Shown: positions 1-35,543, numbered from the stretch's first letter. The stretch is 35,543 bases of DNA from Bacteroidota bacterium (GCA_013334735.1 JAAXXA010000002.1:1-35543), one strand, 5' to 3'. Notes: generated from the letters alone by a model not told the origin. Program-made: numbers and translations.

Positions 1-106
1 ACCACGACCACGACCCCGACCTCGACCACGACCTCGACCTCGACCACGACCACGACCCCGACCTCGACCCCGACCACGACCACGACCACGACCCCGACCT
101 CGACCC
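1..106. repeat. Tandem hexamer array (ACCNCG) x17, cut by the window edge
   Basis: There are 17 consecutive ACCNCG units from base 1, with N limited to A, C or T. A 24-nt higher-order unit accacgaccacgaccccgacctcg recurs at 1-24, 43-66 and 79-102. Confidence 0.95.
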
Positions 107-124
107 TATAAAAAACAATCCTAA
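2..124 (+). CDS. Possible 3' end of a plus-strand ORF ending in a (Pro-Arg)n tail (partial)
   Basis: The frame starting at base 2 reads CCN CGA repeatedly, with the variable base at the Pro wobble position. It then reads CCC TAT AAA AAA CAA TCC TAA, with the stop at 122-124. The Gly-Arg frame on the minus strand is immediately preceded by TAG (108..106) and so has no start. A non-coding repeat is an equally open reading. Confidence 0.3.
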   Translation, partial: PRPRPRPRPRPRPRPRPRPRPRPRPRPRPRPRPRPYKKQS

Positions 125-136
125 CATATAAAATCC

Positions 137-442
137 TTATTTCTGAGCATCAGGAAGTCTAGTTATAAACGTAAAATCTGCTATAGAATCAGTATTAATC
201 CAAACAGCATTAACAAAAGGTTCTACTTCGGAAAACTCTTCTTTTTTAAGAGCATCTGAAAATCTACCTGAATCTGCAATCCAAGCCGCTTTTTCAAGTT
301 TAACAAATTTACCTTTTATTTCAGTTACTTTTCCAGTAATGTGATAAGTGACTGTGCGAATAAATACATTGTCCCCAATTTCAAAAGGCAAATCATTTTT
401 AACACCAAGTAATTCTTTCAAATCTTTCAAACTAAATTCCAT
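137..442 (-). CDS. Hypothetical early protein (101 aa)
   Basis: Intact ORF with AAGGAGG 8 nt upstream of the ATG at 442. I recognise no motif. Confidence 0.8.
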   Translation of the reverse strand: MEFSLKDLKELLGVKNDLPFEIGDNVFIRTVTYHITGKVTEIKGKFVKLEKAAWIADSGRFSDALKKEEFSEVEPFVNAVWINTDSIADFTFITRLPDAQK

Positions 443-496
443 TTTATTTTCCTCCTTAATAATCTGCCGTGGAACGAATCGAACGTTCTTGATATT

Positions 497-532
497 TAAT
501 TATAAGTGAGTGAGCAGATCAACTTATAATTA
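497..532. repeat. Perfect 11-bp inverted repeat TAATTATAAGT / ACTTATAATTA with a 14-nt loop
   Basis: Read directly at 497-507 and 522-532, in the leader of the 137-442 gene. Confidence 0.8.
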
Positions 533-589
533 TATCACGCAATGTGCTGCTGGACTAGCGGCTGACCTTCAGCTAACACGGCAACCAAA

Positions 590-615
590 TAAAAACATTG
601 CTGGTTTTTCCCAGC
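590..615 (-). terminator. Second, weaker hairpin+U-tract element
   Basis: GCTGG-GAAAAA-CCAGC is followed by AATGTTTTTATTT on the minus strand. It shares the 10-mer AAAACATTGC (592-601) with 857-866. Confidence 0.3.
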
Positions 616-702
616 TGTCAGAGGGTTTCCAATTCACCGTCCCCACAACACGCATATTCTACCAGTAGCCGGATAGACGCAGAAATAAAATACAGGTCTT
701 TT

Positions 703-773
703 GCGATTATATCGGATTTGAACCTTAGACATCCCTTTCAGGTGCTCTACCAAACTGAGCTAACTATAATCGC
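703..773 (-). ncRNA. tRNA-like element lacking a recognisable anticodon arm (not a canonical tRNA)
   Basis: The minus strand reads GCGATTATAGTTAGCTCAGTTTGGTAGAGCACCTGAAAGGGATGTCTAAGGTTCAAATCCGATATAATCGC. It has an acceptor-like helix GCGATTATA/TATAATCGC, a D arm GCTC-AGTTTGGTA-GAGC and a T loop GG-TTCAAAT-CC. The anticodon position holds only CCT-GAA-AGG, and the T stem has only 2 Watson-Crick pairs. Confidence 0.5.
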
Positions 774-856
774 TACTGGTACGCCGAAATGAAGTCGTCG
801 CGCCTGATGCCCAGCTACGCTTTACCCTTCCGTCCAGACTTACTATGGAAACCATT

Positions 857-884
857 AAAACATTGCCGTGATATCGCTCACGGC
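857..884 (-). terminator. Hairpin terminator after the ERF-like gene
   Basis: GCCGTGA-GCGATA-TCACGGC (7 bp) is followed on the minus strand by AATGTTTTAAT. On the plus strand the same hairpin is followed by CGGCGTTTTT, so it may work in both directions. Confidence 0.5.
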
Positions 885-892
885 CGGCGTTT

Positions 893-1534
893 TTAAAGGA
901 GAACTTGTTCAGGTACTTTTAATGGTTTATCTACAAATCCAACTTGATTTTCTTCAATCTTTTTATTCATTGATTTCATTATCTCGTCTATCTGAGATAC
1001 ATCTAATCCATGTACAGTGTTCTTATTTGCGTCGCCAGTAACATTCTTCATTATTTCCTGCATTTGTGACAATTTAATTTTGCTTGTTCTGACGGCCTCT
1101 TTTATCTGTTCATTAGCCAATTTACGAATTTGCTCATTAGGGTCGTCTACAGACAGTGTTTTTGACTTTTTTTCCGGCTGTGTTTGAGCTTTATTTATCT
1201 CATCGGCAGAAGCTATAGAATCAATAATTCCCAAACCTAAAAAACCAAGACATCTACCAACAGCCGATGTCTCGCAATTCTCCATTGCGCTTGTTTTGTT
1301 GATATATCCATCACCCCAAGTAGCTTGGGAATAGCCTGTGAAAAAACGCTCCGGCTTGTTAATATCTGGAATAACAGTTGCTTTTATTACAACCATGTCA
1401 TCATCTGTTTTAGAAACTAATTCAGTCCTGATACAACCTTGTGGATATAGCTTGTTAAATTCAAGCACTCTGTCAGAAACTAGGATATATTTTTTACCTT
1501 TAATATCTATTGCTTTGTCTTTAAGATCACTCAT
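893..1534 (-). CDS. Putative ERF/Rad52-superfamily single-strand annealing protein (213 aa from the internal Met)
   Basis: The start at 1534 has AAAGGTGG upstream and an ATGAGTGA overlap with the preceding ORF. The pattern VVIKATVI...TGYSQA...NKTSAMENCETSAVGRCLGFLGLGIIDSIASADE resembles the P22 Erf core (YYVKATATI...TGATSSYARKYCLNGLFGIDD) as I recall it. Confidence 0.5.
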   Translation of the reverse strand: MSDLKDKAIDIKGKKYILVSDRVLEFNKLYPQGCIRTELVSKTDDDMVVIKATVIPDINKPERFFTGYSQATWGDGYINKTSAMENCETSAVGRCLGFLGLGIIDSIASADEINKAQTQPEKKSKTLSVDDPNEQIRKLANEQIKEAVRTSKIKLSQMQEIMKNVTGDANKNTVHGLDVSQIDEIMKSMNKKIEENQVGFVDKPLKVPEQVLL

Positions 1535-1811
1535 AAAAACCACCTTTTCCGTATTCTTCTTTAGGCTCTTCCGCAATCTTTTGTTTTTTCTCATAAGCAA
1601 TAACTTCAATAGCTACTTTTTGAGATAATAAAGCTATGCTTCCAATATCCTGTACACCAAAAAAGTCAGTCTGTTTCCAATTTCCTTCTTTGTCTTTGTA
1701 GCTTTTTTGAAACTTAAAAGATTTTCTGGCATAGTTTTTCCCTTCTACGGGCTGCTCAAATAGAGCGCATTCTACATCTCCAAACTTCCATACACGTGTT
1801 GGTTTAGCCAT
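1527..1811 (-). CDS. Hypothetical 94-aa protein, translationally coupled to the ERF-like gene
   Basis: GAAGGAG lies upstream of the ATG at 1811. The stop overlaps the next start. A role as a small nucleic-acid-binding partner is only a guess from position. Confidence 0.75.
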   Translation of the reverse strand: MAKPTRVWKFGDVECALFEQPVEGKNYARKSFKFQKSYKDKEGNWKQTDFFGVQDIGSIALLSQKVAIEVIAYEKKQKIAEEPKEEYGKGGFYE

Positions 1812-1812
1812 T

Positions 1813-1956
1813 TTATACTCCTTCTTCTCTAATTTCGTCTACTTTTCTGTCCCAGTATTCATCTTCCAAATCTGCTATATCTTCATCATCCGCGTATTGG
1901 TCCTCAGGACAGCCTGCTAAGTGATAACCACTGCATAAACATACTTCACAAAACAT
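1813..1956 (-). CDS. Small Cys-containing acidic protein (47 aa, below the ORF-track cutoff)
   Basis: Hand translation gives MFCEVCLCSGYHLAGCPEDQYADDEDIADLEDEYWDRKVDEIREEGV. It fills the gap between neighbouring ORFs exactly, and its stop sits in the RBS of the next gene. Confidence 0.5.
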   Translation of the reverse strand: MFCEVCLCSGYHLAGCPEDQYADDEDIADLEDEYWDRKVDEIREEGV

Positions 1957-1957
1957 T

Positions 1958-2125
1958 TCAAAACTCCAATTCGTTTTCTACAAACTCTTCAAAGTCTGAG
2001 CGATGATAAAAAGTGATTATAACTTCTTTCATTTTAGTAATATCTAAATAAGGATATTTAGTTATCAATTCTTTCAATTTTTCATCTGAAATAAATAACT
2101 GCAAACTCCAATTTTTCATTTTCAT
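1958..2125 (-). CDS. Hypothetical 55-aa protein (start moved to MKMKNW)
   Basis: GAGGAG lies upstream of the ATG at 2125. The longer ORF-track version would overlap the zinc-ribbon ORF. Confidence 0.6.
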   Translation of the reverse strand: MKMKNWSLQLFISDEKLKELITKYPYLDITKMKEVIITFYHRSDFEEFVENELEF

Positions 2126-2126
2126 A

Positions 2127-2273
2127 TTATTTCTCCTCTGGGATATTAAAAGATATGATATATCCGCAATTATCACATTTATAATTTTCAATATCTTCAG
2201 TTCTTTTTATAAATGTTGCCGTTGTTTCCAAGTCACAGAACGGGCACCAAAAAGGATCGATTTTATTATTCAT
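2127..2273 (-). CDS. Zinc-ribbon protein (48 aa)
   Basis: Hand translation gives MNNKIDPFWCPFCDLETTATFIKRTEDIENYKCDNCGYIISFNIPEEK, with CPFC...CDNC pairs. It has an ATGA start/stop overlap with the upstream gene. Confidence 0.6.
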   Translation of the reverse strand: MNNKIDPFWCPFCDLETTATFIKRTEDIENYKCDNCGYIISFNIPEEK

Positions 2274-2536
2274 TTTGCTTTCCTGTATTTTTTAATAATC
2301 TCGTTTTTTCTCCACTTGAATTGATATAATCTTGCTATCCAGAGAAAAAATGTTCCAACTAACCAAATTCCAACATACACTTGCCATAAAATGGTATAGA
2401 ATTTGAGCATATACCAGAAACTTTTTATTCCCCAGGAATAGGCTATCAAATACAAAACCAGACTTCCTCCCAATCCTACGATCAACATTGTAATTCCAAA
2501 AATTTTAATATCTCTTTTCATGATTTTCCAGATCAT
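2270..2536 (-). CDS. Small integral membrane protein (88 aa, about 3 hydrophobic helices)
   Basis: The start at MIWKIMK has GGAG upstream and an ATGA overlap with the preceding stop. The translation contains long hydrophobic stretches. Confidence 0.75.
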   Translation of the reverse strand: MIWKIMKRDIKIFGITMLIVGLGGSLVLYLIAYSWGIKSFWYMLKFYTILWQVYVGIWLVGTFFLWIARLYQFKWRKNEIIKKYRKAK

Positions 2537-2748
2537 TTTGATTCTCCGCAATACTTTTCAAAATTCTGTTCCCATTTCTTTTGAAAATCCGCGAATGATT
2601 GAACAGTAACATGATTGTAATTCTTGATAACATTTTCGATTGCTTTTTCGTAGAACCATTGAAGCCAAGTAATGATTTCTTCGCTGCTTTTGTTTTGTTT
2701 CTCCATAACGTCAAGGTTGAACTGAAGAGCTAACTCGTAACTACTCAT
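2533..2748 (-). CDS. Hypothetical 71-aa protein
   Basis: The start at MSSYEL follows GGAGG-TTTTT, immediately after the T8 tract of the leader terminator. Confidence 0.75.
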   Translation of the reverse strand: MSSYELALQFNLDVMEKQNKSSEEIITWLQWFYEKAIENVIKNYNHVTVQSFADFQKKWEQNFEKYCGESK

Positions 2749-2758
2749 AAAAACCTCC

Positions 2759-2821
2759 AAAAAAAATTAGCCACAACCCCGACCGATTTCTCGGCCCCCG
2801 CAAAGGAAGGGCTGTGGCTAA
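2759..2821 (-). terminator. Intrinsic terminator in the leader of the 2748 gene
   Basis: On the minus strand a 13-bp stem forms (TTAGCCACAGCCC/GGGTTGTGGCTAA, one G-U). Inside it is a 12-nt bulge and a GGCCGA-GAAA-TCGGTC hairpin. The structure is followed by T8 and then GGAGG. Confidence 0.6.
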
Positions 2822-2829
2822 TAAGCCGG

Positions 2830-2863
2830 CCTAATATTTGTTTTGCGGGTGCCAAATATTAGG
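2830..2863 (-). promoter_or_regulatory. Leader hairpin (11-bp perfect stem CCTAATATTTG/CAAATATTAGG)
   Basis: Read directly. Its loop CCCGCAAA (minus) is complementary to TTTGCGGG in the bulge of the downstream terminator. Confidence 0.6.
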
Positions 2864-2923
2864 TCAAAAACTTTTTACAGTTTTTAATTTATTTTTGGAA
2901 AATAATTGATTTATTATTTATTA

Positions 2924-2951
2924 ATTATAACTACATTTTTTAATTTGTCAA
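2924..2951 (-). promoter_or_regulatory. Sigma70-type promoter (TTGACA-16-TATAAT) pointing left
   Basis: The -35 is at 2951..2946 and the -10 at 2929..2924. It overlaps the last codons of the RHH gene. Confidence 0.6.
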
Positions 2952-2952
2952 G

Positions 2953-3108
2953 TCATTTTTTATTTTTTTCTAAAAATTCAATTAATATAGTTTTAACAAG
3001 GTTTGAAATTGGCCTATTTTGTCTTACAGCCTCATCGTTAAGACCCTTCAATAATTCTTCAGAAATGCGAAGATTAAACCTTTTGTTATTTATTTGTCCA
3101 ACATCCAT
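2953..3108 (-). CDS. Ribbon-helix-helix (CopG/Arc-like) DNA-binding protein, 51 aa
   Basis: Hand translation gives MDVGQINNKRFNLRISEELLKGLNDEAVRQNRPISNLVKTILIEFLEKNKK. This fits the classic RHH pattern (beta strand KRFNLRI, then two helices). AAGGACGG lies upstream. The ORF is below the ORF-track cutoff. Confidence 0.75.
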   Translation of the reverse strand: MDVGQINNKRFNLRISEELLKGLNDEAVRQNRPISNLVKTILIEFLEKNKK

Positions 3109-3150
3109 AATAACCGTCCTTTTATAAATTTTGCAGCCATTTTAGGAAAT

Positions 3151-3190
3151 TTGCACGACCCTTCCATAAATTTATGCTTTTTTGCACGAC
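3151..3190. promoter_or_regulatory. Direct repeat TTGCACGAC x2 (period 31 nt) upstream of the RHH gene; operator-like
   Basis: Copies lie at 3151-3159 and 3182-3190 (GTCGTGCAA on the minus strand). The spacing is about 3 helical turns. Confidence 0.4.
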
Positions 3191-3244
3191 TTCGGACGTG
3201 CTTTAAGTGGTTTAATGCGGCATTGCTGCCGCACCCGTCACCAT

Positions 3245-3340
3245 TTAATAATTTTGTATAATTAGTCTGTCAGTTCCTTCAATTTTTATGACTGTTGTAT
3301 GATTTTCTAAATCTTCCGTAAATCCTATAGTTACCTTCAT
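3245..3340 (-). CDS. Possible 31-aa ORF
   Basis: GGAAGGAG lies upstream of the ATG at 3340. The translation is MKVTIGFTEDLENHTTVIKIEGTDRLIIQNY. It is very short, so confidence is low. Confidence 0.35.
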   Translation of the reverse strand: MKVTIGFTEDLENHTTVIKIEGTDRLIIQNY

Positions 3341-3352
3341 AAAATCTCCTTC

Positions 3353-3517
3353 CTATTTACTTTTAGGTTTTTTCTCTTGCTGTTGGTTGTTATCATATGC
3401 GCTAGAAGCGATTGCAACGGCCTGCTCTTGAGATTTACCCTCATTGATAAGGATTGAGGCTATTCTTGCGATGTATTGATCTTTCGTTTCTCCTGTATTT
3501 GGATTCGGTATCGGCAT
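3353..3517 (-). CDS. Small protein (54 aa)
   Basis: The translation is MPIPNPNTGETKDQYIARIASILINEGKSQEQAVAIASSAYDNNQQQEKKPKSK. It is the first ORF downstream of the 3581 promoter. Confidence 0.55.
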   Translation of the reverse strand: MPIPNPNTGETKDQYIARIASILINEGKSQEQAVAIASSAYDNNQQQEKKPKSK

Positions 3518-3551
3518 AAAAATACCCCCAAGATGTTTTTATCTTAGTGGT

Positions 3552-3581
3552 ATTATAAAGCAGATAATTATCGGAATTCAA
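3552..3581 (-). promoter_or_regulatory. Sigma70-type promoter (TTGAAT-18-TATAAT) with the palindrome GATAATTATC in the spacer
   Basis: The -35 is at 3581..3576 and the -10 at 3557..3552. A perfect 10-bp palindrome sits between them. Confidence 0.55.
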
Positions 3582-3588
3582 TAGTTTT

Positions 3589-3948
3589 CTATTTTATTTT
3601 TGAATATTTTACCCTATTTATAGTACAACCTTTTACTGTTAATAAAACAATAAACACCGATATTTTTCCACATTTTGAACATTTTATTAATTGTTCATTC
3701 TTTGTTTCGTTTTTTACCCTATTCCCGTATGCCAACGAACAACATTCCGGGCAATAATAAGGGCGCACCAAGCTGAAAGTAGAATGAAGCTCTTTGTTTA
3801 TTTCTTCTATTGCTTCTATGGCATATAAAACCGTTGATTTTGGGTTGTTAACAATACAGGCCACAGGGCTTAAAAGACCGGAAACTCTATGGATTGTTTT
3901 CCCGTCGCATTTTGCTAAAACTTCGGACTTAAACTCTACGTATTTCAT
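3589..3948 (-). CDS. Hypothetical zinc-ribbon protein (119 aa)
   Basis: It has CPEC...CSKC pairs. GGAAGGGG lies upstream of the ATG at 3948. Confidence 0.8.
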   Translation of the reverse strand: MKYVEFKSEVLAKCDGKTIHRVSGLLSPVACIVNNPKSTVLYAIEAIEEINKELHSTFSLVRPYYCPECCSLAYGNRVKNETKNEQLIKCSKCGKISVFIVLLTVKGCTINRVKYSKIK

Positions 3949-3973
3949 AAAAATCCCCTTCCTACTTTAAGTA

Positions 3974-4008
3974 GGAGAAAACGGGCCGGGTAATTACTCC
4001 GACCCGGC
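3974..4008 (-). terminator. Hairpin GCCGGGT/ACCCGGC followed by CCGTTTTCTCC
   Basis: A 7-bp GC-rich stem at 4008..4002 / 3991..3985 is followed by a short T tract on the minus strand. It lies downstream of the acidic gene. Confidence 0.45.
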
Positions 4009-4096
4009 GGCTTACCACACCGCAAGGCGACATTAACCGGCTTCGGACGGTTCCTTTCGGAGCGTTTTAATTCCCCCTTTCTGGGGAACCCGTCAA

Positions 4097-4594
4097 CTAA
4101 TAATTATATCTATAACATACATATCTAGACCAATCACAACCGCCAAGATCATCGCTATGGTCTGCAACATCAAGCGGGTCAACTGCATACATAATACCAT
4201 AAGTTATGTCGTCTATATCAATTGTATCCTCAAAGTACTCAGCGTTGCTGTCGTCTCTCATCCCGTCTTGGTAAGGTTGTACATTTAATTTTAGCAATTC
4301 TTCAATAATTTCCGCATCTTTTGCGTTGTCCAACTCAACTGCGTCGTCTGGGACATAAGGATTAGGACTGCCATAGCTAAATTCCTCCGTGTCTACGATC
4401 TCATAAGTTGGTCTGTCCGCCTCTCCATGAGCAAGATAATAAGTCCCGTCCTCTAAGTTGTCAATTACTAATTGTGCCTCTGCCTCTGTCTCGTACTCAT
4501 CACAGTTACTATCAGGATTGCTATTATACCAGTGATCAATATGAGGTGGCAAACTGCCCCTGTAATAACAAGGCGTTACTTTAATCCTATACAT
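4097..4594 (-). CDS. Highly acidic early protein (165 aa), first gene of the leftward operon
   Basis: GGAAGGAG lies upstream. By my count there are about 39 Asp+Glu against 9 Arg+Lys. Confidence 0.85.
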   Translation of the reverse strand: MYRIKVTPCYYRGSLPPHIDHWYNSNPDSNCDEYETEAEAQLVIDNLEDGTYYLAHGEADRPTYEIVDTEEFSYGSPNPYVPDDAVELDNAKDAEIIEELLKLNVQPYQDGMRDDSNAEYFEDTIDIDDITYGIMYAVDPLDVADHSDDLGGCDWSRYVCYRYNY

Positions 4595-4713
4595 ATAATC
4601 TCCTTCCCTCTATTGAGGGAGTGTTACAACCGGAGTAATTAGTTCCGATTGACCCCCTTTTCTTAGGAGGATTTTGAGACCGCAAAACTTTGCGCTCTCT
4701 GTTGTACGCCCAC

Positions 4714-4759
4714 AGTATGACACAGATTTCTAAGTTTGTCAATCCCACTTTCAGTCGGA
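4714..4759 (-). promoter_or_regulatory. Leftward promoter P_A: TCCGACT element + TTGACA-17-TGtCATACT
   Basis: The -35 is at 4742..4737, the -10 at 4719..4714 with an extended TG, and the upstream element AGTCGGA (plus) at 4753-4759. The same architecture occurs at 28675-28719 and 31624-31669. Confidence 0.6.
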
Positions 4760-4928
4760 TTTTTACAAAAATGGGAGAAAATGCTTGTAGATCAAGGAAA
4801 AAAACTTTAAAAAATATTTTTTTTTGTTCAAAAACCCCGACCAAACGTCGGTATTTATGCCAATAATATATATTTAATTATATATAATATAAGTAATAAA
4901 AAAATAGTTGAAAAAAAACAAACTCGTA

Positions 4929-5018
4929 GAACTATTGATAACACTACATTCTTATTTTTTTTGGTATCGTAACTCTATATAAGACAATTAGTCACGAACT
5001 ATTTGACAACACTATATT
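4929..5018 (+). repeat. Two copies of a ~22-nt box GAACTATTGAYAACACTAYATT
   Basis: Copies lie at 4929-4950 and 4996-5018. The second contains the -35 of the rightward promoter. Confidence 0.7.
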
Positions 5019-5032
5019 TTTTATGTTATAAT
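5003..5032 (+). promoter_or_regulatory. Rightward sigma70-type promoter (TTGACA-18-TATAAT)
   Basis: The -35 is at 5003-5008 and the -10 at 5027-5032. It sits upstream of a ~440-nt leader preceding terS. Confidence 0.6.
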
Positions 5033-5252
5033 TCTTCTATAAGAGCTACAATTAGCGACCGAGCTATGCGAGGCAACCGTTTACCCATACGACCAACAAC
5101 TAACAAAATATATACCACAAATATATATTAGGTTTCACAATTATCACATCATCACCCACAAATCAACATCCCAAAAGTATCAAAATTTAGCTATCCACAA
5201 CAAACAAATTCCTATAACATGTATTATGTTAAGTACAACACAGTTTGTATTA

Positions 5253-5273
5253 ACATTGTAGGTACATTGTAGG
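5253..5273 (+). repeat. Tandem ACATTGTAGG x2 (period 11) with a third partial TACAT
   Basis: Read directly at 5253-5262 and 5264-5273. Confidence 0.85.
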
Positions 5274-5330
5274 GGGTACATCAAAAATTGGGGGAGTGTT
5301 TCTAGGTAGGGTTTGTTTAGAGATTACCTC

Positions 5331-5352
5331 TTAATGACATATTAATGACATA
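5331..5352 (+). repeat. Perfect tandem duplication TTAATGACATA x2
   Basis: Read directly at 5331-5341 and 5342-5352, about 130 nt upstream of terS. Confidence 0.9.
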
Positions 5353-5375
5353 TAGGAATTATTTTAGGGGTAAGC

Positions 5376-5501
5376 ATGACAAATTTAGATATGGCATTAC
5401 TGATAGACAGGTATAGAAGAGAGATATGTAGATTATGTAATGTATTGAAGTTAGAAATAATATTTGAGAATGATGGGGTAATATGGAGAATAAGATATTA
5501 A
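5376..5501 (+). CDS. Possible 41-aa ORF overlapping the terS start
   Basis: AGGGGT lies upstream of the ATG at 5376. The translation is MTNLDMALLIDRYRREICRLCNVLKLEIIFENDGVIWRIRY. Support is weak. Confidence 0.25.
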   Translation: MTNLDMALLIDRYRREICRLCNVLKLEIIFENDGVIWRIRY

Positions 5502-6106
5502 AGAAAAAGTATATAGTAGATAATTTGTATAAGTATTTAACAGTTAAGCAGCAGAGATTATTTGATTTATATTATTTGTTTAACAGGGATACATTAAAGG
5601 CTGCAAGGATGTATATAAAAGAGACGGGTGGGAAAGAAGGAAGGAACGGAGAGATAGCGATAAAGTCACATTACAGGAATTATCCAATATTAAGATTAGC
5701 GATAGAAGTTAATGATTGTAATATAAGTGATTTATCTGAGGAAGAGCCAATAGAAAGTCCAACTCTTGAGTGGACATTAGTGGAGACGATGAAACTGTAT
5801 AAGCATACTGAGAAAGAGTTTTTTAAATATGAAGAGAAAGTGAGTGAATGGAAAGAAGAGTATGGTACTATTGAACAATTAATAGAGATGAGGGATAAAT
5901 ATAAGAAGGAGATGAAAGAGTTGCTAAAGCAGATTACTGACTTTCAGAATAAGTTTGGTGAGATGCTTAATGATGATAGTTTAAAAATTGGTATGTTAAG
6001 TGACTCTGATTTAATGACAGAACTAAAAAAGTATACGAATGAGGCACAGGAATATTTAGCTAAAGAAAAGTGGTATAATAGGAATAAAATAAAAGAAGTG
6101 GCTTAG
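5483..6106 (+). CDS. terS: Putative terminase small subunit
   Basis: It lies immediately upstream of terL. The N-terminal LTVKQQRLFDLYYLF...KAARMY resembles the HTH start of small terminases (LTxKQxxF...). Confidence 0.55.
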   Translation: MENKILKKKYIVDNLYKYLTVKQQRLFDLYYLFNRDTLKAARMYIKETGGKEGRNGEIAIKSHYRNYPILRLAIEVNDCNISDLSEEEPIESPTLEWTLVETMKLYKHTEKEFFKYEEKVSEWKEEYGTIEQLIEMRDKYKKEMKELLKQITDFQNKFGEMLNDDSLKIGMLSDSDLMTELKKYTNEAQEYLAKEKWYNRNKIKEVA

Positions 6107-7723
6107 ATGGAAGTAAACAATGATTTAATTAACAAAAGTAATCAATATAAATTTGTTTATTTAAAGAGACTGATTATAGAACTAAGGGCAAGACAGAAAG
6201 AATTTTACTATAGTTATGAACCGCCTTCTGAGAAACATTATTTACTTCATTCGTGCGGCAAGAAGATATTGATACTCAAAGGGGCACCACGTACAGCAAA
6301 AACGACATCTGTGCTTATGGATGCCGCTATGATTATGAAAGATGAGCATCCATTTATTACTAAGTATAAGAACATACCGGACTTAAAAAAAAGGTGTTGG
6401 GTGATTGCTACTAACTTTAAGAAAGTGCAAGAAGTATTACTGCCAATGTTTCTGAATGTTATTCCTAAAGTGAATATTAAAAATGTATGGAATGATCCTA
6501 GAAATAATAAATATGTCATTGAGTTAAATACTGGGTGGCATATTTTATTTAAGTCTCAGGAAGAAAAGATCGGCACTATTACCTCAGCTGACGCTTCAAT
6601 AATCATTATGGATGAACGTGTTGATAGTGAAGACTGGAGAGAGCAAATACGAAGCCGTGTTATTTCTACGGATGGTATGCTTTACTTCACTATGGATAGT
6701 AACGAAGAAGATGAATGGGTACACGGGCTTAAGCAGTTGTCTTACTCTCAATTGTTTCACTTTGAGTTAAAAGATAATGCTAAGAATCTTCCTAAGGAAG
6801 AACTGGATAGGCTTGAAAATGAATTGGATGATATAGCTAAAGAAAAGTTGCTTTATGGTAACTACGCTAATAGAGATATCGTTTATATTTTTAAACCTGA
6901 TATCTGGAACGAATCAAACTATGTTGAGATTCAACCTAAAAGATTTAGCATAGCTTACGGAGAGTTAACGCCTGATGAAGAAGGCTATATCAGAATGTTT
7001 AAAGATGTTCAGTCAAATGTAAAGTATGTAGTGGGATTTGACCCTTGCGGTGGGGGTGGAAGAAATAGCCATGGGTTGCATGTGTTCGATGAGTTTGGAG
7101 AACAATGTCTCATGATGATCGATAGTAAAATATCTTATGTCAACGCTCCAGAATTATTTATTATGCCTATTTTGAACTATTACAATAAAGCTTTATTTGT
7201 TAGTGAAAACAGAGAGCATGGAAGATATGTGGTAAATAAAATGAATGATCTTGGATATTATAATTTATATTCGGATCAGATGTGGAAGCCAATGGAAAGC
7301 TCAAAGGGCGTACTAAAAACTCAGATTGAGTTTGGAATTATTACTACAGAAAAAAGTAAAAAGGATATGAAGAATAAGACACTGGATGATATTGTAAATG
7401 GGAAAATATTACTCCACGATAGACTGACTAAAATGCAGTTAGAACATTTTGTGGAAGATTATAAAGACAGGGATAGCCAGAAGCTTGAACCTAAAATGCA
7501 CGGTATTAAAATTATGGGAGAACCGGATTTAAAAAACAGTGATGATGATTTGGTTATGTCTTTATTTTTTACTGATAGGGCCTTAAATCATCTTGGTTAT
7601 TTAAACAATGTGATAAGACAAAACAGGTCTAAAAAACCAATGATGAAAACTATAGATGACTTATTGAACATAAAAGTAATACGTCAGGGTGGCGGTGGGT
7701 TTTATCAAAGTTTAGGATATTAG
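6107..7723 (+). CDS. terL: Terminase large subunit
   Basis: It has a Walker A-like LKGAPRTAKT, a Walker B IIIMDE, and a C-terminal nuclease-like region (VVGFDPCGGGG). Size and position are typical. Confidence 0.9.
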   Translation: MEVNNDLINKSNQYKFVYLKRLIIELRARQKEFYYSYEPPSEKHYLLHSCGKKILILKGAPRTAKTTSVLMDAAMIMKDEHPFITKYKNIPDLKKRCWVIATNFKKVQEVLLPMFLNVIPKVNIKNVWNDPRNNKYVIELNTGWHILFKSQEEKIGTITSADASIIIMDERVDSEDWREQIRSRVISTDGMLYFTMDSNEEDEWVHGLKQLSYSQLFHFELKDNAKNLPKEELDRLENELDDIAKEKLLYGNYANRDIVYIFKPDIWNESNYVEIQPKRFSIAYGELTPDEEGYIRMFKDVQSNVKYVVGFDPCGGGGRNSHGLHVFDEFGEQCLMMIDSKISYVNAPELFIMPILNYYNKALFVSENREHGRYVVNKMNDLGYYNLYSDQMWKPMESSKGVLKTQIEFGIITTEKSKKDMKNKTLDDIVNGKILLHDRLTKMQLEHFVEDYKDRDSQKLEPKMHGIKIMGEPDLKNSDDDLVMSLFFTDRALNHLGYLNNVIRQNRSKKPMMKTIDDLLNIKVIRQGGGGFYQSLGY

Positions 7724-7731
7724 GAGTTTTT

Positions 7732-7986
7732 ATGGGTGATAAAGAAATGCTTAAAGAAATTAAAGAAATTATTGATATGCCTGAATGGAAAGAACTAGCT
7801 TCCGAACCTAAAGCTAAAATTATAAAGAAAAAGTTAAACGATACATATACAGTAATGTGTAAAGAAGATGAAAAAAAAATGGATGAAGAGGATGAAGTTG
7901 AAGATTTATATGATAGTAAACCAAAGATGAAAGATAAAAATATGGCTGCTTATATTATAGCAAGACTTAAAACAAAGAAGGAATAA
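7732..7986 (+). CDS. Small charged hypothetical protein (84 aa)
   Basis: TAGGAG RBS. The protein is Lys/Glu/Asp-rich. Confidence 0.8.
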   Translation: MGDKEMLKEIKEIIDMPEWKELASEPKAKIIKKKLNDTYTVMCKEDEKKMDEEDEVEDLYDSKPKMKDKNMAAYIIARLKTKKE

Positions 7987-8044
7987 AGTTATTTATTAAA
8001 TACTGAGATCAAGGGTACGTCCTGAGATCAAGGAGTTTTATATA

Positions 8045-10048
8045 ATGGATTTATCCAAAGTAGTTATCACTAAACGTGATATTACTAATATCAAAAATCT
8101 TGAGTATATTGAAAATCTTAATTTTAAGACACTAGATCAATTTAGAGCTGAGGCTGAAAAACATTATACTGATATTTCTAAAGACTTTCAGTATATTAAA
8201 GAGTTTGTTATCGAAAATAAACAGTGGAATTTTTTCGATGATAAAGTTAAAACTAAAATGTATAACTACGCTGGGCAAGAACTCTATGATTTTTATAAGA
8301 CTTATAATAAAGAACAAGATTTAAAAAAGCCAAAACGTTCTATCAATATTACTAAGACATATCTTGAAACCCTTGTTGCTTCTTTTGCCGAAATAGACCC
8401 TCTGCCTATGGCAATAAGTAAATATGACTATAATATTAAAGATGAAACAAATGATAAGATCAATATATTACTAAATAGCATTTTTAATGAAGAAAATAAT
8501 TTTGATGAGCTTTATGAAGAAGCTTTGTTTAAATCATTTTGTTATCAATATTGTTTTATTCAGCCCGTTATTGATATTGACAAATCAGAAACACGCACTC
8601 CTATCAAACTAAGAATTATTGACCCTGAAGATGTGCGAATCGACCCAATGGCTAAAGATTTGAATGAATGCGACTATCTTTATCAGAAAGTAAAAATGAG
8701 ATATTGGCAAATTAAAGAATTGTGGAACTATGAAGAAGAAATAAAAAAAGATGATGAACCTAAAGATAACGAGATGTGTGATTTAATACACTGGTGGTTT
8801 AGAGGGAAAAACCCTGACGGTAAAACACAGTGGTATTTATTTACTGAGTATGATAAAAAATGGTTAAAGCCTATCGATAAAAAAGGAAAGTTTTATCCTG
8901 AAATGATTGTGTTTGATCATCTTCCTCTCGTTAAATTCTGTCCTGAAAAATATAAAGACGAAACGTCCAGCGATTCTCTGGCTCTTGAAATTATTCCTAT
9001 CAACATTCAGTATAACATTAATCTTAGTGAAGAAGACTATAACATGCTGAGATGGTATAACAGGCCGAAAAAAGTGATTGGTTCTATCCCAGTTGATATG
9101 GCTAATAATGCTAATATTCCTAATGGAGTTATGTCAATAGGGCCAGGTTCTGATGTTGTTCCCTATCAAGTCGATATTCTTCCAACCGCTGAACTTGAAC
9201 AAAGAAAACAATTCCTAAACCAAGAAGTAAAACAAGCTACCGGTATAGACTTTGAACTTCTGGCAGGAGGAAAACCTAAAGGTACGTATTCAAATAATCT
9301 ATTACAAACAATGCAGAGTAAAGCAGATAATAAAACTGATATGATGCAAAAGCATATTTTTTCCGCCATAGAAGAACTGGCATATAAAGCATTGTATCTA
9401 CAATATAGATACATGGATGGAAAAAGCATAGTTATTTTTGATGGCAAAATACAAGATAGCATTGTTATTCATCCGGATGATATTTTAAATATTAAATATA
9501 AAATTGAGATTGATACTAAAGATACCAATCTTATGACACGTGAAACTAAGTTTCAAACTCTCACTCAATTTATGCAGTACAGTCAGGGTAATCCTCTCAT
9601 ACTTTATCCAATGGCTCAAGTATTACAAAATGGCATGCCTCACTTTTTCCCTGATAAAGTGATGGACGCTTTTGGGATTATGTTTGGAAAAGCTATAGAT
9701 CAATTAAGTGCTACTCAACTTCCTCCTAATGGGATTGCATCTTCACAACCAGCTCCTTTTAACCAGACTTTGGCTGCTGGAATGTCTAACCAGCTTCCAG
9801 TAGCTGGAGCTGGTAGTGAAATGCCAGAAGAAGATAATACGGACGGAGTTTCAAATGAACAGCTTTTGAATGAATGGAAAAACGCTGAAGATCAATTGAA
9901 AGAAGCTGGATATAGCGAAGATCAGATAAATGAGTTTTATGACGCTCTTGTAGCGGAGAAAATAGCGGATGGTACTCCAAGAGGAGAAATTATTATGAAT
10001 TTAGAAGAAGCAGTAAATAAGTCTGTAAATAATATGAAGAAAAAATAA
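8045..10048 (+). CDS. Putative portal protein (667 aa)
   Basis: Size and position fit: after terL and before the scaffold and capsid genes. AAGGAG RBS. No motif-level confirmation is possible by eye. Confidence 0.65.
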   Translation: MDLSKVVITKRDITNIKNLEYIENLNFKTLDQFRAEAEKHYTDISKDFQYIKEFVIENKQWNFFDDKVKTKMYNYAGQELYDFYKTYNKEQDLKKPKRSINITKTYLETLVASFAEIDPLPMAISKYDYNIKDETNDKINILLNSIFNEENNFDELYEEALFKSFCYQYCFIQPVIDIDKSETRTPIKLRIIDPEDVRIDPMAKDLNECDYLYQKVKMRYWQIKELWNYEEEIKKDDEPKDNEMCDLIHWWFRGKNPDGKTQWYLFTEYDKKWLKPIDKKGKFYPEMIVFDHLPLVKFCPEKYKDETSSDSLALEIIPINIQYNINLSEEDYNMLRWYNRPKKVIGSIPVDMANNANIPNGVMSIGPGSDVVPYQVDILPTAELEQRKQFLNQEVKQATGIDFELLAGGKPKGTYSNNLLQTMQSKADNKTDMMQKHIFSAIEELAYKALYLQYRYMDGKSIVIFDGKIQDSIVIHPDDILNIKYKIEIDTKDTNLMTRETKFQTLTQFMQYSQGNPLILYPMAQVLQNGMPHFFPDKVMDAFGIMFGKAIDQLSATQLPPNGIASSQPAPFNQTLAAGMSNQLPVAGAGSEMPEEDNTDGVSNEQLLNEWKNAEDQLKEAGYSEDQINEFYDALVAEKIADGTPRGEIIMNLEEAVNKSVNNMKKK

Positions 10049-10060
10049 AAGGAGATAAAC

Positions 10061-10729
10061 ATGGATGAATTAAGGAATGACATTTTGGATTATGCTGGAA
10101 TAGATGATACTACAAGCGAAACGCTGGAGCAATCTCAGTACACTAAAGCGGATGAGAATAGAGAAAGAGAAAGGGCCGCTCAGGCTCTTATGCAGGAAAG
10201 ATATAAAGTTAGTTCTAATAATGATTCTATAACAAAAGAAATGCAGGATATGAAAAATCTTGTTATGAAAATAGCTAAAGAAAAAGAAGATTTAAAAAAT
10301 GAGATCAGTCAGTTGAAAGGACATGTTACTACTGTTAGTGAAGAAAATAATCAAAGAGCACTGAAAGAAATTATGGATATCATTGAGAAAGAAAAGAGCG
10401 GTATTAAAGCGGATGAGGTTTTATCTCAGTATTATAACGAACAAGATATAATTCAAAATTTACAAAAAAATTCAGCTATTGGAAAAGTGCTTACTCCTAA
10501 GGAGCAACTCGCTATTTTAAATTTTGAAAATGTTGCTAAGGAAAACGCAGAGCTAAAACAAAAGCTTGAAAACAGAGGCTTAATGTTACATAGGCCTATT
10601 GGTAAAATAAGTTCATCCAGCGTAATCCCTAATGATGACGATGTCGATGTACGCAGTCTTTCATATGAGGATTATAAGGCTTTACAGAAAAAGAGACAGA
10701 TGAAAGCAATGGAAAGCATGCTTGGATGA
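10061..10729 (+). CDS. Putative scaffolding protein
   Basis: It lies between the portal and capsid genes. The protein is charged with coiled-coil-like composition. Confidence 0.55.
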   Translation: MDELRNDILDYAGIDDTTSETLEQSQYTKADENRERERAAQALMQERYKVSSNNDSITKEMQDMKNLVMKIAKEKEDLKNEISQLKGHVTTVSEENNQRALKEIMDIIEKEKSGIKADEVLSQYYNEQDIIQNLQKNSAIGKVLTPKEQLAILNFENVAKENAELKQKLENRGLMLHRPIGKISSSSVIPNDDDVDVRSLSYEDYKALQKKRQMKAMESMLG

Positions 10730-10752
10730 CAATCTAAAATAAGGAGAAAAAT

Positions 10753-11967
10753 ATGGGACAAGATTATAGTACGTATAAATCCGTGTTTGATGTTCTGACG
10801 TCTCCCACGGTATACTCGATAGAGAAAGAACTAGCTAGGCATTCTCCAGTGTTATCAAGCCTTTATAAGTCTGTAGATTCATCGAAAGGAAAGCCTGTTA
10901 CTGGCCTTGAAACATTTACCGGAAGAGATATTAAAATTGCTATCAATTCTCTCTATCCTGTTTATTACTCCAATTTAGCTCAGTTTAATATTCAGCATGG
11001 AGATGTAAAAGTTCCCGCTAAAGGGAAAAATGTTCAGTATGCTACAATCAACGCAGTAGACAAAGGTTTTACTGTTGGTGCTTATACTAGTGATATTCAG
11101 TTGTTAAAGAGTCAGGGCGCAGATCAGAATAAAAATAAATATGTAAATTATATCAACGATCTGCTTGAAAATACTTTGAAAGGTTTTTCTATCTCTCTTT
11201 GTAACTCTATCTATAATGGGCTTGGAGATTCCGCTACTGACGACAAGGGAAATATTAAACCTGACTTTTATGGTCTGCTTGGTACTAACGGTATTATTGG
11301 TACTGGTACTTATGGCGGGAAATCTTCTGCTGATTTTAGCGAATGGAAAGCAAGAAACTGGGATTTAGCTGGAGCGACTTCCGCTTTAAGGCTTGGTTAT
11401 ACAGCAACAGATGTTGATACTATTGCCGAACTCGTGGCTGTTCCTTCTGGGAGAAAAACTTCCAGATTCTACGATATTATCAATAGGGCAAGATTGCAGT
11501 TAGAGGAAATATCTGGAGAAGAAGTTTTATGTATTATGCCTCCTTCTATTTATGACTTTATCTGGATTCCTTGTTTGGAAGCTAATACTATTTCAGCTCC
11601 TTCCAGATTTGCCAAGAGTTCTAGCGACGCCTTGGAAGTTGGCGATACTATTTCTATGATGGGGCCTAACTTCAAGATCGTAAGAGAAAATACGCGTGTG
11701 CCTTCCAGTGAAATCGGTGGTACTCCTCAGTATATTCTTGGCAGTGATACTATTCTGTTTATTAATTCTAAATATCTTCATCTTCAGGTTGAGTCTAACA
11801 ACAACTTTATTATGGGTGAATGGGATTATGTTCAGAGCCAGTATGGCACTTTACAGAAATCTATGGAAACTACTCTACTGTTTTTTGCTACCAAACGTTA
11901 TAACATGGGTACACTAAAAATGGCTTCCGCTGTCAAGACTGAACTTGACGCTATGTATATGTATTAA
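10753..11967 (+). CDS. Putative major capsid protein (404 aa)
   Basis: Position and size fit. It has a strong RBS and lies in the unit closed by the strong terminator at 13011-13040. Confidence 0.65.
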   Translation: MGQDYSTYKSVFDVLTSPTVYSIEKELARHSPVLSSLYKSVDSSKGKPVTGLETFTGRDIKIAINSLYPVYYSNLAQFNIQHGDVKVPAKGKNVQYATINAVDKGFTVGAYTSDIQLLKSQGADQNKNKYVNYINDLLENTLKGFSISLCNSIYNGLGDSATDDKGNIKPDFYGLLGTNGIIGTGTYGGKSSADFSEWKARNWDLAGATSALRLGYTATDVDTIAELVAVPSGRKTSRFYDIINRARLQLEEISGEEVLCIMPPSIYDFIWIPCLEANTISAPSRFAKSSSDALEVGDTISMMGPNFKIVRENTRVPSSEIGGTPQYILGSDTILFINSKYLHLQVESNNNFIMGEWDYVQSQYGTLQKSMETTLLFFATKRYNMGTLKMASAVKTELDAMYMY

Positions 11968-11985
11968 TAAGGGAGGTAAAAATTT

Positions 11986-13005
11986 ATGAGTCAAAGATTT
12001 GATATTCCTCAGTTGAGGAAAGTATACGCTAATATACCGGACTCCCAAAACCAGTCGTCTTGGCTTCAGGATGAATTTTCTATTGAAGGCAAAACTTATG
12101 TATTCTGTAAATTTGCCGCAGGCCAATATATTCGTCAGGGAGATTCTCTTTATGTCAATGCTAATGGTGAAGCTGTTATTGGTAAAAATGCGACGTTCAT
12201 TGGTAATGCTGTCGCTGAATGGGACATTGACGCTACATTAGCCGCTCAGTATAGCTTAGTTATTAGAGCTGGAAGTAGTGTTTATGTATCTGTTGCTCCT
12301 GATTCTGTTACCTGTGTTAGCGCAGCTTATGAAGGTGCTTTTGCCGTAAACTATATGAATGCTTCTGTGCGTGTCGCTAATGCTTCTTTTACTTTGCCAG
12401 TTACGTATGCTTCAACAAACACAGCTACATCTAACATTATTTTGACAAGAGCTACAGACGCAAATGCCTCTATATTGGTTAATGCTGGCGATGTTGTAAA
12501 CACAAACGTTGGCATTTTTGGAGTCATAGCACAAGTAATTAATAGTTCTTCTATTGCTTTAGGAACTGCCGCTCAGGGTACAGCAAACGGGGCTTCTGTT
12601 CTTTGTATTGTTACATCTCCTTTGTCTACTATCCAAAAAAGTGGTATGGTAGTAACTTGCGCTAACGCTATTTGGAGAATGACTGTTGGTGGTACTACTG
12701 GATATCCATACAATACTCCTGCTCCTGGTAATGTGAATTCTGCTCTTAGCTGGAACCAGGTTAACGTTTGTACTGCTGGAACTATAATGTTTGTTAACTC
12801 TTGTGTTGCTGGACAAATGGTTAGAACAGGCGATATTCTTACTCTTGCTGGTGATACTGGTTATTCTAGCAGATCAGTCGCAAGTATTCAGAATGCTTAC
12901 GCATTTACTGTTAACGCCGCAGCTACCGCAGAAACCAGTTATGCTCTTGGATATGGAGTAAATGTAAATTCCAAGTTTATTTTAGCTCAAATTAATCCTA
13001 TGTAA
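11986..13005 (+). CDS. Ala/Ser/Thr/Val/Asn/Gly-rich virion-associated protein (339 aa); decoration or fibre candidate
   Basis: GGGAGG RBS. Composition is strikingly unlike the Lys/Glu/Ile-rich neighbours, with almost no Lys or Glu after about residue 70. A strong terminator follows directly. Confidence 0.8.
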   Translation: MSQRFDIPQLRKVYANIPDSQNQSSWLQDEFSIEGKTYVFCKFAAGQYIRQGDSLYVNANGEAVIGKNATFIGNAVAEWDIDATLAAQYSLVIRAGSSVYVSVAPDSVTCVSAAYEGAFAVNYMNASVRVANASFTLPVTYASTNTATSNIILTRATDANASILVNAGDVVNTNVGIFGVIAQVINSSSIALGTAAQGTANGASVLCIVTSPLSTIQKSGMVVTCANAIWRMTVGGTTGYPYNTPAPGNVNSALSWNQVNVCTAGTIMFVNSCVAGQMVRTGDILTLAGDTGYSSRSVASIQNAYAFTVNAAATAETSYALGYGVNVNSKFILAQINPM

Positions 13006-13010
13006 GTATT

Positions 13011-13040
13011 GAGAGAGGGCACGCCCTCTCTCTTGTTTTT
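13011..13040 (+). terminator. Rho-independent terminator
   Basis: GAGAGAGGGC-ac-GCCCTCTCTC (10-bp stem) is followed by TTGTTTTT. Confidence 0.85.
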
Positions 13041-13063
13041 ATAATTTATAAAAGGAGCTGTAA

Positions 13064-13906
13064 ATGGAAAAAACAAATGTTAGTCCGGTAGTTAATATAG
13101 TACCGGAACAACCTAAAAAACTGATGATAGGTATGCCGTGTTATAACTGTAGTATGCATATTGACGCTACAAAAACATTGATTGAAACGATGGGAGCTGG
13201 TGTAAGTTATAACTGGGTTAGTATTGGCAATGAAAGCTTGATAAGCAGGGCGAGGAATAATATTTTATCGCTGTTTTATCATCAGAAAGATTTTACTCAT
13301 TTGTTGTTCTTAGACGCTGATATTTATATGAATGGACAAGATGTAAAAAAATTATTGGAATCCGGAAAAGATGTTATTGGTGCGGCTGTAAGACTGAAGG
13401 CAAAAAACACTATTTATAATTTTACTTTTGATCAGCCTATCCCAAACTGCGAACCGCCTAAAGAAGACGGAGAAAGATATTATAAAGTGACAAAGTTGGG
13501 AACTGCCGCTTTAATGCTAAGTAGAAAGGCAGTAGAAGCTGTTATTGATAACGCTAAGAAGAAACATGAAAATATTATTAAGCTTTGTTTAAAATTGAAA
13601 GATGTAATGGGAAAAGACTGGCCTAAAGAATATGAAGACATTTTAAATAAAAAAGATGTGCTTAGTCTTTTGAATATCATTGATGGCATTGGGTATATAT
13701 ACGGAAGATCAAGCATATTGATGGGAGGAGACCTAGCTGATAATATGCCTAAAGAATATTATGATATCTGCAAAGTTGGTGTTAAAAATGAGCTTTATTT
13801 AAGTGAGGACTATTACCTTTGCAGCGATCTGAAAGAACTTGGTTTTGATATTTATGTAGATAGAACTATTAGAACAAGACATAACGGTACGGTGGAATTT
13901 GAATAG
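13064..13906 (+). CDS. Putative GT-A fold glycosyltransferase
   Basis: The pattern IGMPCYN...SLISRARNNILSLF...THLLFLDADIYM matches the GT2-like layout with a DxD (DAD) motif. Confidence 0.55.
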   Translation: MEKTNVSPVVNIVPEQPKKLMIGMPCYNCSMHIDATKTLIETMGAGVSYNWVSIGNESLISRARNNILSLFYHQKDFTHLLFLDADIYMNGQDVKKLLESGKDVIGAAVRLKAKNTIYNFTFDQPIPNCEPPKEDGERYYKVTKLGTAALMLSRKAVEAVIDNAKKKHENIIKLCLKLKDVMGKDWPKEYEDILNKKDVLSLLNIIDGIGYIYGRSSILMGGDLADNMPKEYYDICKVGVKNELYLSEDYYLCSDLKELGFDIYVDRTIRTRHNGTVEFE

Positions 13907-14059
13907 ATGAAATACATAGATAAGATAATAGTAATAAAAAATAAAGTTGTTAATTTTATTACTAAGTATACTGAATTAAAAGAATTGCATTTAATAAGAA
14001 TTGATAGATATATTGAAGAAAACAAGATGATAGATAAATATATTTATAGAGAGGTATGA
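13907..14059 (+). CDS. Possible 50-aa ORF between the two glycosyltransferase genes
   Basis: The ATG comes directly after the upstream stop, and there is an ATGA overlap with the next start. No motif. Confidence 0.35.
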   Translation: MKYIDKIIVIKNKVVNFITKYTELKELHLIRIDRYIEENKMIDKYIYREV

Positions 14060-15009
14060 TTATAAAAGGAATTGCAATATTTAACTATTACAGCAATTTT
14101 AATGTTGGCGATAAAATTTTTAATCCTGATAGTTATTTAATAGGAGAAAATCTTGGCTATCCTATTATTTGTTTAAAAAATATATTGAATAAAAAAGGAA
14201 TTGAAATACATACTGCTGACTATTTTAACAGGTTTGAAGATATTGACGCAATGATTTATCTGGATCATTTAACTGGATTTGAAAATAGTTTAAAAAGCAT
14301 TAGAAAGGATTATCCTCACATAAAACACTATTTATTAATTATGGAAAATGAGATAATCAAACCAGATAATTATGACAAAAATAACCACAATTTGTATGAC
14401 AAATGTTTCACGTGGAACGATTATTTTGTTGACGGAGAAAGAATTATAAAGTATTGCATAGGTAATAAACTGCAAAATATTATGTTAAGTACGTTTGAAG
14501 AAAAAGAGAAACTCGCTTGTATGATTTGCGGTAATAAAATGGTGAATCATCCTAAAGAACTCTATAGCGAACGGCTTAAAGCTATAGAATTTTTTGAGAA
14601 TAATTATCCAGAAGATTTTGATTTATATGGGTTTGGATGGGATAAGGATAAACATAAATGCTATAAAGGAATGGTCAAGACTAAAACAGATATATACTCA
14701 AAATATAAGTTTGCTTTTTGTTATGAGAACGCTAAAGAAATAGAAGGATATGTTACTGAAAAAATATGGGATGTTCTTATGAGCGGAACTATACCTATTT
14801 ACTATAAAACAAAAGAACTACCAGATTCAATTTATGTTGATATCTGCAAGTTTGATAATTATCAAGAACTGTATAACTATATGAAAAATATGACCAAGAA
14901 TGATTATGAGTTATTCATTAACAATATAAAAGACTATTTAAACAGTGAGGAAGTAAAACGATATTCAGGGGAATATTTTGCCAAAACTATAATAGATAAT
15001 ATCATTTAA
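14056..15009 (+). CDS. GT10-family (alpha-1,3/4-fucosyltransferase-like) glycosyltransferase
   Basis: YKFAFCYENAKEIEGYVTEKIWDVLMSGTIPIYY matches the GT10 signature as I recall it from Helicobacter FucT (FNLCFENTQGYGYVTEKIIDAYFSHTIPIYWG). Confidence 0.75.
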   Translation: MIIKGIAIFNYYSNFNVGDKIFNPDSYLIGENLGYPIICLKNILNKKGIEIHTADYFNRFEDIDAMIYLDHLTGFENSLKSIRKDYPHIKHYLLIMENEIIKPDNYDKNNHNLYDKCFTWNDYFVDGERIIKYCIGNKLQNIMLSTFEEKEKLACMICGNKMVNHPKELYSERLKAIEFFENNYPEDFDLYGFGWDKDKHKCYKGMVKTKTDIYSKYKFAFCYENAKEIEGYVTEKIWDVLMSGTIPIYYKTKELPDSIYVDICKFDNYQELYNYMKNMTKNDYELFINNIKDYLNSEEVKRYSGEYFAKTIIDNII

Positions 15010-15021
15010 AAGAGGTGGACT

Positions 15022-16167
15022 ATGGGATATAATACATTAGCTACTTATATCAGAGATGTAAGATCTCGTATTGACGATGATCCCATAGGTGGTGTTCAGC
15101 CATATTTTTCTGACGCTCAATTGACAATATTTATAAATAACGCTCGGCGTAAAATATCGATAGACTTAAGGGCTTATCTTTCTCAGATGTATGTAATACC
15201 AACTGAAAATATAGACGAATACTCACTTCCAAAAGACTATTTACAATCAAGCATAATAGTGGATGTAAAGAACCAAAGGAACATACCGCCTATCAATCAG
15301 GCCAACGCTGAGACAACTAAAATGATGTATGATACAATGATTAGCTATGGTAACTTTGCTTTTATCAATAATACTCGGAAAAAACTTACTTTTAATATTC
15401 CTATCAATTCTAATTTTGTAGAACCTACTTATAACGTTCAAGCGTTTTCCAGAACTGCCAGCGCAGGAATTATAAATGTAAACGCTGTGTCTAGTGGAAC
15501 GTTTGCAAACATATCTCAATGGGATAAAGTAAAAGGATATTGTTTAGTAACTCAAGCATCCAGTGGGGAAACGGAATATATCAGATACTCAAGAATAATA
15601 CCGGATACTACCGCCAACACATATTCCATTTATGTAAGCGCATTTGATTTAACTAAGAAATATAAAGACAACATTGCGGTTTATGGTACTATTGCTATAT
15701 CCAGTACAAACACAACTATTTATGGTACTAACACTAAATTTACTACGGATTTGACTGCGGCTGATTTAGTTACCGTCGGGGCTGATGTAAGGCAAATTTC
15801 ATCGATTGCCTCAGACACTGTCGCTGTGGTCAACTCCGCTTTTACCTTAACTGTTACAGGGAACACTATGTATGTGGATAATAAAAATACTTACGCTGGA
15901 AATAATGATACTGTTCAGTTTGTTTCTTATGTGATGAACTACTATGGAATGGCTAAGGACCTCCAGTATTTTAGTGAGGAATGTGGATTTGATTATCAGA
16001 TACAACAGTTAGTGCCAACTCTTGCTTCGTCTGAGGCTTTCTTAAGACAATCAAGAAAACAAGAAGCAATGTCAGAATTGCAGGAGTATAACGCTGAGTC
16101 ACAGAAAATATTTACTAAGTTGAATCAGGCGATGGCAGACGCTCATAATAGGAGTCAGGTGTACTAG
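15022..16167 (+). CDS. Virion structural protein, possibly a head-tail adaptor with an inserted Ser/Thr-rich domain
   Basis: The N-terminus (YIRDVRSRIDDD...FSDAQLTIFINNARRKI) resembles gp6-like connector N-termini. The position is right, but the assignment is weak. Confidence 0.4.
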   Translation: MGYNTLATYIRDVRSRIDDDPIGGVQPYFSDAQLTIFINNARRKISIDLRAYLSQMYVIPTENIDEYSLPKDYLQSSIIVDVKNQRNIPPINQANAETTKMMYDTMISYGNFAFINNTRKKLTFNIPINSNFVEPTYNVQAFSRTASAGIINVNAVSSGTFANISQWDKVKGYCLVTQASSGETEYIRYSRIIPDTTANTYSIYVSAFDLTKKYKDNIAVYGTIAISSTNTTIYGTNTKFTTDLTAADLVTVGADVRQISSIASDTVAVVNSAFTLTVTGNTMYVDNKNTYAGNNDTVQFVSYVMNYYGMAKDLQYFSEECGFDYQIQQLVPTLASSEAFLRQSRKQEAMSELQEYNAESQKIFTKLNQAMADAHNRSQVY

Positions 16168-16168
16168 T

Positions 16169-19100
16169 ATGGAGAATAGAAAGCAAAATCTAACTGATAT
16201 CAATGGAATGGACCTCAGGGACTTTAATCTGGATCAGCAGCATGTTAAAGAGATAATCAATCTTGTCAAAGAAAAGAATGGCTGGAAAATGCGTGATCCA
16301 TCTAAAGAAGTGCTGGATAGTATACAATCATATAATAGTGTTAACGCTTTGATTTTACCTTCTAATGATAGATGTCTGCTTCATATGGATAATAATTTGC
16401 TTATGTATTCTATTACAGGCGATACGCTTGGTACATTAATGGAAAAGTGGAATTTTGATTATTCGTTTAAAATCTATAAGACAAACTATCCTCTAGTATA
16501 TTTTCAGATAGATACCACTAATCACAAAACTTATGTGCTTGAATTTACTGACCGTGTCATGACTGCTATTAATGATGTAGGTAACTTAGATGTTTCTACA
16601 GAGCTAATACTCAACGAGTTTGATGTGAATAGTGGAGACTACACCTGGGGTGGGATAGCACGTCATGACACGTATACTAGTAATAATTGTACTTATATAA
16701 ATGGAGTAGATACCTATACTATCAATTATGATACAGTTAATCAAGGGCAGGCTGGCGAATGGAATACAATGTCTTTGATTCTGCAAAAACATGAGCCAAC
16801 ACGGTCTCAAAGATATATTTTGATAACAGGATATGGAGCTGATACTTATGCCTATATTTTTGGATGGAATGAATATACTCCGCATAAATGGACAACAAAA
16901 GTAAAATCTTCTTCAAACAATGTGTTTAAAATAGATGGAACTGGAGCTTTTAATACTAAAGCAAGATTTATGGATGTGCTGGATAATACGGCTATATCAA
17001 GTCTTGTGACATGGACAAATAAATTAAGTGTTGAAATAAAAGCTAATTATATAGGTTATGTTTCTTCTCAAGGGTTAATTTATTATAGTCTTTATAATGG
17101 GGGTACTTCAAATTTATATTCTTATAATATTTTAACTAAAGATATAACGTTATTATACGATTCTGCCGCATTTGAAATATCATCTATAGTTTATGTAAGC
17201 GATACAGAAATTTGGATAGGATATTATAGAGGTGGTACAGGTACAGTAGGGGATCATTCTTTAGTTGGCGGAGGCGGGTCATCCTATGTTTTTGTTTTGG
17301 ATGTGATTGGTGACGATGTTTATTTTTGTGGTTCAAGTACGGTTGTAAAATATAATAAAATAACAAAAGCGTCAACTGATTTAGTTTTTCCTGGGGGCGG
17401 GATTGCCGCTTTAACAGATAGACCGGGGAGTCATTTCCATTATGTTGACTCTGCTCATATTTATGCCACAGGAACAACAAATGCGCTTTATATGTATAAT
17501 GGATTAACTTGGTCGGCCATAGGAACGCTTGCTTTTCATGCTAAAGATTTAGTTTATGTTAGCCCAAGTGAAATATATGTTTCGGCTAATAATCAAGTAT
17601 ATTTATGGAATGGCTCAACATGGGCGACTGTAGGAACATTAACTGTAACAAATCTTGTAAAAATAAAATATTTTGCTTCAAATAATATACAAGCAACTTC
17701 TGATAATGAAGGAATATATAGTTGGAATGGGACTTCATGGAATCTTATAGCCCCTTCAAAAGATGGAGCATTGTTTTATTATGATAGTAATTATGGAAAT
17801 AAATGGTATACAACTTTAAATGACAATGGAAGCGGGACAACAATTACAGGAACAAATATATTAGAATTAGATTTTAATATAAATTCCTCCGCAGTTAATT
17901 TTAATGTCTATATCCCTAACGATAATGATGTCGCCAAACTTACTTATAATGGTTCTACTCTGGCGTATACTCCAAATGTAATAGTCAATATAGGGACATC
18001 TTGCAATGCTATAAAGTCAATAGATGGCGTGATAGGATTGGATACTTATAAGTATTTAGTTACTTCTGTTGATACTAATGTCAAGGCATATCTTGTGTCT
18101 ACTACAAATGTCGCTAAAGAGACAGGAACCGCTTCTACATTTTTATTAGGCTCGGGTTCTCTTGCGGTTGATCCATTTACCTACACATTTTTAAACGGAA
18201 TGCATTTAATGCAGAATAGATATTACGAATTACAAAATAGTAATCAGGTTGGATATTCTCTTATTACCGCTTATACTGAAAGCAATCAAACTAAATTAGA
18301 TGTTGTGGATTTAGTTGTCGGAGGGTCAACAAACACACTTACAATGTTACGGCAATCTGTTGGCGGAACTATATCTAACACAAACCCTTATTATCTTGGG
18401 GCGTCTTATCAGTATAAACTTTTTGGCACTGGAATAGCATCTGTATTTAATGGCGGTGATAAGCACAACTTTTATCTTGCTTATGATCGCCGTATGTTTC
18501 AATATCCCATCACAGGGAATAAAATGACAGACAATGATGTAAATAGTATCAAAGCTTTTTATAACGCTGAAATATCAGGATATTGTGATACTGACGGAAT
18601 AATAATGGATGGGGTTGTCAGCTATCCAAAAGGTTATGTTACGACTGAAATTAATCTATCAAAGCCTCTTCCTTTACGCCCATTTTTTCTACCTGATTCA
18701 GGAGACAGTTTAACTAACGCAGCAGTAATAACTGTCTATGGAGACGCCGCTGGCACATTTTCAAATGTCAATTCTGTTGTGATTGATACTAGAACTGTAT
18801 CTCAATGTCAAGTATATATCAAAGGAGCTTCCACTTCTAATACGGATAACTGGAGATTGTACTGGAAAATTAACTCTGCCGGAACAAGTAGAAATGTTTA
18901 TTTTTATAATTCATCTGCCAAAACTGCGGCAACGCAAGTATTATCTTCTACATTTACTCTAGCAGCAAATGCAAGCGCAATGATAGTATTGACTAATAAC
19001 AATAACTCTGGATTTAATACTAGTGGTCAATTATGTTGCTGTAAAATATATATAAATTCGACTTATTCAGATGTTGTCAGCAATAATCAATATATTGTTG

Positions 19101-20794
19101 TTGGAAATGATACTTCTGAATTATTCAACATGTATGAAATGAACGACGGAAAGAATATATTTAGAACGCCTATATCTGTAGGAAATGGAACTACATTTAA
19201 AACTGATAGCGATGATAGGAGCAATACTTTTAAATACTGGATGTTTTATTTACTTGGTTCAGGACTTTATGATGATACACTTCCTTATATTAATATAGCT
19301 AAAGGAACCAAGGATTTAACAAATAATACTTATAATCTCGCTTTCTGGAAACAGGACTCAGATTTTAAAGCGGATGTTTGGAATAACTTAGTAGGAAGCG
19401 AACAGTTTCCAAATAGATTTTATAATCTTCAGGTAAATAATTATAAAGTTGGTACTCCTGCGGCAAATATTTATGTTACAAATGATAAAATATTTTATCG
19501 GTATGGATATAGTACAAGAGATAGATTTAACTCTACCGCTTTCTGGCAGCAGAATAAAAGCGTGTTATTTGAGGCCCAAGATATCAGTTTTGCTTCTTCT
19601 CAATTGCTCTTTATGCTGAACTATGACAAAAAGCTTGTAAACTGGGGCATTGGATATAAATACGCCAATTTGCTGAATGTGAGACAGTTGAATAGCAATC
19701 CTGTAGCAATCAGAGAATTGAATAAGAATATTGGCTTTATAGCGTGTGAAAACGATATCTATTGGATTAATGGAGTAGATGAAAATAATATTTCAATATC
19801 ATTAATTGCCAATAATGTCGGTTTAGAAAAAGATAATTTTAAAGCAATCGCAAGTAATGGCAATCAGGTTTTCTTTTATAACAGAAAAGGGGTGTGGGTG
19901 GCGGATAGTTCAAATCAATATAACGGCACATTAACTCCTACCAATGGAGTATTATCAAACGTATTTAATCTGACTGACCCGATAAAAGACTATATCTATA
20001 TGCGTGATTCCGGTAATGTGCTCATCTTTGATATGGTTAATGGATTTTTATACCTTCCTCTTGACCCTTCCAGAATACCTCCATTAAAATCGGTAATGCA
20101 ATTAAATGATTATGGAGTTAATTCTACATTTATAGTCAACAATGTTATCGCCGGTAGCTCTGACTCTGGAGTAAACTTTAGTAATTATTGGGCTGTATTG
20201 GATTATAAAAATCTTTCTTATCGAATGGACGCTTTCAGCGATGATCTGGATGGTACAGACTACAATAATTTTGCTGGATATTTCAAAGATCATCCAGTTA
20301 TCAGGAATGGTACTAAGCTTATCATACCGGAATATAATCAGGAAGTTGGAACTGAAAATCCACTTTGTAGAATCATATCAAAAAGAATATCGTTTGGTAG
20401 TTTACATTCTCAAAAGAAACTCAATTCTTTTATGTCAGCGTTTATTAACAATATCAATTTTGAACTTCAATATTTTGGTATAGATCATTATAAAGTCACT
20501 TTTGTTTTAGATAATAAATACACTCTTGAATATAAATATGGAGACTATAGAAATGCTTCTACTTCTTACTCTGATGTAAACTCAGCGTATTATAGCATAC
20601 CAACAAATACAGATGACGGATGGCATTTACAGTACATTCCTGCTGGAATAGATTTCAATGAAATGGTTGTTTATATAGAGTTTGCAAGGCTAAAAGATAT
20701 TAACGCTCCGACAACTGCGATAAGTCAGGTATCAATATCTGAGTTTGGTTTTAATGTGATAAACAAAGATGTAAAAAAGAAAGGAATACAATAG
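16169..20794 (+). CDS. Large tail protein (1541 aa) with beta-propeller-like repeats; nozzle or receptor-binding candidate
   Basis: Uninterrupted ORF with an AGGTG RBS. It carries repeats YMYNGLTWSAIGT / YLWNGSTWATVGT / YSWNGTSWNLIAP. Confidence 0.7.
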   Translation: MENRKQNLTDINGMDLRDFNLDQQHVKEIINLVKEKNGWKMRDPSKEVLDSIQSYNSVNALILPSNDRCLLHMDNNLLMYSITGDTLGTLMEKWNFDYSFKIYKTNYPLVYFQIDTTNHKTYVLEFTDRVMTAINDVGNLDVSTELILNEFDVNSGDYTWGGIARHDTYTSNNCTYINGVDTYTINYDTVNQGQAGEWNTMSLILQKHEPTRSQRYILITGYGADTYAYIFGWNEYTPHKWTTKVKSSSNNVFKIDGTGAFNTKARFMDVLDNTAISSLVTWTNKLSVEIKANYIGYVSSQGLIYYSLYNGGTSNLYSYNILTKDITLLYDSAAFEISSIVYVSDTEIWIGYYRGGTGTVGDHSLVGGGGSSYVFVLDVIGDDVYFCGSSTVVKYNKITKASTDLVFPGGGIAALTDRPGSHFHYVDSAHIYATGTTNALYMYNGLTWSAIGTLAFHAKDLVYVSPSEIYVSANNQVYLWNGSTWATVGTLTVTNLVKIKYFASNNIQATSDNEGIYSWNGTSWNLIAPSKDGALFYYDSNYGNKWYTTLNDNGSGTTITGTNILELDFNINSSAVNFNVYIPNDNDVAKLTYNGSTLAYTPNVIVNIGTSCNAIKSIDGVIGLDTYKYLVTSVDTNVKAYLVSTTNVAKETGTASTFLLGSGSLAVDPFTYTFLNGMHLMQNRYYELQNSNQVGYSLITAYTESNQTKLDVVDLVVGGSTNTLTMLRQSVGGTISNTNPYYLGASYQYKLFGTGIASVFNGGDKHNFYLAYDRRMFQYPITGNKMTDNDVNSIKAFYNAEISGYCDTDGIIMDGVVSYPKGYVTTEINLSKPLPLRPFFLPDSGDSLTNAAVITVYGDAAGTFSNVNSVVIDTRTVSQCQVYIKGASTSNTDNWRLYWKINSAGTSRNVYFYNSSAKTAATQVLSSTFTLAANASAMIVLTNNNNSGFNTSGQLCCCKIYINSTYSDVVSNNQYIVVGNDTSELFNMYEMNDGKNIFRTPISVGNGTTFKTDSDDRSNTFKYWMFYLLGSGLYDDTLPYINIAKGTKDLTNNTYNLAFWKQDSDFKADVWNNLVGSEQFPNRFYNLQVNNYKVGTPAANIYVTNDKIFYRYGYSTRDRFNSTAFWQQNKSVLFEAQDISFASSQLLFMLNYDKKLVNWGIGYKYANLLNVRQLNSNPVAIRELNKNIGFIACENDIYWINGVDENNISISLIANNVGLEKDNFKAIASNGNQVFFYNRKGVWVADSSNQYNGTLTPTNGVLSNVFNLTDPIKDYIYMRDSGNVLIFDMVNGFLYLPLDPSRIPPLKSVMQLNDYGVNSTFIVNNVIAGSSDSGVNFSNYWAVLDYKNLSYRMDAFSDDLDGTDYNNFAGYFKDHPVIRNGTKLIIPEYNQEVGTENPLCRIISKRISFGSLHSQKKLNSFMSAFINNINFELQYFGIDHYKVTFVLDNKYTLEYKYGDYRNASTSYSDVNSAYYSIPTNTDDGWHLQYIPAGIDFNEMVVYIEFARLKDINAPTTAISQVSISEFGFNVINKDVKKKGIQ

Positions 20795-20803
20795 GAGAAA
20801 TTT

Positions 20804-21409
20804 ATGGCTACAAATCCATATACTTTAACGCCAATATCTAATGTAAATCCATACGCTGAGATTACAACTTATGATCCTAATGCTATACAAAATATTGAGG
20901 CTGGATATGGAACTGTGCAGGGAAATATTAATGCTATAAATCAGTATAAAGCAAATCAATCTCAATTGTCTTCTGAAAAAATGGTTGCTGCTCAACGACA
21001 ATTATTTAGTTTAAACCAACAATTATCAAATATGATTGCTGCAAAAAAAGAAGCTGAAAAAAGAGCAGATGATTATTATTATAATGTTATTAAACCAAAA
21101 CAATGGATGATGAGTAAGGAATCTATTGATATTGAAATGGGATCTTATACTGGACCAATACAAATATATCAACAAAGCATTAATGATATAAATAATCAGA
21201 TAAGTAACTTAAAAAACGATATTAATGAAACAATTCCAAATTCAATAAATGTAATAAATTCATCTGTTGATACTGACTTATCTCAACAAAATGAAACTCA
21301 AAATATGATAAAAGTAAACAGAGAAAACTATATGCAAGCATTAAGAAACAGTTTAAAAAAACAATCAGTATATGGTCAAGCAAATCCATATTTGAAAGGA
21401 TTAAACTAA
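20804..21409 (+). CDS. Q/N-rich virion protein (201 aa), possible internal or ejection protein
   Basis: TAGGAG RBS, coiled-coil-like Q/N-rich sequence, and a position like T7 gp13/14. Confidence 0.5.
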   Translation: MATNPYTLTPISNVNPYAEITTYDPNAIQNIEAGYGTVQGNINAINQYKANQSQLSSEKMVAAQRQLFSLNQQLSNMIAAKKEAEKRADDYYYNVIKPKQWMMSKESIDIEMGSYTGPIQIYQQSINDINNQISNLKNDINETIPNSINVINSSVDTDLSQQNETQNMIKVNRENYMQALRNSLKKQSVYGQANPYLKGLN

Positions 21410-21419
21410 GGAGAATTTT

Positions 21420-22103
21420 ATGGCAGATTTAGGAACAGTTTTATTCGGGGATCAAGGTAAAAAAGATAAACTGCAAAATCAGATAAATGCTTTGCAGACT
21501 CAAATAAATAATACTATTGATAGTACGTTGCGTCAAAACTTGCTTGGTCAATTAGCTGCATTGAAAGGCCAGCTAGCTACTTATATGAATCAACAGGGAG
21601 CGACAGACGCAAGTGGTAGATTATATCGGCCTAATGAAGTACAAAATGATTATCTCAATAAAGACTATCTTGCTATGAGAACCCAACAAGCTGGTGACAC
21701 CGCTCAGCTAGGATTGGCTCAGGCAATCAAGCAAGGTAAGCAAATGCAGTTACAGGGAATGAGCAATTATAACCCTGCCGCTGTAGCAAGTCAGATAGAA
21801 AATACCGCAAGGACAAATCAGAACTCACTAGCTAATGATGTCTACAATGAACAAAATATGGCGTATGGTAAAGCTAATGAGGATTTATCCAGAAGAACTG
21901 CTTATGCTCAAACACTTAGTCAGAATGACAGACAGAATATATTAGATCAATTTAATTCTCAGATAGCAATGCTTGGTATCAGTTCTCAGCAACAAGCTAA
22001 TTTGCAGAATCAATTGAACAGTATGCCGGATGGGTTACTGGTTGACTTAGCTAAAGTTGGTGTAAAAGCAGGTGTAGATTGGCTACTTGGAAAAATAAAA
22101 TAG
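21420..22103 (+). CDS. Q/N-rich virion protein (227 aa), possible internal or ejection protein
   Basis: AAGGAG RBS, with the same composition and context. Confidence 0.5.
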   Translation: MADLGTVLFGDQGKKDKLQNQINALQTQINNTIDSTLRQNLLGQLAALKGQLATYMNQQGATDASGRLYRPNEVQNDYLNKDYLAMRTQQAGDTAQLGLAQAIKQGKQMQLQGMSNYNPAAVASQIENTARTNQNSLANDVYNEQNMAYGKANEDLSRRTAYAQTLSQNDRQNILDQFNSQIAMLGISSQQQANLQNQLNSMPDGLLVDLAKVGVKAGVDWLLGKIK

Positions 22104-22112
22104 GAGAGTTAT

Positions 22113-23516
22113 ATGGCTGATGTAAATGCGTTAAAACCAAAAATAAAAAATATATTATCTTCATATCCAGAAGTTAAGCAATTAAGTAAAACTGAAATTG
22201 ACGGTCTTGTAACAAAAGTTACAAGAGACATAAGTGATAACGTATCAAGAAAAGATTATGATATAACTGATCTTGACGGAAATGTTAGAAGTTCTTATAT
22301 AAATGGGTATAGGCAATTATATTTTGCTAAAGCAAATAAAGGAGCTGAAATTATTCCAGTTTTAGCACAATCAGATTTACAAAATGAAATACAAAATAAA
22401 ATATCAGGAATCAATATTGATAGAAATAAATATGATTATGTATTAGTAAATTCTAAAGATTCAGATAAATTGCCTCCTAACGCTTTTCCAATTATAAAAG
22501 ATGTTTATAATATTAATAATGGAACATTAAGAACAGCTTTAAGCCCTTTTATAAAAGACGCAAATAAAACCGCAGATTATTATGCTATTCCTAAAACCGA
22601 TCAATCTGGATCAAAACCTACAATTGGAACTGGAGAAGATAAAATAAAAACTTCTCCAGAAACACTTACATTTGGTCAAACATACGCATTGCCACCGGAG
22701 TATGTCAATCTCTATGCTCAGATGGCTAAAGGGCAGAAAGGGAATAATCAGTTTAAAAGACAAGTTATAGCAGGAACTTCTACTGGGAAACCAAGTGATT
22801 CTGAAAGTGCTGGCAATAGCGCAGGGAATTTTCTTGGAGCTATAGCGCAGGGAGCCAGTGAAAGCTTAGCAGATAACTTACAGAAATGGTCATCCAGTGA
22901 AACGGGTAAAGCTGATTTCTGGAATAGAATAGTACCTGCTTTAGAAGCAGCTTCTGGTAGAAAAATAACAGCCTACTCTCCTGAACAGCAAGCGCAGATG
23001 CAGCAAAAATACGCAAAATTGCAGGCACAGAAAGAAAAACTGGGCGAATCAATGGATGATTCGGATTTACAAAATATAGTTAGTTCTACTCAAAACTTAG
23101 GCAGCGCACAAGAAGGGAGTGCCATGCAGGATATAGCTAAAAAAAGATTAGAACAACAAAATTTGCAGCAACAAAATTACGCTAATATTCAAAAGCAAAT
23201 ACAGCAATTGCAGGATCAGGCTCAATATAATAATATTGACAATAGAGGTATAGAAGTTGGAAATCCAAATGTATTTCAAGCACAATCAAATATAGATAGT
23301 AGGCAAGCGTTTCTTGATAAACTGGCAAATGATTTAGAATCAAAAATGTATTTAGCTCAATTCAATGAAGGATTAAAAGAAAAGCTTTTAAATTTGCAAA
23401 ACAGATTAATAATGGAAAGACAGAATGGCGGCAATGGAATTGGTATAGCTCAAGAATTTTACAATACATTTGGCGATCAAACTAAGCCTGTACAACCACA
23501 ACCCGTAACAAAATAA
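22113..23516 (+). CDS. Q-rich virion protein (467 aa), possible internal or ejection protein
   Basis: TAGGAG RBS. The C-terminal half is dominated by Q-rich heptad-like repeats. Confidence 0.5.
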   Translation: MADVNALKPKIKNILSSYPEVKQLSKTEIDGLVTKVTRDISDNVSRKDYDITDLDGNVRSSYINGYRQLYFAKANKGAEIIPVLAQSDLQNEIQNKISGINIDRNKYDYVLVNSKDSDKLPPNAFPIIKDVYNINNGTLRTALSPFIKDANKTADYYAIPKTDQSGSKPTIGTGEDKIKTSPETLTFGQTYALPPEYVNLYAQMAKGQKGNNQFKRQVIAGTSTGKPSDSESAGNSAGNFLGAIAQGASESLADNLQKWSSSETGKADFWNRIVPALEAASGRKITAYSPEQQAQMQQKYAKLQAQKEKLGESMDDSDLQNIVSSTQNLGSAQEGSAMQDIAKKRLEQQNLQQQNYANIQKQIQQLQDQAQYNNIDNRGIEVGNPNVFQAQSNIDSRQAFLDKLANDLESKMYLAQFNEGLKEKLLNLQNRLIMERQNGGNGIGIAQEFYNTFGDQTKPVQPQPVTK

Positions 23517-23528
23517 GAGGGATTATAA

Positions 23529-26500
23529 ATGGCAACTAACACCGCTCCTATACAAACTTTTGATGTAACTAAGATAAAGGAAAATCCTAAGTATCAAGCT
23601 TTTAAGGAAGCGATAAAGAATAATCCAGAACAGTATAAACAATGGCTGGTTTATTCTGAAACTCAGAATCCTCTCACTATTGCTAATGGCGGTAAAGAAG
23701 TAGTGGATGATATATTGTCGTCATTTACTTTAACGCCAGATCAGCTTAATCAAATGTTTGATCCAAATACTCTTCCAGATCAAATAAAAACAAAGATAGA
23801 TCAAAACCCAGAAGAAGCGTTTAAGACAACGTATAATCAGTATACTTATGGAAAAGGAGATTATAATTCTAAACTTAAAATACGAGCGTTAAATAGTTAC
23901 GCTAAAAGCAAGCTTATAGAACAAGGTAAAAGTCCAGACGAAGTATTGAATAAAAATCCTTTTGTTTCCGGCCTTAACTTTATAGCGAATTTAGTCGCTG
24001 TACCTGTAAATTATTTTGCTAAAGCTTATGCTGGTTTGTATGGAGAGTCAGATAAAGTTAAGATATGGGGCGGTGCAGGCTGGGAGGATACTCTTAAGGC
24101 AGTAGATAGTGACCCATACATAAAAGAGCTAATCAGTAAAACATCTAAAGGAATACCGTTAACACCTGATGAAAAAGCTAAGATAAAAGAGTTTGATAAT
24201 AATGTAGCTCCTGTAGGGTTATTACTTAATATTGTCGCTGACCCTACAATAATAGCTGGAGCTATCAGTAAAGGTATTGGAGCTGCCGCTAAAGGCTCTG
24301 CTGAAATGTTTAAAATATCAAAAGCTTTTCAGGCATTTTCAGAGCCATTCAAAATGATAAAAGATGTGTCACATTTAAAAAGATTGAAAGCAACCGGAGA
24401 GATAGATAATACTATTAAAACAAGTTTATCCACAGCCAAAGAGTTAGTTGGCAATATTCTTAATCCAACTCGATTAAATCAGATAGATGGCTTCTTAAAA
24501 CAAACAAGAATAGCTGATGTAGATATTCCTAACGCCGTTAAATTGCTGGACGATGTGTCAAATGTAGCAAAGTCTTTTGGCAAAATACAGGAGTCAGCTC
24601 AAATAGGAAAAGCAAATGAGTTATTGAAAGACACTTTATTTAAAATAAAGACTGTACAAGAAAGCAAGATATTATCCGGTATGGCTAAAAAGTATGACTC
24701 ATTCAAAAACATTATTAAAAACTCCAGTGAAAAAATGGGATTGAGAAAAGTGTTTTTATCTGAAGTGCCATTAGAAGCTAAGCCAGTAATAGACAAAACA
24801 AGAAGATTGCACGCTGGGATTGAAACGTCTTACGCTAAACTAAACAAAACATTGGTAAATCATAAGAACTCTTTAAAAACAGAGCTTATGAAAAACCCAA
24901 AGATAAAACAGTTAATTGTTAAGAATGAAAATGGCATAAAGTCTGTGGATGATTTGATTGGAGAAATGATAGAAAAGCCAAAATTTGCTAAAAACTTAAC
25001 TGATAAATATGGAATTGGAACCAAAGCTATATCGGATATAAATAAAGCTTTCGACGATCATCTTATTGAAGAAGCTAAATTTGTAGGAAAGAAAGCTTCT
25101 CCTATGTTATCCAGCAAAGCAAGCAGAAAAGAATATGGTAAGCTCGCCGATCAATTTATGAATTTAAACAAAGAGAATAAATTTCATCCAGATATACCAT
25201 CGATAGAAAACAATATGAGAAAACTTCTCGCTGAAAAGACAAATATCAATAATTTGTCTGGTGATACGGTAGATATGCTGACAGAAAATGTTAATTATCT
25301 TACTCACGTTATGACTCCTGAAGCAAAGAAGATATATTTAGAATTAGACGCTAAAAGTCGTGGTAAAACAGGAGAGTATTTTAGATCATATATTTCCAAC
25401 CCTTCTTATAGACAAAGAGGCTTGCAGGGTTCTAGAGCTGAGATTGATAAATATATAATAGGCAAAAAAGGGGATAAGCTCACGCCATTTGCACAGGATG
25501 TAATGAAAGATGCTGAAGAATTAAAAGCAAGCGGTGATTTAGTTGGATATAAAGATAAAGTTGATTTTGCTAATAAAATAAATGAATTAGGGTCAAGATT
25601 AAGACAATCAGGTGGTAGATTTTTTGATAGTGATGTAGATAAGCTTTTAGCTGTAAGAGCTGCCAGATCAGCTAGAACTATTCAGCAAGCAGTATTTTAT
25701 GATGAAATAAAACAGTTTGGTTTTGATACTGGGTTTAGAGATGGTATTAAACTAGAAAAGCCTAGAGTTAATATAGCTGGGCTTTCTGATAAATATTTTC
25801 ATCCAGATATAGCAAGAGCTATAGAACGTTTTTATGACTTTACTGGGGATGATAGAGGCGTTAAAAAGATATTTAATTTAATGCGGCAATTTCAGACATT
25901 CTGGAAAAGCACTACTCTTGCGTTTCCGGCTACTGTTTTAAGAAATATTCTTGGTAATATTATGAACAGCTTTCTTGTAGTAGATAATCCAGCAAAGTTC
26001 ATAGACTCGTTTAAGGACGCTGTATTGGCTACTAAAGGAAAGTCGTATAATATTATTACTAAGTCAGGTAAAAACGTAGGGATACAAACAGTATTAAAAG
26101 AAGCAGAACAACATGGTATAATGGGAACAACTCTCGTTACAACGGATGTAATGAGAGAGATAGAAAAGACTCAGAATACTAAAGGAGTAATAGAACAAGG
26201 GCTAAGAACAGCGGCTAAAACTATTAATCAGGCCATTCCATTTTCTAAGATGAATGAGGCGGCTGAATCATATTCTAAACTTGCTTTATTTATTGACCGT
26301 GTTAAATCTGGCAAGTCTTATGATGAAGCGGCGGATGAAGTTTATAAAGTACTTTTTGATTATGGAGATTTAACTAGCACAGATCAAGCTATAAAAAGTG
26401 TAGCTCCTTTCTGGACGTGGACACGTAAAAACTTACCTTTGCAGATATCTAATTTACTATCTGTTCCATCCAGAACTATTATAAAAATGGAAAATAGTTT

Positions 26501-27281
26501 TAATCAAAACAAACCTTCGGATGAACATCTTGATAAACGCTATATGAGCGATTTGCTGGCTACCGCTCCTAATATAAAAGTTGGAAAAGACAAAACTGGT
26601 AAGCCAACATTTATGTTGCTGGAAGGTTTAGTTCCTTTCTTTGATATATCAAGACTAATAAGAGTTGGAAGCGGTGTTGCAGAAAGTGGAATGGCTGGCG
26701 GAGTGAGCGCATTTATAGATGATACTGTCCGTGATATGTCGCCTCTTATTAAAACACCTCTTGAGATTGTGACAAACAGAGATTTTCAAACACATAGAGA
26801 TTTAGAAAAATCTAAGTATGCTACTACTGAGTTTTTAGGTTTTGAAGTATCGCCTAAACTAAAAGCTATACTCAATGACTGGCGGTATCTCAATACTTTA
26901 AATAAAGGAATCAATGTCAATAAACTTATCAATAATAATACTGGCGTGAGTTCTACTCCTGATAAAGATATGGCAAGAATGCTGTTTAGTTGGGCGTTAG
27001 GCTCTACAATACCATACGATGTTAACTATTCTAAGATAGTAGCGTCAAGAGATTTTAAAAGTCAGGTAGAATCTGAAATAAATGATTTTACTGGATATAT
27101 CAAAAAGATAAATAACGGAATAATGCAGGGGCAAAAGTTAAATAAAGGCAACGCTGAATATATCAGAGGAAGGCTTAAAAATATATTTCTAATGATAAAT
27201 GATGGGTTTTCACAGGCTAAGATTGAGAAACAGGATAGAGGTAAATATGCAATGAAAGTATATAAGGCACTAAGAGGTTAG
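23529..27281 (+). CDS. Large virion protein (1250 aa), T7 gp16-position internal core candidate
   Basis: Assigned by size and position only. I could not see a catalytic motif. Confidence 0.45.
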   Translation: MATNTAPIQTFDVTKIKENPKYQAFKEAIKNNPEQYKQWLVYSETQNPLTIANGGKEVVDDILSSFTLTPDQLNQMFDPNTLPDQIKTKIDQNPEEAFKTTYNQYTYGKGDYNSKLKIRALNSYAKSKLIEQGKSPDEVLNKNPFVSGLNFIANLVAVPVNYFAKAYAGLYGESDKVKIWGGAGWEDTLKAVDSDPYIKELISKTSKGIPLTPDEKAKIKEFDNNVAPVGLLLNIVADPTIIAGAISKGIGAAAKGSAEMFKISKAFQAFSEPFKMIKDVSHLKRLKATGEIDNTIKTSLSTAKELVGNILNPTRLNQIDGFLKQTRIADVDIPNAVKLLDDVSNVAKSFGKIQESAQIGKANELLKDTLFKIKTVQESKILSGMAKKYDSFKNIIKNSSEKMGLRKVFLSEVPLEAKPVIDKTRRLHAGIETSYAKLNKTLVNHKNSLKTELMKNPKIKQLIVKNENGIKSVDDLIGEMIEKPKFAKNLTDKYGIGTKAISDINKAFDDHLIEEAKFVGKKASPMLSSKASRKEYGKLADQFMNLNKENKFHPDIPSIENNMRKLLAEKTNINNLSGDTVDMLTENVNYLTHVMTPEAKKIYLELDAKSRGKTGEYFRSYISNPSYRQRGLQGSRAEIDKYIIGKKGDKLTPFAQDVMKDAEELKASGDLVGYKDKVDFANKINELGSRLRQSGGRFFDSDVDKLLAVRAARSARTIQQAVFYDEIKQFGFDTGFRDGIKLEKPRVNIAGLSDKYFHPDIARAIERFYDFTGDDRGVKKIFNLMRQFQTFWKSTTLAFPATVLRNILGNIMNSFLVVDNPAKFIDSFKDAVLATKGKSYNIITKSGKNVGIQTVLKEAEQHGIMGTTLVTTDVMREIEKTQNTKGVIEQGLRTAAKTINQAIPFSKMNEAAESYSKLALFIDRVKSGKSYDEAADEVYKVLFDYGDLTSTDQAIKSVAPFWTWTRKNLPLQISNLLSVPSRTIIKMENSFNQNKPSDEHLDKRYMSDLLATAPNIKVGKDKTGKPTFMLLEGLVPFFDISRLIRVGSGVAESGMAGGVSAFIDDTVRDMSPLIKTPLEIVTNRDFQTHRDLEKSKYATTEFLGFEVSPKLKAILNDWRYLNTLNKGINVNKLINNNTGVSSTPDKDMARMLFSWALGSTIPYDVNYSKIVASRDFKSQVESEINDFTGYIKKINNGIMQGQKLNKGNAEYIRGRLKNIFLMINDGFSQAKIEKQDRGKYAMKVYKALRG

Positions 27282-27282
27282 T

Positions 27283-27954
27283 ATGAATTTACCAAAGTTT
27301 AGTTTAGAAGGTATAGAGGGAAATACAAAAATAGCTTTGAATGGGGTATTAAAATATTTACAAGATAAAGATGATTTTATTAATAAGTTATATGGTAAAA
27401 CAAAAGATATAAATTTTACTACTGATGGTACGTTAGCAAATAATTCTGATAATAATTTTCCTTCAGAGAAAGCTATTGTTACTTATACTACAAGACAAAT
27501 ATTTATAGTAAGCGAGCAACAACCAGCCAATACATCAGGAGGCACTTTTACATCGGGAGCTGACAGACAAAGGGTTTTAAACACTATCGTGCTAAACACT
27601 ATTTCAGGTGCGTCGCTTGGCTCTAATAATATTACTCTCCCAATAGGGTTATACAAAATAATGGCAAGCTGTCCGGCAAATGCTTGCGATACAAATATAG
27701 CTTGGTTGTATAATTTGGGATTAACAACAAAAGTGGTGTTAGGGACATCACAACATAGTGCACAAACAAACAACGTAGAGGAGAGAAGCATAATTAATGG
27801 GTATTTTACTGTTACAGATACATCGGCAAACAAAAATGTGTTTCAAATTTTGCATAGATGCACAACAACAAAATCCACAGATGGGTTTGGTCTCGCTGCT
27901 AATTTAGGCACAAACGAAACATATACAATATGCGAAATAGAAAAAATAGGATAA
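27283..27954 (+). CDS. Putative tail fibre or receptor-binding protein (223 aa)
   Basis: It lies at the end of the structural block. The N-terminal FPSEKAIVTY resembles the conserved fibre N-terminal motif (PSEKAV..Y). Confidence 0.45.
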   Translation: MNLPKFSLEGIEGNTKIALNGVLKYLQDKDDFINKLYGKTKDINFTTDGTLANNSDNNFPSEKAIVTYTTRQIFIVSEQQPANTSGGTFTSGADRQRVLNTIVLNTISGASLGSNNITLPIGLYKIMASCPANACDTNIAWLYNLGLTTKVVLGTSQHSAQTNNVEERSIINGYFTVTDTSANKNVFQILHRCTTTKSTDGFGLAANLGTNETYTICEIEKIG

Positions 27955-27972
27955 ACAATTGAGGTAAAAAAA

Positions 27973-28350
27973 ATGAGCGAGGACAAAATGCCAAGACTTG
28001 ATATGAGCTACGAAATTATTAAAGAGCAGTGGGAAGATTTTAAGACAAATATTTTATCTCAGATTAATGAAATAAAAGAAAACATTCGGCGATTATCAGA
28101 TGAACAAAGAGTTTTTCTTAAACTGCAAAACGACATCGAGTTGAAAAGAGAAAAACAGATCGCCGAAATCAATCTTGAAATTATGTCTCAGAAAAAAGAT
28201 TGTGATAAATGCAGGAGTGGATTTCAAAACAGAATAGAAACTCTGGAAAAAGCTCCCGAGCGTACAAAATCAAATTGGCAATTTTTGACAGCCATTCTAT
28301 TTGGATTGTTAGGTGTTATTATATCCGCTATAGCGTTATTCAGGAGGTAA
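27973..28350 (+). CDS. Coiled-coil protein with a C-terminal membrane anchor (125 aa), lysis-region
   Basis: The C-terminus WQFLTAILFGLLGVIISAIALFRR is hydrophobic. It is adjacent to the holin-like ORF. Confidence 0.6.
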   Translation: MSEDKMPRLDMSYEIIKEQWEDFKTNILSQINEIKENIRRLSDEQRVFLKLQNDIELKREKQIAEINLEIMSQKKDCDKCRSGFQNRIETLEKAPERTKSNWQFLTAILFGLLGVIISAIALFRR

Positions 28351-28352
28351 AT

Positions 28353-28556
28353 GTGTTTGATTTTTTAAAAGAAATGATTAGTGGCCCAAAAGGGGAAATT
28401 TCTTCCAAAAGAGTTTTAGGAACAATATGTGTTATTGCTGGGATAGTATTTGCTTTTATATCTGTTTTGGGAGGAAAACCGGATGCAGCGACATGCGGAA
28501 TAATTTTTGGGACAGGCGCAACATTTCTAACTGCGGCCGCAATATCGCACACTTGA
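28353..28556 (+). CDS. Holin-like two-TM protein (67 aa, GTG start)
   Basis: AGGAGG lies 5 nt upstream of the GTG at 28353. There are two hydrophobic helices (LGTICVIAGIVFAFISVLG; CGIIFGTGATFLTAAAI). The longer ORF-track version (28209) overlaps the previous gene in another frame. Confidence 0.55.
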   Translation: MFDFLKEMISGPKGEISSKRVLGTICVIAGIVFAFISVLGGKPDAATCGIIFGTGATFLTAAAISHT

Positions 28557-28583
28557 TCAATTAATAAGTTGGTTTGCAAGGTG

Positions 28584-28668
28584 AAAAAAGAAACCTAAAA
28601 AGAAAGCATAGAGGCTATCTATTTGGGACGGATGTTGTCGCCTCCCTACCGGCGATCAAGACAAATAG
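28584..28668 (-). ncRNA. Candidate small RNA downstream of promoter P_B
   Basis: A nested hairpin (CTATTTG 28619-28625 / CAAATAG 28662-28668, with inner TCGCC/GGCGA) starts a few nt after the predicted TSS. T-rich runs follow on the minus strand. Confidence 0.3.
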
Positions 28669-28674
28669 GAATAT

Positions 28675-28719
28675 ATTCTAACACAAAAATAATTTTTGTC
28701 AATCACCCTAAAAGTCGGA
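28675..28719 (-). promoter_or_regulatory. Leftward promoter P_B: TCCGACT element + TTGACA-16-TGtTAGAAT
   Basis: The -35 is at 28702..28697, the -10 at 28680..28675, and the element at 28713-28719. It points antisense toward the end of the late operon. Confidence 0.5.
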
Positions 28720-28735
28720 TTTTTTATTTATATAC

Positions 28736-28777
28736 TCCGACCAAAAGTCGGAATGCACTCCGACTAAAAGTCGGAAT
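28736..28777. promoter_or_regulatory. Two tandem palindromic sites ACTCCGACYAAAAGTCGGAAT (TCCGAC-N5-GTCGGA), operator-like
   Basis: Copies lie at 28736-28754 and 28759-28777 (period 23 nt), between P_B and the 28803 gene. Confidence 0.6.
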
Positions 28778-28802
28778 AAAAATAACATAAGGAGGAACAA
28801 AA

Positions 28803-29069
28803 ATGAAATGGCCTAGAATGCACCATACTAGTTTATTTATAGCTAGCTTTTTAGCTATATTGGGATTAACACTATGGATTGTTGGGTATATACAGGGATG
28901 GAGAGATGTAGCAAACTCAAAAGACTATATAGCTGATCTAGGAATGCTTATCCCAATAATCATTATATTTTTAGGGTTTTCGATTATTGCTTATTTTATT
29001 ACCAGGGCTTTTGATTGCAAAGATATGAATCTAAAAATGATTGAGAAAAAAGAAAATAAGGAGGAATAG
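28803..29069 (+). CDS. Two-TM membrane protein (88 aa), holin-like
   Basis: AAGGAGG RBS and two long hydrophobic helices. Confidence 0.65.
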   Translation: MKWPRMHHTSLFIASFLAILGLTLWIVGYIQGWRDVANSKDYIADLGMLIPIIIIFLGFSIIAYFITRAFDCKDMNLKMIEKKENKEE

Positions 29070-29071
29070 TA

Positions 29072-29521
29072 ATGTGGAAAAAATTATTATTGATCTGCTT
29101 GCGAAATATAAAACTGTTGTCATTGCTTTTATCATTGGTACTACTATCGGAAGCTCAGGGTTTTGGCTCAACAAACGAGACGCTGATAATTACAAGAGGA
29201 CAGCTAAACAGCTTAGTGACAATCTCGTCGAATCTCAAAAGCGAATTGGTGAAATCTCAAACCAGTTGCGCATTGCTACTCTCAGAGCTGGCGAACTCGA
29301 AGCGTCTATTAACATCAATATCTCAGGAGCTAACCAACTCGCAGCAAACATCGGAAACGCTATCTCAGACATTAACGACATCGGAAGAATCTTGGAAGAC
29401 ATACAAAAAGGAAACTGATGCTAGGATACAAGAGCTTCAAGGACAGCAGGTTTTATGGATTGCGGGCGGTATCGGGATAGGTGTTACCGGTATAGTGATA
29501 GGAATCTTATTGCATAAGTGA
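29072..29521 (+). CDS. Alternative overlapping ORF (frame A, 149 aa) with a C-terminal TM segment
   Basis: The ATG lies 7 nt after AAGGAGG, and the frame is open across all of frame B. Only its last ~34 codons (29419-29521, VLWIAGGIGIGVTGIVIGILLHK) look like genuine coding sequence. Confidence 0.35.
   Translation: MWKKLLLICLRNIKLLSLLLSLVLLSEAQGFGSTNETLIITRGQLNSLVTISSNLKSELVKSQTSCALLLSELANSKRLLTSISQELTNSQQTSETLSQTLTTSEESWKTYKKETDARIQELQGQQVLWIAGGIGIGVTGIVIGILLHK
29074..29418 (+). CDS. N-terminally anchored coiled-coil protein, i-spanin-like (GTG start, frame B)
   Basis: It has purine-first codon periodicity and a plausible sequence (VIAFIIGTTIGSSGFW TM, then a coiled coil). It shares the AAGGAGG RBS with the ATG of frame A. 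Confidence 0.55.
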   Translation: MEKIIIDLLAKYKTVVIAFIIGTTIGSSGFWLNKRDADNYKRTAKQLSDNLVESQKRIGEISNQLRIATLRAGELEASININISGANQLAANIGNAISDINDIGRILEDIQKGN

Positions 29522-29529
29522 GGTGAAAT

Positions 29530-29628
29530 ATGCGGTGGTATTGGATAGTAATTATGATTTTGTCTCTAATAATACTCTATTTATTTTTCAAGTGTGGCTA
29601 TATTAATGTCAATAATTTCCCATGGTAG
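29530..29628 (+). CDS. Possible 32-aa hydrophobic peptide
   Basis: AGGTGA RBS. The translation is MRWYWIVIMILSLIILYLFFKCGYINVNNFPW. Confidence 0.35.
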   Translation: MRWYWIVIMILSLIILYLFFKCGYINVNNFPW

Positions 29629-29633
29629 GTGCT

Positions 29634-29801
29634 TATGCAATGCTTATTTGTCGAAGAAAAATACTGCAAACTGCATGAAATAATGTGTACTGGGAAATGT
29701 AAGGATTATGAGGATGATCTGAGCGATACTGAATTATCGAATGAGAAAATTGCGCCAACAAAGAAGGAGAAAATCTATGAAAATATTAGAGGTCAAGAGG
29801 G
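29634..29801 (+). CDS. Possible 55-aa Cys-rich ORF
   Basis: The translation is MQCLFVEEKYCKLHEIMCTGKCKDYEDD.... It overlaps the next start by 25 nt. Support is weak. Confidence 0.3.
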
Positions 29802-30319
29802 GCGGTAGCTCGATTAATTTCCGGTGTACTAACGGAGATCGTTATGATAGCTCTGCTGTATTGCTGGATGATAGAGGGTTTGAGATATTTTCCTCTCAAT
29901 ATGTCAATACCGATTCCACAAACAGCTACAAGGGTGGTCGCCTTTCCTGCGGGTGTTACTATGGGATAGTTGGATATAGGACCTCCGGTCAAAGAGTGAT
30001 AAAACTATTTTCTAGCAAAGCAGATATTACTAAGATCAAAACAGATAGAGACATTCCAGATTCAATGTTTGCTCTTTCATCAGATATACCTAATTCTAAC
30101 CATGACAATGCATATTATATTGAGTATGTTCAAATTCATTCAGGGGGCACAAGCTGGGATTATAGTCATGGATGTGTTTCTGTTTTAAACTATGGATTAA
30201 ATCCTAACGGAAAAAAATATGAAGAATTTGATAGATTGATGTCTTTTCTAAAAGACAATGAAATCATAATCATCAAACTTTCTCTCGACGAAGGAGTCAA
30301 AACTTTTACGCAGCAATAA
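29777..30319 (+). CDS. Candidate endolysin with an SHGC (YkuD/L,D-transpeptidase-like) motif (180 aa from MKILEV)
   Basis: AAGGAG RBS at the internal Met. IHSGGTSWDYSHGCVSV resembles the His...SHGC catalytic signature, though the His-to-Cys spacing is shorter than in the canonical motif. It is the last gene of the lysis region. Confidence 0.4.
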   Translation: MKILEVKRGGSSINFRCTNGDRYDSSAVLLDDRGFEIFSSQYVNTDSTNSYKGGRLSCGCYYGIVGYRTSGQRVIKLFSSKADITKIKTDRDIPDSMFALSSDIPNSNHDNAYYIEYVQIHSGGTSWDYSHGCVSVLNYGLNPNGKKYEEFDRLMSFLKDNEIIIIKLSLDEGVKTFTQQ

Positions 30320-30935
30320 GTTTGCTAATATATTCTACTCCCTTTGCATTTACTAAAGTCTGTGGTTTGTTAAATACATTTCCAGACATCTCTATAGGTT
30401 TTTCAATTACCTTAAAATATCCTTTATCCATTTCTTTCTGATAAGGTGTATTATTTCCCATCAATATATTTTTATTTCTCAATTTAGAAAATAAAGTATT
30501 TCTACCAATTCCTAAAATGTGTGCTACTTCGTTCATTGATTGCCAACTTTCAGAAGATAAAAACTTGTCGTAAGTCAATACTTTTGGTTTCATTGTTTCG
30601 ATTTGTTCTGCTTGATCGGCAGCAAGTCTAAGAGCTTCTGCGAATGTTTGCGGTAATGTAGGTTTATTTTTGTTTTCAAGTTCAATCCAACGGTCAATAA
30701 TTTTTGTTCTCAATTCTACAGAATAACCAGATATTAAAATCATTATTTCACGATGGGGCAATCTATAACATTTTCTTTCTTCTCTATTAGCTCCCATGTA
30801 AACCGCCTCAAATTTGAGGTGGTCATCTAATTGTGTTTCAATATCACGAATTACATTGTCGTGTCTTTTATTTGTTAGTTCGGCAATCTCTCTGCTATCC
30901 ATCCATAATTCCTGCTTGATAATCAAATCATTCAT
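30306..30935 (-). CDS. Rha-family regulatory protein with a KilAC/antirepressor C-terminal domain
   Basis: The N-terminus SREIAELTNKRHDNVIRDIE is typical of Phage_pRha. The C-terminus (WQSMNEVAHILGIGRNTLFSKLR) is typical of KilAC/Ant domains. Confidence 0.8.
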   Translation of the reverse strand: MNDLIIKQELWMDSREIAELTNKRHDNVIRDIETQLDDHLKFEAVYMGANREERKCYRLPHREIMILISGYSVELRTKIIDRWIELENKNKPTLPQTFAEALRLAADQAEQIETMKPKVLTYDKFLSSESWQSMNEVAHILGIGRNTLFSKLRNKNILMGNNTPYQKEMDKGYFKVIEKPIEMSGNVFNKPQTLVNAKGVEYISKLIAA

Positions 30936-30948
30936 ATTTACACCTCAT

Positions 30949-30991
30949 AAAAAAAGTCCCTGGAATCCAATTGCAGATGGAAACCAGAGAC
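30949..30991 (-). terminator. Intrinsic terminator in the leader of the Rha gene
   Basis: On the minus strand GTCTCTGGTTTCC / GGATTCCAGGGAC (10 of 13 pairs) is followed by T7. The RBS (GAGGTG) comes immediately after. Confidence 0.55.
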
Positions 30992-31057
30992 TTAAAACAC
31001 CGATTAACCGGAAAATAAATAATCTGCAATACTTATTTAAGTTCCTCTATTCTCATT

Positions 31058-31086
31058 ATTATACACCAATTTTTATCGTTTGTCAA
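31058..31086 (-). promoter_or_regulatory. Consensus sigma70 promoter (TTGACA-17-TATAAT) pointing left
   Basis: The -35 is at 31086..31081 (overlapping the stop of the upstream gene) and the -10 at 31063..31058. Confidence 0.6.
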
Positions 31087-31598
31087 GGTAAAGGTATTTC
31101 TTGAGTTATCAATATTCTTGCTTTTCTTTCACATTCCTGTGCATTCTCTTCTTCTAAATCATGCTCTTCATCATGAGTTAAATGATAGCATTCATGCATA
31201 ATTGTAACAGCTATATTATCATAACTTACATCTTCTATATAGTTTTTCATAAAGTAACTATCATCCATATTAAATACAAAATAAATAGTATTTTTTCTAG
31301 AATCATCAATATGAGAATCATTAACATAAGCTATAGCTCTCTTGCATATTCCAACTGGATAATAATCAATCTCTATTCTATTTACTTTTGCTAGTCTCAA
31401 TATTTTAATCATGTTTAAATAATTCAGTTTTTCTAACGCAATATAAATCTTAGTAGCAAACTTCTTGGGCGCAGTTACTTTCACACCATAAATCTTAAAC
31501 GTCACTTCTGTATATGGCGCAACCTGATCGTAAGCAGCCGAATGAACAAAAGAAAAAATAAAGAAGATCAATAAAACAACTAAAATAAATCGTTTCAT
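31083..31598 (-). CDS. Secreted HExxH protein (putative zinc metalloprotease), 171 aa
   Basis: It has an N-terminal signal-like MKRFILVVLLIFFIFSFVHSAAY, the HExxH motif in IMHECYHLTHDEEHD, and an AGGAGG RBS. Confidence 0.6.
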   Translation of the reverse strand: MKRFILVVLLIFFIFSFVHSAAYDQVAPYTEVTFKIYGVKVTAPKKFATKIYIALEKLNYLNMIKILRLAKVNRIEIDYYPVGICKRAIAYVNDSHIDDSRKNTIYFVFNMDDSYFMKNYIEDVSYDNIAVTIMHECYHLTHDEEHDLEEENAQECERKARILITQEIPLP

Positions 31599-31623
31599 AA
31601 ATTTCCTCCTCTTAAATATACTG

Positions 31624-31692
31624 ATTATATATTATTCATTATTGATTTGTCAATCTGCTAACAGTCGGAATTTTATCCTACTTATAGTCGGA
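31624..31692 (-). promoter_or_regulatory. Leftward promoter P_C: two TCCGACT elements + TTGACA-18-TATAAT
   Basis: The -35 is at 31653..31648 and the -10 at 31629..31624. The elements lie at 31663-31669 and 31686-31692. Confidence 0.6.
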
Positions 31693-31890
31693 TTATATTT
31701 TTGTTTGCCTGATTGTTATTTCTATTTTTGTATTGTTTAATACGCAGTGTAACTCACTATAAGAAAAATTTTTCGCAATTATTTCTTTATCTATTTCAGA
31801 TACAAACAATGTTCCGTCTTCTTCTATTTTATCAATATTAAATAATTCGCTAAATGTGGCAAGCCATGTTTTTCCGCTAACAAATTCCAT
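31693..31890 (-). CDS. Hypothetical 65-aa protein
   Basis: GGAGG RBS. It overlaps the end of the SDR gene. Confidence 0.6.
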   Translation of the reverse strand: MEFVSGKTWLATFSELFNIDKIEEDGTLFVSEIDKEIIAKNFSYSELHCVLNNTKIEITIRQTKI

Positions 31891-32656
31891 TTAGTTTCCT
31901 CCATTCTTTGTATTCATAAATTATATTTCGCATTTCATACGCATTATCTACATTATCGTCCTTAAATTTGTTTATAATACCAAAATAATCTAATAAATGA
32001 TGTAACTTTATTGGCCCAACGTTATTTTTTAAATCAAAATAAGTATTTAATTGTGTTTCTAATATTTCATAACTTATTAAAAAATGTCTTATTATATCAT
32101 ATAGTATACGTGGAGTAATGTAATATAACTTTTTATTCTCTCTAGTCGTGATATTAAACTCATCCCCATCTTTAATATGTTTCAATATATTGCTCATTAA
32201 GAATCCACTATCTAAATTTATCCATCTGCTAAAATAGGCTGGTATTCTGAGATCAATAATATTTAATTCCGGCAATAATCTGTGTTTCATTTCTAAGTAT
32301 TGTTTATTAATTTTATAATGATGCTGCCTATCTCCATATCGTATGTCTTTAGTTACAATCCAGCTACTCATATTGATATAAATAGGTTTTGTTTTATGTT
32401 TTAAATAATCAATAATTATATTGTCAATATAATTATAATCCCATAAATCCTGATAATCGATCGTTGATATTTTAGAAGCGGTTCCTTTCCCGACGCAATT
32501 GATTATTATATTAGGGTTTATTTTGTATAAATAATATTGCCATTCACTATCTCTGCATGATAAAGTGCTTAATTGAATATCTTTATCCTGTTCAAAATAG
32601 TATATCAAACCTTTAGCAATATGGCTAGTGCTACCTAATATCAATACTTTTTTCAT
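31877..32656 (-). CDS. SDR-like NAD(P)-dependent sugar reductase or epimerase (259 aa)
   Basis: It has a Rossmann-like N-terminus KKVLILGSTSHIAKG and a YxxxK (YKINK). The sugar-operon context supports the call. Confidence 0.5.
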   Translation of the reverse strand: MKKVLILGSTSHIAKGLIYYFEQDKDIQLSTLSCRDSEWQYYLYKINPNIIINCVGKGTASKISTIDYQDLWDYNYIDNIIIDYLKHKTKPIYINMSSWIVTKDIRYGDRQHHYKINKQYLEMKHRLLPELNIIDLRIPAYFSRWINLDSGFLMSNILKHIKDGDEFNITTRENKKLYYITPRILYDIIRHFLISYEILETQLNTYFDLKNNVGPIKLHHLLDYFGIINKFKDDNVDNAYEMRNIIYEYKEWRKLNGIC

Positions 32657-32657
32657 G

Positions 32658-32981
32658 TTAATCTTTGCTTGTTTCTATAACTTTGTTAATACCATATTCT
32701 ATTATATTATATCCGGTGCGATATATTTTTCCGTGTTCACTATTTTTATAAAATTTTTCATCTGGTAATTTATCTATAGTTGCCTTTTTCCATTTTTCAT
32801 ATTCTTCCCAATCACAAGATAAATAAGTTGTTCCATCAGATCGGGTTAGTATTCTATTTCCACTAGAAATAGCTTTTTTTTTCAAATAATTAACAATTGC
32901 TTTTAAAGCGTTTTCTTTTGTGTCAGACATAACATGATAAGATAATCCATAATCATTGTATTCAAAAGAATATAATTTCAT
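32658..32981 (-). CDS. Hypothetical 107-aa protein in the sugar operon
   Basis: ATGA overlap with the rfbH-like stop. No motif. Confidence 0.7.
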   Translation of the reverse strand: MKLYSFEYNDYGLSYHVMSDTKENALKAIVNYLKKKAISSGNRILTRSDGTTYLSCDWEEYEKWKKATIDKLPDEKFYKNSEHGKIYRTGYNIIEYGINKVIETSKD

Positions 32982-34174
32982 ACAAAATACTCCTCAATAG
33001 TTTTTACAATATAGTCTATTTCCTTCTTTCCAATGCCTGGATGGCAGCCTATCCACAATGTATTTTCAGATACATAATCAGCTATTGGATAATCCTGTTT
33101 ATCGCTATAAGAAAGATAGGCTGGATGCTTAGTAAAGTTACCAGCAAATAGAGGGCGTGTAGCTATTCCTTTTGATTCTAAATAATCAACAAATTGTTTT
33201 CTTCTGTTTTTATTAGAGAGTGTCATGGGGAATCCAAACCATGAAGGAATAGAATCTTTTTCAAATCCATGGAGTTTTAAATCTTTTATGTGTTTTAATT
33301 TCCCAAACAATGTAGAGTTATTCAATACTCTTTTTACTACAAACTTATCTAATCTTTTAAATTGAGCCACACCAATAGAAGCGCATAATTCAGGCATTTT
33401 TAGATTGTATCCAATATGTTCTACCACTGACTTGTGATCATAGCCAAAAGGAAGCTTTCCATATTTCTGAGAGAATCTTTTTCCGCAAAGATTATCTTTA
33501 TTTGGAGGACAAACACAAGCCCTTCCCCAGTTACAATAAGACTGGATAATATTATATAACTCAGTATCATTAGTACAGACCGCCCCTCCCTCGCCTGTAG
33601 TAATGTGATGAGCTGGATAAAAACTTAGTGTTGATATGTGTCCGAATGAACCTGTCTTTTTTTCTTTATACACACTTCCTAAAGCGTCGCAGTTGTCTTC
33701 AATCAACCATAGCTTATGCTTCTTGCAGATAGCCATAATCTTTGTCATGTTGCACGGATTCCCAAGTGTATGCACTATGAATATTGCCTTAGTCTTTTTA
33801 GTTATTTTAGATTCTATTTGATTCTCGTCAATATTAAGTGTATCCAATTTGATATCTACAAACACAGGCACTAGGTTGTTTTGTAATATTGGGTTTAAAG
33901 TAGTAGGAAATCCGCATATAGAAGTAATAACTTCATCTCCAGCTTTAATATGGTTCTTGAGATTTGGAGAAGTTAATGCTGTCATTGCTAACAAGTTAGC
34001 TGAAGACCCTGAATTACAAAGAGCAGTATGTTTTACTCCAAGATATTCTGATAATAGTTTAGGAAGTATTCTTGTGTTTTTCCCTGCCGCATAATCGCCT
34101 TTAAATACTGCTTTAATAAGCGTCCATATTTCTGGAAGTCCTGTGATAGCTTTTCCTGTTGTAATTCGTTTCAT
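32978..34174 (-). CDS. rfbH: RfbH/DdhC (E1)-type PMP-dependent CDP-4-keto-6-deoxyglucose 3-dehydratase
   Basis: Several blocks match Salmonella RfbH as I recall it: SGSSANLLAMTALTSP, GDEVITSICGFPTTLNP, SFYPAHHITTGEGGAV (His in place of the PLP Lys), NWGRACVCPPNKDNLCGKRF (Fe-S Cys cluster), GYDHK, PSWFGFPMTL. Confidence 0.9.
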   Translation of the reverse strand: MKRITTGKAITGLPEIWTLIKAVFKGDYAAGKNTRILPKLLSEYLGVKHTALCNSGSSANLLAMTALTSPNLKNHIKAGDEVITSICGFPTTLNPILQNNLVPVFVDIKLDTLNIDENQIESKITKKTKAIFIVHTLGNPCNMTKIMAICKKHKLWLIEDNCDALGSVYKEKKTGSFGHISTLSFYPAHHITTGEGGAVCTNDTELYNIIQSYCNWGRACVCPPNKDNLCGKRFSQKYGKLPFGYDHKSVVEHIGYNLKMPELCASIGVAQFKRLDKFVVKRVLNNSTLFGKLKHIKDLKLHGFEKDSIPSWFGFPMTLSNKNRRKQFVDYLESKGIATRPLFAGNFTKHPAYLSYSDKQDYPIADYVSENTLWIGCHPGIGKKEIDYIVKTIEEYFV

Positions 34175-34177
34175 TAG

Positions 34178-34891
34178 TTACTCCTTATAATTATCAATAT
34201 AACTTTTTAGTTTTGACACTTCTAAATCTCTCAGTCCTTGTGTGCCTTGATAAACAGCTTGATCGTAAGCGAACCAATTATTCATCTCATCTATAATCAA
34301 TTGATCAGGTTCTACTTTCATAAGCACAGGGCTGGAATGTTCAACCTCTATTTCTTTCAAGTATTCAGTTTTTCCAAGCTTTGAAAATACATAGTATATC
34401 CAGTTGTCAGAGAAGTAATGCTTTAACATATGACACGAATAATTTCTTGTTACCTGCAAGTAATTTTTATGAACTATATAATGACGAGGCAATGTTTCAC
34501 TTCCGGCTCCATCATTAATCCACCTACAAAATATTTTATCTTTTGTGTCTGACTTGAATTTATCTATAATAATCTTATCCCAATCTTTTGTTTTAAATTC
34601 AAGATCATTTGACACAGCAAATAACAATTCATTGTTTGCCATCTGCCCTAAGTAATTAAACTTATCATTGAGATGGTACGGACGTTTAAATTGGTGTAAT
34701 TGATAATCCAATTCTAAATCATTGACGTCTAACTTTTGAAAGAATTCATACAACTGGTCTTCTTCATCTACGTCATAGCCAAACACTATTTCAATATTTT
34801 CTGGATCGTTAACAGTATCAATAATAGATTGCAAACACTTTTTTAGTTTCTCAAGTCGTCCTCTTGTAGCTAGCAATAATGATATCTTCAT
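34178..34891 (-). CDS. Putative GT-A/GT2-like glycosyltransferase (start moved to MKISLLL)
   Basis: AAGGAGG lies upstream of the ATG at 34891. The N-terminus MKISLLLATRGRLEKLKKCLQSIIDT...IEIVFGYDVDEED fits the GT2-like layout. Confidence 0.45.
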   Translation of the reverse strand: MKISLLLATRGRLEKLKKCLQSIIDTVNDPENIEIVFGYDVDEEDQLYEFFQKLDVNDLELDYQLHQFKRPYHLNDKFNYLGQMANNELLFAVSNDLEFKTKDWDKIIIDKFKSDTKDKIFCRWINDGAGSETLPRHYIVHKNYLQVTRNYSCHMLKHYFSDNWIYYVFSKLGKTEYLKEIEVEHSSPVLMKVEPDQLIIDEMNNWFAYDQAVYQGTQGLRDLEVSKLKSYIDNYKE

Positions 34892-34901
34892 GTTTCCTCC
34901 T

Positions 34902-35486
34902 TTATAAACTTGGCAATAATACTTGGTTAGGATCACACATTACTTCGCATATACATGGATTTTTACTATTAATTATTTCATCCAAGCGTTTATCAATTAA
35001 TCCTATATCATCAATTAAATCCCATCGAATGTCATAAGCTTCTGAAAGTGATAATAAATAAGGAAATTTAAAATCAGTTCCATTCCTTGCGCCATTAAAA
35101 AACTTATTGCTTGTGTTTTTTATAGTGAGATACCCGCCATTATTAATCACAAATAGTTTAACATTGAGATTATAATTTCTTATAGTAATCAATTCCTGTA
35201 TGTTAAATTGAAAACTTCCATCACCTGTTAATCCTATCACTGGCCTGTTATCAGCAACAGCCGCTCCCACACAAGCAGGCAATGTAAATCCCATCTCTGC
35301 CTGACTGCTTGTGATATATCTCATTCCTTCTTTAAGCTTTAATGCTTGAGGACAAGCAAAAAATACTGAGCCAGCGTCTGCTATAACTACTGCGTTATCT
35401 GGAAGATGGTCTGATAGCTTTTCTAAAAAATAATAAAGATTAATATTATTATCTGAATTAATTAAATGAGATTGAATTTCCATCAT
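34902..35486 (-). CDS. Thiamine-diphosphate-binding (PP) domain protein, acetolactate-synthase/YerE-like C-terminal module only
   Basis: GLTGDGSFQFNIQELITIRNYNLNVKLFVINNGGY is the ThDP-binding GDG...NN motif. At 194 aa it is only the C-terminal third of a full-length enzyme. Confidence 0.85.
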   Translation of the reverse strand: MMEIQSHLINSDNNINLYYFLEKLSDHLPDNAVVIADAGSVFFACPQALKLKEGMRYITSSQAEMGFTLPACVGAAVADNRPVIGLTGDGSFQFNIQELITIRNYNLNVKLFVINNGGYLTIKNTSNKFFNGARNGTDFKFPYLLSLSEAYDIRWDLIDDIGLIDKRLDEIINSKNPCICEVMCDPNQVLLPSL

Positions 35487-35543
35487 TTTATATTCCGCCC
35501 TATAAACTTTACATTTTTTAATCCATTAATTCTTCAAATGAAT

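Follow-up and report, generated by a model that had tools for sequence, protein, structure and literature searches.

The chemistry of branched 3,6-dideoxy sugars is already familiar from bacterial O-antigens. Its described representatives include the yersiniose A pathway of Yersinia pseudotuberculosis O:6/O:12, which comprises DdhA/B, E1 (DdhC/AscC), E3 (DdhD/AscD), YerE and YerF. YerE-like enzymes branch CDP-3,6-dideoxy-4-keto-glucose (PMC12247030), while the natural substrate of JanthE, the enzyme from Janthinobacterium sp. HH01, is not known (PMC12188165). For the split-gene transketolases of miharamycin and amipurimycin biosynthesis, keto-sugar branching has only been proposed (PMC12247030). 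No phage carrying branched 3,6-dideoxy sugar chemistry was found in the GenBank collection searched. Here, we analysed a stretch of 35,543 nucleotides assigned to a Bacteroidota bacterium (GCA_013334735.1, JAAXXA010000002.1:1-35543; the whole stretch is called the window below) and found that an uncultured phage probably has its own genes to make and attach a rare 3,6-dideoxy sugar that is probably carbon-branched.

Organization of the Operon

Positions 31693-35543 of the window form a tightly packed operon on the minus strand. The genes described there in a first-pass annotation of this DNA were all found, with strand and coordinates unchanged. The operon and its downstream neighbours contain the following features.

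35526..35543, minus strand: end of an upstream ThDP ORF, its last five codons (IHLKN) and a TAA stop (translation)
35487..35525, minus strand: 13 codons (WIKKCKVYRAEYK) from the in-frame stop to the restart ATG (linker homology)
34902..35486, minus strand: ThDP-binding (PP) domain ORF, 194 aa, predicted JanthE/YerE-like carboligase with a short C-terminus (Pfam and PDB matches)
34178..34891, minus strand: GT-A glycosyltransferase, 237 aa, soluble (PHROG, AF2/Foldseek)
32978..34174, minus strand: predicted E1-type PMP/[2Fe-2S] NDP-4-keto-6-deoxyhexose 3-dehydratase of the RfbH/DdhC/AscC family, 398 aa (Pfam, NCBIfam and PDB matches)
32658..32981, minus strand: p107, conserved small protein (homologue in the phage relative L191)
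31877..32656, minus strand: p259, candidate NDP-sugar reductase, a shortened extended SDR (PF01370 in homologues, triad, AF2/Foldseek)
31693..31890, minus strand: p65, final small ORF, which overlaps the stop of p259 (ORF list)
31624..31653, minus strand: perfect sigma-70 consensus TTGACA-18-TATAAT, in position to drive p171 (12/12 match)
31083..31598, minus strand: p171, hydrophobic N-terminus taken as a signal peptide, with an HExxH motif (sequence)
30306..30935, minus strand: Ant/Rha antirepressor, converging on the lysis cassette (Pfam, PHROG)

The same GT-E1-SDR core was found in the uncultured phage relatives L191-L198, between early (SSB, nuclease) and lysis/late genes. The small protein p107 gave no family match in Pfam, NCBIfam or PHROG, and in L191 a 44% homologue is encoded within the operon, flanked by the two transketolase halves of that phage; no homologues of p65 were found. 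The operon had been said to end at a P_C promoter: a perfect sigma-70 consensus indeed lies just past its end (31653-31624), but the P_C label is unsupported. A second perfect sigma-70 site was present ahead of Ant (31086-31058). p171 is a conserved follower of the operon, with a 39% homologue in the same position in L191/L195, and the Ant/Rha gene (Pfam ANT 83 bits, Phage_pRha 58 bits; phrog_63, E = 1e-55) agrees with the earlier placement of the operon beside phage regulatory genes.

Identification of the E1 Dehydratase, the Reductase and the Glycosyltransferase

The E1 candidate matched Pfam DegT with 304 bits and NCBIfam RfbH (NF011936) with 510 bits against a cut-off of 423, and aligned end to end with the Yersinia E1 (PDB 3BCX/3BB8; 386 bits across residues 7-397). 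The equivalent of His220, which replaces the PLP-binding Lys, sits in FYPAHHITTGEGG, aligned to FYPAHHITMGEGG of the solved E1. All four [2Fe-2S] cysteines, equivalent to C193, C251, C253 and C261, are kept, and the segments EDNCDALG and RACVCPPNKDNLC align to EDCCDALG and RDCYCAPGCDNTC of the solved enzyme. By these sequence characters, the protein is a true E1-type PMP/[2Fe-2S] 3-dehydratase, as proposed earlier. The cluster ligands are the C193 equivalent within EDNCDALG together with C-V-C-x7-C; the C-x-C-x7-C part of the "CxxxxxCxCx7C" motif proposed in the first-pass annotation is thereby retained, but its first Cys is not an E1 ligand. The dedicated E3 partner and the CDP-glucose genes (DdhA/DdhB) of an E1 cluster were found neither in the window nor in L191/L196, and a search of the whole window for a cytidylyltransferase, a 4,6-dehydratase, a transketolase and a ThDP N-domain found none, in agreement with the earlier view that the cytidylyltransferase, the 4,6-dehydratase and E3 are missing from it.

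p259 itself had no Pfam match, and most of its homologues listed below 37% identity carry PF01370. Its triad (Ser97/98-Tyr114-Lys118) is conserved, and an AF2 model (pLDDT 93) matched CapF, GDP-fucose synthase and RmlD (Rossmann fold) in Foldseek, which supports a divergent extended SDR behind the earlier "SDR-like reductase". From the model, p259 is a candidate side-chain or 4-keto reductase, and it could equally be a plain 4-ketoreductase.

The true start of the GT-A gene is the ATG at 34891. The Pfam GT2 score of its product (20.1 bits) was under the cut-off of 23.3, and the protein matched the PHROG glycosyltransferase family phrog_14945 (E = 1.3e-20). The GT-A fold named in the first-pass annotation is backed by an AF2 model (pLDDT 89.8), whose top PDB matches in Foldseek were TarS, TarP and RmlT (E about 1e-8 for TarS/TarP) and which matched a Mimivirus GT2 in BFVD. 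The motif reads N-D-L instead of the canonical DxD, and only D96 is invariant. The family is rare, with only nine members found in 5.8 billion clusters, and is almost confined to related phage contigs.

A Split Gene for a Predicted YerE-Like ThDP Enzyme

The PP domain (Pfam TPP_enzyme_C, 93 bits) retains an intact ThDP motif, GDGSFQ...FVINN, with 24 residues between its parts (GDG-x24-NN). Its best solved-structure match was JanthE (PDB 8RPH, 107 bits), followed by ALS I (58 bits) and PpYerE (56 bits), and the full-length relative from locus L031 also matched JanthE best (JanthE 424, PpYerE 282, ALS 251 bits), in a comparison that took in JanthE, ALS I and PpYerE. By these scores, the window enzyme lies nearest to JanthE, a YerE-like carboligase that accepts ketones, and not to acetolactate synthase, the affiliation that had earlier been named as contrary to sugar branching. 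Its best relative, from L196, shares 53.5% identity and an equally short C-end. Relatives of the domain are encoded at 189 loci, and a His-type PMP 3-dehydratase gene accompanies them at 67 or more (30 of the 67 with the E1 Fe-S motif), which strengthens the proposed tie to 3,6-dideoxy sugars; p259 homologues were found in six loci.

A TAA at 35526-35528 shares its frame with the downstream ThDP ORF and interrupts the conserved motif N-W-[LI]-x-x-C, which full-length relatives have in their middle/PP linker; the next 13 codons retain homology to this linker in uninterrupted enzymes (MAFFT, eight full-length relatives). In tblastn, homology to the L031 enzyme starts at 35525. The stop is absent from the first-pass annotation. 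The ORF upstream of it presumably encodes the Pyr and middle domains and lies mostly past the contig end; neither domain was seen in the window, where the gene therefore does not encode the Pyr, middle and PP domains in one chain. The ThDP-binding protein reported beside E1 thus holds as a PP domain with an intact motif, but its gene is split and incomplete in the window, so that this phage need not be able to branch the sugar.

The TAA may have arisen recently and may have inactivated the enzyme. It is conceivable, if doubtful, that the ThDP gene is a recent pseudogene and that the operon now yields an unbranched, abequose-, paratose- or colitose-like 3,6-dideoxyhexose, which E1 would deoxygenate, p259 would reduce as a 4-ketoreductase and the GT-A enzyme would transfer. 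The in-frame position of the TAA within conserved coding sequence, the weak ribosome-binding site of the restart ATG, the use of TAA as the ordinary stop of the GT and ThDP ORFs, and the fold that p259 shares with NDP-sugar 4-ketoreductases such as GDP-fucose synthase and RmlD are all consistent with this. However, the 194 codons of the PP ORF show no other damage and keep the complete ThDP motif at only 50–54% identity to relatives, which implies long purifying selection, and ThDP genes split at domain borders recur in L011, L018 and L196. Furthermore, L191 and L196, the two related phages with operons seen end to end, each keep a ThDP enzyme. The phage relatives in general keep GT-E1-p259 and always add such an enzyme, and its type is swapped among them: L196 has a split YerE-like enzyme and L191 a split transketolase, with TK_N and TK_pyr halves in L191-L195 where the window lineage has the YerE-like enzyme. 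That non-orthologous enzymes replace each other here is an argument for a required ThDP step.

Glycosyltransferases in the Structural Module

Two further glycosyltransferase genes lie in the window.

14056..15009, plus strand: GT10-family (fucosyltransferase-like) glycosyltransferase, within the virion structural module (PF00852, 47 bits against a cut-off of 23.9)
13064..13906, plus strand: probable Anp1-like GT-A glycosyltransferase (phrog_1574), adjoining the GT10 gene (Pfam matches of homologues)

Both were missed by the first-pass annotation. The GT10 protein is 37% identical to the GT10 encoded after E1 in the CPR cluster L031 and to that of the related phage L199, in which a homologue of the GT-A enzyme lies inside the structural module. 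The Anp1-like protein itself had no Pfam match; it has 2991 homologues, D84-x-D86 is invariant, and 9 of 32 sampled members matched Pfam Anp1, the others matching GT21, GT2 or GT7C. The window thus has glycosyltransferase genes within its structural module, the gene arrangement looked for in virion glycosylation; no Ser/Thr-rich tails were seen on its structural proteins.

We consider it very unlikely that the product instead decorates a target that is neither glycan nor protein, such as phage DNA bases, as an anti-restriction hypermodification for which the operon would be expressed together with early DNA-metabolism genes. In the relatives, the operon comes immediately after SSB, recombinase and nuclease genes of the early transcription unit, and the GT-A enzyme is small and soluble, as this would suggest, but neither the window nor L191/L196 showed a hydroxymethylase, DNA-base-modifying or nucleotide kinase gene, the GT-A model has polysaccharide, teichoic-acid and viral glycan transferases as its structural neighbours, and the GT10 and Anp1-like genes belong to the late structural module.

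Phage Residence of the Operon

The codon usage of the operon, a check proposed in the first-pass annotation, matched that of the phage core (RSCU r = 0.91), and its read depth equalled that of the adjacent phage genes (about 9.7x). The phages L191-L195 and L196/L197 have TerL, tail and lysis genes homologous to those of the window. In them, the GT-E1-p259 block has SSB, VRR_NUC and recombinase genes on its upstream side and lysis and tail genes on its downstream side. Because phage genes flank the homologous operon on both sides, gene content and synteny indicate that the operon is phage cargo and not host DNA, which settles the earlier choice between phage cargo and a host edge in favour of the former. 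No integrase, GtrA or GtrB gene was found in the window, which holds an incomplete genome, and no att site was identified. Least probable of all is that the operon is host chromosome abutting a prophage that ends between it and Ant: the ends are undefined for lack of an integrase or att site, the closest cellular E1 and ThDP relatives sit in bacterial glycan clusters and equal depth is also expected of an integrated prophage, but the phage-flanked block of the relatives, the p171 homologue following it there, the L199 GT-A homologue among structural genes and the near confinement of the GT family to phage contigs all argue against it.

Proposed Pathway

The gene identities, catalytic motifs, folds, conserved synteny and phage residence described above lead us to favour, on balance, the reading that the visible part of a phage auxiliary operon makes and transfers a nucleotide-activated C-4-branched 3,6-dideoxyhexose of the yersiniose/erwiniose class. 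From them, we infer the following substrates, order of steps, split-enzyme activity and acceptor. An NDP-4-keto-6-deoxyhexose would be supplied by the host or by genes upstream of the contig end. The CDP-glucose route of the first-pass annotation is still an assumption: the 4,6-dehydratase of the phage relatives is GDP-mannose-type (GMD-like), so that the carrier nucleotide may be GDP rather than CDP, and the substrate may be GDP-4-keto-6-deoxymannose. E1 would then take off the C-3 hydroxyl by PMP and [2Fe-2S] chemistry, with the electrons presumably drawn from a reductase of the host, since no E3 gene was found. The JanthE/YerE-like enzyme, here as two polypeptides, would decarboxylate a 2-oxo acid and add the acyl anion onto the C-4 ketone. 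Long-chain-donor enzymes, such as that of the canonical cellular cluster L080 (RfbF-RfbG-E1-aldolase-ThDP-DmpF-DmpG-SDR-p259-like-GT2), have aldolase/DmpFG genes alongside; the window is without them, which makes a short donor such as pyruvate the likelier one. p259 would reduce the new side-chain carbonyl, and the GT-A enzyme would transfer the sugar, with the GT10 and Anp1-like transferases probably extending or attaching the same glycan. The branched sugar would most likely be moved to a virion or host-surface acceptor; acceptor, nucleotide and split ThDP activity are putative.

A bolder version appears rather unlikely at present: a small tailed phage lineage would make its own GDP-linked C-branched 3,6-dideoxy sugar, with E1 acting on a GDP-mannose-derived substrate and with interchangeable domain-split ThDP carboligases, and three glycosyltransferases, two of them among structural genes, would build the glycan on virion proteins.

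Comparison with Known Systems

The yersiniose A pathway shares with the window the E1 His and four Cys and the joint encoding of a decarboxylase-superfamily ThDP carboligase, an NAD(P)H reductase and a transferase. In contrast, the window operon is phage-carried and without DdhA, DdhB and E3 genes, its ThDP enzyme is split and nearer JanthE than the YerE homologue PpYerE, its phage relatives combine E1 with a GDP-mannose-type dehydratase, and its reductase is a shortened SDR with a predicted YerF-like role. JanthE and the other YerE-like enzymes (ErwE, MMAR_2332 and MygE), a subclass that accepts non-activated ketones, appear to include the window enzyme; however, JanthE has a CDG motif where the window has the canonical GDG, and a C-terminal tail of about 40–50 residues, present in JanthE and many relatives, is missing from the window protein and L196. 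The split-gene transketolases of miharamycin and amipurimycin biosynthesis can be likened to the TK_N/TK_pyr halves of L191-L195, none of which occur in the window.

In mycobacteriophage virion glycosylation and the self-encoded glycosylation of giant viruses, glycosyltransferase genes lie among structural genes, as here, and the GT-A model is closest to the Mimivirus GT2 (TM 0.88); in the window, where virion glycosylation is putative, a complete modification pathway for an unusual sugar (E1, ThDP and SDR enzymes) joins the transferases. Like prophage TarP of S. aureus, whose fold and that of TarS the GT-A enzyme resembles, and the Gtr serotype-conversion cassettes, the window cargo could alter the host surface. 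Unlike these systems, it is without GtrA/GtrB-type membrane components and without a visible integrase, and the phage would make its sugar donor instead of drawing it from the host pool.

The sugar operon lies within a phage genome

Minus-strand ORFs whose ends overlap or almost abut fill the right 5 kb of the window, and the remainder is a highly divergent tailed-phage genome, in which most proteins have no PHROG family match. A perfect sigma-70 consensus (12/12) was found at two sites, before p171 and before Ant, and no terminator was found between the operon and p171/Ant.

Features of the operon region and of the phage core
34902-35486, minus: ORF with a ThDP-binding domain
34178-34891, minus: glycosyltransferase (GT); real ATG at 34891, preceded by an AAGGAGG site
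32978-34174, minus: RfbH-like gene (E1)
32658-32981, minus: p107
31877-32656, minus: p259
31693-31890, minus: p65
31083-31598, minus: p171
30306-30935, minus: Ant/Rha antirepressor, convergent with plus-strand lysis and structural genes
6107-7723: TerL
8045-10048: portal
Two tail proteins, of 1541 aa and 1250 aa

The first-pass annotation had proposed that the operon is either phage cargo or host DNA at the edge of a prophage. Related contigs of uncultured phages were reached through homologues of p259, the GT and TerL. In one group (L191-L195), the GT is 69%, E1 59%, p259 52%, p107 44% and p171 39% identical to the window proteins, and the C-terminus of a tail protein is 86% identical. The gene order there runs from VRR_NUC through a recombination protein, SSB and two small ORFs to GT, E1, a p259-like gene, a split transketolase, a GMD-like (GDP-mannose 4,6-dehydratase)/cupin gene and a p171-like gene, and this block is convergent with T5orf172, ORF6N, lysis and tail genes. 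A 49-kb JGI contig (L196/L197) shares TerL (39%) and the lysis protein p192 (43%) with the window, and its order is VRR_NUC, SLT, an Mgm101-like recombinase, SSB, GT, E1, p259-like, GMD-like, cupin-like, a class I/II aminotransferase and a split YerE-like ThDP gene, followed directly by the lysis gene. These gene orders indicated that the operon is embedded in phage genomes, where it closes the early transcription unit. The codon-usage comparison suggested in the first-pass annotation showed that the operon fits the phage core (r = 0.91) about as closely as the early genes fit it (0.94), and that it fits a cluster from the candidate phyla radiation (CPR) poorly (0.48). With homologous operons inside phage genomes, and with read depth uniform across the operon and the phage part, an origin as host DNA at a prophage edge is very unlikely.

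The E1 protein and its linkage to ThDP enzymes

The RfbH-like protein passed the curated NCBIfam RfbH threshold (510 versus 423 bits), and its residues 7-397 aligned with the solved Yersinia E1 (PDB 3BCX, 386 bits), with His220 and the four cysteines of the [2Fe-2S] cluster (C193, C251, C253 and C261) kept. The cluster motif proposed earlier was correct in substance; its first listed cysteine (SYC) is not a ligand, and the Cys in EDNCDALG supplies the fourth one.

Linkage was surveyed in 189 viral, genomic and metagenomic loci with relatives of the ThDP domain, many of them short contigs. A DegT-family protein was present within the fetched flank of 73 loci; His replaces Lys in 67 of these proteins, which marks them as dehydratases, not aminotransferases, and 30 of the 67 His-type loci have the E1 CxCx7C motif. 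Homologues of p259 stood alongside in six of the 189 loci. The canonical cellular cluster L080 encodes a glucose-1-P cytidylyltransferase (462 bits), a CDP-glucose 4,6-dehydratase (521 bits) and E1, together with an HpcH aldolase, a ThDP enzyme, DmpF, DmpG, two SDRs (one p259-like) and a GT2. The gene order in the CPR cluster L031 is ThDP-SDR-GT2-E1-GT10. Uncultured viral contigs with ThDP and dehydratase pairs were also found in IMG/VR.

The ThDP gene is interrupted and YerE-like

The visible part of the ThDP protein consists of the TPP_enzyme_C domain only, with an intact GDG-x24-NN motif. The upstream translation reads ...IHLKN*WIKKCKVYRAEYK-MMEIQ..., with one in-frame TAA. In an alignment with eight full-length relatives (585-606 aa), this TAA falls within the conserved N-W-[LI]-x-x-C linker motif joining the middle and PP domains, and the 13 codons that follow it remain homologous to the relatives, indicating that the gene is interrupted and that the contig ends before reaching its Pyr and middle domains. 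The interruption may be a functional split or a fresh nonsense mutation, with two observations favouring the split: in related viral contigs, ThDP genes are divided at domain borders and have another ORF inserted, and L196 and about half of the 189 relatives share the window protein's short C-terminus. Recoding of the stop codon was rejected, because TAA ends the neighbouring GT and ThDP ORFs.

The best relative of the window protein is that of L196 (53.5% identity). The split layouts are N+M / C in L011 and L018, and N / lipoprotein / M+C in L196; these split YerE-like genes of uncultured phages lie at L011 8001-10606, L018 4333-6572 and L196 11499-13429, and the ORFs between the pieces are unrelated, small, and zinc-finger or lipoprotein-like.

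Clustering with ordinary acetolactate synthases (ALS), which would have argued against a sugar-branching role, was not found: the best solved match of the domain was JanthE (107 bits versus 58 for E. coli ALS I), and the full-length relative in L031 scored 424 bits with JanthE, 282 with PpYerE and 251 with ALS. JanthE is a characterised YerE-like carboligase that accepts ketones and whose natural substrate is unknown (PMC12188165); in LPS biosynthesis, YerE, ErwE, MMAR_2332 and MygE branch 3,6-dideoxy-4-keto sugars (PMC12247030). What is said here of the interrupted gene's activity, and of the donor 2-oxo acid, nucleotide and acceptor, is inferred.

Patescibacteria/CPR genomes (L031-L034 and L038, e.g., Staskawiczbacteria, Falkowbacteria, Shapirobacteria and Gracilibacteria) encode several of the ThDP domain's closest cellular relatives as well as the closest cellular relative of E1 (L031), a possible hint at where the cargo came from or which hosts the phage infects.

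The ThDP component varies and the carrier nucleotide may be GDP

GT, E1 and p259 are constant across the window, L196 and L191, and the ThDP component varies: YerE-like and upstream of the GT in the window, split YerE-like at the distal end in L196, and a split transketolase in L191. The split-transketolase class has been proposed to add hydroxyacetyl branches onto keto sugars (PMC12247030). Such swapping of non-orthologous enzymes argues that C-C branching by a ThDP enzyme is an integral step of the pathway.

In line with the first-pass annotation, no nucleotidyltransferase, 4,6-dehydratase or E3 was found within the window. In the phage relatives (L191 and L196), E1 is paired with a GMD-type 4,6-dehydratase (TIGR01472, 377-389 bits, versus 84-92 for the CDP-glucose type), and no nucleotidyltransferase or E3 was found, suggesting that the carrier nucleotide may be GDP. 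E1 is known with CDP sugars, and its pairing with a GMD-like enzyme is thus unusual. A cupin-like domain is fused to the GMD-like enzyme or comes after it (L191 11603-12880; L196 7927-9226).

p259 and the glycosyltransferases

p259 itself had no Pfam match, and most of its homologues listed below 37% identity match PF01370. The Ser-Tyr-Lys triad is retained, and the AF2 model (pLDDT 93) resembles NDP-sugar reductases/epimerases such as CapF, GDP-fucose synthase and RmlD. The family of the operon GT is very small (nine proteins in 5.8 billion clusters), and the GT was confidently modelled as a GT-A fold (pLDDT 89.8); among solved structures it comes closest to the teichoic-acid glycosyltransferases TarS, TarP and RmlT, and among predicted viral structures to a Mimivirus GT2 (TM 0.88). 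Two further genes lie in the structural module.

Glycosyltransferase-related genes of the structural module
13064-13906, plus: phrog_1574 gene, directly before the GT10 gene; thousands of homologues
14056-15009, plus: GT10-family enzyme (47 bits versus a cut-off of 23.9)

The GT10 is 37% identical both to that after E1 in L031 and to that of the related phage L199. Sampled phrog_1574 members gave weak matches to Anp1, GT21, GT2 or GT7C with an invariant D-x-D, suggesting that the 13064-13906 product is probably another, Anp1-like GT-A; this assignment of the 280-aa protein is based on Pfam matches of its homologues, and hhalign against the GT-A family was not significant. The two genes (13064-15009, plus) lie at the GC minimum of the window (26.6%). 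L199 keeps the Anp1-like/GT10 arrangement, joined there by a homologue of the operon GT-A (49%) two genes before GT10. The placement of GT genes in the structural module hints at virion-protein glycosylation of the kind established in mycobacteriophages and giant viruses; the target could equally be a glycan of the host surface. No Ser/Thr-rich tails were seen on structural proteins.

Other features of the contig

An ORF entering from the left contig end (1-111, plus) terminates in a Thr/Pro/Ser repeat (TTTTTPTSTTTSTSTTTTTPTSTPTTTTTTTPTSTL*) whose coding sequence is (ACCNCG)n, and the assembly probably broke inside this repeat. Its mucin-like tail, near the glycosylation operon, could serve as a substrate for glycosylation. 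A GC-richer, 440-bp non-coding stretch (450-890) contains a perfect 12-bp inverted repeat (497-532) and, at about 700-790 on the minus strand, tRNA-like acceptor, D-arm and T-arm sequence with no ARAGORN or Rfam call; an Rfam search of the 400-950 non-coding region gave no match. A type-P5 twister ribozyme (3185-3242, minus; RF02684, 50.3 bits versus a gathering score of 37.6) is located among small regulatory-looking ORFs of the early-gene arm. The lysis-cassette protein at 29741-30319 (plus) has an H-x8-S-H-G-C motif recalling YkuD-type L,D-transpeptidase folds, is conserved in L191 (36%) and L196 (43%), and has no Pfam or PHROG family match. p171 combines a hydrophobic N-terminal leader, read as a signal peptide, with a HECYH (HExxH) motif; a perfect promoter of its own precedes it, sister phages keep it immediately behind the sugar operon (L191 12950-13438), and it is possibly an exported metallopeptidase-like moron.

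Database searches and the contig end

The whole analysis is based on one metagenomic contig of about 10x depth. Neither the operon nor the phage core had a megablast match among GenBank phages, and IMG/VR scans with E1, p192 and TerL gave no close relatives. Among cultured phages in GenBank, tblastn found no homologue of the operon GT-A, only 37% identical cyanophage dehydratases and host-DNA fragments for E1, and no JanthE/YerE-like enzyme for the ThDP domain, whose matches were only acetolactate-synthase-like (27-33% identity, several annotated as acetolactate synthase). Rightward extension by exact-protein look-up yielded only a 2.2-kb Logan contig ending at the same place; GTDB genomes and JGI metagenomes held no sequence above 51% identity, and among sequencing runs the sequence occurred in one biofilm metagenome run only (SRR11449211, ~10x), with no contig overlapping the end. 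Circular joining of the two window ends was considered and was not demonstrable.

Discussion

The window and its relatives represent a phage lineage that carries an E1-ThDP-SDR-GT module as cargo, in which ThDP components of different superfamilies have replaced one another and domain-border splits have occurred repeatedly. YerE-like ThDP enzymes are wanted as catalysts for chiral tertiary alcohols, and a 2025 review described viruses as unexplored territory for them (PMC12247030). The split genes would provide natural two-piece carboligases for engineering, and the GMD-like pairing raises the possibility of a GDP-dependent E1. The module is also a candidate for glycosylation directed by a phage, with an unusual sugar going onto virions or onto the host surface, which would bear on phage-host recognition and immune evasion. 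No paper tying yersiniose-type pathways to phages was found in the literature. Yersiniose and erwiniose are branched 3,6-dideoxy sugars of bacterial lipopolysaccharides; the chemistry is already known from bacterial O-antigens, and the phage setting is new.
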